Shown: positions 1 through 64,000, counted from the first letter of the stretch. The stretch is 64,000 bases of DNA from a virus (IMGVR_UViG_3300031539_000009:18157-82156); one strand, 5' to 3'. Notes: a model not told the origin generated them from the sequence alone. Made by a program: numbers and translations.

Positions 1-243
1 CACCCTTTCCTTGAGCTTTCCGTGCGCTCTGAAAATAATCGTGCGATATGGTTTGCACTGTACTTTTTCGCCGGTCATCGGGTTGAGCGCCACTCGCTGC
101 TTGACCGACTTGATTCTGAAAGTGCCGAACCCCATCACCTTCACCTCACCGCCGTTGTCACAAATTTCGACGATGGCATCAAATACTTTATCCACATCCT
201 GCAAGCTCAACCCGCTTTTTTCTGCCACAGCCGCCCTTGACAT
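1..243 (-). CDS. HU/IHF-family DNA-binding protein (3' end runs off the window)
   Basis: Not in the ORF track. Hand translation from ATG at 243 (GGAGG RBS at about 252-256) gives MSRAAVAEKSGLSLQDVDKVFDAIVEICDNGGEVKVMGFGTFRIKSVKQRVALNPMTGEKVQCKPYRTIIFRAHGKLKERV, which has the HU/IHF GFGTF...R...NPxTGE signature. Confidence 0.9.
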   Translation of the reverse strand, partial: MSRAAVAEKSGLSLQDVDKVFDAIVEICDNGGEVKVMGFGTFRIKSVKQRVALNPMTGEKVQCKPYRTIIFRAHGKLKERV

Positions 244-296
244 TTCTTATACCTCCATATGCTTATTTATTCCCCCTTTCGCCCCATTCCAATGAC

Positions 297-3200
297 TTAA
301 AAAGCCCGCCCGACATGGACCACGGCCTGTACGATATATGACTGTTTGTACTTGTCGCTTTTTTGTTTCTCAACTTGCATTATCACAATATCACCAGTGG
401 TCAACTTATCTTGATTTGGCTCATACAAATCGTTGAAGCAGAGCAACGAACCTACTGCGCCGCCGCCCGGACCCGTCAAGGTCAGAAAAGCCATCATGCC
501 ATTCTTGGCCTCATGCCGCTTGCAATCGGTCACCATTCCATATATCAACGCCTCAGCCCCGTGTGCTGTTTTGGCCAGCCGCTTGAACGGATTTGCCTTG
601 ACCAGTTTTTCACCTTTTTCCTTCCATTCCTCCACCAGCTGATCCCTTTCAGACGGTCCCAAATGTATGGCATCCCTGGCTTCCCTTTCCCCTTCCGACA
701 CCATCAAATCAACAGCAATGCGACTGTAACGCTCCAATGGGTCCTCAAAAAAGTACATCTCATATGGATTCAGGCCTGACCGCTCTGGCTTTCCTTCCGC
801 CGTCGCCGTCGCAATCTTGTTCTCAACATCGTCCAGATCAGCCATGAACTGTACACGCATCGTCTTGGACTTAGCAAACAACGACACCTTCATGGCCACG
901 CACGTCCCGATTCCCTTTTCAATAATGGGCCTGAACTCATCGAACTTATCAATGTCCAGCTTAATCCTCCAATGGACATGCGTCTCATCCTGGACGTTGA
1001 AATTGCTGTACCTCTTTTTCCAACCAATCCGGTCCTTTTCCGCCTGATCCGGCTCTGTGGTGTGGAAGTCACCGACCTGGTTGAAGCGGACATCGATGAT
1101 TTGCCCTCTGATGAACGCATCGCCACCATCCCAAGGCAATTGATCCAATGGGCTGAATTTGATGTGCGGACCGAACTGATCCAACAGGTCATCGTACAAC
1201 TCAACCGGATGCTTGTCCATTGGAAGCGGGCACACATCTATCGACATGCGCACCAGCATCTCTGGTGTGAAATCTTCTTCACTGGCCGACTGGGCCAGCA
1301 CCTTATCAACGCTGTCATATTCGTGTTTGTCGCAGTACTTCAGAAGTGTCTCGACATTCTCCAAAAAAAACTTGACGTTGGGAATCAAACCGGTGAACGC
1401 CCCGGCCTTGACTAACATCTCAACGGACCGCTTGTTCACATATGACTTTCCCACCCGCTTCCTGAAATTGCCGAATGAGGTGAACTCGCCATCCTTGTCC
1501 CGCTCCAACTCAATTTTTTCGATTCCCTTATTGGTCACCCACTTGATCTTATTCAAAGCAAATATGATCCGGCTCTTGCTATCTATCCTGAAGTGTTTGT
1601 TGCTGTGATTAATGTGGGGTTTGATAATCTCCACCCCCAGCCTTTCCGCTTCCTGTATAGTCCTGGCCGCTGTTTCTGAATCAGGCTCATGCTTGAGTAA
1701 AGCCCACATGAATTCCACAGGATAGTACACTTTGAGCCACATCTCCCAATAAGCAATGGCCGCATATGCGACTGCGTGCGATTTGTTAAAGCCATATGAA
1801 CCAAAGAATACAATGGAGTCAAACAGCTTCGCCGCCTTTCCCTTTTCCATCCCGATCTTGGCCGCCCCCTCCATGAATCGGTCCTTTTCCTTGGTTATGA
1901 CTTCCACGCCCGCCTTTTTGGCAATATCCTTCCTGAGTGAGTCAGCCGTTCCAGGCTCATATCCGCCGATCTGCTTAAAAATCTGAATGACCTGCTCCTG
2001 GTACACGATGACGCCATATGTCGGCCCGGTAATGGCATCATATGCTGGGTGTATTTTTTCCCACTTCGCCCCGTTTTTGCGCTCCACATACTTGGTCGCC
2101 AGACCGGACCTTGCTGTGCCCGGCCTGTTCAACGCATTCATGGCGGCCACGTCCTCAAATGAGTCAAATGTAATCGCTTCAGCCAGGTTGAACATCGATG
2201 TCGTGTCATACTGGAATATCCCAGCAAACTGTCTGTCTGTGAACGATTTGAACACCTTGTCATCGTCCATCGGCATCCCTTCCAGATCAATTTCCTTCCC
2301 GTGTCGCCGCTTAATTTCACCCAGACAGTCCCCGACCACGGACAGGTTGCGCAACCCCAAAACATCCAACTTGAGCAACCCAAAATCTGTGCACCCCCAA
2401 AAATCCACTGCTGTACAGGGTGTGACCGCCTTGTCTGTTTTCTGTACCTCCATCGGAACAATGGTGGACAGTTTCCTGGGTCCAATCACAACCCCGGCTG
2501 CGTGGACCCCTTTCTGGCGTGCCTGTCCTTCCAAAGACATCACCAGTGGCAATATTTCAGGGTGTCTGGCGTTAAACTCCTGGCACACCTTAAACTCTTT
2601 GAATGAATCCTGAACGGTCTGGCTGGCCCGCTCATCGCCGGATGACCTCTCAACAATGCTGTTGGTGACCTGCGCCACCTCATTCATGTGTATTTTATGG
2701 ACCCTGGAGACATCCCTCAGACATTGCTTCCCTTTCAATGTTCCCACGGTCCCGATCAATGAAGTGTTTTCCGCCCCATACCTATCAATCAAATAATCAA
2801 TGACTTCTTGGCGCCGAACGTCCTCAAAATCCATATCAATATCAGGCATGTCTATCCGGCCCGGACTCATGAACCTTTCAAACAACAATTCATGCTCCAC
2901 CGGGTCAACCGATGTGATGCCCAACAAGAATGACACCAAACATCCCGCCGCCGAACCACGACCAGGACCAACTACCATTTCCTGTTTCCGCACCCACTTG
3001 TAAAGATCATGGACAATCAGGAAATATCGCTCAAACTTGCTTCCCAAAATTGCCCTCATTTCCATTGACACCCGCTCTGAATATATCCTGATGGCATCCT
3101 CATAGCTGATGTGACGATTCCTGGCCAGTCGCCTGGCACGCTCTGGCACGTTGCGCCACGCCCAGCCATCCTTACACAACTGAAATATGTATTGCTTTTC

Positions 3201-4190
3201 CGTCAATCCGGCTGGCACCTCAACGTCCGGCAGAATACAGGCGAACTTGTCCAGCTTTAAGTCCACATTACAACGCTCAGATAGTTGGACGGAATTGTCC
3301 ATCATCTCGAACATGTCACCCTTTTCTATCCACGGGTGATATCTGCGGACTGCCCCCATCATTTCCTTGGGAGTGCGAAACCAAAAATCATGGGTGTCAA
3401 ATTTGAAACGATTGGGGTCATCTAAGGTCTGTTTGAATTGAAGGCACATCAGGACTTCTTGCTGCAACCAATCATCCGGCCTGAGATAATGAACATCATT
3501 GGTCAGGATGGGCTTGAACCCGAACTGCTTGGCCATTTTCAAGATATACTGATTGGACTCATCCTGGCCATCTATTTCGTTGGGCATCACCTCGCCATAC
3601 ACTCGATCAGGCCCAAAAATATCCAACAACTTTTTCAGGTGCCTGGCCGCTTTCCGGTGATCGCCCTCCAGGAATGGCTTGCTGAGTATTCCGCCAACGC
3701 ACGCCGTCCCGACCATTATGCCCTCTTGATGCTTTTCCAAAACTTCCCAATCAACTCTGGGCCTATTGCGATACAAGCCAGTGAGCCAACCTTCCGATGT
3801 CAGCTGGAATAGATTGCTCAATCCTGTTTCGTTCATGGCCCAAGCGCACAAATGCCATGTCTCGCTGATTCCCAATTCCCTTTCCCTGTCCTTCACCCAC
3901 TTGCGCCGCTGCCCTGAAGGAATGTCTTGCGCCAACGCTTTTTCCTCTTCAGGCAACGCTGTCTTGCGCCGGTCGCCGGTGACATACAGTTCACAACCAT
4001 AAACCGGCTTCACGCCCGCCCCTTTGGCTGCCTTGTGGAACCTGTAAACACCACGCATTGATCCGTGGTCGGTCATCGCCACCCTTTCGTGACCAGCTTC
4101 TTTGGCCCGCTCCATAAGATCGGTGACCCGGCCCACACCGTCTAACAGGCTGAACTCGGTGTGTAGGTGGGCATGGAAGTGATATGGCAT
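297..4190 (-). CDS. dnaE: DNA polymerase III alpha subunit (family C)
   Basis: PHP motifs HLHTEFSLLDG, TDHG and TNDVHY; GPGRGSAAG; catalytic PDIDMDF; HAAGVVI; KLDVLGL; YQEQ; YGFNKSHA; C-terminal OB-like segments. No intein visible. Confidence 0.97.
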   Translation of the reverse strand: MPYHFHAHLHTEFSLLDGVGRVTDLMERAKEAGHERVAMTDHGSMRGVYRFHKAAKGAGVKPVYGCELYVTGDRRKTALPEEEKALAQDIPSGQRRKWVKDRERELGISETWHLCAWAMNETGLSNLFQLTSEGWLTGLYRNRPRVDWEVLEKHQEGIMVGTACVGGILSKPFLEGDHRKAARHLKKLLDIFGPDRVYGEVMPNEIDGQDESNQYILKMAKQFGFKPILTNDVHYLRPDDWLQQEVLMCLQFKQTLDDPNRFKFDTHDFWFRTPKEMMGAVRRYHPWIEKGDMFEMMDNSVQLSERCNVDLKLDKFACILPDVEVPAGLTEKQYIFQLCKDGWAWRNVPERARRLARNRHISYEDAIRIYSERVSMEMRAILGSKFERYFLIVHDLYKWVRKQEMVVGPGRGSAAGCLVSFLLGITSVDPVEHELLFERFMSPGRIDMPDIDMDFEDVRRQEVIDYLIDRYGAENTSLIGTVGTLKGKQCLRDVSRVHKIHMNEVAQVTNSIVERSSGDERASQTVQDSFKEFKVCQEFNARHPEILPLVMSLEGQARQKGVHAAGVVIGPRKLSTIVPMEVQKTDKAVTPCTAVDFWGCTDFGLLKLDVLGLRNLSVVGDCLGEIKRRHGKEIDLEGMPMDDDKVFKSFTDRQFAGIFQYDTTSMFNLAEAITFDSFEDVAAMNALNRPGTARSGLATKYVERKNGAKWEKIHPAYDAITGPTYGVIVYQEQVIQIFKQIGGYEPGTADSLRKDIAKKAGVEVITKEKDRFMEGAAKIGMEKGKAAKLFDSIVFFGSYGFNKSHAVAYAAIAYWEMWLKVYYPVEFMWALLKHEPDSETAARTIQEAERLGVEIIKPHINHSNKHFRIDSKSRIIFALNKIKWVTNKGIEKIELERDKDGEFTSFGNFRKRVGKSYVNKRSVEMLVKAGAFTGLIPNVKFFLENVETLLKYCDKHEYDSVDKVLAQSASEEDFTPEMLVRMSIDVCPLPMDKHPVELYDDLLDQFGPHIKFSPLDQLPWDGGDAFIRGQIIDVRFNQVGDFHTTEPDQAEKDRIGWKKRYSNFNVQDETHVHWRIKLDIDKFDEFRPIIEKGIGTCVAMKVSLFAKSKTMRVQFMADLDDVENKIATATAEGKPERSGLNPYEMYFFEDPLERYSRIAVDLMVSEGEREARDAIHLGPSERDQLVEEWKEKGEKLVKANPFKRLAKTAHGAEALIYGMVTDCKRHEAKNGMMAFLTLTGPGGGAVGSLLCFNDLYEPNQDKLTTGDIVIMQVEKQKSDKYKQSYIVQAVVHVGRAF

Positions 4191-4193
4191 TTT

Positions 4194-4676
4194 TTACCTC
4201 TCATCATTGGGCAATCTCGGAAAGTATTTCAAAACGTCCTTGAACGCTTTCAGACTATGGCCAAACAACTTAACTGATTGCCCCAGTTTCTGGGCTGCTT
4301 GGACGTCAAATGGGGTGAACAACGCATCCCTGATTTCAGTGTCCGTGAACCCATTTTCTGCATGTTTGTTTATATGGAATCCGATGACCTCTTTCAACTC
4401 AGCTGGATACGCACCATGAAGAATGTATATCAAATAGTTGATCCCCTCAGCCGTCCTGGCCAGGCGTGATACCAGCTTCCCCTTGTGCGGACCGAACTTC
4501 AACCTGGCATCCGGCAGACCGCCATCGTGCGGCAGAATAACTGTGTGCTGGTCGTGAAGATCAGCCTCAACCTGCGTTGCTTCCTGTTCCGCTTCCGTCT
4601 CAATCGTGGGCGCAATTCCATCCTGGGAATTCCCGCCCCTTTGAAACATTTCCCTGATTTTGTCTTTTGTGCTCAT
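4194..4676 (-). CDS. hypothetical protein with an FGxHKG (DUF3820-like) motif
   Basis: LKFGPHKGKLVSRL...YLIYI motif. Start moved to MSTKDK. Confidence 0.6.
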   Translation of the reverse strand: MSTKDKIREMFQRGGNSQDGIAPTIETEAEQEATQVEADLHDQHTVILPHDGGLPDARLKFGPHKGKLVSRLARTAEGINYLIYILHGAYPAELKEVIGFHINKHAENGFTDTEIRDALFTPFDVQAAQKLGQSVKLFGHSLKAFKDVLKYFPRLPNDER

Positions 4677-5235
4677 CAATGAACCTCTTGGCAACCTCCA
4701 AAGTCACTGTTGGCCCATACCCGCTGGTGTCAATGCTCAACTTTGGAATTCGATTAACCATGCCACATGTCCGATCTAATTGGGTGGCCACATGCCACCA
4801 ATCTTTTTCATCCTCCAACGGGAATTTTTCATGCTTGCAACGCTTCTTTGAATCCTCATAGCAACAGCCCAAATACAAGTACACGACCGGACCGCCGCCC
4901 TGCAAAAGACTTTCCTGCCAAACATCCATCCACGACTTTATCCGTGGATCATTTTCATCAAATTCACCGTACAACGAACCATAAGCAATCGCTGAGGGCA
5001 AGGACCGATCCAAAATCACATTCCTTCCAACCTGCCCCAGCACCTCTGCCACGAGAACATCCTCAATGTAACTATTCACAGGAATGCCAATTTGGCGCAT
5101 CCCTTCCACAATCTCGTTGAAATTCCGTCCGGCCCGCCGGAATGATCGGAACACAGGCCAACGTGTCCGCCTTTCCAGCTGCTCGCAAAGACTTGTCTTG
5201 CCCGATCCATTGATGCCCTCAGCAATTACTATCAT
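4600..5235 (-). CDS. deoxynucleotide monophosphate kinase (thymidylate-kinase-like P-loop)
   Basis: N-terminal IVIAEGINGSGKTS P-loop and the ILDRSLPS (DR) motif typical of TMK/dNK. Confidence 0.85.
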   Translation of the reverse strand: MIVIAEGINGSGKTSLCEQLERRTRWPVFRSFRRAGRNFNEIVEGMRQIGIPVNSYIEDVLVAEVLGQVGRNVILDRSLPSAIAYGSLYGEFDENDPRIKSWMDVWQESLLQGGGPVVYLYLGCCYEDSKKRCKHEKFPLEDEKDWWHVATQLDRTCGMVNRIPKLSIDTSGYGPTVTLEVAKRFIDEHKRQNQGNVSKGREFPGWNCAHD

Positions 5236-5248
5236 GGCCGCTTCCCCC

Positions 5249-6436
5249 TTATTTCAGGAAGCTGTTGTGGGTGTCCAGGATTGCTTTCAGGCCATCCTGC
5301 AACTCCAACGGTGATATGTTGAGCGGTGGGGTGATCTTGATCTGTCCCTTTGGTCTGAACGTGGCGATGAGCAGACCGAACTCCCTGGCCCGCTCTGCGA
5401 ACTGATAACCATCATATCCAAAGCTGTCGAACCTTGGCAAAATTCCCCAGTGGACTCCCACGCCATCGATGGTCTCAATCCAATCCTGGGCTGTGAAAAA
5501 ATCCTCCATGATTTTGCTTGTGTCTCGAATGTGCTGCAGCCCGCCGTCCTCAAGCCAATCCAATAAAATCAAATTGGCCTCACAAACAAACGGACCGCCG
5601 CCGAATGTGGTGTAATGCGTCCTGGGCGCCAACGTCCCGGAACACTTGGGAGTGGCCAAACAAGCTGACATCGGATAACCCAACGCAATTCCTTTTCCCA
5701 AGGTCAAAACATCAGGTTGAATCCCAAAATATTCCCCGGCTGTGTACGTCCCGGTCCTGCCCATCCCCACCTGGACCTCATCGAATATGAGCAAGATGTC
5801 ATGGGTGTCGCAGAATTCACGGACCTCTTTCAACAGCCCTTCCCGATGCAGACGAACCTCATTGTTGCCCGATATGGGCGACATGAAAATGGCAGCCACG
5901 TCACCAGGCACCAGGTCGCTCAATTCCTTGAAGAATGTGAACCCGGTTGGCATCGGTCCAAATCCTTCTTTGTGATATGGTGAATCCCTGGAATCCGTCG
6001 CCGCCAAAGACCAACCGGTGCGACCTGCAAACTGCCCCTCAATCGAAGCAATTATGCACTTGTCATTCCCTTTGTCGTGCTGATATTTGCGGGCCAGCTT
6101 GATGGCTGTCTCGTTGGCTTCCGTCCCGGAATTAGCAAAAAACACCTTGTCCATTCCCGTGACTCGGCACAACCTTTCTGCGCACTCCCATCTGGTAGGG
6201 TGCGGCAGCATGTCTGCCAGCTGGTGCGGCTTTCCGGCTTCAAGGAAATTGGTCAGCCGATTTATGACCATCTGATTGCCATACCCCAACGATATTGTCC
6301 CGACATCAGCGCACATGTCAATGAATTCATGGCCATCCTCTGTGTATAGTTTGGCCCCTTCCCCGCCACCGATCACCAATGGCAACCGATTTATGGTGGG
6401 CATCAGGTGCCCGTCCATTTGCCTTTCATCCATCAT
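5249..6436 (-). CDS. class-III PLP-dependent aminotransferase (ArgD/OAT-like, divergent)
   Basis: FFANSGTEANETAIKLAR, LLIFDEVQVGMGRTG, PDVLTLGKG (PLP lysine) and TTFGG. The start overlaps the ThyX stop (ATGA). Confidence 0.92.
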   Translation of the reverse strand: MMDERQMDGHLMPTINRLPLVIGGGEGAKLYTEDGHEFIDMCADVGTISLGYGNQMVINRLTNFLEAGKPHQLADMLPHPTRWECAERLCRVTGMDKVFFANSGTEANETAIKLARKYQHDKGNDKCIIASIEGQFAGRTGWSLAATDSRDSPYHKEGFGPMPTGFTFFKELSDLVPGDVAAIFMSPISGNNEVRLHREGLLKEVREFCDTHDILLIFDEVQVGMGRTGTYTAGEYFGIQPDVLTLGKGIALGYPMSACLATPKCSGTLAPRTHYTTFGGGPFVCEANLILLDWLEDGGLQHIRDTSKIMEDFFTAQDWIETIDGVGVHWGILPRFDSFGYDGYQFAERAREFGLLIATFRPKGQIKITPPLNISPLELQDGLKAILDTHNSFLK

Positions 6437-7380
6437 CTCACTTTCACCCCCGTCCAAGGATCACGCCCCCAATATTCACGATATTCACCCACACGCTGCT
6501 TGCCCATGGGGTTGTAATCCCGCTCCACTTCAGCCGGATCAAGACCGGCCACCAATTTGGCGTACATCGGGCAAACTGGCAAAGCATCCTCACCCGTCAC
6601 ACGCCTTTCATTTTCGTGCTCGAATTTGCAGCCGCCGAACTCTTCATTGCAGATGCACGGTGGCGTGGCCATTTCTGAGAATATCGGGTGAACCTTGGTG
6701 GCGCACTCTTTGATCATCCCCCGGATAACCGGCCCCCACAACCCCAGCTGAAGTATCCAACACGACCTTTTGCCCACGATATGGAGCATGCTGTTGACGT
6801 TCATCGTCCAACTGATCCGGTGCTGCGCCCCCAACGGAATCAGGTCACGGGCATCTTCCATAGGCACGCCCGCTTCCACCAGCCTGTTGTACATATCCTG
6901 AATCCTCTTCATGGTGTCGCCATATTCACGATACAGGTCAGGCCTGGTCTTGCCTAACTGGCGGATGGTGTTGGCCTTGCGATACATTCCCTGGTCTGCG
7001 AACGTCCCCATGTTCTGAATCCGCATCGACTGGCTCCAATAGCTGGAACTGACCAAATCAGGAATGAGGTCAACTCCGATGCGGTCATCATGCTTGTGCC
7101 CGACTCGGTGACGGACCGCTTGCTCACGCCAACTGACGCTCACGCCCTCCATCATGAAGTTGAAATAAATGGACTCACTGACCGGAATGTTCTGGGCCAC
7201 GACCTTCCTGAACAATTCCAGCAACCCATCGTCACCCATGGGGTCATCCGGGTCACGCTTCCCGGCCTTCACTTCATCCACCGTCAACAGCGGATTTTCA
7301 GACTTGCTTGCCCACCAGATTATGTACAGTGTCTCCAGCGGGTCATTTGTGTTACTGATCAATCTCACCCTTGGTTCCAT
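6433..7380 (-). CDS. thyX: ThyX-like flavin-dependent thymidylate synthase homologue (divergent)
   Basis: EGVSVSWREQAVRHR...SQSMR and GVPMEDARDLIP...TMN...KRSC. The RHRx7S motif is interrupted by an insertion. Confidence 0.8.
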   Translation of the reverse strand: MEPRVRLISNTNDPLETLYIIWWASKSENPLLTVDEVKAGKRDPDDPMGDDGLLELFRKVVAQNIPVSESIYFNFMMEGVSVSWREQAVRHRVGHKHDDRIGVDLIPDLVSSSYWSQSMRIQNMGTFADQGMYRKANTIRQLGKTRPDLYREYGDTMKRIQDMYNRLVEAGVPMEDARDLIPLGAQHRISWTMNVNSMLHIVGKRSCWILQLGLWGPVIRGMIKECATKVHPIFSEMATPPCICNEEFGGCKFEHENERRVTGEDALPVCPMYAKLVAGLDPAEVERDYNPMGKQRVGEYREYWGRDPWTGVKVR

Positions 7381-7401
7381 TTTGATACCTCCATTTGATT
7401 A

Positions 7402-8295
7402 TTACAGGCCAAGCCTGTTCAAGACTTCGCCCCAGTTTGTGACCGGCTCCAAACAATCGTGCGGTGCTAAATTGTCTGAAATCGGACTCTTGAAATACAA
7501 CACCTTTATTCCGTCCCCGGCCAAGTCCAACGCATGCTTTGGGTCATCCTCGATGAATCCCACGACCTTAGCAGGGTGGATGTTTTCCCAGACTGCCCCG
7601 GACTTGTCCCTGGACCACAGCACCTGATCCGGCTTGATCCCATGTTTGTCCAACCAGAAGTGGGTGTCTGTGGCAATCCTGCGCACTTTCCAATATGGCC
7701 TGGCCGTTATCACCACCAACTTGTTTCCTGCCTCTTTGATGGCTCGGAGTGCTCCAACCGCCCCGTCAATCAGCCCTGTTTCTCTGAATCGCCCCTCTTG
7801 ATAAAATGCCATCACAGCCACTTCCCGATCTGCCTGGGACAACTCTTTGTATCCTTTTCCGGCCCGTCCCAAACAAAACATGTCAAATTGGGCAAAAAAA
7901 TCGGCCACCACTCCATCCAGGTCAGTGACCACAACCGGTGTCGATTCCTTCAACTCCATCAATTCAGCTTGCCAACGCTGATCGACCAGGTTTGACTTCT
8001 CAAAAAATGCCATCAAGAATTGCTTGTGGGTGATCCCTATGGCCTGGGCAATCGCCATGGTGTATTTGAACACGTCTGCGCACTGGTCCAAGGCATTCCC
8101 ATCGATGTCCGGGCACGCCTTCAATTGATGGTGTTTCGGTATCAATTCCCGCTTCAATTCAGTGACCTCTTCAAACAGGCCCAAAAGCAGGTCGGATAGC
8201 AGCCTGTGCCGCTCTGCTTCCGTCATGGAATCCGGGTTGATCCCTAACTTTTTTTGTTGCTCCGCTTGCCTTGCCCAAACTTTACCAAATTCCAT
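7402..8295 (-). CDS. all-alpha NTP pyrophosphatase (dimeric dUTPase/MazG-like) fused to a HAD 5'-nucleotidase-like domain
   Basis: N-terminal GLFEEVTEL...DQCADVFKY...EKSNLVDQRW; C-terminal HAD motifs DLDGVVADF, ITARP, K and IEDDP. Start moved to MEFGK. Confidence 0.8.
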   Translation of the reverse strand: MEFGKVWARQAEQQKKLGINPDSMTEAERHRLLSDLLLGLFEEVTELKRELIPKHHQLKACPDIDGNALDQCADVFKYTMAIAQAIGITHKQFLMAFFEKSNLVDQRWQAELMELKESTPVVVTDLDGVVADFFAQFDMFCLGRAGKGYKELSQADREVAVMAFYQEGRFRETGLIDGAVGALRAIKEAGNKLVVITARPYWKVRRIATDTHFWLDKHGIKPDQVLWSRDKSGAVWENIHPAKVVGFIEDDPKHALDLAGDGIKVLYFKSPISDNLAPHDCLEPVTNWGEVLNRLGL

Positions 8296-9238
8296 CACAC
8301 CACCTTCCGACCTTTTCTGCCACAACGTCTGTTGTTTCCCTTGAGTCCCAAGCAGCATATCTGCCAATGGGAATCACGCCTTCAGGATATTCCAGCCCCT
8401 CATCGCAACCGATGATATGACCCTTGATCCTTCCCTGTTTACTTATTCTCATTCCAATGCCAAGGACATGAATCACATCTTTGGCAACCGCTTCCGACTG
8501 GTCACTGTCGTCAACCCCATGAGGTTGTGGCACTTCAGCCCAAAACGATCTTTGTTGCAAGTTGTAGCTGATCCTGGACACCACTTTCTGCGCTGGTGTG
8601 TAAATGTAATCCGGCCCGGCCCACTTCTGATTCCCATTCCACGTCACCTCATACAAGGCAATATTCCCGTTGCGCAGATCAGGAAAGTCAAGACCGCCGA
8701 TGGCGGCAAAAACGCTGGCGTGAGCCGATGTAAATAACATGTCATAATTGAAATTGCCAGATTTTGTTTTTATGGCATGCTCTGTGTGATCGACTTCCAC
8801 AACCATGTCGGTACACAACCTGACCCCTTCAAGTGCTGCCTTGCTCAATTCTGATGGATTTATAACCATAGACTTGGAATGGTCTTTGCCAGGATCATTC
8901 ATACACTTGGCAGTCCAGCCATCTAATGTCCCCCTGGTCTTGGCATAGTGCATCCGTTGAATCTTCTCAGCACGGTCCCGGACCCGGCCCATCATTTCTG
9001 GATATGGCAATATTTTCCCGGCCCAATATATTCCGCCGTGAATTTCCTTGAAATCAACATTGACTCCGTGATGGCACAAAGTTGCCAGGAAGTGCCTGGA
9101 CCAATGAAAGTATTTCAGCCCGCCTTTGAAAAAATCGCCGGTGTCAGGACCGATGGCCGTGACCTGGTGTCCGAACCTCTTCAAAACCAATGATGCCACC
9201 TGGCCACTCACACCCGTCCCGATTATTACGCAATTCAT
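8282..9238 (-). CDS. FAD/NAD-dependent oxidoreductase (UDP-galactopyranose-mutase/HemY-like fold)
   Basis: Rossmann VIIGTGVSG at the N-terminus and IGRYAAW at the C-terminus. Confidence 0.75.
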   Translation of the reverse strand: MNCVIIGTGVSGQVASLVLKRFGHQVTAIGPDTGDFFKGGLKYFHWSRHFLATLCHHGVNVDFKEIHGGIYWAGKILPYPEMMGRVRDRAEKIQRMHYAKTRGTLDGWTAKCMNDPGKDHSKSMVINPSELSKAALEGVRLCTDMVVEVDHTEHAIKTKSGNFNYDMLFTSAHASVFAAIGGLDFPDLRNGNIALYEVTWNGNQKWAGPDYIYTPAQKVVSRISYNLQQRSFWAEVPQPHGVDDSDQSEAVAKDVIHVLGIGMRISKQGRIKGHIIGCDEGLEYPEGVIPIGRYAAWDSRETTDVVAEKVGRWCDGIW

Positions 9239-9250
9239 GTGTGCTTTCCT

Positions 9251-9350
9251 TGCATTCTATTTTGCATGTATGAATTCAACCTTTTCAAACCCTTATGCAC
9301 TAACAACTGCATTCATTTTTTGCGCATTTTTGAATGCATTCCTTACTGCA
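9251..9350. promoter_or_regulatory. three TGCA-N8-TGCA boxes upstream of the nucleotide-metabolism operon
   Basis: TGCA pairs start at 9251/9263, 9296/9308 and 9335/9347. 9262-9336 is also a near copy of 19940-20014. Confidence 0.7.
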
Positions 9351-9363
9351 AAAACGTGTGTGT

Positions 9364-9407
9364 AAAAAGGGCCAGCACCCTGGTGTTGATCCTGGATGCT
9401 GGCCCTT
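9364..9407 (-). terminator. Rho-independent terminator ending the early region
   Basis: On the minus strand: AAGGGCCAGCATCC, loop, GGGTGCTGGCCCTT (14-bp stem with one G:U), then a T run, just after the stop at 9432. Confidence 0.8.
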
Positions 9408-9431
9408 GTCATCATTCACAGGTTGTCCAGC

Positions 9432-10487
9432 TTACTTTTTGCCCTTTTTCTTGGCCGCCGGTTTGGCCGCCGGTTTGGCCGCCGGTTTGGCCGCCGGTTT
9501 GGCTTCCGCTTTGGCCGCCGGTTTGGCTTTGGCCGCCGGTTTGGCTTTGGCCGCCGGTTTGGCCGCCGCCTTTTTCACCGGTGGTGTCGGTGAATCGACC
9601 ATGCTGATGTCGATGGATTTGGCCTTGACCATAGCAGCGATGTCGTTGGCCAGCTTTTCCTCATCCTTGGCCTCCAGGTCAATGACAGCGTGGGTGAACC
9701 AGCCATCCTTCCATTCCTTCTGGTTCCATGACTTCTTGGGCTGCCCGGCAACCTGAACGTCCATCTTGTCCATCCTGGTTTTGGGCCTGAAAGCGCAAAT
9801 GGTCCGGTCCCTTCCCTTGGGCGTTTTGAAGTACAGGCTGCAATACCCGGAAGGCAGCAAACGATCATGCAAATACAGCTGCCCCGCCTCAGCCTCATCC
9901 TTGGACGGTTTGACCTCGGTGCCCATCGAATTGGCAATGATTCCGGCCATGGCATGAATCCTGGGCATCATCACTTCCATCCGCTCTTGTCGCACGTTTT
10001 TCTTGGGTGGCTCAGGTTCAGCTTCCCCGGCCTCATCGCCGTCGCCGGAATCCTCGGTGGCCTCATCGCCGTCGCCGGAATCCTCGGCATCACCTTCCCC
10101 GGCCTCATCGCCGTCGCCGGAATCCTCGGTGGCCTCATCGGTGGCACCCTCTGCTGCCTCAGTTTCCTCAGTGGTGTCCTCGGTGGCATCCGATTCCTCG
10201 GTGGCATCCGTGGCATCCTCGGTGTCTTCTTCAACGCTTTCCGGCTCATCCTCGGTGGTGCCTTCCAGAATTGCCTTGCCCTTTTTCACGACCTCAGACA
10301 AATCCTGCTCGCCTACCCAATCGGGCAGCTGCGCATCAGACACGCCATCGGACAGGGCCACCGCTTTGACGGCCATGCAGTTGTCACGGAATCCGCACGG
10401 CTTTTCATCGGTCGCCGGATTGCCATCACATTCGTCACCAACCTCATGCATCCCTGCGCAAGCTGGCACTTTTTTCTCATCACTCAT
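9432..10487 (-). CDS. acidic low-complexity protein with an N-terminal 4-Cys motif and a histone-H1-like AAKP tail
   Basis: EDSGDGDEA repeats and a C-terminal (AAKP)n KKKGKK tail; GGAGG RBS. Confidence 0.75.
   Translation of the reverse strand: MSDEKKVPACAGMHEVGDECDGNPATDEKPCGFRDNCMAVKAVALSDGVSDAQLPDWVGEQDLSEVVKKGKAILEGTTEDEPESVEEDTEDATDATEESDATEDTTEETEAAEGATDEATEDSGDGDEAGEGDAEDSGDGDEATEDSGDGDEAGEAEPEPPKKNVRQERMEVMMPRIHAMAGIIANSMGTEVKPSKDEAEAGQLYLHDRLLPSGYCSLYFKTPKGRDRTICAFRPKTRMDKMDVQVAGQPKKSWNQKEWKDGWFTHAVIDLEAKDEEKLANDIAAMVKAKSIDISMVDSPTPPVKKAAAKPAAKAKPAAKAKPAAKAEAKPAAKPAAKPAAKPAAKKKGKK
9451..9570. repeat. 12/18-bp coding tandem repeat (AAKP / AAKAKP)
   Basis: Repeated ggtttggccgcc units. 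Confidence 0.9.
10024..10145. repeat. coding tandem repeat (EDSGDGDEA)
   Basis: Three copies of gcctcatcgccgtcgccggaatcctcgg. Confidence 0.9.
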
Positions 10488-10556
10488 CTTGTCACCTCCA
10501 TAGTTTTTTTTCGGTCTGTTGTTCCTGTTACACTTGTTTTTTGTGTTCCTGTACCC

Positions 10557-11255
10557 TTATTTGTTAAGCTGGATCACATCGTTGACCACCCCCCTGATTT
10601 TTATCAAAGACCAATTCACCTGATTCACAGTTAGCCCAAGCAAATTGGCTATTTCGACATTGCTGGTAAAATCCGGGTCAGGCGGTGTCACCTTGGCCAT
10701 GAACACTTTACCTTCCCAGCCCCCAAGCCTGTAAAGCACTTGCAATCTGAGCAGGGCTGTGATTTGATCTTCTTTGCTCCACTCATATGCCTGATCCGGG
10801 TTTGGCGTGGCATTCTCAATATACTCGCACAACACAGGGTCATCCAACATAGAACAATATGAACCTCTTGACCCCCTGACGTCACTTGTGGTGTCCGCCT
10901 TTTCAAGAATCACCTGCTCATTGTATGATGGAAGCTGCGGCCACGCCTTGTATTCCCACTCGCCGCTTTCATCATTTTGAAGCCATCCGTGTAACATCCG
11001 CTTTTGGGCCATTTCCTTCCCCAGCACTCCCTGGAGATGTCTCCAAATCACATTCCACGTGTACGTGGACACCTGGGACTTTTCCGCATCATACCTGCTG
11101 AGCGACTTCCATGCCGCAATCAGTCCCTCTTGTACCAAATCTTCAAAACCCAATATGGCTCCGACTCCACGATGATTCCATGCGTGTTTCCTTGCGCCCC
11201 GTCTTATGACCCTGTAATGCTCTTCAAACAACGCATCTGCTTCCACTTTTGCCAT
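10557..11255 (-). CDS. phage sigma-70-family RNA polymerase sigma factor
   Basis: Region-2 motif EDLVQEGLIAAWKSLSRYD...STY and a C-terminal HTH (SNVEIANLLGLTVNQV). Start placed at MAKV, 8 nt after GGAGG. Confidence 0.82.
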   Translation of the reverse strand: MAKVEADALFEEHYRVIRRGARKHAWNHRGVGAILGFEDLVQEGLIAAWKSLSRYDAEKSQVSTYTWNVIWRHLQGVLGKEMAQKRMLHGWLQNDESGEWEYKAWPQLPSYNEQVILEKADTTSDVRGSRGSYCSMLDDPVLCEYIENATPNPDQAYEWSKEDQITALLRLQVLYRLGGWEGKVFMAKVTPPDPDFTSNVEIANLLGLTVNQVNWSLIKIRGVVNDVIQLNK

Positions 11256-11274
11256 ATTCATTTCCTCCATTTGA

Positions 11275-11976
11275 TTATTTGTTATTTTGGTGGCCGCTGG
11301 CGTAATTGTCGGCAGCTTCCCGTATTTTTGCAAACATGGAATCTGTTATGGTCGGCCAGTGCTTCCCGGCCGCAACTCTCAAACTTCCGATGTCAACAAA
11401 CTCGCCACGCTTCTGGGCCATTTGGCATTCCTTTACCATCTCCCCAAACACCTTAGATGGTCGGTGCGCTTGGCAAGCAAAATAGAATTCGCACAACCCA
11501 GAATCGCACCCCGGACCGCCGCCCACGTCAGATGCTTCCTGTGAGAACTCGCCAAAACACTTTGGCTTCATGTCTTGATCCTTGACGTGTTCCGCCCACC
11601 CCAAAGCAGCCTGGAACACCTTGGTGATGTCTGGTGAATCCTTGAACATATCCGCCTTGTCCACCAGCCACATTAGATAGTCAGGCCGGTGAAGGGCCAA
11701 CCACTTCACGGTCGCAAATTGATGCTTCCCAAACTTGAATTCCATGTCGTGAATCGACACCGTTTGGGCCTGGACATTCACATCAGTTTTTCCACCTTCC
11801 CGGAATTTGAATTTGCGCTTCCACCTGACCAATGTCGTCTGGGCGACAACACCGATGATTACACCGGTCAAAACTGCCATCGTGGCAGACATGGTCCCCT
11901 CAAATATTCCTTCCCGGACCTTTCCGCCCGCTTCTTGCTGTTGTAGCATTTTCCTGATGTCATCTATTGAAGGCAT
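11275..11976 (-). CDS. hypothetical protein (FGKH/DUF3820-like motif plus a 4-Cys motif)
   Basis: FKFGKHQ...PDYLMWL and KCFGE...CDSGLCEFYFAC. Confidence 0.65.
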   Translation of the reverse strand: MPSIDDIRKMLQQQEAGGKVREGIFEGTMSATMAVLTGVIIGVVAQTTLVRWKRKFKFREGGKTDVNVQAQTVSIHDMEFKFGKHQFATVKWLALHRPDYLMWLVDKADMFKDSPDITKVFQAALGWAEHVKDQDMKPKCFGEFSQEASDVGGGPGCDSGLCEFYFACQAHRPSKVFGEMVKECQMAQKRGEFVDIGSLRVAAGKHWPTITDSMFAKIREAADNYASGHQNNK

Positions 11977-11977
11977 A

Positions 11978-12412
11978 TCAATTCCCCCTCTGGAATTTGG
12001 TCCTCACATCTTCTAAGCTGCCAGTGACCATTTTGTCCTCAACAACCTTTTCCAGTGCTCCAACACCCCAACCAACAGCCCCGTCCTTTTCCCAGGCCTG
12101 TTGAAATGAAACAACCATGTCCCGGTGCCACCCAATTCCATGCTCGCCGTTGGGCCTGATCTTCATGAATAACTCGGTGGCCCTCTGAACGTCAGACCCT
12201 TCCCCGATGGCGTGTATTTGCCACTCCCAATCCGGGTGATTCTTGAATACCCAATCCTGCCAAGCACGCACATCGTCTTTTGCCTCTTTCAGCCCGCAAC
12301 CGTACATTTGCTTGTAAATCTTGATTGCCACAATCGTTTGTTTTCTAAGTGCTTCAAACTTCCAACCTGTAGCATCCGCCAGCCTTGTTATCTTGTCTGC
12401 TTCTTGAAACAT
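11978..12412 (-). CDS. hypothetical protein with a ribosomal bL12 (L7/L12) C-terminal-like motif
   Basis: IVAIKIYKQMYGCGLKEAKDDV resembles the bL12 signature KIxxIKxxRxxTGLGLKEAKDLV. Confidence 0.65.
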   Translation of the reverse strand: MFQEADKITRLADATGWKFEALRKQTIVAIKIYKQMYGCGLKEAKDDVRAWQDWVFKNHPDWEWQIHAIGEGSDVQRATELFMKIRPNGEHGIGWHRDMVVSFQQAWEKDGAVGWGVGALEKVVEDKMVTGSLEDVRTKFQRGN

Positions 12413-12441
12413 TTCCTTGTCCCCTCTTGTGTGTTTCTTTA

Positions 12442-14478
12442 TTAGGCCATGAGGTATTTTATGATCATCTTGAAAAGCTTGGCCGGAAGATCACCCACGC
12501 TGTTGACCACGTCCCAGTCAGGGTAAAAATTCCGCACGTGATCGGTCTGAATTCCCAGCCCATAAACCTCGATGCCCGCATCAGATATTTCCTTGACCAC
12601 GTCCCTGGTGGCCTGATACTGCTTGTAATTGTCCCCAATGCTGACGTTGGGCTTTCCGTCGCTGAGGACTATCATGATCTTGCGGTGCTGGGGTTGAGCC
12701 GCCAGCCGCTTTGCCGTGTGCATGATCGCTTCTGAATCAACGTTGCAGCCGTTGGTGTCCATCATCGCAATCCTGGTCTTCACAGTGGCATTGAACTTTT
12801 CCCCGAACGCCTTGTGGGTGTAGTGGGTGATCCCAACAAATCTGTTGTAATATTTCATTTCCTCTTTGGGCTCATCCCACGCACTATATCCGGCCCGATA
12901 AGTGTGATGTCCGCAAATCTCGAAAGGAATGTTCAGGCCATTCAACGCTTCCGCAATCGCTATCATCCCGACCTTGGCGTGTCCAATCCTGTTATCACGA
13001 CCGCTCATGGACCCGCTCTGGTCAACCAGGATGCTCACGGCCACGTCCAACTTCTGTCCTGGCATCGTCTTGGTGAACACTCTTTTGTTTCCGGTCTTGG
13101 TGCTGTAAAGTGTGGAAGGATCAATTTGACCATTTTCCTGGTCGCCCACCCGGACCGCCTGAGCCTTGACCTTGAGCAGCGTGGTGAGTCTGGCCTTGAG
13201 TGCTCCGGTGGCCTTTCCCGCTTCCGTTTTGAGTCTGCTGTAGTGGTCCAGGGCTGCGCTGTCTGATGAGGTGTGGGTGCGAACGTCCCACTTGTCCCGG
13301 TCCAAAACCTTGGGTGAGGGGATGTGATCGTTGCTGCGCTTGGCCAACTCCATCGCCTTGGTCTTCAGTTCATCTTTGATCTTCTGCTTGAGATCGGTCT
13401 CAGTGGGCTTGGGCTGCTCTTTTTCCGCTTGCTCCAAGATGTCCAGTGCTTCCTGAGTGGCCTGGGGCATCCCATTCCCGCTGGCACCGCTCTCATCGCT
13501 GTTGGGATTTGAGGTGAAATCTTCATCGGTCCCCTTCCCCTTGCCGCTTCCGTCCTGGTCGCCGCCCATATCATCGCCATCGTGCTCTGCGGACAATCCG
13601 GCATCAACACCCTGGTCGCCGTCCTGCTCCTGCTCGGTGTCCTGCTCGGTGTCCTGGTCGCCGTCCTGGTCGCCGTCCTGGTCCTGGTCGCCGTCCTGGT
13701 CCGCTTCCCCTTTGCCGTCCTGGTCCTGGTCGCCGTCCTGGTCCTGGTCGCCGTCCTGGTCCTGGTCGCCGTCCTGGCCTTGTTCGTCTTGCTCGGTGTT
13801 TCCCTGTTCCTTGTCGCCCTGCTCCTGGTCGCCGCTTCCCTGATTCTGCCCCAACTCATCCTTGGCATCACTCAGTCTGCCCAAGATGTCAGTGACCAGC
13901 TGGTCAACGTCCGCCGGTGCCTCAACGGTTTTGGCCCGCTCTATTTCCGGCTGAATTTTGTCCAAGATCAGGTTGTATGACTCAGGAAGCCAGGAAGTGG
14001 ATCTGCCGGTGGCCCGGAAGGAAAGCCCAATGGCGATGATGTAGTTGGGGTTGGCCTGTCCTGGATTGGCGCTTAATTCTTTGACCAAATCGCTGGTGAG
14101 CCTATCATTCATGGTGTCCAGGTTGGTGGCCACTCCCGGATAACGTGCGCTGAGGCTGCGCTCTATTCTGGTGTCCTCGATGGCGTTGAAAAACACTTTG
14201 TATTTGGGGGTGGCCGCTCTCATGTAGTCTAATGGGGTGCGCTGTCCCTGGGCTTTCCAAATTTCCTCTTGCTCGATGTGGCCCCACTCGTGATCCAACA
14301 GACCTTCCATGACCGCCTGATCCGCCCCTTTGAACTTGTCTGCGTTGGCAGGAAGGTAGATGGTGGCCCCGTCAGTGGCGCAATTCAGCGTCTGGGTGTT
14401 GACGTGGACCGTGGCCCGCTTGCTGAACGTCCGGGCGATTTTTTCCCACTTGCTTTCCATGGTTCTTTTTGCTTTCAT
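12442..14478 (-). CDS. CobT-like vWA-domain protein
   Basis: N-terminal ATDG...LDHEWGH...NAIEDTRIE; acidic linker; MIDAS DQSGSM and SDGKP. Start moved to MKAK, downstream of the promoter and RBS. Confidence 0.88.
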   Translation of the reverse strand: MKAKRTMESKWEKIARTFSKRATVHVNTQTLNCATDGATIYLPANADKFKGADQAVMEGLLDHEWGHIEQEEIWKAQGQRTPLDYMRAATPKYKVFFNAIEDTRIERSLSARYPGVATNLDTMNDRLTSDLVKELSANPGQANPNYIIAIGLSFRATGRSTSWLPESYNLILDKIQPEIERAKTVEAPADVDQLVTDILGRLSDAKDELGQNQGSGDQEQGDKEQGNTEQDEQGQDGDQDQDGDQDQDGDQDQDGKGEADQDGDQDQDGDQDGDQDTEQDTEQEQDGDQGVDAGLSAEHDGDDMGGDQDGSGKGKGTDEDFTSNPNSDESGASGNGMPQATQEALDILEQAEKEQPKPTETDLKQKIKDELKTKAMELAKRSNDHIPSPKVLDRDKWDVRTHTSSDSAALDHYSRLKTEAGKATGALKARLTTLLKVKAQAVRVGDQENGQIDPSTLYSTKTGNKRVFTKTMPGQKLDVAVSILVDQSGSMSGRDNRIGHAKVGMIAIAEALNGLNIPFEICGHHTYRAGYSAWDEPKEEMKYYNRFVGITHYTHKAFGEKFNATVKTRIAMMDTNGCNVDSEAIMHTAKRLAAQPQHRKIMIVLSDGKPNVSIGDNYKQYQATRDVVKEISDAGIEVYGLGIQTDHVRNFYPDWDVVNSVGDLPAKLFKMIIKYLMA
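13612..13778. repeat. coding tandem repeat (DQDGDQ)n in the CobT-like linker
   Basis: Repeated gtcgccgtcctggtcctg units. Confidence 0.9.
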
Positions 14479-14518
14479 TTTCGTGTCCCCTTTTGTGTTT
14501 TTTCCGGCCATGTTTAAT

Positions 14519-14547
14519 ATCATAGCTGATCTTGAATGAAAAGGCAA
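14519..14547 (-). promoter_or_regulatory. sigma70-type early promoter for the cobT-like gene
   Basis: TTGCCT-17 nt-TATGAT on the minus strand, with A/T tracts upstream. Confidence 0.8.
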
Positions 14548-14652
14548 GAAAAAAAACACCCAAGGTCCAAACTTTTTTTACAATATCCATAAATCCAACA
14601 AGTTACAAGACAACTTTTTTTTGGTGTAGCCCGGTCTTTTAATAGGCCAAAA
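14523..14652. repeat. approx. 130-bp dispersed repeat, copy 1 (promoter module)
   Basis: Closely similar to 15968-16097. Confidence 0.9.
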
Positions 14653-14735
14653 CGTCGAAAGGACCAAAAACCACTTAACTTGTTGATTTTACTTAACATT
14701 TTCAATTCCCCATAAAATCAAGGACTTAGGGTGCT

Positions 14736-15914
14736 TTAGCACCCCATGATCCTCTGGATAACTCCATCCACGAACATCGCATCATCCTTGGACATCCGGT
14801 CCAAGATGGTGATCCTGGCGGCCAGGCGGATGTTGTTCAGCTTGATAGCTTTCCCGGCCCACTCGATCAGTCTGCGGGTTGAGCAGGTGCAATAACACTG
14901 CTCTTGTTCAAATGCTCCCCGAATGGCCTGGGCAACTTCAACCATCTTCTGGGCCATGCTATGATCGGCCCCGGTCTTGGACTTGACAATTTTGATCTCA
15001 ATGGACTTTTCAACATAATCGGCCTTGAGGACCACTCCGAACCTGTCCAGATATGCTTCATTGAGGACGTTGGTGCCGGTGTACAGGCCGGTGTCGTCGC
15101 CCCTTCCGATGGTGTTTGCGGTGGCCACAACCCGGAAATTGGGGTGTGGTTCTATGACTTCACCGTTGTTCCCGGTGAGAGTGAGCTTGCCGCCACGCTC
15201 CAGGACCGCCTGAAGGACAAAAAGGATATGGGGTTGAGCAGCGTCCATCTCGTCAAGCAACAGCCAATATCCTTTGCGCATCGCTTCCGGCAGCACGCCA
15301 TCCTTCCAGACCACAACGCTGTTTCCATTCTCATCCACGTCCAACACTTTTTCGCCGGTGAAATCAGCTGCCCGGATGTCGCCGTTGAGATTGACTCTGC
15401 GGACCGGCTGGTTGAGAATGCTGGCCAACTCCAGGAAAGCAGCCGACTTGCCGCAGCCCGTGGGTCCATGAACCAGCGTGTTGTCGCCCTCTTCAATTCC
15501 AACCGCCAAGACCGTGAAAACATCCATGTCAAGCTGATAATTTTCATCGTGGTCCGGGATGTATTTTTTGTCCGCTTCTGTTACATCCTTTCTGACGTAC
15601 AGGCTGGCCGGTCCGATCTGAAGTGGTGCGTCTGGGTTGAATCCGTTGTGATCGCCGTTGGCGCCGTCCTGAACTTCTGGCTGCTGAATAAGGTCGGTGG
15701 CGACCTTGGTGCGCTTGACACCCTTTTGGGCCTGGCTGACCCGCTGGCTTGCGTATTCTGATATGGTTGGTTCACCCGGATGCCTGAGGTTGTACTCGGC
15801 AACGTCGATTCCGTGGGCTGATTTAAGATGTACGCTGAGTTGGTGGTAATAACGTCCGCACTCTTTGCACTCAATTTTCACATTACCATTCTTGTCGATT
15901 TGTTTGAAGCTCAT
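14736..15914 (-). CDS. CobS/MoxR-like AAA+ ATPase with an N-terminal Ros/MucR-like zinc finger
   Basis: Walker A GPTGCGKS, Walker B LLLDEMD, ATANT and NEAYLDRF; N-terminal CKECGRYYHQLSVHLKSAHG. Start moved to MSFKQ. Confidence 0.9.
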   Translation of the reverse strand: MSFKQIDKNGNVKIECKECGRYYHQLSVHLKSAHGIDVAEYNLRHPGEPTISEYASQRVSQAQKGVKRTKVATDLIQQPEVQDGANGDHNGFNPDAPLQIGPASLYVRKDVTEADKKYIPDHDENYQLDMDVFTVLAVGIEEGDNTLVHGPTGCGKSAAFLELASILNQPVRRVNLNGDIRAADFTGEKVLDVDENGNSVVVWKDGVLPEAMRKGYWLLLDEMDAAQPHILFVLQAVLERGGKLTLTGNNGEVIEPHPNFRVVATANTIGRGDDTGLYTGTNVLNEAYLDRFGVVLKADYVEKSIEIKIVKSKTGADHSMAQKMVEVAQAIRGAFEQEQCYCTCSTRRLIEWAGKAIKLNNIRLAARITILDRMSKDDAMFVDGVIQRIMGC

Positions 15915-15963
15915 TTCGCTTCCCACTTTTGATTTGTATTTGGTTTTTTCGACCATGTATACA

Positions 15964-15992
15964 AGTATAGCTGATCTTGAATGGAAAGGCAA
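15964..15992 (-). promoter_or_regulatory. sigma70-type early promoter for the cobS-like gene
   Basis: TTGCCT-17 nt-TATACT. Confidence 0.8.
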
Positions 15993-16097
15993 GAAAAAAA
16001 TCGCCCAAGGACCAAACTTTTTTTACAAGATCCATAAAAACAATCATTTACTGGGCAACTTTTTTTTGGTGTAGACCGGCTTTTCAAAAAGGCAAAA
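15968..16097. repeat. approx. 130-bp dispersed repeat, copy 2
   Basis: Closely similar to 14523-14652. Confidence 0.9.
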
Positions 16098-16272
16098 GGT
16101 AAAAAGGGCCAAAATTGGCTTCCGGTGTGGATAGGTAGTGGGGTTTGTTTTTTGTGTCTAAACAGAATATTGCCGAATGGCTTGAAATTAAATACTTTTT
16201 TGTGAAAATTTGGTGTCATTATCACCGATTCCTTTTGATTATTGTCGGCCCGATTATGCGGACCAATTTTAC

Positions 16273-16301
16273 ATTATAACCTAAAATCAGCGACAAGGCA
16301 A
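16273..16301 (-). promoter_or_regulatory. third sigma70-type promoter
   Basis: TTGCCT-17 nt-TATAAT. Confidence 0.75.
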
Positions 16302-16303
16302 GG

Positions 16304-16332
16304 AAAAAATTACACCTCACAATGAAGTGTGG
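16304..16332 (-). terminator. possible terminator after the primase gene
   Basis: Minus-strand ACACTTCA-TTG-TGAGGTGT hairpin followed by a T run. Confidence 0.45.
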
Positions 16333-16350
16333 AAGGAATGTGGCCTGATG

Positions 16351-17343
16351 CTACAAATTTTTTAAGGTGTCGGTGATATAATCCAACTCAGCCGTCGCCG
16401 CCGGACGTGATTTCAACATGCATGCCTGTGCCTCTTTGCGACTCAAATCAGCCGGGTCACGGCCAGCCGGAAGCTCAATCAACTCAATCTCGAATAACGC
16501 CCCCAATGCTTTCGACACCTCCAACGATTTTTTATATGCGTCATCGTCCAACATGATCCTGACCTTTTCAATCCTGCTATCCAGAAGCAATGCCAATTGC
16601 CCGTCGCCCAAGGACTTCCCAAACAGCGCAATGGCATCAATTCCTGCCTGCCACAACTTCATAACGTCAAATGCGCCCTCGACCAAGGTGATCATATCAC
16701 TCTCACGACAATGGTCATAATTGAATAGCAAGTGGCTGAAGGACGCATCCGGTGGATTGAGATATTTTTTGTTAGATGTCCCGGTGACATCTCTGGCAAT
16801 AAAAGATCGGACCCCAGCGCAATGTACAGGTACAATCACACGCCCACCATAGCGTCCACCCTGGCACAACCCTAGTTTGAACCTCATCGCCGTCTTGACT
16901 TCAATTCCCCGGTCTTTGAGATAGATTGGCATGGCCGCCTTCATGGTCCGCTTATTGAATATGGGCTTGTATTGTTTCGGAAGGTCATGGCTGATAATCT
17001 CAGGATCAGGAATCACTCGGACCGCTGCGGTGTCAATCGCCCGTTTCAGGGCATCCAGGTCAGTGTCGGTCCCAAAAATCCTGACCCGCTCCCTGACAAT
17101 GCGCATCGCCGTCGCCCGGTCGCACGCCTCCACAGCCATAATGAATTGTAGCCCGTTGCACCCCCAATCGCACTTCCAGCACTTCCCCCTCTGCTTGGCC
17201 ACGCTGAAATCAAAGTGCTCCTGGTCCCCGCAATTGGGGCAATCCACGTTGAATTCCTTGTCGCTGGACATGTGCTTTCGATTGTTGACCGGGATGTTCC
17301 GCTCAATGTAATCTTCAAAGTCAAATCGAATTCTCAACGCCAT
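16351..17343 (-). CDS. DnaG-type DNA primase (Zn finger plus TOPRIM)
   Basis: CPNC...H...CWKC; GRVIVPV...ARD...KYLN; EGAFD; LDDD. Confidence 0.9.
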   Translation of the reverse strand: MALRIRFDFEDYIERNIPVNNRKHMSSDKEFNVDCPNCGDQEHFDFSVAKQRGKCWKCDWGCNGLQFIMAVEACDRATAMRIVRERVRIFGTDTDLDALKRAIDTAAVRVIPDPEIISHDLPKQYKPIFNKRTMKAAMPIYLKDRGIEVKTAMRFKLGLCQGGRYGGRVIVPVHCAGVRSFIARDVTGTSNKKYLNPPDASFSHLLFNYDHCRESDMITLVEGAFDVMKLWQAGIDAIALFGKSLGDGQLALLLDSRIEKVRIMLDDDAYKKSLEVSKALGALFEIELIELPAGRDPADLSRKEAQACMLKSRPAATAELDYITDTLKNL

Positions 17344-17406
17344 GTCCTCGCATGTATTTCGCCGCACATGTTGGCACGTTGTAAAATCCCATTACCTAAC
17401 ACACGC

Positions 17407-17484
17407 TGCATACGTCGATGCATGCAAATTTCCGCTGTTTCTGTCTGCAAAAACGTATGCATGTTTTGAGCATTTACCCGTGCA
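17407..17484. promoter_or_regulatory. TGCA-N8-TGCA boxes upstream of primase
   Basis: Pairs start at 17407/17419 and 17446/17458, with a degenerate pair at 17469/17481. CTGCAAAAACGT is shared with 9346-9357. Confidence 0.65.
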
Positions 17485-17494
17485 TGTTGGCATG

Positions 17495-18859
17495 TCATAT
17501 TTTCTTTTCCTCTTGCTTTTGGAATTTGGATTTTTCCAACTCGTCAATCTCGATGAAAGTGCAAGTGGAATATCTGGCCTGCATCTTGAGCCACGTCCTG
17601 GGCACTTCGCCGTCCCTGTTCTTGGCCAGGACCATCGCCAACTCTGGGTATGGGGTGATGTCCCGCATTTGAAGTGTACAACCCATGGTCACGGCTACAT
17701 CTGATATCCTGGCCTTGTCATATGATTCCGCCACAGATTCCGCATACCAAATGATTTTGTTCTTGTATTCCTTGGGTGCGTGCGTGCTCGACCAAACACC
17801 ACAATCGCACTCTTCAGCCAGCCCCTTCATATCCCAATAGGCCATCGTGTGCGTGACCCTGTAATTTTCCGCCCGCCGGGTTGGGACAAGATGGTCACCA
17901 CTATCAACCACCACCAGGTCAGTCGGAATTCCGACCGCCAACCGATCTTTTATCATCCCCCGGATAATGTTCACATCACACTTTTGGACAGGGACACTGG
18001 CCACGTGTAGCTTGTCCTTGAGAATCCTCTTTGGCATCCTCTGTATCCGGTCCTTTGACCGCTCTATTCTGATCAACTCACCACGGTCAAAATCGTGTGT
18101 TTTGAACTTGCGTGAATCTATCTGCGTGAGCTTGGCATCCAGCTTTGATTCGATCTGATCACGCCTCATCTCCAATGCCACATACAACACGTGGCTTCCC
18201 CGGACCGCCGCCCCATATGCAAATTGCACCAACATCGATGATTTACCAATGCTGGTCACTCCAATCAAAATTCCAAGTTCACCCGGTGCCAATCCGCCGT
18301 CCAGGTGGTTGTCCAGGTATCTGACTGATGATGGAACACGACTGGTGACCCCGGCCTTGGCTTGTGCCCGCCTGATTGCCTGCCTTTCGTCCAACCGGCT
18401 GAACCAATCCTCACGATTGGCCTCAGCTGCGGCCTGGAGTGCCGCCCCTTCCCTGTACGTGTTCCAAGCATCTTCAACCTTCCCCTGCTTCAACAATTCT
18501 GCGGCATCGCTCATCGCCGTCTTCATGTGTTGGTGCTTAATGAATCTGTTCAACTCCTCCATCGATGTGTTAGCCATATTCTGCGTTGAGTCGAACAGCT
18601 CAATATTTGTATCCATATACGGTTGTGACTTGGACCGCTCTGGGAATTCCGCCTTGATTAGCCTGATTGCTTTTTTCCTGGGCATCAACTCATGGTGCGT
18701 CACATACTGCGACACGATTTGCTTCCAAATCCAATCCAACTGCTTGTTGCTGAATTGGTATTCCTTCAGGGCTGCGACCGCCCTTTGCAAATATCGGATG
18801 TCCTTCAAACTTGTGGCAATAATCTGCTTCTCATATTCAACATCTATCTGCTGGGCCAT
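17495..18859 (-). CDS. DnaB-like replicative helicase
   Basis: LDGGLAPGEL, Walker A GVTSIGKS, ALEM, VVVD and LAKNRDG. TAATG overlap with the upstream gene. Confidence 0.9.
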   Translation of the reverse strand: MAQQIDVEYEKQIIATSLKDIRYLQRAVAALKEYQFSNKQLDWIWKQIVSQYVTHHELMPRKKAIRLIKAEFPERSKSQPYMDTNIELFDSTQNMANTSMEELNRFIKHQHMKTAMSDAAELLKQGKVEDAWNTYREGAALQAAAEANREDWFSRLDERQAIRRAQAKAGVTSRVPSSVRYLDNHLDGGLAPGELGILIGVTSIGKSSMLVQFAYGAAVRGSHVLYVALEMRRDQIESKLDAKLTQIDSRKFKTHDFDRGELIRIERSKDRIQRMPKRILKDKLHVASVPVQKCDVNIIRGMIKDRLAVGIPTDLVVVDSGDHLVPTRRAENYRVTHTMAYWDMKGLAEECDCGVWSSTHAPKEYKNKIIWYAESVAESYDKARISDVAVTMGCTLQMRDITPYPELAMVLAKNRDGEVPRTWLKMQARYSTCTFIEIDELEKSKFQKQEEKKI

Positions 18860-19626
18860 TATTCCCCCTCCAACATTGTCGCCCAGGTGGATTGCGTCTT
18901 GGGCCTGAAACCTTCCGACATGAACGTCAAATGCTTCACCCTCTGCGTCAGGAGTGAGGCCAATGGCTTTCCATACTTTTCTTGAACTCCGGCAATGTCC
19001 ATCTGGCTTATACACACAAAAGGCAGCCCGTTGGCTATTCTGGCCCGGAGCAATGTGTCCAGCTGGCTCCTAACATGGCCGCCGTCCTTGCCGGATTCCT
19101 TGCCCATCTCGTCAATTATCAGCACATCAATTTGCTCGATGTATTCCAACTCCAAGATGGCATCTTTTTTAGCTTCCCCGCCGGACGTGACGACCTCCAG
19201 CCACCACCCGGATAGATTTTCAAGCACAACATAAAATGAACTCATGCCTTGCTCGATGGCCGACACAGCCACGTAACACCCCGCCGTTGTTTTACCTGCG
19301 TCAACATTTCCAGACAGGAACATGTTCAAGCCGTTGTCTCTGGCACGATCCAGGTGATTCACATACCTCTGGACAGCGTTGACGCTCATCTTGTTTCTCG
19401 TGCCAGAAAAATCAAATTTCAACACATCCCAATATTCATAAGGAATCCCGGCCCGGATCATCTGGTGAATCCTGTTCCATTTCTTCACGCAGTCACATTC
19501 GCTTCCCTTGGGCGTGGCCTCTTTGAGATCACCAACGATCACCCCGGACCCGCCACAAATATGGCACCCTCCAACCATCTTGGCTCGGATGGCATATGAC
19601 TTCGCATCTAATTTGTCAAAAATCAT
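18859..19626 (-). CDS. DnaC/IstB-like helicase-loader ATPase
   Basis: Zn motif CHIC...CDC, AGIP, Walker A GNVDAGKT and Walker B LIIDEMGKE. Confidence 0.85.
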   Translation of the reverse strand: MIFDKLDAKSYAIRAKMVGGCHICGGSGVIVGDLKEATPKGSECDCVKKWNRIHQMIRAGIPYEYWDVLKFDFSGTRNKMSVNAVQRYVNHLDRARDNGLNMFLSGNVDAGKTTAGCYVAVSAIEQGMSSFYVVLENLSGWWLEVVTSGGEAKKDAILELEYIEQIDVLIIDEMGKESGKDGGHVRSQLDTLLRARIANGLPFVCISQMDIAGVQEKYGKPLASLLTQRVKHLTFMSEGFRPKTQSTWATMLEGE

Positions 19627-19922
19627 TCCTGATCCCGCCGTCCAAAATGGATAACTTCATGCCCGCCCTTCCCGTCAGGCACAACCAACCCGGCTGGGGT
19701 GGACGGATAACGCTTGGCCAGCTTTTCCGCTTCCCGCTCTTTCATCCGGTCATACACAATTGATATCGGCCAAATGAGGACCACGATCACGATCACGATC
19801 ACTTTTGATGCCATGCTGGTCCGGTCCCAACCGTCACTTTTGCGCATGTAATTAACACCCACGATTCCGAACCTAACACCCACAAGAAAATATCCCAAAA
19901 TCAACCAAGCATACCATGCCAT
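19623..19922 (-). CDS. small membrane protein (two hydrophobic segments)
   Basis: Start at MAWYAW behind GGAGG; WPI motif after the second TM segment. Confidence 0.65.
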   Translation of the reverse strand: MAWYAWLILGYFLVGVRFGIVGVNYMRKSDGWDRTSMASKVIVIVIVVLIWPISIVYDRMKEREAEKLAKRYPSTPAGLVVPDGKGGHEVIHFGRRDQE

Positions 19923-19939
19923 TTTTACACACCTCCAAA

Positions 19940-20028
19940 TTGCATCGATGAATTCAAACTTTTCAGTCACTTATGCATACGCAACTGCACTCATTTTTTG
20001 TCCATTTTTGAATGTGATAACGTATGCA
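19940..20028. promoter_or_regulatory. approx. 75-bp repeat with a TGCA-N8-TGCA box upstream of the loader/helicase operon
   Basis: 19940-20014 aligns without gaps to 9262-9336; TGCA pair at 19974/19986. Confidence 0.7.
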
Positions 20029-20031
20029 CAA

Positions 20032-21213
20032 TCACATGTCCGGGCAACCATGTGCCATGGCATGTTTGACCGCAGCTTCAAGGTCAGGCTCGCAATCCGC
20101 CTCAATCCCGATCTTGCGCTGTCTTGCTATTGACTCCACAAACTTGATCTGGTCCCCGTCCAGGTCAAATCCGCCCTTTTTCAAAATGTCAGGCAATGCC
20201 GGATTTTTCAGGCCGGTCCTGAAGGCATCGCCAACTTTCGATGACCCATCGCCCTTCCCTCTTTTCCTGAGTTGAAATTTCTGAATGTTCCCTTCCCGCA
20301 ACAACCAATCCACTGGCGGAAATTCAACAGGCGACTTGTCCCAATCCTGCAAATTGTTATAGGTCCAGGTGATGTACTCAACGAACTTGATATCATACTC
20401 ATTACAGATCACGTACAACTGGGCAAATTGCTTGTAGGATTTTTCCCCCACAAAGAATTTTTTGCCACCCAACAACATTTCCCTGGCCTTTTTGTAAATG
20501 TTGGCATACATGCTTCCGACTTGTTTTTCAGCACTGGTCCTGATTCCTTTGTCCGTTGACTTCAGCCGGACCAACCATGGTGTTTTCAAATCCAGCTTCT
20601 TTGGCTTTCCCGCCGTCTTGGGTTTTTCAGGCACGACCTCCAGCGGATCATGAAGCACTTTTGATCTTGTTGGAATGCGCTGCCCTTCCCCTGCTTTAGC
20701 TGGGGAAGGTATTATGTCTTCAGAAGATTTTGTTTTAATATTAATACTTACGGCACCACTTTTTTGTGTCGTAACTGGTTGTTTTTTATGAGGTTTGGGT
20801 GGGTCCATTGGCATTTTTTGTGGTTCTTTCACTCTTTTAACTGGTTGTTTTTCAATAGGTTTTTTGTCACCACTCCCGCTCTTTATGTGGTCGCCTTTGG
20901 AATCTTTAATTTTTGCGTATGCCAATGTGGTGGTCGGCTGGAATCCTGATTGGGATAGATCGGCCCCGCTTTTGGTGTCCTTGAACACCCCTTTTTCAGT
21001 CATGGATTTGACTATCTTGAGCGCATCGGCTTTTGTGGCACCTGTAAGATATTTTGACGCCTCCATGAGTGTAGCTTCCCCGTTGGACTTAATCTTACAC
21101 AACACCATTAATAACTGGAACTCATGTGGGTCCAGAACCTCCAGCAACCTTGGCGTGTCTTTGGCCAACACATCCATGTTGAAATTGGATAGATCAAATT
21201 GTATTCCGGCCAT
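20032..21213 (-). CDS. hypothetical DNA-binding protein, possible replication initiator
   Basis: N-terminal winged-HTH-like segment, Lys/Pro-rich linker, and position upstream of the DnaC/DnaB-like genes. Confidence 0.5.
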   Translation of the reverse strand: MAGIQFDLSNFNMDVLAKDTPRLLEVLDPHEFQLLMVLCKIKSNGEATLMEASKYLTGATKADALKIVKSMTEKGVFKDTKSGADLSQSGFQPTTTLAYAKIKDSKGDHIKSGSGDKKPIEKQPVKRVKEPQKMPMDPPKPHKKQPVTTQKSGAVSINIKTKSSEDIIPSPAKAGEGQRIPTRSKVLHDPLEVVPEKPKTAGKPKKLDLKTPWLVRLKSTDKGIRTSAEKQVGSMYANIYKKAREMLLGGKKFFVGEKSYKQFAQLYVICNEYDIKFVEYITWTYNNLQDWDKSPVEFPPVDWLLREGNIQKFQLRKRGKGDGSSKVGDAFRTGLKNPALPDILKKGGFDLDGDQIKFVESIARQRKIGIEADCEPDLEAAVKHAMAHGCPDM

Positions 21214-21215
21214 CC

Positions 21216-22655
21216 TTATAATCCCCCCTTGATGGCCGTCGCCGGATCAAACTTGGTGTAATCCTTAACCACACCCACCCTGAACGCCTTTTCTGCTCTG
21301 TAGGTCTTCAGGCGGGCAGCAGCTTGCTTGGCCATGTATCGGTTGTGGAAGTCAGCAAATTCAATCACAAGTGCTCCGGCTTTCCCCGGACACGGCGTCA
21401 GATTCCTCAAACGCTGTAGAGTGGATATGTCATCCGTGCCCCCTTCAGCGTTGATGACCACTTCGCACTCCGGTATGTCAACCGCTTCCCCGAACACAGT
21501 GCCAACCATTATCATGGTCTCACCGGCCCGGAATCGTGAAATGATCTGTTGTCTATTCTTTGAGCTGACACTTCCATATATCATCTCGCACTTCATGTGC
21601 TTCGCCAACGTCTTCATGTGTTTGACTTGCGTCGTTTGTACCAACGTCCTCAGCCCGGACTCAGCGCACTTTTGCGCTATTCTGATCACAGCTGAATTCC
21701 TGGCCTTATTCTCAACCACGGCTTTTTTGTACACGCCCGTCGCCCACTTCCCTTTGATTTGCTCCGCTCCAGCGTCCACAAAGAATATATGTGGACGGAC
21801 CAAGTGACCGGCCAACATCAGGTCATCCATGAAAATCTCATATCCAATTGGACCCGTCGCCGCCCTGAGCCATATGGCCCCTTTGCTGTTTTCTTTTTCT
21901 GGGTTTACATCCACAGTCGCTGACAGGCCAATTTTGTAGTATGATTCAAATCCACTAACTATCTGGCGCCAACGGTCCGCAGATTTCATATGGTGCACCT
22001 CATCGATGAAGGTGATGCCCATCTCGTTGGTGATTTCGCTCAACTGTTTCGGACTCATCCGCATCAACGATTGAAGTGTGGCAACGGTCACATCTCCAGG
22101 GTCACACAACCCGTCGCCAATCGCCCCTATTTTCACGCCCAACAAGACGTTTTGGAACAAGGCAACAGTTTGCTTGAATAAAAGATCGGAATTCACCAGG
22201 AATATGGATTTGGTTTTCAACTTGTGGATAGCATAGGCAGCAGTCATTGTTTTCCCGGACCGAACAGGCATTTTGATCATAGCCTTTCCAGTTTGTAAGC
22301 CACGATCACAGAACATCGCCCGGACCGCCCCCAACTGATAATCTCGCAGCTCAGGACCGCCCCATTCAATATTCAGATTCCGGCTTGGATATTGTCGCCG
22401 GTCCAGGTATTCAGGCGTGAGATTGTGCTCTTGTATCACACCTTCAAGAATGGAAAAGACACCGGCGGGCAAGGTATAACCCAGCCGCCGGTTGTGCTTG
22501 AGCAATCTAATTTTGCCATCCCACTTCCCCTCTTTGAATGCGGGCGCAAAATAATATCCGCTCACATAATAGCTCATCACGTCATCCAACTCACGTATGA
22601 AGTTGGCATCAAATCCGGTGAGAACTATATTATTGTTATTGATGAATATTTTCAC
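21216..22655 (-). CDS. superfamily-2 DNA helicase (UvsW/XPB-like)
   Basis: LRDYQ, PVRSGKT, DEVHH, GLSAT and GEAVDIP. Confidence 0.9.
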   Translation of the reverse strand: MKIFINNNNIVLTGFDANFIRELDDVMSYYVSGYYFAPAFKEGKWDGKIRLLKHNRRLGYTLPAGVFSILEGVIQEHNLTPEYLDRRQYPSRNLNIEWGGPELRDYQLGAVRAMFCDRGLQTGKAMIKMPVRSGKTMTAAYAIHKLKTKSIFLVNSDLLFKQTVALFQNVLLGVKIGAIGDGLCDPGDVTVATLQSLMRMSPKQLSEITNEMGITFIDEVHHMKSADRWRQIVSGFESYYKIGLSATVDVNPEKENSKGAIWLRAATGPIGYEIFMDDLMLAGHLVRPHIFFVDAGAEQIKGKWATGVYKKAVVENKARNSAVIRIAQKCAESGLRTLVQTTQVKHMKTLAKHMKCEMIYGSVSSKNRQQIISRFRAGETMIMVGTVFGEAVDIPECEVVINAEGGTDDISTLQRLRNLTPCPGKAGALVIEFADFHNRYMAKQAAARLKTYRAEKAFRVGVVKDYTKFDPATAIKGGL

Positions 22656-22709
22656 ATAACACTCCCTGTAGTCTTATTTGGCGGCCACCGATTAAACGGT
22701 GACTGGCCG

Positions 22710-22940
22710 CTATTCTTTGACAGACTTAGCAGGGAGTGATATGTCACCGTCCATGGCCATCTGGCGCATCACTTTGATTTTAGAGTGCAACTCAATTACA
22801 GAATTTGTCAACACTTCTTTGCAACTGGCGTTGTCCTTCCCTTCCGTTTCGCACTCTATTTTTTCCAGCTTATCGCCCTTGTCGTGCCCATTCCCTTTTT
22901 CCCTTTTCTTGAACAATTTCATTTGTACAATTCCTTCCAC
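22710..22940 (-). CDS. hypothetical protein
   Basis: Fills the gap in the co-oriented array; no motif. Confidence 0.5.
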   Translation of the reverse strand: MEGIVQMKLFKKREKGNGHDKGDKLEKIECETEGKDNASCKEVLTNSVIELHSKIKVMRQMAMDGDISLPAKSVKE

Positions 22941-22950
22941 CCTTGATTTA

Positions 22951-23154
22951 TCATTTGCTCAATTGGATGATCAGGTCAATAGTCTTTTTCAATTCATCAA
23001 CAGCAGGGATGACTTGTTGGTATGCTTTCGTGCAGTCATCTTTCGCTTTTGTGTACTGGCGGAACATGTAAACAAGCCCGATTGTTTCCATGATTATCAC
23101 ACCAACCGCCAAGTTATTAATCAACAAATCTGATATGAATTTCCACGTGTCCAA
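22951..23154 (-). CDS. small single-TM protein, holin candidate
   Basis: One hydrophobic helix and a charged C-terminus, within the lysis cassette. Confidence 0.5.
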   Translation of the reverse strand: MDTWKFISDLLINNLAVGVIIMETIGLVYMFRQYTKAKDDCTKAYQQVIPAVDELKKTIDLIIQLSK

Positions 23155-23188
23155 CTTATCACCCCCGCTATTCTTGGCTGATCTTTTG

Positions 23189-23626
23189 TCAGTCTAACTC
23201 CCCTGCCAACTTTACTGCTCCTGCCGTGACGATTATTCCCATGCCCAATCCGATCCACCTGTTGGTTTCAGGTCGGTCAATCCATCTCGGATTTGCCAGG
23301 GTGGCGGCCAACTCGTCACGCTCACGTTGGCATTCCCTGAGTTGCAAGAGCAAGGCTGTTTGGGTCTGTTCTAATTCCTGGGTGAGCATCTCATTCCTCA
23401 GCCTTTCCCGCTCCAACTCAACTTCCAATTGTAAATACTCGGTGAAGACATCTTCAGACACCAGGATTCCGCTGAAAGGTGCTGGTGTTCCTTCCATGAT
23501 GGCCAGGATGCGTCCGGTGGTGATTTTGGTGCCATCGCCCTCATCCGCATGAATCCCCATGGGCATGGACGACAAAAGCAGCAGGGCTGCCACTAGAATT
23601 GCGATTTGGCTGGTAAACCGTCTCAT
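23189..23626 (-). CDS. secreted coiled-coil protein with a C-terminal hydrophobic segment (spanin-like)
   Basis: Signal peptide (IHA|D), coiled coil, C-terminal WIGLGMGIIVTAGAV. Confidence 0.5.
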   Translation of the reverse strand: MRRFTSQIAILVAALLLLSSMPMGIHADEGDGTKITTGRILAIMEGTPAPFSGILVSEDVFTEYLQLEVELERERLRNEMLTQELEQTQTALLLQLRECQRERDELAATLANPRWIDRPETNRWIGLGMGIIVTAGAVKLAGELD

Positions 23627-24018
23627 GTTCCGTCCCCTTCCCTGTTTTTCCGCCGGTCCCGGAAAGCTTGGCCCAACTCCGCAAGTGAGTTCAGGCGTGT
23701 TTCTTCATCGTGGATTTTTTCGGCCTGGTCGATCTTTTCTTCATCCTGGTCCAGCTTATCCATCTCAGGCTTGTGTTCCGCTTCCACCTTGTCGTGGATG
23801 TCTTTCACGGCCTTTTTGGCCTTTTTCACATGATTGGTCCGTTTGGGCGGAACATTTTGTGCCGGTCCGTCAGGCTCATCGGTGGCTTCATGGTACAGGA
23901 TTGCCCCGATTATGGCCGATATCACAGCCACAGGAACATATTTGTTTTTCCAACACCACGCCCCGGCCACCTGAATGCCTTCCCATATCTTCTTGAGAAC
24001 CAACATCACGGTAACCAT
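23623..24018 (-). CDS. i-spanin-like membrane protein
   Basis: N-terminal TM segment and charged helical tail, immediately after the endolysin. Confidence 0.5.
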   Translation of the reverse strand: MVTVMLVLKKIWEGIQVAGAWCWKNKYVPVAVISAIIGAILYHEATDEPDGPAQNVPPKRTNHVKKAKKAVKDIHDKVEAEHKPEMDKLDQDEEKIDQAEKIHDEETRLNSLAELGQAFRDRRKNREGDGT

Positions 24019-24021
24019 GAT

Positions 24022-24852
24022 TCACCTCGTGCCCATTCCGGCAACCGCCGCCGCCGAAACAATCCGCCGCTCCACCTTTTCAGGTTGCTCGTCAGCCGGA
24101 TAAAAGTTGATGAATCCCTTGAGTGAATGTTGGCTCATTTTACGCTTTCCCAGTTTGACCCGGTTGCCGCAGTTGCCCTCATCTGTGTTGAACTCGGTGC
24201 CATCTTCTGACACGCTGACCACAAATCCGGTGTGTCCCTTTCCGTTGGGCTTTCCGTCCTTGCCTTCATACAACATGATGAAGATGTCGCCGGGCAGTGG
24301 CGTGTAATCCTCTTTGTCCCTCCACCAGCCATTTTCTTTGGCTATTTTGTGAAGATTCCGGCAAGCCGCTTCCCTTTCCTTTTTGAATGGCTTCATCCCT
24401 GTAGCCTTGTAGATGACCCAACACACGAACATGGCGCACCAGGCAGCTTTCCAACCGCCCGTGATTTCGTCCACGCCGTCGCCGCCATTGGACCCGTCTG
24501 GAATTTCACGGGTGTTGTTGGCATGATACTCCAGGGCCAAATCCAGGATGGTGGACCGGACCACGGTGGTGCCCATCGGTATAACTGCGCTGATTCCAGA
24601 TTTTTGTGGTGCTCCGTGTGGATTCATCAAGGCCCACCACGTCTTTTCACCCACTTCGCCGTCCGGCTTCAACGGCTCTTTGTTCTTGTCGATGTGGCCG
24701 CCCTGAAATTCTTGAACGGCTGCTTCAGTCAGCCCACCAAAATCGCCGTCAACCTTACAGTCAGGGCAATCATAGTACCCATTTTGCTTGAGCAAATTCT
24801 GAAGGTGTGAAACCTCTGGGCCTTGGTCGCCCAGCTTCAATGTTTGCGCCAT
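24022..24852 (-). CDS. endolysin: peptidoglycan-binding domain plus CHAP amidase
   Basis: LKLGDQGPEVSHLQ...DGDFGGLTEAAVQEFQ...DGEVGEKTW, then catalytic WCAMFV, GHTGFV and EGN. Confidence 0.92.
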   Translation of the reverse strand: MAQTLKLGDQGPEVSHLQNLLKQNGYYDCPDCKVDGDFGGLTEAAVQEFQGGHIDKNKEPLKPDGEVGEKTWWALMNPHGAPQKSGISAVIPMGTTVVRSTILDLALEYHANNTREIPDGSNGGDGVDEITGGWKAAWCAMFVCWVIYKATGMKPFKKEREAACRNLHKIAKENGWWRDKEDYTPLPGDIFIMLYEGKDGKPNGKGHTGFVVSVSEDGTEFNTDEGNCGNRVKLGKRKMSQHSLKGFINFYPADEQPEKVERRIVSAAAVAGMGTR

Positions 24853-24856
24853 TGCT

Positions 24857-25210
24857 TTATTCCCCCTTTTCACCGGGCATTTCGCTTGGGTTTGCCACCG
24901 TTTTCAATTCCACGGGTTGGGCCGGACCGCCTTCAGATGCGTGCTTTGATCCGAACAAGTTGACCAACTCGGATAACTCCTGGGCACGACCAATCAATGA
25001 TTGGGCATCAGCTTTCATCTTCTTCAGCTCATTTTCGGCACGTTGGATGTTTCCGCCCGCTTCCTGGACTTGCCTCATTACAACTTCATGCTTCTCCAGG
25101 AGCAACTTGACCGTCGGGTCATCTACCTTCCCGGCCTTGATGTTGTTGACATACTCGTTGATGTCCAACACTTTCCCTGTTTCCTTCACTGTTTCTTTTC
25201 TGTCGCTCAT
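24857..25210 (-). CDS. hypothetical coiled-coil protein (possible fibre chaperone)
   Basis: GGAGG RBS; located after the tail fibre. Confidence 0.55.
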   Translation of the reverse strand: MSDRKETVKETGKVLDINEYVNNIKAGKVDDPTVKLLLEKHEVVMRQVQEAGGNIQRAENELKKMKADAQSLIGRAQELSELVNLFGSKHASEGGPAQPVELKTVANPSEMPGEKGE

Positions 25211-25261
25211 CTTTTCACCTCCAAATTATTTTGCGATTGTTTATTTATTTGGGATTCAACC

Positions 25262-28200
25262 TTAAACCGTTGGCGCATAATTTGTATATTGTATCAAGTG
25301 CGCCACACCTCTCAAGACAAAGTTGGAAGCAACTTCAAAAGCTGCCGCCCCATAAATTTCAAGGCGATACAACTGGCCAATGTTGGAATGGGAAGGTATG
25401 CTGCCCCAAGATCCAAAAATCCAGGTGTTACTCGTGTAAGGGCAGTACACATTCCCGCTATCATACAGCACTGTCGAACCAGCTGACGTCCCATTTTTCA
25501 GAATCCACCTCAAATATTTGGAGCCACCAGCTGACCAATATCCATACGCATACGGCCTGAAATTTGCAAAGAATGAGGAATCAGCCTGAAGCATGATAAC
25601 CGCAACATGATATGCGTTTGTAGGACTTCCGTTGGGGACTGTGACCCTGTATTGGAATGGATACCTTCCATTGGGGTCAATCACAACAGCATCATTCCCT
25701 AATTCTGAATTGACAATTTCACCATGCTTTGTGTACACGGTTGGCGGAAGTACAGATTGGTTGTCCACATAATTTTTTGTAGCCAAGTCTTGCGAATAAA
25801 CCGGGTCAAGGAATCCTTGGCACTTGGTCACGCCGCCTCCATTGAGGTGCATGTTGGTGAAGTTGTAATATAGGGCCAACTGTGGCGTGTCATCGTACAA
25901 CTCAAACTGATTCCCTGTGAATACAACACGTGCCCAGTTGCCACTTGGGGTGTCGTGGAATGTCATCATGGGTTGATCGCCATAAAAATCCCATTCCAAC
26001 CCCGGTGCCCCGGCAACCAACGGATCAGTGAATTGTGAAGCATCAATTCCAAATCTGGCCGAACCTGATTGGAATATTCTCCACCCATTGATCCCGTTTG
26101 TAGGACTGTCCAAATATGATTCCAAGGACAGTGCACCGCCTTTGGTTCCATAAATGGCCGTGTCATACCACGTGGCGCTGATTCCTGATTCCGCCCCGCC
26201 TGGGAATCCGGTTGCGATTTGCATTGTTGAATTTCCGCTCGGTGTGCTTGTGTACCACCCATTATTCCCCAAAGTTGATCCAGTGATATGGATGAGAATT
26301 TGTCTTGAAGGGCTGTTTGGGAATGAGTCATAATAATCACTCCAATCATCCCCTGATACGATGTTGATGTTGTTGAAGACTCCTGTGGTCAAATTCACAG
26401 TCACAGGGTGAGCTTCACGATTGAAAGCAACTGCCCCAGCATCCACGATGATTTCACGCCCCAAACCGGCCCCGCCAGCATCATAGTTGAAGTCAAGCGA
26501 ACCTGATGAAAGTGTTTCGTTGAGCATTCCGATCAAGGTGGTGGCCGAACCATTGTATGTATTGTCCACTGCCGCCGGTCCTGAAAGTGGAAGCGGACTT
26601 GGACCAACCAAATTGAAATCGTCAAACGATAATGCGCCACTAAGGGCACTTAATGTCCCCCCGCCTGCACCATCCATGTAGATGTTGTCACTTGTCGTGA
26701 TACGGTCGCTGGCCGTGATGCGCCTGGACACCTGCAAATCCGCTTCGCCCGCCCCTGCGTTGCCAAACCTCCAAGTCACATTCCCTGCGTTATCGCCCTG
26801 AAAATCGAATATTGTGGCTGATGTTCTCGACATGGTGAATATGTCAGGCGAAAATGTACCAAATTGTAATCCTTCGCCGCCATCAGCAATCTCCAGCCCA
26901 CCGGTCATTCTCAAAATGTCGCCTGTGATGATCAAACGACCTATTCCTGGATTCTTTTGGAATTGATAATACACATCGTTGGCACCGTTCGTTGTGTGGC
27001 TGAAAACCGCATTGGTTACCCCAGCTGACATTTCAAGCTTTTCCCCGCTTCCAAACAAATCATGTATCCTGAACAAACCGTTGTACAGAGACAAGCCACC
27101 GTCGATTCCGCCGGTGACCGTGACCCGGTCCGCTGCGTCATCCCCCAGATATGAATTGCCGGCCACATATAAGTCTTGTCCAACGTGAACATCCTTGTCA
27201 AAATCAGCCCGGAGCACGTGGCCATAGAATCGGTCCACGGTGTTGTCATCGCCCGCCGTCAAGTCACCTTCAACGGTCAAATCACCCTCGATGATCGTGG
27301 ACTCCATGATGTACTCGGTGCCCTGGACATACAGGTCTTGAAATTGCGCATTTCCATCGCCGTCGATCCAAGCCCGGACCGCCGCCAAGTCATCCTTGAT
27401 CTCAACCTTGTGATTGGCTTTATCCGCCGCATCAAATGCCTGGATGTTTAACTGTAGACCGGATTGAATATTGAAGTCCACGGTGTCCGGGTGGATGTCG
27501 GAGTGGCGGCCATAATCTGTGGAATCATGAGGATAATGTTCCACGTCCATTATTGTTTGCAATGCGTGATCCAGATTAGGCAGCCCGTCGCCATCGAAGT
27601 GTGGCGTTGTGTACATGTCTTGGTAGATAGTCCACAGGTCATTTATTCCGACACCAGGGGTGGACAAATAGATGTTTTGCCCGGTGATGTCAAACACCGT
27701 GGGAGTGGTCCCGGCCCCGGACCCGGTGACGGTCCCCAGAAAGGTGTAGTCAGGGTCAGTTGAAAGATCGGTGTTGCGTTTGACCGTTGGACCCTCGGTG
27801 TAACCAATGTAATCAGTCTCGTCAACCGATGGCGTTATTTGCCCCATGTACGTTGAGACCACATAGTTGTTGGAACCATCCCACTGAACAACCAGGTCTT
27901 CATAAGCTGCCGCCAAGCTGACAGGCTCTTTCAACTTGATCCTGCAAATGCGCCCGCTATGATTCACGCCCGCTTCCAGAATGGTATCAAGCACGATCTT
28001 GAGTTGGTCTGATCCCAGGTCAGCAACGCTATCAGGGTCACCGGATTCCCCCACAGATTGGCGCCAAGTGTCAGCCTCCACCCTTCCGTTGCGGACGTTC
28101 AACTGCATTTGATCTGGAATTTCCAAGAATTTCAACCCAATGTAATATGGGATTGCGGACTCATTCTCAAATGGCACCTGCTCGAACACCCCAACGTCGC

Positions 28201-28453
28201 CGGAATCCGCTGCCAGCTTCCTGGTGCCACCGTCCATCACCATTACCACGTTGAAAGGCAGGGTGATATCGAATGAATCATTGCCGGATGCCCCCAACGG
28301 AATAGCAGCCCCCAAGCAACCCTGTCCAGGGAATATGCTGGCGTACAGGCTGTCCATCCCCGCCGTGAGGAATCCCAGGAAGTTCACTCTCATCTGCGTG
28401 TCTGGTATGAACTTCTTGTTGTAAATCCCAATTTTTTCGCTTCCGTAATCCAT
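25262..28453 (-). CDS. tail fibre / receptor-binding protein
   Basis: Long Gly/Ser/Thr-rich beta protein after the baseplate genes, with a DLATKNYVD fibre motif. Confidence 0.75.
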   Translation of the reverse strand: MDYGSEKIGIYNKKFIPDTQMRVNFLGFLTAGMDSLYASIFPGQGCLGAAIPLGASGNDSFDITLPFNVVMVMDGGTRKLAADSGDVGVFEQVPFENESAIPYYIGLKFLEIPDQMQLNVRNGRVEADTWRQSVGESGDPDSVADLGSDQLKIVLDTILEAGVNHSGRICRIKLKEPVSLAAAYEDLVVQWDGSNNYVVSTYMGQITPSVDETDYIGYTEGPTVKRNTDLSTDPDYTFLGTVTGSGAGTTPTVFDITGQNIYLSTPGVGINDLWTIYQDMYTTPHFDGDGLPNLDHALQTIMDVEHYPHDSTDYGRHSDIHPDTVDFNIQSGLQLNIQAFDAADKANHKVEIKDDLAAVRAWIDGDGNAQFQDLYVQGTEYIMESTIIEGDLTVEGDLTAGDDNTVDRFYGHVLRADFDKDVHVGQDLYVAGNSYLGDDAADRVTVTGGIDGGLSLYNGLFRIHDLFGSGEKLEMSAGVTNAVFSHTTNGANDVYYQFQKNPGIGRLIITGDILRMTGGLEIADGGEGLQFGTFSPDIFTMSRTSATIFDFQGDNAGNVTWRFGNAGAGEADLQVSRRITASDRITTSDNIYMDGAGGGTLSALSGALSFDDFNLVGPSPLPLSGPAAVDNTYNGSATTLIGMLNETLSSGSLDFNYDAGGAGLGREIIVDAGAVAFNREAHPVTVNLTTGVFNNINIVSGDDWSDYYDSFPNSPSRQILIHITGSTLGNNGWYTSTPSGNSTMQIATGFPGGAESGISATWYDTAIYGTKGGALSLESYLDSPTNGINGWRIFQSGSARFGIDASQFTDPLVAGAPGLEWDFYGDQPMMTFHDTPSGNWARVVFTGNQFELYDDTPQLALYYNFTNMHLNGGGVTKCQGFLDPVYSQDLATKNYVDNQSVLPPTVYTKHGEIVNSELGNDAVVIDPNGRYPFQYRVTVPNGSPTNAYHVAVIMLQADSSFFANFRPYAYGYWSAGGSKYLRWILKNGTSAGSTVLYDSGNVYCPYTSNTWIFGSWGSIPSHSNIGQLYRLEIYGAAAFEVASNFVLRGVAHLIQYTNYAPTV

Positions 28454-28457
28454 GTTA

Positions 28458-29600
28458 TCACCCTCCAGGTTCAACAGTTTTTATATCCAACGGCAGTTGA
28501 AATAAATCAACAATATCAAACTCAGCCGTGGCCCCCGGAAATGACAAGGTGGCCATTCCTACACTGCCCACTATTTCGGCTGGTGGGGTGTAAGTGAACA
28601 CCAGATTCCCGTCCATGTAGAATTTGACCACACCGCTTGACCCTTCCCAACAATTCTCAACCTTCCAACCATACCACGTCCCGACCGTCATGTCAATCGG
28701 ACCGCTGGCCAACACTGGCCCAATAGTCGGTGCTGTGTATTTTTTAAGATTGGCAACTTGGTTGATCACGTCCAGTTCAATCAGGTATGATTCATCCACC
28801 CCGTCATACCCAAATGCCAACATCATTCCGCCCCCGGCTGTTAACCTTCCGACCCAGCTGGCAACATAGTTGGTCCAATCGTATGAGTTGGGCGTTTCAG
28901 CGGCCACTCCGGCATCTTCTGACAAGACCATCATCCCATCAACAATCTCGGAAGTGCCCCCCAAAATGTCCCATTGATAAATGTTGCTGAATCCTGTTGT
29001 GAAATCATCGATGAAATCTTCATATATGATGCGGAATCGCTCTGAAGATGGCCTGTTCAAAACAATCAGGCTTTCCACCAAAAATCTGTTGAGCTGCCCT
29101 TCATCCATTATTCTAATTTCTGTGGCGAACTCATCCAATTCAGCGTCATCCAAAGCAGACATGAGATATGGCGTGAACCTTCCCGGCTCTATTGTGAAGC
29201 CATCTTCACCTAATACCCACCTGAGATCAAACCATGTGTTGATGATCACGGTCCGCCCTGTAAGGAATCGGACCATGTTCTCAATTCCGGCCTCCAAATA
29301 TCGCTGCTTCCACATCCGTACAGCAGAGCCAATGAGCTTGCGTTGATCTTCTGTGCTTAACTCATTGGTGATGTATGCCAATTCCTTGGTGAATCCGACC
29401 TGCCACAGCAGGTGCTCCACGACCTGATCAGGTGTGAGCCTGTAATCTGTGATGAGCCGGAATCCGCTGATGTCATCCAATATCCGATTGAATACAAGTT
29501 GCGGACCTTGAAGGAATCGCTCAAGGAAATTGGTGTTGACGTCTTGTCGCCTGAGCGACTCAATCAACATAAGGAACATTTTATATGGATTTTCTGCCAT
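28458..29600 (-). CDS. baseplate wedge protein (P2 gpI-like) with a C-terminal beta-sandwich
   Basis: HLLWQVGF...QRKLI...GIENMVRFLTG pattern; follows the gpJ-like gene. Confidence 0.65.
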   Translation of the reverse strand: MAENPYKMFLMLIESLRRQDVNTNFLERFLQGPQLVFNRILDDISGFRLITDYRLTPDQVVEHLLWQVGFTKELAYITNELSTEDQRKLIGSAVRMWKQRYLEAGIENMVRFLTGRTVIINTWFDLRWVLGEDGFTIEPGRFTPYLMSALDDAELDEFATEIRIMDEGQLNRFLVESLIVLNRPSSERFRIIYEDFIDDFTTGFSNIYQWDILGGTSEIVDGMMVLSEDAGVAAETPNSYDWTNYVASWVGRLTAGGGMMLAFGYDGVDESYLIELDVINQVANLKKYTAPTIGPVLASGPIDMTVGTWYGWKVENCWEGSSGVVKFYMDGNLVFTYTPPAEIVGSVGMATLSFPGATAEFDIVDLFQLPLDIKTVEPGG

Positions 29601-29601
29601 T

Positions 29602-31743
29602 TTACGGCTCCACCACCAACGTGATTAACCCACCATTTGTCAGCGGCAACTCCCTGGTGGCCAAGGTGATATCGGTTGCCGGTGTATTCAACACCACCTT
29701 CCGAACTCCATCCACCTTGAATATTTCCGATATGATGCGTGACCTTGGGACTTCGCCGCCAAAATCCCACTCCCATGTCACACCGTCGTTTTTCAACGCT
29801 TCCGGGTGAAGCAGACCAATGAGCAGATTTTCAATCTGTGTGGCATTCCCGCCATAAACAACAGCATCCACACTGATGTATCTGGGTTGATAATCTGTAA
29901 CAACCAACTCGTGGTTTATCACCAACACCCCCTTGATCCCAGACACCTCATTTCCGTTGAAGTAATCACTCAACTCATTCTTTGAACTCTCAGGGATGGA
30001 CGCACCGCCGGTCCCAACGCAAACCAGCTCAAACGTCTTGGGCCCCATTGACTCTTCAATCCCCAAAGCCCTGGTGACGACCTTGGACCCAAATGTGTCA
30101 ATGAATTCTGTCGCCAGCACCTCGCAATCATCAGGGCTGACAGCCCGATTCCTGGTGCGCAGGGATGCTGGGCCAACAATTTTGAGCCTTTCCCGGTCCT
30201 GCTCGGTGTTCCCCTCTTTTGCGTTCCAACCGGTGGCCGGTCTGGGGTTGTAAACTTGCCCCAAAAATGCAACGCCCGATGAGTTGATGACGATGGTCCT
30301 GGCGCCAACATTGCCATCTTTATCGGCCCCAATCCTGTATGTTGTGCTGATGTCTTCGCCAAGTGGCGGAATCCGACCATTCACACCGTTGCCAAATATC
30401 AGAATTGGGTTTTCACCTTCCGGCCTGATTAATGAAAAATCCTTGCTGGCAGGAGTGCTGCTCAAAAAGTTGTCCACATATCCCCAAACCTGTGTCCCGA
30501 CTGTGACTGTGGCAGAACCTTCAATGATGTCCTTGTTCCCAAGCTGGTACTGTTGGTTGGGTTGGCCATCGGAAGTGGCCAATGGGCTGATTGATATGGT
30601 TTCGCCTTGTACCGATTCCAAGCTGGCAAAGTGCCTTGCGTCCGTGATGCTACACAAGGACAATTGCGGCCCGGTCGGTGCCCCACCTACTGCCACCACC
30701 CTGTATCTGATAAAGTGCCCGTTGAACTCGTTGACGCTTCCCTTGACCCATTTTTGAGTCAGCGTTTGCGGAAGTGAAAATGCCACAATCCCGGTCTGCG
30801 TAAAATCGTTGACGGAATCAGTGTTGACTTCCAGCGGATTCCATTCTGATCCCACGGCATATTCATTTGGATCGGTATCAGGAGTGGACTGCCCTAGCAA
30901 CCCGGTGACGCAATAGTTTTTGGACCCGTCCCACTGGCTGTACACTTCTTCATATGCGGTGCTTTGAAGGTGCGTGACCCTGACTAAACTTCCGGCCCGG
31001 TTGACTTCCCCCAGCAATGTGGTCAAATCAAATTCCAGATTGGATCCAAGGTTGGTCACCTCGTTTGGCGCAGCATCTTTGAGGTCGCCATCATAATATT
31101 CCCATGTACCGACAATGTCTGCTGCCGGTGTCACAACTGTTAGCGCAACTTGATCGAACATGACGCTGGAGTGGCCAAAATACACCATATCATTTTGAAC
31201 TGGCGTCCCGGCCCATGGTTGCCAATTTGTTCCGGCATTGGCTTGGGTTGTGAAATCTGCATACACTCCGACTTCATCCCCAAATGCCGCCCCCAAAACA
31301 TTGTTTGGTTCTATGGTGTAGGTGGATTTGGTTTCAAAAAAGATCGTGCCCAAGCCCGGCAATAATTGGGTTGAAAATAGCGTCCCCGCCGGAATTAAGT
31401 CAATGGCTGTGGTGAATATCTTGGTGATTTCGACCAGGATGTCAGCCGCCGATGGCGTGGAATCCCTGATTGTGTAGTCAATCAGGGCCAACAGATTCCG
31501 CAACCCTTCCCTGGTCCGGCTTGTGGGCAACATCGACTCCAGTGCGGCCGCATCCAAATTGACGTTACACAAGTGCCCCGTCAAAGCAAACGCCCGCTCC
31601 AGCTGCATGTACGGCTCTTCAGGGTCTTCATTGGTTATTTCAGGGACATTCACCCGCCCGTACTGGCGCAACGCCTGCAATATTTGCGGATAGTAAAACC
31701 CACTGAAATCAAAATCCGGCAGCTGTATTGATTCTTGCGTCAT
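29602..31743 (-). CDS. baseplate J-like wedge protein
   Basis: SDGQPNQ, IFGNGVNGRIP, YRIG...GNV and RAVSPDD motifs. Confidence 0.85.
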   Translation of the reverse strand: MTQESIQLPDFDFSGFYYPQILQALRQYGRVNVPEITNEDPEEPYMQLERAFALTGHLCNVNLDAAALESMLPTSRTREGLRNLLALIDYTIRDSTPSAADILVEITKIFTTAIDLIPAGTLFSTQLLPGLGTIFFETKSTYTIEPNNVLGAAFGDEVGVYADFTTQANAGTNWQPWAGTPVQNDMVYFGHSSVMFDQVALTVVTPAADIVGTWEYYDGDLKDAAPNEVTNLGSNLEFDLTTLLGEVNRAGSLVRVTHLQSTAYEEVYSQWDGSKNYCVTGLLGQSTPDTDPNEYAVGSEWNPLEVNTDSVNDFTQTGIVAFSLPQTLTQKWVKGSVNEFNGHFIRYRVVAVGGAPTGPQLSLCSITDARHFASLESVQGETISISPLATSDGQPNQQYQLGNKDIIEGSATVTVGTQVWGYVDNFLSSTPASKDFSLIRPEGENPILIFGNGVNGRIPPLGEDISTTYRIGADKDGNVGARTIVINSSGVAFLGQVYNPRPATGWNAKEGNTEQDRERLKIVGPASLRTRNRAVSPDDCEVLATEFIDTFGSKVVTRALGIEESMGPKTFELVCVGTGGASIPESSKNELSDYFNGNEVSGIKGVLVINHELVVTDYQPRYISVDAVVYGGNATQIENLLIGLLHPEALKNDGVTWEWDFGGEVPRSRIISEIFKVDGVRKVVLNTPATDITLATRELPLTNGGLITLVVEP

Positions 31744-32144
31744 TTTATTTCACCCCTCACAATTCCTACATTTCCAGCACTGAATTTCAGCCCGAACTCC
31801 CCCGGAATCATTGTTTCAAGATTGATGTATGAAACCGTGGCCTGCATCTCCATGGTCCCTTCATCCATCTTCATATTCAGCCCATTATCATCCAAGGCAG
31901 CCCGGTTGTCCGCTTCCAACCTTTTGAATACATTTTCAACGGCCAATTGTATGGTTGCCATGGTCTTGGCATTGCCGTCGCCAAAGATCATTTCTTCATT
32001 GATCCCTAATTTTTGAAAAGGATTCCGGCTGCTTCCTGGAGACAATGCCATCATAACTATTTTGGCCAGGTCATCGTCACCGCTTACCAAAGCAGCACCG
32101 CCCGCTTCATCCACGCCCACAGGCACTTTTAATCCGGTTGCCAT
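31740..32144 (-). CDS. gp25/gpW-like baseplate protein
   Basis: Size and position between the spike gene and gpJ. Confidence 0.55.
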   Translation of the reverse strand: MATGLKVPVGVDEAGGAALVSGDDDLAKIVMMALSPGSSRNPFQKLGINEEMIFGDGNAKTMATIQLAVENVFKRLEADNRAALDDNGLNMKMDEGTMEMQATVSYINLETMIPGEFGLKFSAGNVGIVRGEIK

Positions 32145-33262
32145 TATGACCATTCCTCCAAATCGGCCTGTTGTCCTTCCAGGTATTCAATGTTGGTATC
32201 AAAGAATGAGATGCTGGCCGTTGCACCGTCAAGCATCGTGTAGCTTCCCTGGCTCCTGTTCACTAGATTCCCCAGCCACCTGTATCGCCTGTCATATATT
32301 CCATCATCTGCCGTATCAACTGCCATCGCAATCTGGGACATCCTTGAAGACAAAAATGTCTCCCTGGTCTCCATTGCCGTCACCAACTGTGCGTATGTGG
32401 AATATGACGTGTACACGCCGGTTGTGGTTACGATCTGCGCACTTGCCGTCGCAATATCGGAATCCACGCCAGCATATGAGATGTCGTCTTTGTTGGAATC
32501 CAACGCAGCTTTCTGATTATTCAACGCTGTGGTAAGCAACCCCAACGTGGCAGCCAAATTGGCAGTTTGCCCCGCCACCGTGTCTATGATCCCGGCCCCG
32601 GCCCCGATCTGATCATTGGCGGCACAGAAAGCAACCATTGCGCCGTTGAGAGTGTATGGACCGGTGCCGCCCACGCTGTCTATTCTAAACACAGCATATT
32701 TCCCGGTGATGGTAGTGATCACTGCCCTGGCTCCTGGCGCAAACCCGGACCCCGCAACGGTGATTGAAGTTGTTCCTGGCCCCACAACATTCCCTGTAAC
32801 ACTTGATCCGCTTCCGCTTTGCCCGTCCCTCAGTGCCTTGGCTATTTCATAACAGACAGGATGTAAGCAACCCTCCACGTGCTTCAAGGTGTCGCCTGGG
32901 TCCTCATCCGTGATTCCTTTCAATTGATCAATGTACTTGGGATTCAACTTGGTATATCCAGCTGGATACAACCTGGAATCCGGCTTGAAATCCCTGGCAT
33001 CTACCAAATCGGCATCTGTAACCGGCTCCACAATGAAATGCCCATCTATCCACTTCAACTCTGTTTCATATTTAGATGCAACATCATCATGGTACCAACC
33101 CCAAAATGCCTCATGAAGACTGACCAACTCTGTGAGATTCAGGATTTGGTCTTGGACAGCCACTTTCCCGTCCTCATAGGTTTGGATGGCACCTGGGATA
33201 TCGGTATCAACCTGCTGATTCAGCGTGGTTACTTGCGCCGGTGTTAAATCTGGCCCTGGCAT
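32144..33262 (-). CDS. hypothetical virion/baseplate protein
   Basis: Coupled ORF within the baseplate cluster. Confidence 0.55.
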   Translation of the reverse strand: MPGPDLTPAQVTTLNQQVDTDIPGAIQTYEDGKVAVQDQILNLTELVSLHEAFWGWYHDDVASKYETELKWIDGHFIVEPVTDADLVDARDFKPDSRLYPAGYTKLNPKYIDQLKGITDEDPGDTLKHVEGCLHPVCYEIAKALRDGQSGSGSSVTGNVVGPGTTSITVAGSGFAPGARAVITTITGKYAVFRIDSVGGTGPYTLNGAMVAFCAANDQIGAGAGIIDTVAGQTANLAATLGLLTTALNNQKAALDSNKDDISYAGVDSDIATASAQIVTTTGVYTSYSTYAQLVTAMETRETFLSSRMSQIAMAVDTADDGIYDRRYRWLGNLVNRSQGSYTMLDGATASISFFDTNIEYLEGQQADLEEWS

Positions 33263-33263
33263 A

Positions 33264-33917
33264 TTATTTCACCTTCACCGTTGGGCTTGACCAATCCCCG
33301 GCCCCGGCAAACCCCGGTGGTTGTGGTACTGGCGGCCCGGTCGGTGCCCCTTCGCTGGACACCATGTGGTAGTGTTGTCCCAGCATCGAAAATTGTACAT
33401 TCAATTGAGAGTACAGCGTTTGTGCGTATGGAACATTGTACGCTGCCCCTTCCCCGATGTTTATGTTTGCCCCTTCCACGGTCAAATCGCCCGTGGTCGT
33501 GATGTTGACTTTTCCATTTTCCATCGTGATCACATTCTTGCTCGCATCCTGAATTGTGATTTTCTTTTCTCCATCGTCCAGGATCACCAGGTGGCCGGAT
33601 GGTGTTTTGATTCCCCGCTTTTTTGGGTATCCGGCTTTGAGTTCATCGGGCACACCCGACTCGTCATTGTAGACACCGCCCTTGTAGCGTGGAATTGCCT
33701 CATCATCCTCATCGTCCAATTCCACATCCACGGTGGTCCCAACATCGGGAATGGCCAAGACTCCGAACCCACCAGTGCTGGTCCAGTTGCTCGGCTCTGC
33801 CCATATCGGGAATTCCACCTCAGAATCTAACAGGGTGTCACTCTTCACTTTGATCCTTCCTCTTTGTTCTGGATCATTATTATTTGTGACAACTCCTGTA
33901 TGTATTTTCAGCGCCAT
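33264..33917 (-). CDS. baseplate central spike (gpV/Gp5 OB-fold)
   Basis: GVVTNNNDPEQRGRIKV...WAEP...IPDVGTTV; KTPSGH; C-terminal HYH tip motif. Confidence 0.88.
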   Translation of the reverse strand: MALKIHTGVVTNNNDPEQRGRIKVKSDTLLDSEVEFPIWAEPSNWTSTGGFGVLAIPDVGTTVDVELDDEDDEAIPRYKGGVYNDESGVPDELKAGYPKKRGIKTPSGHLVILDDGEKKITIQDASKNVITMENGKVNITTTGDLTVEGANINIGEGAAYNVPYAQTLYSQLNVQFSMLGQHYHMVSSEGAPTGPPVPQPPGFAGAGDWSSPTVKVK

Positions 33918-33990
33918 GGTTAGTCCCCCAGCCCTGGCCTGTTGCGTTGATCTCGTGCCACCTGCGGCACCCTCGTGGTGTTTTTATTCG

Positions 33991-35211
33991 TCATGATGAC
34001 AACACCTTCCTGCAATCGAATTCAGTTGTGTATCCGTCGCCGCCTATCGTGTGCCTGACAATGTCAAACAGATATTCCCCCGACAACCTGGTGCCAATCC
34101 CTTTTATGATGTGACTTTCCTTTGCCTTGATAACCTCTGACCCAAGGATTTTTCCCTTGCCAGTGACCATGTTGTTCCCGGCATTCTCGAATTCCGCCTC
34201 AGCAAACTTTTTCACAGCATCCAAGGTAGTCAGCTGGGTTGACACCGTCCGCTTCAATGGACCAAATGACGTGTACCTGATCACGGAAGCACTCGACATC
34301 TCATCTTGAATCAAAAGATCGTCAGCGGACAACCCCGGAAGCACCTTCACATCCAACCCCTTGTCGGTCTTTTCTACTGAATGCCTGATCACTTTGTTTG
34401 TTTTGCGGTCCCAAGACACAACCTCCAACGATGTGAGAGCATCGCCGGAAGCGAACTGAGGCGCAAAACTCAACAGGGTTGAGTCATCACCCTGGTTGTA
34501 CTCGAAAATGAATTGGTCACCTGCGTTTGGCCGCCTGGGGTGAAAATGCGCCACAAATGATTGAAGGTCTTGGTCATATATGATGTAAAAATCATATCCA
34601 GTCAGATTGCTAATCCGCCTGATGAAGTCCATCGGTGTTTTTCCCTTGGCCATGGCAGCACTCTGATTCCCGGAAGTGGGGTCAATGTCTGTCTGAATAG
34701 GCACGCCGATCTTGGCAGACAGCCACTGAACGATGCGCTCAACCATGGTCGAATAAGGAACACCGCTGAACGTCCTGTATTGCTTGTCCTTTTCCTCCAT
34801 CTCAGCTGACAACTCTGTTTCCAACCCAAACGCCTTGATTTTGAGAGTGGGTTTGCCATTTTCCGGGAAGCTGGGAAGCCATTTTTGAATCCTACACCGT
34901 TGCATAAACAACAGGTCATTTCCATATCCCATGAACAGGTCCAAATAATTCCCTTCAGCAAATAGCTTGCTATCAAGAACAGGGCCATATTCACGACCGC
35001 CCGCCGCCCCCGGATCAGCCTCAAGATCAGGGGACATAATCACATCGAATTCGATCATGTCTGCGATGTATGAATTGTCCTCATAGACCACTCTTTCAAC
35101 CAGGCTGGTGATATCTTCTTGCAAGTCTGCGCCATTGGTCGTGATCTTATATGCTGGCGTCAATTCCGCATATTCCGGCTTTTCTTGAAATCTTGTTATT
35201 TTTTTGGCCAT
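33991..35211 (-). CDS. baseplate hub / late control D-like protein
   Basis: MDFIRRIS...GYDFY and IKGIGTRLSGEY...VRHTIGGDGYTTEF. Confidence 0.82.
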   Translation of the reverse strand: MAKKITRFQEKPEYAELTPAYKITTNGADLQEDITSLVERVVYEDNSYIADMIEFDVIMSPDLEADPGAAGGREYGPVLDSKLFAEGNYLDLFMGYGNDLLFMQRCRIQKWLPSFPENGKPTLKIKAFGLETELSAEMEEKDKQYRTFSGVPYSTMVERIVQWLSAKIGVPIQTDIDPTSGNQSAAMAKGKTPMDFIRRISNLTGYDFYIIYDQDLQSFVAHFHPRRPNAGDQFIFEYNQGDDSTLLSFAPQFASGDALTSLEVVSWDRKTNKVIRHSVEKTDKGLDVKVLPGLSADDLLIQDEMSSASVIRYTSFGPLKRTVSTQLTTLDAVKKFAEAEFENAGNNMVTGKGKILGSEVIKAKESHIIKGIGTRLSGEYLFDIVRHTIGGDGYTTEFDCRKVLSS

Positions 35212-35215
35212 TTAA

Positions 35216-36034
35216 TCACTTCTTGTATATGTAAGTATTGATTTGACCGGCTCTCAATTCGTGGATTTGTGCCATCGCCGCTTTGGCAATAGAATCATCC
35301 TGGAACATGTAATAATCCGGCTCAATCTTTTTCCGCATCTTGCTGTGGGTGATCGGCAGAACTTTCACAGACACCCCCACACTTAATTCAGGGACATCCG
35401 GCTGAATTTTCCTGAGATTCACGCCCTTGATAGCGTTGCCATACATCTGGGCAGCCACAGACTCATATATGTCCCCCTCTTTTGCCAACTTGTAGATGGT
35501 GCTTGGCTCCGGTGTCGATGTATCCGTCACCTTCAGGCCATATGGTTCATACCTGATCAGCGTGATCTTAAACATACAACCACGCACTGTCCCGTCGTGC
35601 CGGAAGGAATCGAACACAATGCTGCCTATCTCGGACACAAAGCAGCGAATGACCATGAATCCCTGGCCCATGCTGAACTCGCATATCGGTGGCCGCTTCA
35701 AGTTGCGATCCCGCTTGGTCAGCTTGATTAGTGTCTTCAACTTTGGTGCCACTTGGTCCAGGAAATTTCTGGCATACAGCCGTCCCGTGAAGGACACCAC
35801 ATCAGATTCCCCGGACAGCCACTGGGCAATGGGATATTGCCGGCCCAAGGTCTGCGTCATAGCATAATTTCCACCGGCACTCATCTTCAGGCCAATTGGC
35901 TCAAATTGCGCTTCAAATTCGATGTCCAACTCAGGAGCACGGATTGACCACAAGACGTTGGGGCCAAACAACAGGCCCATCAATGTGGTCGGAAGATTCC
36001 CAATCGCACTGCCTATTCCTGCCAGGTCAACCAT
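35216..36034 (-). CDS. tail tube initiator with a LysM-like domain
   Basis: RPPICEF motif and KEGDIYESVAAQMYG; follows the tape measure. Confidence 0.7.
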   Translation of the reverse strand: MVDLAGIGSAIGNLPTTLMGLLFGPNVLWSIRAPELDIEFEAQFEPIGLKMSAGGNYAMTQTLGRQYPIAQWLSGESDVVSFTGRLYARNFLDQVAPKLKTLIKLTKRDRNLKRPPICEFSMGQGFMVIRCFVSEIGSIVFDSFRHDGTVRGCMFKITLIRYEPYGLKVTDTSTPEPSTIYKLAKEGDIYESVAAQMYGNAIKGVNLRKIQPDVPELSVGVSVKVLPITHSKMRKKIEPDYYMFQDDSIAKAAMAQIHELRAGQINTYIYKK

Positions 36035-38784
36035 TACACTGCTCCCATTTGATTCATCGAACGCTTATGAACAGGTGTCATGGACCTTCCTGCCCTTTCA
36101 TTGTGCTCCACCTGGGCCTGGCCCACCGCAATTAGCAACTCACGCCCGTCCACATACAATTTTGAGTTGACAGTAATCGGACCGCCGCCCCCGGCTGATG
36201 GCGCTTGTTCTGCCATCCTGGCCCCGGCCCCGGACCCGTGAGCCGCAGACTGCCTTTCAATGCTTAGACCGCCAGCCCTGGCTGTGGCCGCCGTCATGTC
36301 AGGGAATTCACCTGATGGCGATGAGCTTGGGCTGCCAACCGTGGCTGATCCGGTGCCTGGACCTGCGCCCGGCCCGATTCCCACTTTGCCAAGTATGCTC
36401 AGCGCACCTTGGACAATTGAACTATCGGCCAACCTCTTGAACGCATTGATGGCACCGTCTATGGCTCTGTTGATCGGTCCTGTTATCTTGGCGACAATTC
36501 CGTTGAATACTGCCCCGACTGCGCTCACCGCAGAAGTGGCCGCCGATCTCAACTTGGACACAAGCCAATTGGCTGCTGATGTCACCGCCGCCACAATGAC
36601 ATCCTTGATCGCCGTGAAAGCTGTCGTGAACGCTGATATCAACCAAGACATCAATGCCATATTGGAAGATATCACAAATGAAGCCATCTTTTTGAATGTA
36701 TCAATTGGACTTAAAATTGCGCCGGCAACAGCCTTCATCACCGTCCACCACATCTCCAAATACCAGATGATGGCCTTCACCGCCGGTTCAAGCATGGTAA
36801 CCATGAATGCAGTCAAGAAAACAGCCGCATCTAGCACTGAAATCAAGGCCATTGCTGCAATTCCGACATACTCACCAAACGTCTGCCAGAATGATTGCTG
36901 CCCTGCCGTTTCAGCTGCCATCAGCCCGAACTCCTGAAGCACGCCCTTGACCGATTCCCAAAGCAGCTGTAACGACATCTTGAGGCTGTCAATGGCCGGG
37001 CTGATTCCGCCCCACATGGACATGAACCCCTGGGCAAACGCTTCCGCAGATTGCTTAATCCAGCCCCAGGCCCGGACCGCAAATTCAGCAAATGACTCAT
37101 TTTCCTTTTTGAAGGCAATCACCGCCGCTGCCGCCAAGCCAATCACGATGATGACCGGCCAAAAAGCTGCCGATGCGATGGTTGCTATGCCCGATATGAT
37201 GGCCCCCAATCCGCCCAGGCCCATCCCAAGCATAACTATTCCGCCCAACAGAGGCAACAAAGCTGCTGACGCTACTGCTACATATGTGGCCCACTTTGCG
37301 AACGTCTGGATGAAATTTCCTTCCATCCCGCCTAACCACTTTATGATTGGCGCAATGAACTCGTTTTTGATCCTGGATGCCACGGCAATTACATTGTCGA
37401 TTCCCTCTTTGATTCCGGTTGCCACGGCTTTGATTGGCCCCGGTATTTTTTCCCAGGCTTTCAACATGTCCTTGCTGACGTTCTTGCTATCCATATTCAG
37501 GAATTGAAGCGCCACAGCGATGTCGCCCACGAACGCTGTGATGCTCGTTGTCATAGATGTCATTCCCGGAACAAACCGGCCCGCTGTCTCCAGCGCAAAT
37601 CCTTCCATGGCTGAACCCAGCAACGTGAATGCGCCTTTCAGGGTGGACAATCTTCTTTGTGCCATTATCGCCGCCGCCCCGATCATTTCACCGTTTTCAT
37701 CCATCATCGCAGATGACTTCTGAAGTGATGACATCAACTCGTTGGTGGACCGCTTCCCGGCTGCATCCAGAGCAGTGTATGCTCCCTGGCCTCTGATTCC
37801 AAAAATTTCCTGAACCAAGGCTGCTTTTTCGGTGACTGATGTTAGGCTATTTAATTTCCCAGCAACTGAGTTGATAATATCAGGCAATGGTTTCAACTTT
37901 CCGTCCGCTGTTTCCATCACCTGGCTGAATCCCTTTTTTCCGCCAAACATCTTCAGGACCGCTTTTGACGGCTTGGACAATTTCAACATCATGTTTCGCA
38001 GCGATGTTCCGCCCATGCTGGCCTTCAAACCTGCGTTGGCAAGCATGCCCAGTGCTGCGGATGTTTCCTCAATGGATATTCCCATCTGCCTGGCAGTTGG
38101 CGCAACATATTTGAACGCTTCGCCTAACATTGACACATTGGTGTTAGATCGTGCCGATGTCAAGGCCAAGACATCCACTACATGGCCAGATGCCGCCATT
38201 GCCACCCCAGCAGCTTCCCAACTTTTGGCCAAATCAGACCCGGCTGGCGCCAACTCGCCTGTCAGACGGTTGGCAACATCGCTGGCCTTGATTCCCATCG
38301 ACTTCATGATGTTGGCAGTGATATCCGCCGCCTCAGCCAATCCCATGGAATCTGCTGCCGCCATATTCAAAACGGCTGGCAACGTGGAGATGATCTGCTC
38401 TGTGCTAAAACCGGCCCGCCCCAGGAACTCCATCGCCTCACCCGCTTGGGTGGCTGAGAACGCTGTGGTGGCACCTAGTCTTTTGGCAGTCATCTCCATC
38501 GCTGCCATATCATCCGCCGTCGCCAAAGTGACGGACCCCACATTTGCCATGGCTTGCTCAAAGTTCATCGCCTTGGACATCCCCCAAGCAAACCCGGCAG
38601 ACAGTGGGGCTGTGGCCATTGTCAACCTTCCGATTCCGTTGGTGATGGAAGACATGCCAGTGCGCATCTTGTTCATAGTTTGCCCCATGCTCTGGAACGC
38701 ACGATTCACCCGCCCGATTCCAGTGACAGCACGTGAGCCATCGAACATTAATTTGACGCCCAGCCCAACTTGATCCATCGCCAT
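36034..38784 (-). CDS. tape measure protein (TP901-type core)
   Basis: FEQAMANV...LGATTAFSATQAGEAMEFLGRAGF; LANAGLKASMGGTSLR. Confidence 0.95.
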   Translation of the reverse strand: MAMDQVGLGVKLMFDGSRAVTGIGRVNRAFQSMGQTMNKMRTGMSSITNGIGRLTMATAPLSAGFAWGMSKAMNFEQAMANVGSVTLATADDMAAMEMTAKRLGATTAFSATQAGEAMEFLGRAGFSTEQIISTLPAVLNMAAADSMGLAEAADITANIMKSMGIKASDVANRLTGELAPAGSDLAKSWEAAGVAMAASGHVVDVLALTSARSNTNVSMLGEAFKYVAPTARQMGISIEETSAALGMLANAGLKASMGGTSLRNMMLKLSKPSKAVLKMFGGKKGFSQVMETADGKLKPLPDIINSVAGKLNSLTSVTEKAALVQEIFGIRGQGAYTALDAAGKRSTNELMSSLQKSSAMMDENGEMIGAAAIMAQRRLSTLKGAFTLLGSAMEGFALETAGRFVPGMTSMTTSITAFVGDIAVALQFLNMDSKNVSKDMLKAWEKIPGPIKAVATGIKEGIDNVIAVASRIKNEFIAPIIKWLGGMEGNFIQTFAKWATYVAVASAALLPLLGGIVMLGMGLGGLGAIISGIATIASAAFWPVIIVIGLAAAAVIAFKKENESFAEFAVRAWGWIKQSAEAFAQGFMSMWGGISPAIDSLKMSLQLLWESVKGVLQEFGLMAAETAGQQSFWQTFGEYVGIAAMALISVLDAAVFLTAFMVTMLEPAVKAIIWYLEMWWTVMKAVAGAILSPIDTFKKMASFVISSNMALMSWLISAFTTAFTAIKDVIVAAVTSAANWLVSKLRSAATSAVSAVGAVFNGIVAKITGPINRAIDGAINAFKRLADSSIVQGALSILGKVGIGPGAGPGTGSATVGSPSSSPSGEFPDMTAATARAGGLSIERQSAAHGSGAGARMAEQAPSAGGGGPITVNSKLYVDGRELLIAVGQAQVEHNERAGRSMTPVHKRSMNQMGAV

Positions 38785-38790
38785 TTCAAC

Positions 38791-38994
38791 TTACCTCTTG
38801 CCCGTTTTTCCTGTCTTATCCTTTATGGCCTTCACTTCTCTATCCAGCTGCGTGTTGGTCCGTTCCAACATCCACAGCCGGTCCTTGACCGGAAGCACCA
38901 AAAGTGACTCCCAAGTCAGCCCCGGAACATGATACATTAGCAGAAAGCATTGTTCCAGAACCTGATGCCAGGGCTGAATTTCCATCAGGTTCAT
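38791..38994 (-). CDS. tail assembly chaperone, downstream (frameshift extension) ORF
   Basis: Small ORF in the -1 frame relative to the upstream chaperone, just before the TMP. Confidence 0.7.
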   Translation of the reverse strand: MNLMEIQPWHQVLEQCFLLMYHVPGLTWESLLVLPVKDRLWMLERTNTQLDREVKAIKDKTGKTGKR

Positions 38995-39773
38995 GAGAAA
39001 AAACTATCATATTCCCACCTTAATATGGCCTGGAAGTTGACACCGCACCGCTCACACTTTCCCTCCACCGCCATAAGCGGACCAGCATTGTGCTCTTCAA
39101 CCTCTGCCATCAAAAAGTTGATGTCACGCTTGGTCATTCCTGCCAAGGAATCTTCTGTGAGCGCCAAAGGATTCTGGTCCAGCCCCTTAATGGCCATGAT
39201 GGCACTGATGAAATACTGCTCGGCCAGGTCGCCAGCATTCTTTGCGTCCTCAGCCTTGAGTGACTCGATGGCGGCCCACTTGGTCGGCTGGATGACCAGA
39301 TTTTTCCGAACCTTCCCGCTCAACTCAAATCCGTCCTGAAGCTTCACGTTGCGGGTCAATTCATCTTTTGACTCTTTGACCCGGACAGACAGCGTTTCAA
39401 GATCAGCCTTGAACTTGATGTTGTTCCGGCAACTGCCGCACACGATGGGCATTGACAGGTCTTTTCCCAACGCCACATATCGCAGGTAAATGTACATGTA
39501 CAGCACGTCGGACATCGCCATCTGGTTGATGGCGAGCAATCGGTGAGGCTCAGGTTTTTCCCCGAACTTTTCCCCGGCCAACACAGAAATCATGTTTGCC
39601 AAGATGATGGAAGTGAATTGGCCCTGGTTCAAGTCATCGGTCCGCTTTCCGCCAATGATTTTTTCCTGGGCCATCGTCCATGACTTGCAATCGAAGTCAC
39701 GGACAAGCTCATCGCCCTTGAGAATGCCGATGGGTAGCACCGGCCCTTGTTCTTTCAATGTAACCGTCTTCAT
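38991..39773 (-). CDS. tail assembly chaperone (two CxxC motifs)
   Basis: Between tube and TMP; CGSC and CERC; ends with SFFS. Confidence 0.72.
   Translation of the reverse strand: MKTVTLKEQGPVLPIGILKGDELVRDFDCKSWTMAQEKIIGGKRTDDLNQGQFTSIILANMISVLAGEKFGEKPEPHRLLAINQMAMSDVLYMYIYLRYVALGKDLSMPIVCGSCRNNIKFKADLETLSVRVKESKDELTRNVKLQDGFELSGKVRKNLVIQPTKWAAIESLKAEDAKNAGDLAEQYFISAIMAIKGLDQNPLALTEDSLAGMTKRDINFLMAEVEEHNAGPLMAVEGKCERCGVNFQAILRWEYDSFFS
38997..39003 (-). other. putative -1 ribosomal frameshift site T TTT TTC
   Basis: AGT TTT TTC TCA TGA at the end of the chaperone; a -1 slip enters the 38791-38994 frame. Confidence 0.6.
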
Positions 39774-39836
39774 TTTTGAGCACCTCCAAATAGCTCTGCT
39801 TTGTGAGGTTGATCCTCATCTCAACTGTCGATCAAA

Positions 39837-40274
39837 TTAGATCGGCAGCACGTCATCCGCTGAGAACGTCCACTCAACCTGAGCAGCCTCACCCTCATTC
39901 TCCATCGCCAAGTCAGGCAAAGCCCGCTTGGTTGGGAATACACCCGTCAAGGTGTATGATCTGAGAGTGCGACCGGTCAAGGACTTGTGGAGCAAAGTGC
40001 CGATTTTTTTGTACAATGGGCTGACAGGGTCTTGCGACTCCTGAAACCATATCTCCAAACCGGCTTGTTCGACCAGGTGGTGCATCATCGTTTTTGCGGT
40101 GAATTCCACAGGCTTGGTGTGCCCGCCTGGTGCTTTGGTGCGGTCAGGAAGGTCAACCACCTCCAACTCTTCTTCAATCCCGCTGATCTCAGTGAATCGG
40201 ATGGTTGGCATTCCAAGTATGATCAGCTCATACTTATTGACCGGCATGTGGTCTTGCTGGATTGTCCCTTTCAT
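39837..40274 (-). CDS. tail tube protein (T4 gp19-like)
   Basis: FTEISGIEEE...PG...; follows the sheath gene. Confidence 0.82.
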   Translation of the reverse strand: MKGTIQQDHMPVNKYELIILGMPTIRFTEISGIEEELEVVDLPDRTKAPGGHTKPVEFTAKTMMHHLVEQAGLEIWFQESQDPVSPLYKKIGTLLHKSLTGRTLRSYTLTGVFPTKRALPDLAMENEGEAAQVEWTFSADDVLPI

Positions 40275-40288
40275 TTCTCATGCCCCCC

Positions 40289-42610
40289 TTATACCACAGC
40301 TTCAAAGATTCCGGCCTTGCTGACGGTAATGATGAACCGCTCAACAGTGTCGGCAAGCCTGAGTGTGATTTCGGCCAGAAGATCGCCCGCCGCTGCGGTG
40401 GCATCGGTGTTGATCTCGTCATCCAGCTTGATGTCGCATGCGTCCTGAAAGTTGTCCCCTCTGAGCGCACCCTTGGTCCACTCCGGCAGGTAAAATCCCC
40501 GCATGGCGGAAAGGGCTGTCTGCTGAATGTCTGAATTGTTGATGGCGTACACCACCCAATCGAATTCTTCACGCATGACATTCTCATAGTAGGACATCTG
40601 TTCACGCTGATGTTTCCACCGCCACGCCGGGTCAGCGGCAATGGTGCGGTCACCCCAGATGATACAGTTGCCCTCTTTGAACTTGATGATCTGGATTCCA
40701 TGCGGGTTGAGGAATTCCTCATCCAGTATCTTTTCCCCAGTGGGCAACTTCAAGACTTTGGGCAGATTGACATCCGTGCCCGCAGCCGCTTTGTGATAGC
40801 CATTCCAGTTTTTGGCCGTGAGTGCTTCCCTTCCGTGAATCGCCCCCGTCAACGGTATCAACTTGAGGCCAGCCGCTTCCGGGTTGTCAATGTAGCCATA
40901 GCTGGGGAATGCCGTCACGCCCATGTCGTTGCGTCCAATGGTGTCGTTGATGAATTCTTCAGCCGCAGACTCATCGATGATGGTTGGGTCAATTTCGACT
41001 CTGAACTGATAGTTTTTGGCGCTGGCATATTCCAGCCCCGCCTTTTGAACCGCTGCGGCATACACGCCAGGCACGGCCAACTTGACCAGCCCCTGGTTTT
41101 TGCCGAACAGGCTGTTGATCGGAGATGACTCAACATCGAACACATCGGTGTAATCCGTGTTGTCCACATTTGCCAGCCCGTCATAGCCTCCAGCCAATCC
41201 TTGGGGTTGTTCCACAATGAAAGGATCACCCGCCGTCGCATCCAGGGTCATGTCGTTGCCCGGTCCCACCGTGATGGTGTCGTGGGTGTTGGAGATGACC
41301 TTGAAAACGATTCTGCGCTTGGCAGTATTTGGGGTGAGGAATCCACCCGCCAATTCATCTGACTTGAACGGCTGGCAGTACACAGAGATGACATCAGCCA
41401 ACGCAAAGTTGTCGGTGCCGGCCGCAACCGTGAGGCTGGGCAACCAATCATATCCGGGCACATACGCAACGCCAGTAGTGGCATCGGGCAACGTCACGTT
41501 CAGCTGTCCCGGTCCGATTGGTGTTGCGACCACAGACCAGACTTCAGCCCCCGGAGTGGTGGCATCAGTGCAAGTCAATGTCAAGATGCACGGCTGGACA
41601 TCGGCTCCATACAGGAATGTTCCCGCATTGCCTTTGTCCGGTGTGGTCCCGTCAGACGGTCCCTTGGCGTGGATGATTTCAGACTTGAGCGTGGTCGCTG
41701 TAAGGCCCAAGGCAACGCTGACATTGTAAAAATTGGCCGGTCTGATCTCAGGCGACACAGCACCCGTCCAAAGATCGGTCACCACGATGTCGGAATTGCC
41801 TTGGTCATCGTTGATCACGTTCACAAAATAGTTGGATGCGGCCGGATCAGAGGACATATTGTCATAGGTCAGCCGCAATTCCCCGTCCACGTACACGTAC
41901 ATGCCCCACTCGGTGGTCGGATTGGAAATGCCATCCTTGATCAAAACCACGGTTTGCGTGGTGGCCAGATTGCTCAAGACCACTCTGATCTCAGTTGACG
42001 CCCCCGCTGCGGCCACATAGTCGGCCAGCATCGTGCTGTCATTGGACACGGTCAACGTGACCGACCCGGCCACCGTGGCCGTGTTGCCCACGATTTTGTA
42101 GGACTTCCCCGGAACATCGGCAATCTGAAGCACGCCGTCTTTGAGTTCATTCTCTTTGACGTCATCAGCTGCAATGTCCACGGTTGTTTCTGCCAGGTTG
42201 GAAAGGTCGCTCAACACCACCTGTTTCCTTCCGGCCCACCTTCCACCGTTGGCGGCCTCCACCTTCACCACTGGGGTGTAGGGATGCCGTCTGGCGGCCA
42301 AGATCAACTCGCCAGGCACTTCAGACCCGTCCGTGACCCTGACCATAAATAATGCCCCGGCCCCTTGCCCTGCGTCAAAAAAATCCTGAGCGCAATCGGG
42401 CAACAGGGATTCCGGTATCAAGCCCCCGGTCTTTTTTACCAGCGACTTTTTAGTTGGGCAGTATATCAACTCCCCAACGGCCCCTTTCTGCATGATTCCG
42501 GTGTAGCATGTCACGCCCAGAGCAGCCGGTTCAATCGGCTTTTCTGATGGACGCTCAATGACTGTGACACCGGCCCCAAGAGTAGGGCCAAACCGTCTCT
42601 GTTCAGCCAT
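40289..42610 (-). CDS. contractile tail sheath protein
   Basis: GVTVIE..., HKAAAG, LNPHGI...IWGDRT and WVVYAINN...GAL. Confidence 0.93.
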   Translation of the reverse strand: MAEQRRFGPTLGAGVTVIERPSEKPIEPAALGVTCYTGIMQKGAVGELIYCPTKKSLVKKTGGLIPESLLPDCAQDFFDAGQGAGALFMVRVTDGSEVPGELILAARRHPYTPVVKVEAANGGRWAGRKQVVLSDLSNLAETTVDIAADDVKENELKDGVLQIADVPGKSYKIVGNTATVAGSVTLTVSNDSTMLADYVAAAGASTEIRVVLSNLATTQTVVLIKDGISNPTTEWGMYVYVDGELRLTYDNMSSDPAASNYFVNVINDDQGNSDIVVTDLWTGAVSPEIRPANFYNVSVALGLTATTLKSEIIHAKGPSDGTTPDKGNAGTFLYGADVQPCILTLTCTDATTPGAEVWSVVATPIGPGQLNVTLPDATTGVAYVPGYDWLPSLTVAAGTDNFALADVISVYCQPFKSDELAGGFLTPNTAKRRIVFKVISNTHDTITVGPGNDMTLDATAGDPFIVEQPQGLAGGYDGLANVDNTDYTDVFDVESSPINSLFGKNQGLVKLAVPGVYAAAVQKAGLEYASAKNYQFRVEIDPTIIDESAAEEFINDTIGRNDMGVTAFPSYGYIDNPEAAGLKLIPLTGAIHGREALTAKNWNGYHKAAAGTDVNLPKVLKLPTGEKILDEEFLNPHGIQIIKFKEGNCIIWGDRTIAADPAWRWKHQREQMSYYENVMREEFDWVVYAINNSDIQQTALSAMRGFYLPEWTKGALRGDNFQDACDIKLDDEINTDATAAAGDLLAEITLRLADTVERFIITVSKAGIFEAVV

Positions 42611-42640
42611 GGTTTTTCAACCCCCTTTTTAGATTTTCCA

Positions 42641-43837
42641 TCACTCCGCAACCTTTGCCGTCACCCTGAAGTCATTGATTATGAACTTGTCTTCAGCAGG
42701 TGTTGTCAATATCGGCACATATCTTACCTCAATTGGTATGATCACTTGCTTGTAATCACCCAAATTTGGCCTGTTATTCGTTTCCACAGCAGGCATTACT
42801 ACCAGGGTGTATTCTTCATCCAGCCCAACAGACCGGAACACGCCCAGGCCTTGTAAAAAATCTTCCATTGCCTGCCTCATCCTCTGCTGGTCAACTCCCA
42901 ACTCGGATATTCCTAACAAATTGAATGTGAACGTCTCAACCATGCTGTCGCTGAATTCAATGGCCGTGGTCCCGTCCCCACTCGTCACGCTTTCCTTTCC
43001 TTGCGGTGTCATCCTGCTGCCTGTGTCATATCCTACCAGAACCAATGCTGGCAATTTTTCCAACTGCAAAAAATCCTGATGGTATGTATAGATGACTTCC
43101 AGCTTGTATTTCAGCTTCACCCGGACTTTCGTGCCAGACACGACCGCTTCTGTCAAGTTGATATTGATTCCGTCAAAGGAATCGAACAGGCTGCCAAATA
43201 CGCCATCGACCAGGACTGCCTCAACCCCGACTACATCCAGGCCCACTCCCAGCGCAGATATGGCAATCTCGTTGGCAGTAGCCTCCATTTCATAGATAAC
43301 ATCTGCCGTCGGATTGATCCCGGACTCCAGGACTGGAATGAGACTCCTGAAAATCAGGTCTTCATATACCGCAATGTCGCACAACATCGCAAATCTCAAC
43401 TCCAACAGTTGCGGTGTAACAGCCCGGTCCTCAGTGTACAGGTTGCTCACGACTTGCAAACGCTGATTGAGCCAAGCTGATATGTGTTCCCTGACTTCAG
43501 CTTCCGTGTTCCAATCCAGATCATCATCCAGCACCTCAACCCAAGCAAACCCATCCCACCAGTAATCAGTCGCCCCGTCCGATATTCTGTGTCTGATGTA
43601 CGTCCCTTCCGGTTTGATAGACACTTCTTGGAACGCACCCAACCACTGAATAAGTGACGTTGGGTTGGTCACCCAAGACCTGACAGTCATTGTGAGATCA
43701 AGAGGATACCAGCCATCAGACTGTGCCTTGAGTTGAATCCACCCTTTGGGATTGAGCCTGATCTGGCTGGGATCACTCAAGATTATATTTGGTCTGGCTT
43801 GCTCGTTGTATGAGAAGCATTTCAGCACCCTCTTCAT
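42641..43837 (-). CDS. neck/tail-completion protein (putative)
   Basis: Position before the sheath gene; ATGA-coupled. Confidence 0.5.
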   Translation of the reverse strand: MKRVLKCFSYNEQARPNIILSDPSQIRLNPKGWIQLKAQSDGWYPLDLTMTVRSWVTNPTSLIQWLGAFQEVSIKPEGTYIRHRISDGATDYWWDGFAWVEVLDDDLDWNTEAEVREHISAWLNQRLQVVSNLYTEDRAVTPQLLELRFAMLCDIAVYEDLIFRSLIPVLESGINPTADVIYEMEATANEIAISALGVGLDVVGVEAVLVDGVFGSLFDSFDGININLTEAVVSGTKVRVKLKYKLEVIYTYHQDFLQLEKLPALVLVGYDTGSRMTPQGKESVTSGDGTTAIEFSDSMVETFTFNLLGISELGVDQQRMRQAMEDFLQGLGVFRSVGLDEEYTLVVMPAVETNNRPNLGDYKQVIIPIEVRYVPILTTPAEDKFIINDFRVTAKVAE

Positions 43838-44403
43838 CTCGCAATTTCCCTCATGGTCATCTGCATCGCCATCTTCCAACGGTTTTGCAGGTCTTTGGAT
43901 ACACTTCCTGTGTATGCCAATTTAATAAATGGCCTTGGCGGAATTACAATCACCGTGGTAGAATCCAACAATGGTTTTATCACGCCGCCCGTTTCATGAG
44001 CCAAATATCTGAAATATGCCCTCATCCGATCTGTCACCTGGATGCTGGCACCTTCATGTAGTGTGACGCCAATGTCGTACTGCTCCGAACCTTTTATGAT
44101 TCCTGCGAACGCTTCCCGCCAACTAACAACCCTGGTGTTGACGTTCATCCACAAGCTGCCTTCATCCACCAACGGCTTATCACTTGACTTCCCTGAACCC
44201 TTGTGGTGCATTTGTGACAACCCTGTTATTCCAGGATTCACACCGCCCTTAATGGTGGCTTGAATTTCCTTTTGAACCACCAACGCATTTTGGCGTGTAG
44301 CCCGACCAACATTGCGCTCCATGTTGGCCTTGAACTTGGCCGGATTCAACCCGGCCTGCAATGCTTTCCATGGTCCTGTCAGTCTGATGAATTCCGCCAT
44401 CAT
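43834..44403 (-). CDS. neck/tail-completion protein (HK97 gp10/Mu gpG-like)
   Basis: KPLVDEGSL, LHEG and IPPRPFI motifs. Confidence 0.75.
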   Translation of the reverse strand: MMAEFIRLTGPWKALQAGLNPAKFKANMERNVGRATRQNALVVQKEIQATIKGGVNPGITGLSQMHHKGSGKSSDKPLVDEGSLWMNVNTRVVSWREAFAGIIKGSEQYDIGVTLHEGASIQVTDRMRAYFRYLAHETGGVIKPLLDSTTVIVIPPRPFIKLAYTGSVSKDLQNRWKMAMQMTMREIAR

Positions 44404-44795
44404 GCCGCCTCTGGCTTGTCGCCAAAATACGCTTTCAACAACCCGGCCCCGTTTTGATCAGGATAGTGCCCCATTGGCGCAAATCCTCTGATGTAAGTGT
44501 CTTGAACACTCATGAACCCGATCTTCACCACCCGGTCCTGCCGGTTGATACTGATCCCTGCCTCCAACAACTCCGACACGCTGAAAAGCAAATAGCCACG
44601 TGCGTAATAACCAACGCCCGCTTCCCTGGCCTTGGGATCATCCATATTGAACCATTTGACCTGCGCATCAACCGTGATTCGTTTCGTCTTGGTTTGACGA
44701 ACAGGCTCACGTGCCTCTTCATCCCAGGCAGTGGCCTCTGGATCAACCTGGTCTATCACCACGGATATCGGGTGTATAAGATTTGGTCTGGCCAT
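44400..44795 (-). CDS. head closure protein (putative)
   Basis: Size and position. Confidence 0.55.
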   Translation of the reverse strand: MARPNLIHPISVVIDQVDPEATAWDEEAREPVRQTKTKRITVDAQVKWFNMDDPKAREAGVGYYARGYLLFSVSELLEAGISINRQDRVVKIGFMSVQDTYIRGFAPMGHYPDQNGAGLLKAYFGDKPEAA

Positions 44796-45478
44796 TTGTT
44801 CCTCGGTGCCCCTATGAGCAATGGACTCCTGTAGCGTCCAAGAATCCTGTCCACATCCTGATCCCCGGTGGAATCAGGCCTGTTGAATGACGACCCTGCC
44901 GCTGTGGCATATGTTATTGAGTGGCCGTCTGTTATTTCCTGCTTGATTGGCCCGGCTGCATTGCTTCCCCCGGTCCCGCCAAATCCATCGGCAGCTGTGT
45001 TGGCCACCAGTCTGTACATCGCCTTGATGATTGGAACTGGTGTGGATCCATCCGGCTCTATGTATCCGAACCTGCCAATGAATTTTTGCTGGTATCCTTT
45101 CAAAAATAAACCAGCACTGGTACCAACAAAAATATTCCGCCGTTGCCGCTTGAGTTCAACTCTGGGGTTGCGTCGATCATCCGGCCAAGAAATGGAATTG
45201 TGAACAATGTAATTCTCAACCGGCTGTGGAATCTCATCCTCATTCAAATACATTTCGTTGATCTCGATTATGGGCACGCCAAAAAACATCACTGCGCTGT
45301 CAGCCCCGTCGATCACAATCTCAAGCATCCTGGCGTTGAACCATTGCCTGGTGACCAACTCCACAGTTGCCTGCGCATCCAATATCACCAACCAAGCCGC
45401 ATCTTCATCGACTTTGTCCCGATTCAAAACCCCAGCATCATACAACTCTTCTGGGGTCACATACGCATATTCCCTCAT
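44756..45478 (-). CDS. head-tail adaptor protein
   Basis: YVTPEEL...FGY...P.PI..A...IKQEITDGHSITY...VDRILGRYR pattern. Confidence 0.7.
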   Translation of the reverse strand: MREYAYVTPEELYDAGVLNRDKVDEDAAWLVILDAQATVELVTRQWFNARMLEIVIDGADSAVMFFGVPIIEINEMYLNEDEIPQPVENYIVHNSISWPDDRRNPRVELKRQRRNIFVGTSAGLFLKGYQQKFIGRFGYIEPDGSTPVPIIKAMYRLVANTAADGFGGTGGSNAAGPIKQEITDGHSITYATAAGSSFNRPDSTGDQDVDRILGRYRSPLLIGAPRNKWPDQILYTRYPW

Positions 45479-45924
45479 GATCCCACCGCCTTTTTCGCTT
45501 CCCCAAATCCCGGAATATCACCGATGCTGGACAACGACTGTGGCTTGGCATCAGGGCTGTACCTTGGTTTCCCAACCTTAGCCACATCAACCCTGGCCAT
45601 GTTATTGGTATAGTACACCAACAAGGTTATGCGAATATCATCTGCTTGGCAGGATATGTATTCACCAATCCGCTTCCCTTTGTATTTCCCGGAATCCCCC
45701 ACGACCATCTTGGCCCCAAAACGGATTGCCTTGAACTTCTTGGGAATTGGAAAAGTGTGCATGACCTTTCGATGGTGTATGGCCATCCCTGATATATGGG
45801 CTGCCTGCTCTTTCAAATACGCTTCACACGCTTGAATTCCGCCGGCAACCTCCATATCAAAGGATTGGGTCACCCCATCTTTGGTGTGCACCTTAATCAA
45901 TCGCTGTCCCTTGATTCCTTCCAC
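45475..45924 (-). CDS. hypothetical protein
   Basis: Coupled ORF in the head cluster. Confidence 0.55.
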   Translation of the reverse strand: MEGIKGQRLIKVHTKDGVTQSFDMEVAGGIQACEAYLKEQAAHISGMAIHHRKVMHTFPIPKKFKAIRFGAKMVVGDSGKYKGKRIGEYISCQADDIRITLLVYYTNNMARVDVAKVGKPRYSPDAKPQSLSSIGDIPGFGEAKKAVGS

Positions 45925-46286
45925 CCCTCATAGTCATCGGGGTGTTTGGCCCGGATATGTGACGCAAGCCCCTGGGGTGTGTCGAACTGTCTGGGCTTAT
46001 CTTCTGGGCAGTATGGACAATCGTGAACACCGTCATCCACTACCACAGGGTTGTCCGCTTCCGTGTCACTGCTGCCATCCTCGGTGGCCTCTGGCTTGGA
46101 AGTGAGTGTGGACTTGATCCGCTTTTGGACTTTGATATCCATTTCCTGGACCTTCAAGCCGGAAGCAACCACAACCGCCGCCTCATCATCATCCAAATAA
46201 ACCGGCAGACCCGGAAGGATGTGAAGGTGTCTCTTGCCGGTGTTAACCGACCTTGGCCCTGTTTCCTTGGAAATCAACTGTTTCAT
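45897..46286 (-). CDS. hypothetical protein with a C2H2 zinc finger
   Basis: CPYC...F...GLASHIRAKH. Confidence 0.65.
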   Translation of the reverse strand: MKQLISKETGPRSVNTGKRHLHILPGLPVYLDDDEAAVVVASGLKVQEMDIKVQKRIKSTLTSKPEATEDGSSDTEADNPVVVDDGVHDCPYCPEDKPRQFDTPQGLASHIRAKHPDDYEGWKESRDSD

Positions 46287-46349
46287 CTCATTACCTCTTT
46301 TGATTTGAAAGACCTTTCACCAAATACCTTTCGGCTTGTGTGTCTGGCC

Positions 46350-46655
46350 TTATACTTTCTGGCGCTTCAGCCCGTACAGGGGTGTGCAGTTCACTTTGGA
46401 TTCCGTGAGGAAAGCCAACTGATCCTGCGGATTGGTCACGTTGATCGGTTTGCCGGCCACGAACACATACTTGCGCCCGCTGGCACCATTGATCGTGTAT
46501 GACTTCACACCCTCTACAAGCCTGACTGAATAGCCAATCAGCTGCTTTGGCGCCGCCTTGGGCGCATCCGCCTTGGGCTCATCCGCAACTTTGGCCTTTT
46601 CCACCGCCTTTTTCTTGACGGTTGTCTTTTTCACCGCTGCCTTTTTCTTGGTCAT
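46350..46655 (-). CDS. Lys/Ala-rich hypothetical protein
   Basis: Start at MTKKK behind an AAGGGG RBS. Confidence 0.6.
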   Translation of the reverse strand: MTKKKAAVKKTTVKKKAVEKAKVADEPKADAPKAAPKQLIGYSVRLVEGVKSYTINGASGRKYVFVAGKPINVTNPQDQLAFLTESKVNCTPLYGLKRQKV

Positions 46656-46702
46656 TTGAATCCCCTTTTCCCGGCTGATGATTCGTGAGAACCACCCCGT
46701 GG

Positions 46703-47017
46703 TTAGTTGATGTTTGCGATCCACTGGAACACGCTGTCGGCAACCGCAATGGCCGCAGCGATGGTGATCCTGGTCCCGTTGGTTTCCTCAACCAGCGTGA
46801 TTCCGTCCCCGTCAGCTGCGATCAGGGTCACGGCCCCGGTCTCATCGATGGCCCAGCATTCTGCTCCATCCTGCAGCTTCAGTTTTTTGTACTCCAGCAG
46901 ATCGGTGTTGTTCCTGAGAACGATCTGGTCAACGCCAGCCCCTTCCAGGAAAATTTCCACGTCAGCGTCAGCGCCAACGAACTGGTCCTGTTTGGTTGAT
47001 AACACATTCGATCCCAT
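46703..47017 (-). CDS. hypothetical protein (possible head decoration)
   Basis: Directly after the major capsid gene. Confidence 0.55.
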   Translation of the reverse strand: MGSNVLSTKQDQFVGADADVEIFLEGAGVDQIVLRNNTDLLEYKKLKLQDGAECWAIDETGAVTLIAADGDGITLVEETNGTRITIAAAIAVADSVFQWIANIN

Positions 47018-47065
47018 GTTATTGTCCCCCTTATGGTTTCATTTCAACGTGGTTGCCCACCCTTT

Positions 47066-48265
47066 TTACAGGGTGGACTCCACATCGATGGCCTTGACGA
47101 TGGCGTCAACCTCTTCAAAGTTCACGGACACCTTGGCGGTGATGGCGAACTCGTTGACCCGTCTGTAGATGTTGCGGTCCCGCTCAATGCGGATGTCCCG
47201 CCCGATTCCCACGATGAAGTTGTTGTAGTGGGTCAGAATCAGCTGGGACTGGACCTCATAGGTGACCTTGACGATCTGGCCGTCACCGATGGCTCCCAAC
47301 GCCACTCTGACGATGGTGCCGTTGACTTCATCCAGAGTGTAATCGGTCCCGCCGCCCACATAAGGGGTGGTGGGGGTGCGATTCAGGTCACTGGGCGTCA
47401 CGACTTCGCTGCCTGCGATGATGTTCTTGTAGCGCAGCGACACGGCAGTGGTCCCGGAAAGCTGGACGTGCTCCACGATGGTGGGATTGCCCGGCATGAG
47501 CGGAACAGGCACGACCTCGATGCCGAACGCCATGAGCTTGCCGCTGCTGGTGAGAGCCACGTCACCGCCCGCCGTCTCACGCTTGGCAATGGTGTCTCTG
47601 TAGATCTGCTCCAGGTCGCTGGGCATCAGGAAGCGCAGCTGCGCACGGTTGCGCCGGAATTTCCTGGGCATGGCGATGAACATCTTGGAGAACAGGGTGT
47701 GGTCGATGGCCGCACCGGCATTGTCCACGATGTGGCCGCCGTCAGCGATGCGAAGCCAGCCATTGAACAGGGCCAACAGACGGTCCTTGATGTACTTGTC
47801 GGTTTCCTCGCCTTCATCCAGGTCTGCCGGAGTGGCCGCCTGTCCCAACAGGTCACCGTTGATGTACATCTCTTCCATGTCGTTGGCCATCTGGGTCGCC
47901 ATCATCTTGATGACGTGGTCCTCAACCTGCTCGCCCTCGATGTTGATCTCACGGAATGTGTCGCCCAGCTCAAAGGGCACCATGATTTCCTTGGGAGTGA
48001 GCGAGATTTTGGACGTGTTAACGCCCCTGCGCACCCCAGGGTCAATCCCCTCGGCAGCGGGCACCGCCGCACGCTTGCCAACGCCGATCTTGTCGATGTC
48101 CAGTGTTTCAGGAGTGAACCTGACGGTGCGTGCGGCCTGTTTGAGCATCGACTCGTCAACCACATAGTCGATGAACTTGTCAGCTTGCTGCGGGTTCAGC
48201 TTCCCGGCCGCAGCCAGCTGGTGAGTGGTGATGGTCGCTTTTTCGACCAATTCCTGGTTAGTCAT
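47066..48265 (-). CDS. major capsid protein (HK97 fold)
   Basis: GKLNPQQADKFID, NIEG...QMANDMEEMYINGD, MPRKFR and RDIRIERDR. Confidence 0.92.
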   Translation of the reverse strand: MTNQELVEKATITTHQLAAAGKLNPQQADKFIDYVVDESMLKQAARTVRFTPETLDIDKIGVGKRAAVPAAEGIDPGVRRGVNTSKISLTPKEIMVPFELGDTFREINIEGEQVEDHVIKMMATQMANDMEEMYINGDLLGQAATPADLDEGEETDKYIKDRLLALFNGWLRIADGGHIVDNAGAAIDHTLFSKMFIAMPRKFRRNRAQLRFLMPSDLEQIYRDTIAKRETAGGDVALTSSGKLMAFGIEVVPVPLMPGNPTIVEHVQLSGTTAVSLRYKNIIAGSEVVTPSDLNRTPTTPYVGGGTDYTLDEVNGTIVRVALGAIGDGQIVKVTYEVQSQLILTHYNNFIVGIGRDIRIERDRNIYRRVNEFAITAKVSVNFEEVDAIVKAIDVESTL

Positions 48266-48296
48266 TGTTAAAACCCCCTTTTTCCTTTCTGTTGGG

Positions 48297-49289
48297 TTAC
48301 TGGTTCACAGCGGCTTTGGGACCGCTGGACATGTCCACAGCGGACCCGGCCCAGATGTTATTGTCACCTTTGGACTTTTCAACGTCCTCAGTGCCTTCCC
48401 CGGCCTGGCTCTGTCCCGCATTCTTTTCCACGTTGTCCAGCCTGGCTCCGATGCCTTTCAGCTGCTCGGCAATGCTGCCAACGCCCTCAAGCTGCTTGGT
48501 GACCGGCTCCAGTGCCTTGGTGATCTGGGCAGCCACCTCTGATCCGTCGATTTTGATGACAGTGTCCCCGTCAGCGTTTTTTTCCGTCTTGGACTCTTTG
48601 GGGCTGACATCGGCCAGCAGACCTTTGAGAGTGTCCATGGCCTTTTCCACGTCGCCAACGCCCTTTTCAAGCTGGGCCAATCTGGTCTTGCTCAGCTTCG
48701 CCCCGGCCTTTTCCACGTCCTCATCGGTGCCAGTGTCGTCACTGACAGCGTCATCGGACTTTTTGGCTGCCACCGGCCCCATGGCACTCATGGCTTCCTG
48801 CATCATCGCAAGCGCACCCTTGGTGTCACCGGCTTTGAGCTTGGCCATTGCTCCCATGAGCTTCCCTTTGGCAGCCCCGGCCCCGGCCTTTTCCGTGGTT
48901 TCCTCGGTGCCGTCACCGGCATCGTCGCCACCTTTCTGATCCTGGGCTTTTTCGGTTTCGGTGAGCTTCTCAAGCGCACCGGTCATTTTCTCAACGGTTT
49001 CAACCAGCTGGTTTAACACCATCTGATCGCCGTTGGGCTCAGTGGTATCGTTGTCTGCGGTCCCGTCCGCCTTGGTGACATCGTCCACTTCCGCAGCGTC
49101 AACTTTTTGACGCTTCACTTTGGTTTCGTCAGCCATGTTTGGCCCCCCTTTTCTTTTTATGATTGCGTAATCACGCTCATTAGCCCCTGAATCAACCAGG
49201 CTAACCTCTTTGACAGACAGGCCAATGAAACGTCTTTTTGGTTTGGCGGATACATCCACCATGTTCTTTTCTGTGTCTAACTCAGCCAT
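48297..49289 (-). CDS. capsid scaffold protein carrying an N-terminal EVSLVDxxAN protease strand
   Basis: EVSLVDSGAN followed by acidic/helical sequence rich in EK/TK/KA; located upstream of the MCP. Confidence 0.7.
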   Translation of the reverse strand: MAELDTEKNMVDVSAKPKRRFIGLSVKEVSLVDSGANERDYAIIKRKGGPNMADETKVKRQKVDAAEVDDVTKADGTADNDTTEPNGDQMVLNQLVETVEKMTGALEKLTETEKAQDQKGGDDAGDGTEETTEKAGAGAAKGKLMGAMAKLKAGDTKGALAMMQEAMSAMGPVAAKKSDDAVSDDTGTDEDVEKAGAKLSKTRLAQLEKGVGDVEKAMDTLKGLLADVSPKESKTEKNADGDTVIKIDGSEVAAQITKALEPVTKQLEGVGSIAEQLKGIGARLDNVEKNAGQSQAGEGTEDVEKSKGDNNIWAGSAVDMSSGPKAAVNQ

Positions 49290-49307
49290 TCATTGCTTCC
49301 CCCCTTT

Positions 49308-50462
49308 TTACGCAGGTATGGTCCTGGCTATTCCGCCGATTGAGAAAGCACGCAGCTTTCCTGCCTTGACATCATCCCAGGTGTTGTCGTCTAGCACTTT
49401 CACGGTCATTATCCAGGAGCCAGCCTTGACATGCTGGTTACCCAGCGCCATCGGTTGCGGAGCGATGTAGCTTTCAACGATCCTGATTTTGCTAGACTTC
49501 CTGAAGTCACGGTGCATGATGCCCATCTTTTGATACTCTATCATGAAGGCGTGTGCTGCATCGGAGATGACTTTGGCACTGTAAATATCGCCGTGGCTGT
49601 CGGTCACTTCCGGCTCCAGCACAACGCCCGTCACTGTCCTTTCCTCTTCACTGGACTTTGCAATTGGCATCGTCCACGCAAGCTCATCGCCTAATTCCTG
49701 TACTTGTTCACCAGATTCCTTGATCACCTTTTTCGGCTTGTCCATTTCCTGATTCCCCGGCCTGTAAATCATCCACCGCCTTTCCCCGTTGCCAAGAGGC
49801 ACGTTGGTGAATATCCACCTGCCGTTCATAACCTTCCCGCCCTTGAACATGAACTCTTTGTAATTCTCATCCTGGACACCGGCTGTCCAAGTGAATTTGT
49901 CCACTATCTTGAACCGGCTCCAGGAATCATTGGTGGACCCGACTGCGCCTGGCGGATATATTTTGGGTGTTCCATCCCCGACTTTCATCCACGACATTGG
50001 ACCCTTGGCCGTGTCATAGTCGCTGGACAACTTAAATGTCCCGGCCATCCTGGCATATTCCACTTCCCTGAATTTGTTTTCCTTGAACTGATTCCCCGGA
50101 GTGAACACCGTGAATCCTTCCCAATAACCCTTGCCTGCCGGTGCCATGCGAATATCGGTGTGGATGCTAACCGGGTTGACCAGACCAACCAACCGCTTAT
50201 CCGCCGCTGACAAGCCCGACAAATCCACCTTGTCGATCTTGGGGAATGCCTCTGTGTTTCCCGCCGCCGCCCGGCCCAAAGCTGCTTCCCAATTCCCAGG
50301 AGCCAATTGCTTGAGGCGTGTCACCTGGCTGGGTTCCAATTCCACTGGGTCCCACCCAAAAGCAAAACCGGCCCCCATTCGCTTCGCCTGATTTTCTGTC
50401 AGACCACGCTCATGAATCTGGGTGATTCCTTTTCCCTTGTCCCCTGGTTTGAAATCAAACAT
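49308..50462 (-). CDS. XkdF-like prohead serine protease with an N-terminal LigD-phosphoesterase-like domain
   Basis: C-terminal TGVVLEPEVTDSHGD...MH...VESYIAP...GSW...FSIGG; N-terminal QIHERG...HTDIRM...GRWIF. Confidence 0.8.
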   Translation of the reverse strand: MFDFKPGDKGKGITQIHERGLTENQAKRMGAGFAFGWDPVELEPSQVTRLKQLAPGNWEAALGRAAAGNTEAFPKIDKVDLSGLSAADKRLVGLVNPVSIHTDIRMAPAGKGYWEGFTVFTPGNQFKENKFREVEYARMAGTFKLSSDYDTAKGPMSWMKVGDGTPKIYPPGAVGSTNDSWSRFKIVDKFTWTAGVQDENYKEFMFKGGKVMNGRWIFTNVPLGNGERRWMIYRPGNQEMDKPKKVIKESGEQVQELGDELAWTMPIAKSSEEERTVTGVVLEPEVTDSHGDIYSAKVISDAAHAFMIEYQKMGIMHRDFRKSSKIRIVESYIAPQPMALGNQHVKAGSWIMTVKVLDDNTWDDVKAGKLRAFSIGGIARTIPA

Positions 50463-50471
50463 CAGCTGCTC

Positions 50472-50699
50472 CTATGCCGCCGCCGCCCAGAAATATGCGC
50501 TGCGAACATACATTGTTATTTCCTCAAGATATTTGCTTGGGCTGGTCTTGGGGTCATTTTCCGTTTCCAAGCTGCCCACAATTTCCTTGGCCTCACCGGT
50601 TGCGTCCTTGGACCAAGCAAGTTCACCTTTTACGATTCTGAGTGACCCCTGGTGCTTGGCCTTTCCGTTCACCGATTTGTAAAAATTTATTTTGTCCAT
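50472..50699 (-). CDS. small hypothetical protein (candidate immunity protein)
   Basis: Starts 2 nt after the stop of the MuF-kinase gene. Confidence 0.6.
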   Translation of the reverse strand: MDKINFYKSVNGKAKHQGSLRIVKGELAWSKDATGEAKEIVGSLETENDPKTSPSKYLEEITMYVRSAYFWAAAA

Positions 50700-50701
50700 C
50701 T

Positions 50702-52615
50702 TTAATACCCCTTCATCAATCCTTTTTCGCCCATCCCGGTCACCACTTTTTCAAACGCTGTTGCAAAATCATAATCCCTGAAAACGCCCACATTTTCCTG
50801 CATATATTCAAACCTTGCAACCACAGCATTAACTGATGTGTCGTCCAACCCTGAATTGACCAACACATCCTTGAGATCATCAGCTTTTGTTTCCTTGAAG
50901 AACTTGAATATGCTCTGATCGGTCTTCATGGGATCAAGCCCGCCCAACTTAGAATCGCCACGTTGAAGCGCATATCCATTTCCGCCCCTGGGCAATCCTT
51001 GTGGTGCTGCCAGCCCGTTGTCGATGGCATACACCTTGTTTCCTGAAAACATATAGTTGCCCATGTGCCGGTCGCCATTGGCGAACATGGCATCCATGAC
51101 ATCCATCTGTTGGACACGCTTACTCCTGAGTGATTTCAGGAATCGCTCACGGTTGCTCCTGTTAATGTCACCAGCCGTCTTGGCGCCTGGGACTTTTTGC
51201 TGTATGGATACAAACCCGTGACCCTCAACTTCACGTGTAACCGTCCTGGGAACAATACCCCAACCAGATATGTTGTGATCAAACTCAGACAAGGCAGCTT
51301 CCCTGCGAGCCATTGAACCTGGTTTTATCTTCTTGGCTGCTGTTTTCCTTGCCGATGACCCTGGAGGTGCTCTCAAATACTCAAGCAAATTCTTGTGTTC
51401 CCCCGCCGCCGGTTTCATTATCCCGGTGATGCCATCTTCCATCGTCACCCAAAATACTTCATTGGATGCCTGTTGTGCCCCCAATGGCGTTGTGTTCATG
51501 ATCTGACTATTCCGCAAGCTGTTTCCGACCGGGTCAGGCGGAATGAAGACCGGATTGCTTGGTGAGCTTCCCGGCTTCAACGCATCCATCGCAGGCACCT
51601 GTATTGAACCTGATTGGAAGCTGTGAACCACAACGACCGTCCTACACCTGAAGTGATATGGTGGCAGAGCCATTCCGGCCTTGGCCAGCTGCGACTCATC
51701 CATGCCTTTGATATCGGTCGGTGACTTCCACTGAACAGTCTTGAGCGCATCTGCTTTGTTGTTTGCACCCAAGTAATCATCCATGTAGGTCTGGGCAACC
51801 TGAATATCAAATGTTTGCCCGTCCATCAACCTACATATTTCAGATGTCCGCTGGTCCATGACAGCTTCGATCTTGTAGGTGGCAACCCCGGCCTGGGTGA
51901 ATGTTGATATCCTTCCAAAGTTGGCCGCCCTGTTTTGGATGGTCCCGGCCAACCCCTTGAAATAACTCCGAACGCTTCCTGGGAAAGTTGATGGAACCAG
52001 GTCTGCTAAGGTGCTTGCCCCGGCTGCCAACCCCAATTCCTTTGCCAGCTGTTTTTCCAATTCCCCGGCCGCAACTGTCCGGCTGTATCCGCTCTCAAGC
52101 ATCACCCTCGTGGTAATATCCCGGACCCGCTTTGAAAGCGCATCATTGTAAAAATCGCCTATCCACCACACCTGTTCCCTGGCCAACGCCTGGACTGCGT
52201 TTTGATCAATCTGATTCAACGCATATTTGATTCCGAACGTCTTGGCCATCGTGCCCTTTTCCGCCATGTACAGGGCTGATGTGGCAGCGATGAGTTGCTG
52301 GACTTCACTCTTGGACAAGGTGCTGAATTGTCCTGCCGCCCAAGTCATCGCCCGATCTATTCTGGCCTGGCTTAATTCTCCACCCTTCAACTGCCCAATG
52401 ATTCCTGCCATGGCCTTTTTAGCCTTGCCCTGGAACTGCTCCAACATCACAGTGCTGAGCCTGGCCTCTGCTAACCGGCCTGTATTTGCCTTCTCAACAT
52501 GGCCTATATCTGCCAGCATTTCATCGAGAATGGCAGCCCCTGCCACGATGTCACCTGTATCCATGGTATGAACCACACCACTGAATCCAAGCATATTTCG
52601 TGCCAGGTTATTCAT
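50702..52615 (-). CDS. MuF (SPP1 gp7-like) minor head protein fused to a HipA/PI3-PI4-kinase-like domain
   Basis: AVMDQRTSEICRLMDG...PPYHFRCRT (MuF), then MKP...REAA...VPRTV...NGDRHMGN...AIDNGLA (kinase). Confidence 0.85.
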   Translation of the reverse strand: MNNLARNMLGFSGVVHTMDTGDIVAGAAILDEMLADIGHVEKANTGRLAEARLSTVMLEQFQGKAKKAMAGIIGQLKGGELSQARIDRAMTWAAGQFSTLSKSEVQQLIAATSALYMAEKGTMAKTFGIKYALNQIDQNAVQALAREQVWWIGDFYNDALSKRVRDITTRVMLESGYSRTVAAGELEKQLAKELGLAAGASTLADLVPSTFPGSVRSYFKGLAGTIQNRAANFGRISTFTQAGVATYKIEAVMDQRTSEICRLMDGQTFDIQVAQTYMDDYLGANNKADALKTVQWKSPTDIKGMDESQLAKAGMALPPYHFRCRTVVVVHSFQSGSIQVPAMDALKPGSSPSNPVFIPPDPVGNSLRNSQIMNTTPLGAQQASNEVFWVTMEDGITGIMKPAAGEHKNLLEYLRAPPGSSARKTAAKKIKPGSMARREAALSEFDHNISGWGIVPRTVTREVEGHGFVSIQQKVPGAKTAGDINRSNRERFLKSLRSKRVQQMDVMDAMFANGDRHMGNYMFSGNKVYAIDNGLAAPQGLPRGGNGYALQRGDSKLGGLDPMKTDQSIFKFFKETKADDLKDVLVNSGLDDTSVNAVVARFEYMQENVGVFRDYDFATAFEKVVTGMGEKGLMKGY

Positions 52616-54419
52616 TGTCAGCTTCATCCTCATCTTCATCCGGCTCATCCACGTCGGCTTCATAGTCGGATAGCAACCCCTGCCATCCCAGCTGCCCGGT
52701 CCTCAACAGCAATTCAGCGTCCAGGGCATTCCTCATGAAGAGCAATGACTCAACCAGCTTCCCGTCTGCGCCCTTCCGCACCGGCTGTCCGGCCACCTGG
52801 GCACCTACACCAACCGTGGTCCCCATGTTAACAGGTGCGACATTCTTGGCCGCCTCTGCCACAAGTATCGTGAATGGCGTGTCCGCCTTGTCGCCCAATT
52901 CCTCATCGATGTTCCCCAGCTGCATCCCCATAATATCCTCAGTCATGATCCGGGCAATCCTTGGGGTCATCCCGCCGGACCTTTCTGCCGCCGACATAAC
53001 CTTGGTCACGCTGGCGTCATCGGTCACGTCAGGTGTGTTCGTCTTGAACTTGTAATATTTGGCCTGTAGCCGGGCCATCAACGTGGCGTTGATCACCCAG
53101 TCATCCTCATTCCTTTCTGGAGCAAACACTTGCTCTTCAGTATCCCGCCTGGACTGTTGCATTGTGGCCCGGTTGTAGTCCTTGATTTCGCCCAGGAATA
53201 ATGGGGACAGCCGGAATGATCGCCTGACCTTGTCATTGTTCCCCTTGTCATACTCCTGGAACATAGCGTCTGACATCTGCTGGTCCTTCAACGGCTTGAT
53301 GTCCATTTTCATGGTGCCGCTTCCGGTCAACTCTGGCATCTCACTCGCTGGTTCAGCTTCCAATATCAGGAATCGGCTGTAATTCGATTCACCTTGAATC
53401 TGTTCCTCAACGAACTGCTGGACCCGGTTGATTGAGGATTCCGTCAGCTGTCCGTTGGCAACCATGACGACCATGGACGGAATGTTGTTGTTTTTCAGGG
53501 TCACATAGTTGATTTCCTCAGCCGCCCGACTCCCGAAAATGCTGAACAGATTCCCGATGTATCTGGGCAACCCATAAGGTGACCTGGAACTGTACAACTT
53601 GAAATGGATCATCTCGTTGGCCCTCTGAGCAGCTGGCCAACTCTCATCCTTCATATCGCCGGTTTTGACATCATAGACCCTGGGGTCACCGAACTCTTTG
53701 AACCAGGCCTTGTTTCCTTCCCTGATCTGGCAATACATTCTGAACCGCTTCCAAACCGTCCGTTCAACATAGTCCCAAGTGCCATCCTCTTTTTGCTCCA
53801 ACACCTGCTCTTTGACCTGGACCTGCTCTTTGTCCAGCGTTGACAAGCGGACTGTGTGTGACGGAATCTGGTTGACCATCGCCGGGTCACCCTTCAAGTT
53901 GTTGATGATTTCCCAGTAGGCATTCCCGGTGTCTTCAAGATCGTGTCTGGTGTCCCGTTTCACCTTGGTAAATGATTTGCGCCCATATCCGCAATTGCGG
54001 AAAAAATTTTCAACCCTGATCATTTCCTTCCGCATTGCTTCTTTGACAGCTTTGTCTGTGCTCTTGGTCACTGGCACAATCGGTTTCAACTTCCACCCGA
54101 ACCCAGCAATGTTGGTTTCCATCGCCTGAACGCACGGCCCCAACTCTGAACTGTGCTCTTCCAGCTGGGCCAGGGTGAGCAAGTCATATGGCGGATAGAT
54201 CAGCTGGTGGCTGGTGTTGGCTCCATACATCCCCGCAAATGGGTCCTTTCCCAGATCATTGCTGCGTCCAGCGACTTCGCCGCCCTGCTTGGTCACACCT
54301 ACCACGATGGCACGAACTGTTTTCTGGTTCTGACTTTCCGTCACAACCTTTTTCCGCTCCACCGGCTGAGCACGCCTGGATTTTTTCACCGGCAACTGTC
54401 TGATGTTATCATCGCCCAT
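52608..54419 (-). CDS. portal protein (PBSX-like)
   Basis: DLEDTGNAYWEI, EMIHFK...YGLP, SFRLSPLFLG...NRAT; follows TerL. Confidence 0.92.
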   Translation of the reverse strand: MGDDNIRQLPVKKSRRAQPVERKKVVTESQNQKTVRAIVVGVTKQGGEVAGRSNDLGKDPFAGMYGANTSHQLIYPPYDLLTLAQLEEHSSELGPCVQAMETNIAGFGWKLKPIVPVTKSTDKAVKEAMRKEMIRVENFFRNCGYGRKSFTKVKRDTRHDLEDTGNAYWEIINNLKGDPAMVNQIPSHTVRLSTLDKEQVQVKEQVLEQKEDGTWDYVERTVWKRFRMYCQIREGNKAWFKEFGDPRVYDVKTGDMKDESWPAAQRANEMIHFKLYSSRSPYGLPRYIGNLFSIFGSRAAEEINYVTLKNNNIPSMVVMVANGQLTESSINRVQQFVEEQIQGESNYSRFLILEAEPASEMPELTGSGTMKMDIKPLKDQQMSDAMFQEYDKGNNDKVRRSFRLSPLFLGEIKDYNRATMQQSRRDTEEQVFAPERNEDDWVINATLMARLQAKYYKFKTNTPDVTDDASVTKVMSAAERSGGMTPRIARIMTEDIMGMQLGNIDEELGDKADTPFTILVAEAAKNVAPVNMGTTVGVGAQVAGQPVRKGADGKLVESLLFMRNALDAELLLRTGQLGWQGLLSDYEADVDEPDEDEDEADNE

Positions 54420-54427
54420 AGCTTACC

Positions 54428-55921
54428 TCAAATCACCCCTGGTTCTGATTTTCTTTTCTTGCGTGTCCGAACCTTCCCCAACGCCATCCTGGTCGCAATC
54501 TCGATGGCGTCAAACATATCATCATGCTCACCATCGGGAAGCTGAACCAATTCAGACAAAAGATCGGTCTGTCCCGATCTGAAGAACATGCGCCCGTCCT
54601 GAAGGTGAGAACTCAACAACCACGCTCTTGTCGTCTTGTCCGTTTGGGTAAAGATCGGAACAACAGGAACATCTTGATATTGAGGATTGGCCTTGATCTG
54701 TTGTGGCACGACCGCCTGGAAGGCATTGGCCTCAATCCCGACTCTGGCTGGCTTGTGACGCCTGGCCATTGCTATGATCTTTTCAATCTGCTGGTTCATT
54801 GTGTATCGCCCACGGATGACTTCATCAACATAAAATTCCCGCTTGTCCCTGTGATGAGCAATAACTGCGGCCGCAAAAAAATCGCCGCCCGCTTTCCCTA
54901 CAGACAAATCAACTCCCATCCACTTGACTGTCCCGCCCGGAACATTCTCAAATCTTTTCTGAAGCCAATCCCACAGAACAATCTTGCCCTGCATCCCCTC
55001 GACATTCTGTTGATACTGGCCATCGAAAAACACTGGCCCCATTTTCTGTCGGTGCTTCACCAACCACTCCAACGGGAATTTTTCAGGCCACTGTGAACGC
55101 CCCTCTTCAATGGAACAACCGTCAGGAATCTCAACCGCCGGAAGTGTTAGAGTGCTGTTCACCATATCGTTGTGGAGCATGTGGTTGTAAAAATCCTCTG
55201 GGTGGTATCTGGTCCCAAGAATATGCAACTCACCTTCCGGCTCCAGCGTGGGCAACAGAACTTTGTAGAACCACGTCTTGAGCTTCTCACGTTGGCCCTT
55301 GGTCCGGCTGTTGTCTTCATCAACCAGGTCATCGCCAATAATTATGTCAAAATGCCGCCCCGGAAGTGCGCCCCCAATCCCTATACAGGTGAAGGTGCTT
55401 TCCTTGGCATACGTGGTGCGAGGCAACACATTTGCCTCTTTTTCATGCCACTTGTCGGGGTGCCTTTGTTCCCCGAAAATGTCCACCAGCTTCTGATTGT
55501 GCTCCAGGTGCCCTTTGATTTCCTTCAGAAAGGTCTCAGCCTGGTTCTGCGTCTTGGAAGCAATCAGAATTCTGATGTTGGGATTTTTCAATGCCTGTTC
55601 GATTCCGAACGTGACATCACCCATCGTGGACTTTCCCGAACCACGCCATCCCAGGATCATGGAGTGCTTGTGGATCCGCTGGTGGTCAAGTATCGCAGCG
55701 TGAAAATCCAGCACTTGATACCCCAAGACCTTCCTGGCAAGAATATCAGACCGGCCCTGTTGGAACACCGCCCGTCTGATCATTTCATTCTTGATCTCCA
55801 TGTGCGACTTCAGCCTGGTGAGCATCCCGTCCCGCACGGACTGCTCTTTCACCTGCGGCTGAACCACCTGGAACTTGCCCCGGAGTGCATTCACGTCTGC
55901 TATGTTAACAGTGTCTGTCAT
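54428..55921 (-). CDS. terminase large subunit
   Basis: Walker A WRGSGKS, Walker B IIGDD, GTRYH, nuclease GVDLS and HDDMFDA. Confidence 0.95.
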   Translation of the reverse strand: MTDTVNIADVNALRGKFQVVQPQVKEQSVRDGMLTRLKSHMEIKNEMIRRAVFQQGRSDILARKVLGYQVLDFHAAILDHQRIHKHSMILGWRGSGKSTMGDVTFGIEQALKNPNIRILIASKTQNQAETFLKEIKGHLEHNQKLVDIFGEQRHPDKWHEKEANVLPRTTYAKESTFTCIGIGGALPGRHFDIIIGDDLVDEDNSRTKGQREKLKTWFYKVLLPTLEPEGELHILGTRYHPEDFYNHMLHNDMVNSTLTLPAVEIPDGCSIEEGRSQWPEKFPLEWLVKHRQKMGPVFFDGQYQQNVEGMQGKIVLWDWLQKRFENVPGGTVKWMGVDLSVGKAGGDFFAAAVIAHHRDKREFYVDEVIRGRYTMNQQIEKIIAMARRHKPARVGIEANAFQAVVPQQIKANPQYQDVPVVPIFTQTDKTTRAWLLSSHLQDGRMFFRSGQTDLLSELVQLPDGEHDDMFDAIEIATRMALGKVRTRKKRKSEPGVI

Positions 55922-55922
55922 C

Positions 55923-57617
55923 TTATATTGTGATCAAGTCAGTCAGCTTTGCTGTGGGTTGGTCCGGGACAGTGAATGTTTCATCCAGCCCCGCTTCTAT
56001 GCACACCACCCGAACTTTGGCCCCTCTGGCCAATGCCACTGTGAATTCGCCGGTGAGGTGATCAGGTTTGGCAACCACTTCCGGCCTTGTTATGATGCTT
56101 GGGTCCGGCCCCGCCGCCTCTGGCAACACCGCTTCAAACACCACCTCAACCCGGTTGGCATTCTCGGTGGTCAACCCCAAGTCATTTACCTTCCCCCACA
56201 CATTACACAAATTGAGATCACTCGGATATGGGACAATCTTGTAACCGAACTGTCCATCACCGATGGTGTCCATGTCATATCCGCCCCGATCCAAAATGTC
56301 ATTGGGATAGATTGGATCATCTGTGGGCCTGTACTCGGAAAATGGATTGAAAGGAATCACTGGCGGATACGCAATCATCCCAAAATCACTCTGTCTGGCA
56401 GCCATCATCGCCTTGTATTCATCATCCGCCCCATACCAGGTGTATTCATCGATGGTCCCCGGATTCTCAATGTGTTCCACCAGGTAGTCAGCCACATCAG
56501 GTTTGACCTCAACACCCCGTCTGCGGCTGTTAAGATATCCTGAACGCTGTTCGTTGGGTGTGAGTGCTCCCCAATACGATGTCATAATTGAACTGAACTC
56601 TGGGCTGCCTTGTTCCGACAAGTATGAATAGACCTCATACAACTCAGCCAGCGACAATTGCGCAAGGCTGTATCCGATCATCTCAGGACTTTCGATGGCA
56701 ATCCCATATTCCGTGTAAATGAACTCAACGGTATTTTGCCACGCTTCCGTGTCCCAATATTTGGTCCCCCAGGCCTCCAAAGTCAAACTGAACAACGCGA
56801 CCGTGTACAGATTCCGCTTGGCCATGTTGCCGATCACCAAGTTGTTGTCCCATATTTCATTGATGCTATTCAGGAAAGTATTGTCCAAGAACCGATTGGG
56901 GACTGCTCCTGCAATCAACGCCTCAAACGATGCGCCGCCGCTTTCAGCAGATGCTTTGATCAAGTCTTCATCCTCGCAATAGATTCCGACCGATCCGCCC
57001 AGGAATATGTTGCGTCCAAAAATGCTTTGCCCAACACTCCTAAGCACCACGCCATAATCGCTGAATCCCATCGATGATTCAACCAACTTGATCGGACCGC
57101 CGCCCCGCCAATAAAGACCAACTTGAGGTGGTTTGAAAATCCCGCCCAAAACGCACCTGTACAGCGTCAACCCGTTGGCATCATAAGGAACAGGGTTGTC
57201 ATTCCATACAGGATACGGTCCAGAATTGTCCAACATATTCCCGGTCGCATCCGAAAAATCAGCCGATGTGTCCAAGTTGGTGATTGTTTCAACCGTGATT
57301 CCCGCCAACATCACACCCGGTTGACGGATGTGTATGGCCTGAAATGCCTGTAATCCCCTTGCGCCGCCCTCATCATTGTCACCGTTGTAAATGAGGATAT
57401 CCGGCACATTGACGTCAACCACTTCGCCCGCAGACCTCTTTGACTTGATGCAGATGGCATCCTTGCGGTCAACATTGTCCACAGCGTGTTGGAGTGTCCT
57501 CCAAGGGGCTGCGCTTCCGCCCGGATTGCTATCATCACCAAACAAGCTGCTCACATAGAACGTCCTGTATGGATTGAAGCTGTTGACCACATCCCAGTAT
57601 CTGCTAAACTGCGACAT
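55923..57617 (-). CDS. right-handed beta-helix-like putative virion protein
   Basis: FYVSSLFGDDSNPG...PWRTLQHAV is typical of pectin-lyase-fold N-termini. Confidence 0.6.
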   Translation of the reverse strand: MSQFSRYWDVVNSFNPYRTFYVSSLFGDDSNPGGSAAPWRTLQHAVDNVDRKDAICIKSKRSAGEVVDVNVPDILIYNGDNDEGGARGLQAFQAIHIRQPGVMLAGITVETITNLDTSADFSDATGNMLDNSGPYPVWNDNPVPYDANGLTLYRCVLGGIFKPPQVGLYWRGGGPIKLVESSMGFSDYGVVLRSVGQSIFGRNIFLGGSVGIYCEDEDLIKASAESGGASFEALIAGAVPNRFLDNTFLNSINEIWDNNLVIGNMAKRNLYTVALFSLTLEAWGTKYWDTEAWQNTVEFIYTEYGIAIESPEMIGYSLAQLSLAELYEVYSYLSEQGSPEFSSIMTSYWGALTPNEQRSGYLNSRRRGVEVKPDVADYLVEHIENPGTIDEYTWYGADDEYKAMMAARQSDFGMIAYPPVIPFNPFSEYRPTDDPIYPNDILDRGGYDMDTIGDGQFGYKIVPYPSDLNLCNVWGKVNDLGLTTENANRVEVVFEAVLPEAAGPDPSIITRPEVVAKPDHLTGEFTVALARGAKVRVVCIEAGLDETFTVPDQPTAKLTDLITI

Positions 57618-58221
57618 TGTTCGCAACCCCCTTGGTGGCCTTAAATCTGAAACTGCGAACCACAGACATGAACGCAATACGCTTCCGGCCAGCCTGATTT
57701 GCTGCCTGGGACACAACCGGATTGGGGTGCTCCCGATATTCCTTGAAGTTGTGCGGCAATTGGACCGTCAACAGGACTTCAGCCCCGACTCTGGCTTGAT
57801 CCGGGTCATTGAAATCCAGCTTACTCAACATGGCCTTTCGGAAGCGGTCATCAACCCTTGTGTTCTGGCTGAAGTGTGTCCAACCGCCAATGTGCTTCAA
57901 ATCGTTGATTGCCGCCGTTGTGACTCGATTCACATTGGACAAAGGCAGATTTGAAAATTCAATCGCCCTGGCCGCCGCCTTGGTCAAAAAATACTCGTCA
58001 GCCGGTCCCTCAGCCGCAAGCATCTCGATGAGTGCCTGCTCCATGTCCGCCGGTTCAAGCCCCTCAACCCTCATCGTGTTGAATCCAATTGCCTCAGCGC
58101 ATGCTTTAGCCTCTTTGTATTCAACCCCGACTCTGGCCCCAAGAGCAGCCACCTGCGGATTAGATGATGCGCTGAGGATGGCCGCCGCCCGGTCCAGCTT
58201 CTCATCCTGTGTTAGACTCAT
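57604..58221 (-). CDS. hypothetical protein
   Basis: Coupled ORF. Confidence 0.55.
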   Translation of the reverse strand: MSLTQDEKLDRAAAILSASSNPQVAALGARVGVEYKEAKACAEAIGFNTMRVEGLEPADMEQALIEMLAAEGPADEYFLTKAAARAIEFSNLPLSNVNRVTTAAINDLKHIGGWTHFSQNTRVDDRFRKAMLSKLDFNDPDQARVGAEVLLTVQLPHNFKEYREHPNPVVSQAANQAGRKRIAFMSVVRSFRFKATKGVANNVAV

Positions 58222-58376
58222 CACGCCACCTCACGCTCATCTTCAATTACAAAATCCCTGATGGTGTGCGCCTCACAGCCGGTGGGCACCCAATTCTCAT
58301 CCAGGGTTGATTGCGTGGTCCGCTTGAACTCTTGTTCATCTTCGCAGTACACACGCACGTCATATTCTTTGGCCAT
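58221..58376 (-). CDS. 51-aa hypothetical protein
   Basis: Not in the ORF track. MAKEYDVRVYCEDEQEFKRTTQSTLDENWVPTGCEAHTIRDFVIEDEREVA fills the gap exactly, with TGATG overlaps at both ends. Confidence 0.7.
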   Translation of the reverse strand: MAKEYDVRVYCEDEQEFKRTTQSTLDENWVPTGCEAHTIRDFVIEDEREVA

Positions 58377-59062
58377 CAGTACACCTCCAACTTGACGTTG
58401 TACAGGTCAAAATCCCCGGTCCCGTCTGTGTAGAACTGTGCTTCAATCACGCAAAGCCCTTCCGTGGGAAAACTGCTGAGTGTTATCTTCTTGGGAGTGG
58501 CCACCGCTTCTGTGAAATCAATCACTCCCAATACATGGTCATTGGTCACATCATACAACTTAACAGTCCCGGTCCCGCCATTGCGTTGCTTCCCCAAGGC
58601 CATCGCCCGAACTGCCACCCCTTCAGGGTACAAGTCAGCGTCAACCGGAATCGGGTCAGCAACCTGCGGTGTGGAATCACTTTTGGTTTGCTTTCGGCTC
58701 ACGATTGATATGGTGTCAACGACCAGCGATGTGCTCTGCTTGCCAACGATCTTTCCGCTATCGCAACTGGGGCAATTGCTCGGTGGTGTGTCATCCAAGT
58801 CCAAGGTGTAACCATCCTCACCGCAATTAAGACACTTGTAGTCATGGCGCACCATAGGCTCACCGGAGTGAGCAGCCACCATTCCGGCCAAGGCATCGGA
58901 ATCCTCTTGCGATAAACTTTCATCAAAGACCACAGCCAATTGATCCGGCTCTGTGAACTCTATCCTGACCAGACCAGTCTCAATCCCAACGGTAGCAAGC
59001 TCATATTTGAACCTGCTAGGATTGTATTGCGCCTTGGTATATTCGTATGCTTGCTCACCCAT
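58376..59062 (-). CDS. hypothetical protein with a zinc ribbon
   Basis: CLNC...CPSC. Confidence 0.6.
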   Translation of the reverse strand: MGEQAYEYTKAQYNPSRFKYELATVGIETGLVRIEFTEPDQLAVVFDESLSQEDSDALAGMVAAHSGEPMVRHDYKCLNCGEDGYTLDLDDTPPSNCPSCDSGKIVGKQSTSLVVDTISIVSRKQTKSDSTPQVADPIPVDADLYPEGVAVRAMALGKQRNGGTGTVKLYDVTNDHVLGVIDFTEAVATPKKITLSSFPTEGLCVIEAQFYTDGTGDFDLYNVKLEVY

Positions 59063-59075
59063 GATTTTCCCCTAA

Positions 59076-59756
59076 TTAGTGACCATACACCCAACCGGCC
59101 AATCCGACCTTCACCAGCATCTGGGTGTCCACGTCCACCTTGAACTGGATGGTCTTGCCGTCATCTCCGAACTTGACCTCAACCGTCCTGGTGAACCAAC
59201 GCCCGGACACTTGTGGCGCAACCAACTTCGCCTGGCTGAGTGCTGTTTCCCCCGGTCGCCGGAACATAGCAAACACCTGGTCAGCAGCAGGCACCGTCCC
59301 CATTTCCTTGACGTGCACCTCCATCCTGATCCCGGTCGCCCCGGCTGGAATGTCCACGGACCCTGAAATGTCAAAGTTGGACCAGTCCACATCACCGTTG
59401 AACGTCTGCTCCTGAAGCCACGTGGGCGATGTTACACAGGCAGAGTGAGCGGACAGGCGAACCACAGCCCGCTTGTCAATGGCTTCCACCACTTCGCTGC
59501 CGTCTGTGGTGATCTCCCACAACGGCTTGCCATGGTCTGGACATCCGGTTGTATTGGCCTCAATCGTGGCACCTCCCACCACTACATAAATGTAATTGGT
59601 GGCACTGGCAACCAGGGTCAAGACCGCCGGTGGAATGACAACCGGATTGTTCTGAACGTCCAGGATGGCCCCTTGAATTTTCACATCCAGCCCATCCTGC
59701 TTCAGCAAGGCAAAGGCTGTTTGTTGTGTGACGTCTTTCCTTCCGAACTTACCCAT
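59076..59756 (-). CDS. hypothetical beta-rich protein (fibre-like)
   Basis: TNYIYV...PLWEITTDGS...DKR pattern and IPAGAT. Confidence 0.55.
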   Translation of the reverse strand: MGKFGRKDVTQQTAFALLKQDGLDVKIQGAILDVQNNPVVIPPAVLTLVASATNYIYVVVGGATIEANTTGCPDHGKPLWEITTDGSEVVEAIDKRAVVRLSAHSACVTSPTWLQEQTFNGDVDWSNFDISGSVDIPAGATGIRMEVHVKEMGTVPAADQVFAMFRRPGETALSQAKLVAPQVSGRWFTRTVEVKFGDDGKTIQFKVDVDTQMLVKVGLAGWVYGH

Positions 59757-59767
59757 GTCAAACCCCC

Positions 59768-62491
59768 TTAATCATTCCACATCAGCGCACTGTTGGTAAT
59801 CCTCAACCGGCCTTTGGCGCAAATCCTCATTCGCATGTACGGATAGTCAGTGGCTGTGATGACGCTGTCCAACCATTCGCCCAACATCCCATCCCCTGGA
59901 TTCTGGTGTCCGGCCTGTCCCGACTGATGTTCATAAGGCCACAAGCCCAGGAAGCACCTGGCAGTTGTCAACGGTGTTGCGAACCTTTGCCATTGGAACA
60001 AAAGGCCGCTGGTGGTGGCAACACTCCAATCCTGCCTGAAGATGCTTTTCAGATTGTATCCGCTGTGGGAAAGCATCTGTCCAACGACATCTGTGGTTTG
60101 CCGGAAAGCATCGGTGACAATGACTCCAGGCATTCCTTTTTCAAGATTATTGAACAGAACCGTCCCCTGCGTATATCTGAAATTGGCATATATTCTGATC
60201 TGTTGCACATTGGCAAAATTGAAATCATCAGGATTCCCGTGTGTCCCGCCCGGCAACGATGTTCCCCAGGTGATCCCATCCGACACAAACCAAACCAGTG
60301 ACTTCCACTTTCCGCCGTCTGCGTTGAATATTCCATTTTCGGAATCGCCCACGCCGCCAACAACAGGTGATCTTGGGCCATCCATCCAGATCCAGCGGGT
60401 GCCATCATACATCATCAAGATGCAGTTGATGCCATTGCCCGGAGTGAACCCAGTTTCCAACTTCACCTTGACGTGGAAGGCAATTGGATCAACTCCAAAA
60501 TTCCACGACCCGGTTTTGTAGATTCCTGTGCTGTTAGCAAAATCAACCCGGACCGCATCACCACCGTTCAGGCCCAAACCGGAAGCCAGCGTGGGAGCAG
60601 TGCCTGCGACCGCTGTCCACCCTGTCAGCGTGTCCATCTGATCGATGACAGTTTGCGCCGTCCAAACTTCATCCTTGTGAACGTGAATGTCATCAATCTG
60701 GTATTGTCCGCTATTCACCAAAGTGACGGACAACCGGAAGCGGATTGCGGTGATGTTATTCCAATTGAAGCCAGCCACAGGCAAGGTGAAATTGCCGATG
60801 ACATATGTTTTCTCATCCCAACCCCCAGACGGTGTATCAGAGAATGTCGGACCGTTTGCAACCTTCCCCGTCCCGTCAATCAACTGAATGTACAGATCAG
60901 TTGCGATTGACCCAACAAACTTGGTGCTGAAAGAAAAGTAGTTCATGTCTCTGAGCCGGAGTGGAGTGGAAAAAGATCGTGTGCAATATCCGTCGTCTGA
61001 ATTGGCGCCAAAGCCAAACGTCATATATTTGCCGCCGTCGCTGCCGCCACTCGGACCCAAATTCAAAACCATTCCCGCCCCGACCAAAGACCAAACAGCC
61101 GTCAACGCTGCGACATCAGCGTATTGATCGAAGTTGTCTGCCACCTGGTCATCATGCAAATCAACGTAACCTGCGTCATAATCAGGCTGGATTCCGTTGC
61201 AGTTGGCCACGTCAATCCCAACTGCGTCATCATACCCTTCAACATAGAATCCTCTGTAATCCTGATAGCTGAGTTGCAACTCCAGCTTGACCTGCGATGC
61301 GATGAGCATGGAATTGTATTCTGTCTGCTTCAACCCGGCATTGAGAACTCCCATGCCCCAATCAACAGTGGCCGGTGATCCTTGGTCTGTGACCGCCGAC
61401 TGAAGGATGCTGTCACCGTCGTTGTTTGCGCCATTCTCATTCGACAATATGTATGAATCACTGTAGTCAACGAACGTCCCGTTGAGCCAGTAATTGATGT
61501 TGCTGTCAAGGTGGATGATCCTGGGCCCAGGGCCAAAAGCACAATTGGTGAAGTAGTGACAGTTGACCGCTGATGGAATTGTTCCGTTCACATGATGGAT
61601 GTTACCGTATGAACTTGACTTCCCATAAGCCCAGAAAGAACTGTTTTGCCAATCACACTCCCAATGGCCGCTCAGGTTGACAACGCCATAAGTGGCCAGA
61701 CACTTGGTGTAGATGTTCCGGCCCCAGATGCGGCTGCTCTGCCCCCACACGCCGTCATCCCCCTCGATGAACGCCCTGCGTGAATAATAGTTTCCAATGC
61801 GCATCTCCCAGGTGATCCCGTCGAACATGACCTGCGATCCGCTTGTCAACTTGAACACGCTATATGCGATGGTGTTGCCTGCCGGCCTGAAGTTGAATCC
61901 CTTGATCCACAGCGGGTTGGTAGCCTGTCCCGCACTGTTGATCTTGAAGATGTGGTCTGCCGGAGTGGCCGCCCCGGTAAAAATCGCCCCCGGCTCAAAT
62001 TCCAGCGTCAACGGATAGTTGCTGCCGGGAATGACAACGCCCTCTTCAGTGTATATTCCCTTTTTGAACCGGACCGTCACCGGACCCACCGCCGCCAAAG
62101 CAATCGCCTTGGTGATTCCATTCGCCACGGTGTTGTACTGATTGAACGTGTCACTGTCAGCCGGATAGCTTTGGTCAATCACGACTTCAGCGGACACAAC
62201 CTGCGGCCAAGCCAAAGCAGCTATTCCGCCGGTGACATCGATGTCAACGCCATTTCCCAGATAGTCCAGGATGCTGGCGTCATCGACTCGCACCCCGTCC
62301 TTGTCTATCTCCAAGACCCCGGAAGCACCGCCCACATTGAGCTTCGCCTCCAGCCCGTCCATGACGACCTGCGCACCAGCCCCGACCACATTCAAGGTTG
62401 TGCTTGAGCCTACAACAGCCCCTTCATCCTTGAAGTTGAGGCCACTGGCTCCACCGCCACCACCATCACCCGCTCCACCATGGCTTGACAT
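59768..62491 (-). CDS. large beta-helix / carbohydrate-binding-like putative virion appendage
   Basis: DEG...TLNVVGAG N-terminal repeats, a beta-helix-like middle, and two jelly-roll-like repeats ending FNWNNITAIRF and FNFANVQQIRI. Confidence 0.6.
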   Translation of the reverse strand: MSSHGGAGDGGGGGASGLNFKDEGAVVGSSTTLNVVGAGAQVVMDGLEAKLNVGGASGVLEIDKDGVRVDDASILDYLGNGVDIDVTGGIAALAWPQVVSAEVVIDQSYPADSDTFNQYNTVANGITKAIALAAVGPVTVRFKKGIYTEEGVVIPGSNYPLTLEFEPGAIFTGAATPADHIFKINSAGQATNPLWIKGFNFRPAGNTIAYSVFKLTSGSQVMFDGITWEMRIGNYYSRRAFIEGDDGVWGQSSRIWGRNIYTKCLATYGVVNLSGHWECDWQNSSFWAYGKSSSYGNIHHVNGTIPSAVNCHYFTNCAFGPGPRIIHLDSNINYWLNGTFVDYSDSYILSNENGANNDGDSILQSAVTDQGSPATVDWGMGVLNAGLKQTEYNSMLIASQVKLELQLSYQDYRGFYVEGYDDAVGIDVANCNGIQPDYDAGYVDLHDDQVADNFDQYADVAALTAVWSLVGAGMVLNLGPSGGSDGGKYMTFGFGANSDDGYCTRSFSTPLRLRDMNYFSFSTKFVGSIATDLYIQLIDGTGKVANGPTFSDTPSGGWDEKTYVIGNFTLPVAGFNWNNITAIRFRLSVTLVNSGQYQIDDIHVHKDEVWTAQTVIDQMDTLTGWTAVAGTAPTLASGLGLNGGDAVRVDFANSTGIYKTGSWNFGVDPIAFHVKVKLETGFTPGNGINCILMMYDGTRWIWMDGPRSPVVGGVGDSENGIFNADGGKWKSLVWFVSDGITWGTSLPGGTHGNPDDFNFANVQQIRIYANFRYTQGTVLFNNLEKGMPGVIVTDAFRQTTDVVGQMLSHSGYNLKSIFRQDWSVATTSGLLFQWQRFATPLTTARCFLGLWPYEHQSGQAGHQNPGDGMLGEWLDSVITATDYPYMRMRICAKGRLRITNSALMWND

Positions 62492-62787
62492 TATGACGAC
62501 CTCCAAGCCTCAATCTGGACGATTCCCCCGGCCCCGGCTGCCTGAATTGAAATGTGCTTGTGCGAAATGTCATCCCGCACTTCACCGCCATCCAGGACCG
62601 TAATGGACCCGTGGATGTTCTGCCCTTTGTCAAAGCTGAACACCAGGTCGGATGACCCCCTGTTGAGGATCATGATATGGGACATTGTCCCGCCCATGTC
62701 CAGGTGAAGCCAATCTGGCGCAGCTGGCACCGCCTCATTCTTGTAATAATCTTTTGTCGGTGCGTTTTGGCTTGATCCCATAATCAA
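62491..62787 (-). CDS. hypothetical protein
   Basis: TAATG-coupled to the downstream gene. Confidence 0.55.
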   Translation of the reverse strand: MIMGSSQNAPTKDYYKNEAVPAAPDWLHLDMGGTMSHIMILNRGSSDLVFSFDKGQNIHGSITVLDGGEVRDDISHKHISIQAAGAGGIVQIEAWRSS

Positions 62788-62792
62788 CCCCC

Positions 62793-63599
62793 TTATGATC
62801 CTGTCAATTGTTTCGGTTCAACGACTTCAGCGTCAATGATTCCCTCATCGACCAGCTCATTGATTTCCTGCATCTCAAGCATAATGCTCCGGGCAATGTC
62901 CAGATCAGTCATATTCCGAACGTCCAGCGAACCAATGAACTCAATCCGCTTCGCCCGCTTCTCAATCACTCCCATATCCTGTCCCTTGGAAATGATCTTG
63001 TCCAATATCTCAGACTTGGCTTTCACAGCCCCGACAAGCGCATTGTGTTGCTTCGATGTCTTGAAGCCATCGATCATTTTCTGCAACTCCAGCACGCATG
63101 ATTTCTGCTCTAACACATAATGGGCATACACCTGAAATGTCGTCTGCTTCTGAAGCTGTTCAATCAGCCGGTCCATCACGCCGGTCTGCAGCTTCCGATA
63201 TTCCGGCAACCCAATTCCCAATTCCTTGGTTGCCTGTTCATCCGTCAGACCTCGCATGATCGTGTCTTGAACCAGGTCCAACATGACTCTGTGATTGGCC
63301 GCCGTCCTCATCTTTGAATCCGGCTCAACCTGAGGCACCTTGGCTGGCAGACCTCGTGCCTGACGCAACTCATGCGGCCTCACCGTATTGTCCACAACGA
63401 CCTTTTTGCGCTTGGGTGTGGCCTTCGGTGCATCTTTTTTATCTGCGTTGGCAGGTGGTGTGCTCTGCTTTGCCGGTGCCCTGGTTATGGACGCAACCGC
63501 TGTGGCAATATCTTCTGACGGCGCAACCAATTGATTCTTGATCACTTGACCGCCGCCCCGCTGAATGGCTCGCACATCGTCTTTGACCTTTGACGTCAT
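62793..63599 (-). CDS. terminase small subunit-like protein (putative)
   Basis: HTH-like RGLTDEQATKELGI, a helical core and a C-terminal IIDAEVVEPKQLT. Start at ATGA overlap at 63599. Confidence 0.5.
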   Translation of the reverse strand: MTSKVKDDVRAIQRGGGQVIKNQLVAPSEDIATAVASITRAPAKQSTPPANADKKDAPKATPKRKKVVVDNTVRPHELRQARGLPAKVPQVEPDSKMRTAANHRVMLDLVQDTIMRGLTDEQATKELGIGLPEYRKLQTGVMDRLIEQLQKQTTFQVYAHYVLEQKSCVLELQKMIDGFKTSKQHNALVGAVKAKSEILDKIISKGQDMGVIEKRAKRIEFIGSLDVRNMTDLDIARSIMLEMQEINELVDEGIIDAEVVEPKQLTGS

Positions 63600-64000
63600 G
63601 CCGTGCACCCCTCTGTCCCGAACCTCAAACCATCCAACCACAAATTGAGAACGCTTCCCCCGGTCCTCAAACCAGGTGGACATGCTCCATTCTGCTTTTT
63701 GTGTGTTGTGCGGGAGATGTTTTGGCCCCACCGCCAGGGAGTGCCGATGACAAAATGGTATGCCTTGGCCGCCTTCACCGACACACGGTGGGACCATGGA
63801 GGTGGCGGCCAAACTTTCCCGGTGCTTTCAAGGCTCAAGCCCAGGCAAGTAGCAAACCCGGACTTGAGCCTGTAGCAAAGAATCCCAGACCTCAGCCTGA
63901 GCCTTGAAATCACCGTGCTTACCTTTCCATTCAACTTGGAACCTATTTGTTCAAGATGGTATATTGTAGAATTTTTTGGCCGCACATACAAGTGCCCAGC
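63596..64000 (-). CDS. hypothetical protein (5' end off the window)
   Basis: The frame is open to the window edge and its stop overlaps the next ATG (ATGA). Confidence 0.35.
   Translation of the reverse strand, partial: AGHLYVRPKNSTIYHLEQIGSKLNGKVSTVISRLRLRSGILCYRLKSGFATCLGLSLESTGKVWPPPPWSHRVSVKAAKAYHFVIGTPWRWGQNISRTTHKKQNGACPPGLRTGGSVLNLWLDGLRFGTEGCTA

Follow-up and report, generated by a model that had tools for sequence, protein, structure and literature searches.

The question raised by this locus was whether a compact run of genes leading into the DNA polymerase gene of a phage encodes an undescribed route for modifying a DNA base. The source is a soil phage with a genome of about 100 kb that has not been cultured and is known from assembled soil-metagenome contigs alone. 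Positions are those of the window, the whole stretch of 64,000 nucleotides that was analysed. Six coupled genes lie co-oriented on the minus strand, downstream of a terminator and a 75-nt repeat, and are followed by DnaE. The features, in the direction of reading, are:

9364-9405, minus strand: terminator-like hairpin of the intrinsic type, with GC stem GGGCCAGCA ... TGCTGGCCC and TTTTT, read from the sequence directly behind the stop codon of orf351, the gene before it
9262-9336, minus strand: 75-nt TGCA-rich repeat, putatively regulatory, upstream of the cassette (repeat family D7)
8282-9238, minus strand: flavoprotein, 318 aa
7402-8367, minus strand: MazG/HAD fusion as called, probable start at 8295
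6433-7380, minus strand: ThyX-like enzyme, 315 aa
5249-6457, minus strand: class-III aminotransferase, probable start at 6436
4600-5235, minus strand: thymidylate-kinase-like kinase, 211 aa
4194-4694, minus strand: small conserved ORF (orf166), 166 aa, overlapping the 3' end of the kinase gene
297-4190, minus strand: DnaE, DNA polymerase III alpha type

The gene calls and the sequence bore out the layout given in the original prediction: the named genes exist, are co-oriented on the minus strand with overlapping or nearly abutting ends, stand behind their own repeat after a terminator, and run into DnaE. The ThyX-like gene follows the MazG/HAD gene by 21 nt, the kinase follows the aminotransferase by 13 nt, and DnaE follows the 166-aa ORF by 3 nt. 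From the alignments, the true start of the MazG/HAD fusion is likely the invariant Met25 at 8295, which would make it overlap the flavoprotein gene by 14 nt. Similarly, the aminotransferase likely starts at the ATG at 6436 with a 4-nt overlap, in agreement with the 395-aa database form P0126. The hairpin at 9364-9405 has a loop too long for a simple hairpin scan, which therefore missed it. The stretch between this hairpin and the flavoprotein start is AT-rich and TGCA-rich, and a second copy of the repeat, 83% identical, was located at 19940-20014, upstream of a helicase-loader operon. The 166-aa ORF between the kinase and DnaE was absent from the gene list of the original prediction. Its homologues occupied the same position in L005/L013, L014 and L027, and it had no family match in Pfam, PHROG or NCBIfam.

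Sequence comparison shows a genuine gene set with deep conservation, whose chemistry is predicted from the genes; the set of enzymes is undescribed. The linkage on which the original prediction depended also holds in related phages, since 25 IMG/VR contigs from about 20 lineages carry the complete five-enzyme set immediately upstream of DnaE, with amino-acid identities of 25-86%. The gene order was permuted and the inserts were variable among these contigs. The linkage is not due to chance, and the permuted order, the range of identity and the spread over about 20 lineages argue for selection on linkage rather than common descent of one block. The full five-enzyme set was found in no cultured phage. 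Furthermore, the aminotransferase clade was essentially confined to the neighbourhood of this ThyX subfamily in about 20 lineages. In the complete phage G002/L036, the ThyX-like, aminotransferase and kinase genes are still adjacent, the flavoprotein is absent and the remaining genes are dispersed, while the flavoprotein family occurs without the aminotransferase in the complete phage G001, in Pbunaviruses and in Streptomyces phage Lizz. The two enzymes are separable across genomes and therefore need not act in sequence. In L046, L048 and L049 the ThyX subfamily stands beside a YfbR-type HD 5'-deoxynucleotidase and a nucleoside-deoxyribosyltransferase-like protein. Thus, by sequence assignment, this subfamily is repeatedly paired with predicted dNMP-degrading enzymes of unrelated folds (NT5C-HAD and YfbR-type HD). 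Its other neighbours include tailoring-type proteins, namely a GT8-like protein in L047 and a radical SAM/SPASM protein in L037, and the lineage-specific inserts within the cassette comprise a SAM-methyltransferase-like protein, an SDR epimerase/dehydratase and a second aminotransferase.

The ThyX-like enzyme scored 69.4 bits with Pfam Thy1 (PF02511), for which the cut-off is 24.8. Its AlphaFold model (pLDDT 89.4) retrieved the ThyX of T. maritima and M. tuberculosis in Foldseek with TMt values of 0.60-0.68, and the alignments showed that the nucleotide-binding residues (RHR...S.R, R188 and R205) were retained. It scored below the equivalog cut-off of TIGR02170 (56 bits versus 87.9), and the clade profile reached solved ThyX structures at only E 1e-4. 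The motif RHRx7S(x)R(Y) was not contiguous: some 20 additional residues separated RHR from S.WSQSMR, and Ile or Val took the place of the Tyr that follows the Arg. Four invariant Cys residues (C207, C242, C251 and C270) and a C-terminal extension were also present, and more than 400 metagenomic homologues were found. The enzyme is predicted to have the ThyX fold and to form a distinct, divergent subfamily. Because it falls short of the equivalog score, lacks the contiguous motif and matches solved ThyX weakly by its clade profile, it is at most a candidate dTMP synthase. It is the sole thymidylate-synthase-like gene in the 82-kb record of the phage (79% complete), in which no ThyA (PF00303) and no trimeric dUTPase were found. 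A dCMP deaminase gene is present in the record, about 11 kb beyond the window.

The flavoprotein possessed an N-terminal GxGxxG FAD-binding Rossmann motif with GG, a conserved basic KTR and a C-terminal GRxAxW. Pfam gave Pyr_redox_2 as the sole match (E 0.008). The AlphaFold model (pLDDT 81.7) matched UDP-galactopyranose mutase (UGM), protoporphyrinogen oxidase (PPO), amine oxidases and renalase in Foldseek with probability 1.0 and TMq of 0.6-0.7, and the ESM Atlas gave TM 0.8 to Amino_oxidase/NAD_binding_8 clusters. On these models, the protein is assigned to the amine-oxidase/UGM/PPO superfamily with a two-domain fold. The family comprised 536 representatives, nearly all of them stand-alone, in which K100 and R102 were almost invariant. 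Some of its neighbours in structure, UGM and the 'LPS biosynthesis' flavoproteins, have sugar nucleotides as substrates.

The N-terminus of the fusion resembled MazG-type, all-alpha NTP pyrophosphohydrolases, with the motifs EEVxEL and ExxVDVLKY (ExxE...ExxD) conserved. Pfam gave no match for this domain, and the clade profile matched the small nucleotide pyrophosphohydrolases 5ie9, 2q73 and 2gta in the PDB (E 2e-4 to 2e-3). The C-terminus matched the HAD 5'(3')-deoxyribonucleotidases of the NT5C type (PF06941, 32.1 bits against a cut-off of 24.8), with invariant DxD residues D149/D151, K255 and E273/D274. Its best solved relatives in the PDB profile search were the human cdN and mdN deoxyribonucleotidases. 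Accordingly, this NT5C-family domain is a predicted deoxyribonucleotidase.

The aminotransferase matched Pfam Aminotran_3 (PF00202) with E 8e-67, and the catalytic Lys255, the PLP-binding Asp226 and the carboxylate-binding Arg368 were invariant in 11 phage sequences. None of its 69 NCBIfam matches reached the respective cut-off; the best was argD (TIGR00707), which scored 267 bits where 410 are required. The QGE 'switch' motif was changed to GNN, invariant throughout the phage clade. The sequence thus identifies a class-III PLP type that is ArgD-like and lacks an ArgD equivalog score. The kinase carried a Walker A motif and a DR..S..AY motif (LDRSxPSAIAY), and matched PHROG 761 'thymidylate kinase' (E 3e-19). 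It stayed below the cut-offs of Pfam Thymidylate_kin (25.2 bits versus 27) and TIGR00041 (30.9 versus 83), and its best solved matches were SPbeta YorR (PDB 2axp, the best), dNK and TMPK. An NT5C-type nucleotidase and a dNK-like kinase co-occur in the SPbeta prophage too (YorS/YorR), a point against tailoring; we know of no report of modified bases for SPbeta. DnaE, with PHP, NTPase, finger and HhH domains, is the replicative polymerase of the phage, and its nearest cultured relatives were the DnaE proteins of Streptomyces phages (about 33% identity).

The explanation that best accommodates these enzymes is a nucleotide-level thymidine-tailoring module, carried by a group of uncultured soil phages of this size and yielding a C5-modified, amine-bearing dUMP derivative, to which we give, from the gene content, somewhat less than an even chance. 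The dCMP deaminase of the phage would supply dUMP. The Cys-rich ThyX-like enzyme would take a one-carbon unit from a folate/flavin adduct, place it on C5 of dUMP and stop before the normal reduction to dTMP, leaving a substituent at the hydroxymethyl or formyl level. The ArgD-like omega-transaminase would then convert a carbonyl on this substituent into a primary amine, such as 5-aminomethyl-dUMP or a longer amine-bearing side chain, and the amine-oxidase/UGM-fold flavoprotein may assist this step in most lineages. The thymidylate-kinase-like enzyme would phosphorylate the product, the MazG-NT5C fusion would destroy the competing canonical nucleotide (dTTP or dUTP to monophosphate to nucleoside), and the co-transcribed DnaE would incorporate the analogue. 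The lineage-specific inserts could tailor the side chain further. In favour of this explanation, no DNA-acting hypermodification enzyme (AADT, 5-HMUDK) was found in the 82-kb record, against three enzymes typical of free-nucleotide metabolism.

The original prediction had proposed a linear route from ThyX through the flavoprotein to the transaminase. As an obligate chain this was not supported, since G002 and, conversely, G001, the Pbunaviruses and Lizz carry only one of the last two enzymes. A flavoprotein with an FAD-binding motif is indeed present, but its amine-oxidase/UGM/PPO fold differs from that of flavin alcohol oxidases, which are typically of the GMC or VAO type, and this weakens the proposed oxidation step. 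The proposed chemistry has a counterpart in neomycin and butirosin biosynthesis, in which paromamine 6'-oxidase and the class-III neamine transaminase convert CH2OH into CH2NH2. A flavin oxidase followed by a class-III transaminase is what had been proposed, in effect for 5-hydroxymethyl-dUMP; the substrate in the antibiotic pathways is an aminoglycoside and not a nucleotide, and the likeness drawn here is one of chemistry. Paromamine 6'-oxidase also belongs to the GMC family, in contrast to the fold of the phage flavoprotein. Class-III transaminases use terminal aldehydes and amines as substrates. On sequence grounds, the substrate of the phage enzyme may be an ordinary amino acid or polyamine, because ArgD is about as distant (34-37% identity to the bacterial enzymes) as the phage relatives are (38-42%).

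In T-even and SPO1-type phages, a base is replaced before replication by a thymidylate-synthase homologue, a dNMP kinase, a polymerase of the phage itself and an enzyme that destroys the canonical nucleotide. The predicted resemblance to such sets was upheld for genetic architecture only: a thymidylate-synthase homologue, a predicted dNMP kinase, a predicted nucleotide-degrading enzyme and a polymerase are encoded together. T-even phages (5-hmC) and SPO1, SP8 and phi-e (5-hmdU) share with the present phage, on the predictions made for its genes, the synthase homologue, the dNMP kinase, the canonical-nucleotide hydrolase, the dCMP deaminase and the own polymerase. However, their enzymes are of the ThyA type and the present phage is ThyX-type and ThyA-less; they have no transaminase or flavoprotein step, and here the putative pyrophosphatase and the nucleotidase are fused.

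Post-replicative thymidine hypermodification has been described for M6, ViI, SP10, PhiW-14 and PaMx11 (Lee et al. 2018, 2021; PMC8989533). These pathways likewise produce amine-bearing C5 substituents, with 5-aminomethyl-dU as an intermediate in PaMx11 (PMC8989533), the type of product proposed here. They also involve PLP and flavin enzymes, and their tailoring enzymes vary combinatorially by lineage (PMC8989533). In phage M6, an HD hydrolase adjoins the dUMP hydroxymethylase, near the polymerase and dCMP deaminase. In contrast to the class-III transaminase and amine-oxidase/UGM fold of the present locus, the hypermodification pathways use PLP enzymes of the decarboxylase kind and an MnmC-like flavoprotein. 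A tblastn search of M6 gp51, gp52, gp53, gp54 and gp58 against the 82-kb record (79% complete) gave only a 16-residue P-loop match (E 0.67). As had been anticipated, the known post-replicative pathways differ from this one, and the record held no homologues of AADT, 5-HMUDK, the PLP decarboxylase, the radical SAM enzyme or the ThyA-type hydroxymethylase.

A close cultured comparison was Pbunavirus Epa14 (of the genus of PB1, F8 and 14-1), in which gp76, gp70 and gp68 form a replication/nucleotide block with the DnaE gp66. Its ThyX belongs to the same subfamily (hhalign probability 98.9%, E 3e-17) and likewise has four Cys. A flavoprotein of the family found here, with the C-terminal GRxAxW retained, is also present (probability 96.4%, E 1e-9, 270 columns), an HAD phosphatase stands in front of DnaE in the one block, and ThyA was not found. 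However, no class-III aminotransferase, MazG domain or TMPK-like kinase was detected in Epa14, its HAD protein is of the PNKP type instead of NT5C, and small ORFs separate its genes, which are spread through about 5 kb. In the Pbunaviruses F8 and 14-1, about one quarter of T is reported to be replaced by new thymidine derivatives, the genes for which are unknown, and the modification is partial and TG-context-specific (doi 10.1101/2025.03.31.646159, 2025 preprint). The adducts are reported to be sugar-like, not amines. We infer that the genes of the Pbunavirus block make this modification, an assignment made here and not in a publication. Sharing both families with phages that bear modified T raises the probability that the core of the present cassette is a thymidine-modification module. 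At the same time, partial and TG-specific modification implies a DNA-level step, which the cassette does not obviously encode.

T-containing palindromes were strongly avoided, with TCCGGA seen 0 times against 35 expected, AACGTT once against 17 and AGATCT once against 15. Complete, broadly protective replacement of T is therefore doubtful. A genome in which every T was bulky and protective would hardly be expected to show such avoidance; this counts against full replacement, and the replacement may well be partial.

Partial modification would also fit a fairly unlikely post-replicative variant. In it, 5-hydroxymethyl-dUTP or some comparably simple analogue would come from the ThyX-like enzyme and the kinase and be incorporated by DnaE beside dTTP. 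The aminotransferase and flavoprotein would leave the nucleotide alone and make a small donor molecule, which could be an amine, an amino sugar or a sugar alcohol, and a DNA-level transferase that has escaped recognition would attach this donor to some hmU, as apparently in Pbunaviruses. There, modification of about one quarter of T in TG contexts points to a step that reads sequence in DNA, and the reported nucleoside masses of 362 and 390 (doi 10.1101/2025.03.31.646159) fit an O-linked tetritol and pentose on 5-hmdU by our arithmetic. The ArgD-like aminotransferase, the sugar-nucleotide-acting neighbours of the flavoprotein (UGM and 'LPS biosynthesis' proteins) and the SDR epimerase/dehydratase and GT8-like protein in or beside the module of relatives would suit donor synthesis, and the conserved family-less orf166, orf351 and orf153 could conceal the transferase. 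However, the 82-kb record (79% complete) held no homologue of a known DNA-level transferase or DNA kinase (AADT/aGPT-Pplase, 5-HMUDK). Moreover, the aminotransferase keeps adjoining the ThyX-like gene and the kinase when other genes move, which a shared nucleotide substrate explains more easily than donor synthesis.

Ordinary nucleotide supply with unaltered bases was judged unlikely. It would have a phage-type ThyX make dTMP, the kinase make dTDP and MazG-NT5C sanitise or rebalance the pools (for example by removing dUTP), with the flavoprotein and aminotransferase as auxiliary metabolic genes for flavin or one-carbon supply to ThyX, or for arginine or polyamine in DNA packaging. The retained dUMP-binding residues are consistent with this, as is the strong restriction-site avoidance, a feature also of phages whose DNA is unprotected. 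Phages with canonical DNA commonly carry ThyX, TMPK-like kinases, MazG and NT5C/HD nucleotidases, and SPbeta YorR is the kinase's best match. The ArgD-like aminotransferase counts here too, and one-carbon units can come from flavin amine oxidases, for example those that oxidise sarcosine and dimethylglycine. However, a fusion of an NTP pyrophosphatase with an NT5C-type nucleotidase, a type that prefers dUMP/dTMP, would be futile beside a dTMP maker, and the aminotransferase lacks the Glu 'switch' motif of ornithine/acetylornithine transaminases (invariant GNN for QGE). Its near restriction to this ThyX subfamily in about 20 lineages and the variable tailoring-type enzymes inserted within the cassette also oppose ordinary supply, as do the cultured phages with the same ThyX subfamily and flavoprotein family, the Pbunaviruses, which have modified thymidine (doi 10.1101/2025.03.31.646159).

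A bolder and less likely form of nucleotide-level tailoring is put forward as a tentative possibility. The four-Cys ThyX subfamily would be a flavin-dependent dUMP C5 one-carbon transferase (hydroxymethylase or formylase), not a thymidylate synthase, founding a large unrecognised family of thymidine-modification pathways that includes the Pbunavirus one. In the present phage, a dedicated class-III transaminase would complete a wholly pre-replicative route to an amine-bearing dNTP, such as 5-aminomethyl-dUTP, incorporated by a DnaE-type polymerase. If this is true, the four-Cys ThyX subfamily would underlie the newly reported Pbunavirus thymidine derivatives.

All the genes named in the original prediction were present in the window. 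The features are listed below.

Features of the cassette and its control elements (window coordinates)
9405–9364, minus strand: GC-rich hairpin and T-run, after the end of the gene preceding the flavoprotein gene
9262–9336: 75-nt repeat core in an AT-rich stretch full of TGCA; second copy at 19940–20014, 83% identity
8282–9238, minus strand: flavoprotein, 318 aa, GxGxxG motif
7402–8367, minus strand: MazG/HAD (MazG-NT5C) fusion, NT5C domain 32.1 bits
6433–7380, minus strand: ThyX-like protein, Thy1 domain 69.4 bits
5249–6457, minus strand: aminotransferase, Aminotran_3, E 8e-67
4600–5235, minus strand: kinase, PHROG 'thymidylate kinase', E 3e-19
4194–4694, minus strand: conserved 166-aa ORF between the kinase and DnaE, absent from the original prediction
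297–4190, minus strand: DnaE, with PHP, pol III alpha, finger, and HhH domains

The start of the MazG/HAD gene was most likely the invariant Met25, at 8295, and that of the aminotransferase was likely the ATG at 6436, agreeing with the 395-aa database form. The intergenic distances from the flavoprotein to DnaE were, in order, −14, +21, −4, +13, about −80, and +3 nt. Furthermore, the claim that the operon begins behind its own regulatory repeat after a terminator held, since the hairpin and T-run were followed by an AT-rich stretch whose 75-nt core recurred ahead of the loader/helicase operon.

The record holding the window is an 82,156-bp IMG/VR virus record, estimated to be 79% complete, of which the window covers bases 18157–82156. 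In the search of sequencing runs, the stretch was present in soil-metagenome runs only, namely in six runs, all as contigs, and no RNA run was listed with it. The GC skew of the window was negative throughout, with every long ORF on the minus strand, and the cassette was located within the replication module. Upstream were a UvsW-like helicase, a DnaC-like loader, DnaB, a primase, CobS/CobT-like AAA+/VWA proteins, a sigma-70-like factor, and a repeat-rich ORF. Downstream of DnaE, partly beyond the window, were a gp32-like SSB, RecA, a fused SbcCD, an NYN nuclease, a flap endonuclease, and a dCMP deaminase. The SbcCD fusion (L002:12289–15351, in the part of the record outside the window) was one ORF of 1020 aa, composed of an SbcD-like metallophosphoesterase and an SbcC/Rad50-like ATPase. 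A 174-nt direct repeat with 82% identity (14496–14669 and 15941–16114) lay across the 5′ ends of the CobT-like and CobS-like genes together with the sequence upstream of each, and may be a common regulatory or leader element. In addition, in-frame tandem repeats of 12 nt and 18 nt were observed at 9439–9582 in orf351, the gene preceding the cassette, and at 13550–13811 in the CobT-like gene. Those of orf351 encoded a basic Lys/Pro/Ala-rich array close to the C-terminus, and those of the CobT-like gene lay in its central region.

The conservation of the cassette was investigated in GenBank and in IMG/VR. Neither the blastn search with the cassette DNA nor the tblastn searches with the kinase and with the flavoprotein gave a match among 50,697 GenBank phage records. 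IMG/VR was scanned with the ThyX-like protein, its alignment, and the flavoprotein alignment, and about 50 contigs were returned. All five enzymes were found directly upstream of DnaE in 25 contigs (about 20 lineages after near-duplicates were merged) by tblastn of the window's proteins, with identities of 25–86%, and five additional contigs ended inside the cassette. The linkage of ThyX, class-III aminotransferase, and kinase was recovered in IMG/VR, together with DnaE. The gene order varied between contigs, with the aminotransferase before or after ThyX and, in contig L064, ThyX last; in another (L045), a very divergent FAD protein occupied the position of the flavoprotein. Insertions were also seen: five contigs carried a protein of about 260 aa that showed weak SAM-methyltransferase signatures, one had an NAD-dependent epimerase/dehydratase of 471 aa, and one had a second class-III aminotransferase. 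Because the neighborhood was kept despite such divergence and rearrangement, these comparisons of gene order are strong evidence that the cassette genes would have a common function. In several relatives, DnaE was about 1570–1590 aa long (L006:11092–15804, L009:9829–14589, and L064:13955–18550), and its tblastn match to the 1297-aa DnaE of the window was broken past residue ~800 by an insertion of about 270 aa, probably an intein or a homing element.

The flavoprotein was modeled with AlphaFold from an eight-sequence alignment (pLDDT 81.7). Foldseek placed it in the amine-oxidase, UDP-galactopyranose-mutase (UGM), protoporphyrinogen-oxidase, and renalase group (TMq 0.6–0.7, 10–16% identity), and the ESM Atlas placement concurred. 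Going by the predicted fold, it is of a type associated with C–N or C–C oxidation or UGM-type chemistry rather than with alcohol oxidation. The exhaustive profile search gave a family of 536 cluster representatives; almost all were stand-alone and 310–350 aa long. In this family, a KTR motif and a C-terminal GRxAxW motif were almost invariant; the conserved basic residues would form a putative phosphate-binding site. Fused ("Rosetta stone") forms were sought in the same search, and only two longer proteins (P0294 and P0364) were found, with no informative extra domain.

The ThyX-like protein had the ThyX fold (pLDDT 89.4), with a TMt of about 0.65 to the ThyX of T. maritima and M. tuberculosis. 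When its residues were mapped onto the dUMP-binding residues of solved ThyX structures, RHR, the Ser/Arg pair, and two further arginines were kept. Its score was under the ThyX equivalog cut-off, and the ThyX signature motif was split by an insert of about 20 residues. Moreover, four cysteines were invariant in the 50-sequence alignment; one idea is that they are ligands of an Fe-S cluster or of zinc.

The N-terminal part of the fusion carried the ExxE...ExxD signature of MazG-like pyrophosphohydrolases and matched small nucleotide pyrophosphohydrolases in the PDB (5ie9, 2q73, and 2gta). The C-terminal part was nearest to the human cytosolic and mitochondrial 5′(3′)-deoxyribonucleotidases, with an intact DxD motif. 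The aminotransferase was ArgD-like and kept the PLP lysine, the aspartate, and the carboxylate-binding arginine. It scored under every NCBIfam cut-off, its QGE motif was replaced by an invariant GNN, and its distance to bacterial ArgD was no greater than to its phage cousins. A reductive pyrimidine-catabolism role for the aminotransferase and flavoprotein was considered and rejected, as Pfam scans of the record gave no dihydropyrimidinase or ureidopropionase. The kinase possessed a P-loop and the DR..S..AY motif of thymidylate and deoxynucleoside kinases, and its best solved match was SPbeta YorR. A 5-hydroxymethyl-dU DNA kinase was considered and rejected on the basis of this motif and because similarity to gp54 of M6, a characterized phage with post-replicative thymidine hypermodification, was limited to the P-loop.

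The gene contents of more distant relatives were compared to find which genes are core. In the complete phage G002 (101 kb, terminal repeats), the ThyX-like, aminotransferase, and kinase genes were adjacent, the MazG-HAD fusion was 25 kb distant, and the flavoprotein was absent. The complete phage G001 showed the reverse: the flavoprotein adjoined DnaE, with neither the aminotransferase nor the fusion, and with a different ThyX. Streptomyces phage Lizz had a short flavoprotein relative beside an HAD phosphatase upstream of DnaE, with a ThyX nearby. Distant members of the four-cysteine ThyX clade (31–39% identity) were without the aminotransferase. In three contigs (L046, L048, and L049), the four-cysteine ThyX followed a YfbR-type HD 5′-deoxynucleotidase and a nucleoside-deoxyribosyltransferase-like protein. 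Another clade member (L047, 5919–6860) adjoined a GT8-like glycosyltransferase (E 3e-4, a weak match), and one (L037, 1224–2327) came immediately after a radical SAM/SPASM enzyme; these two neighborhoods may represent further, different modification pathways built on the subfamily. From these gene contents it follows that the ThyX subfamily predates its link to the aminotransferase, and that it is paired again and again with enzymes destroying deoxynucleoside monophosphates. The aminotransferase and flavoprotein are independent additions, so the obligate chain of the original prediction, in which ThyX adds a C1 unit, the flavoprotein oxidizes it, and the transaminase makes the amine, was not supported. 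The observation behind that prediction was confirmed, and its interpretation only in part.

The T4 and SPO1 replacement sets follow the same genetic logic as the cassette, which differs from them in its ThyX-type enzyme and two extra enzymes. To our knowledge, every characterized pyrimidine pathway begins with a ThyA-type enzyme. No description of ThyX with a class-III transaminase in phage DNA modification was found in the literature searches, and within the literature searched, the enzyme combination is undescribed. The reading that seems most likely, if still tentative, is a nucleotide-level pathway that would convert dUMP to a C5-modified, amine-bearing thymidine analogue and bias the pool towards it. 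Like the post-replicative hypermodification systems, the proposed pathway would yield amine-bearing products, draw on PLP and flavin enzymes, and involve combinatorial tailoring. In phage M6, too, an HD hydrolase accompanies the hydroxymethylase, and the polymerase and a dCMP deaminase are close by. A serious rival, though a less likely one, is a post-replicative variant in which the donor would be made by the aminotransferase and flavoprotein. Post-replicative hypermodification is defined by a ThyA-type dUMP hydroxymethylase, a 5-hydroxymethyl-dU DNA kinase, and an amino-acid:DNA transferase (PMC8989533). The cassette was outside this family, because none of the three enzymes had a homologue in the 82-kb record.

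Ordinary dTMP supply with auxiliary metabolism appears less probable again; the closeness of the aminotransferase to bacterial ArgD tempers the case in that direction. Nucleotidases of the NT5C type and dNK-like kinases are likewise present in phages for which no modification is known, such as SPbeta. If the nucleotide-level pathway is real, it would be the first route based on ThyX and also the first in which an omega-transaminase acts on a nucleotide for DNA. The synthesis of the cationic thymidine analogue would also take place wholly at the nucleotide level, and a DnaE polymerase would accept the product.

Pbunaviruses, which are in therapeutic use, provide a cultured system in which the core genes are directly testable. 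Virion DNA of the Pbunaviruses F8 and 14-1, long considered unmodified, is reported in a 2025 preprint (doi 10.1101/2025.03.31.646159) to resist restriction enzymes with TG in the site and to carry new nucleosides, of 362 and 390 Da, in place of about one quarter of the thymidine. According to the preprint, the modification would have escaped standard gene-based prediction. Our own arithmetic gives 362 for 5-hydroxymethyl-dU (258) joined to a tetritol (122) with loss of water, and 390 for the same nucleoside joined in this way to a pentose (150). In the Pseudomonas phage Epa14, gp70 is a ThyX that also has four cysteines and aligned to the four-cysteine clade profile at a probability of 98.9%; a ThyA-type gene was searched for in this phage and none was found. 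If this mass reading holds, 5-hydroxymethyl-dU is made in a phage that has a ThyX-type enzyme only, and the four-cysteine ThyX subfamily would therefore be the prime candidate for a dUMP hydroxymethylase. Furthermore, gp76 (L097:6626–7627, annotated "hypothetical protein") aligned to the 43-sequence flavoprotein-family profile over 270 columns, the C-terminal motif included (hhalign, probability 96.4%). Epa14 gp68 had a PNKP-type HAD phosphatase domain and was followed by a proofreading exonuclease and a DnaE-type polymerase. The literature searched names no genes for the Pbunavirus thymidine derivatives; gp76 is a candidate, and the cassette, if it works as proposed, would supply candidate genes for them.

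Base modifications of phage DNA influence the arms race between phages and restriction and CRISPR systems, and are a source of biotechnology tools. Palindromes were counted in the whole record (window 1–64000 and L002:1–18156) against a maximal-order Markov model. CGCG was observed once against about 201 expected, CCCGGG 0 times against 34, GCCGGC 8 times against 50, and TGCA 166 times against 330. T-containing sites were also avoided: TCCGGA (0 against 35), AACGTT (1 against 17), and AGATCT (1 against 15). The result points to a history in which the phage was strongly exposed to several type II restriction systems. Since a phage with a bulky group on every T would not be expected to need palindrome avoidance, any modification is probably partial or small, or fails to protect against those enzymes. 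Most of the surviving TGCA copies may be regulatory repeats.
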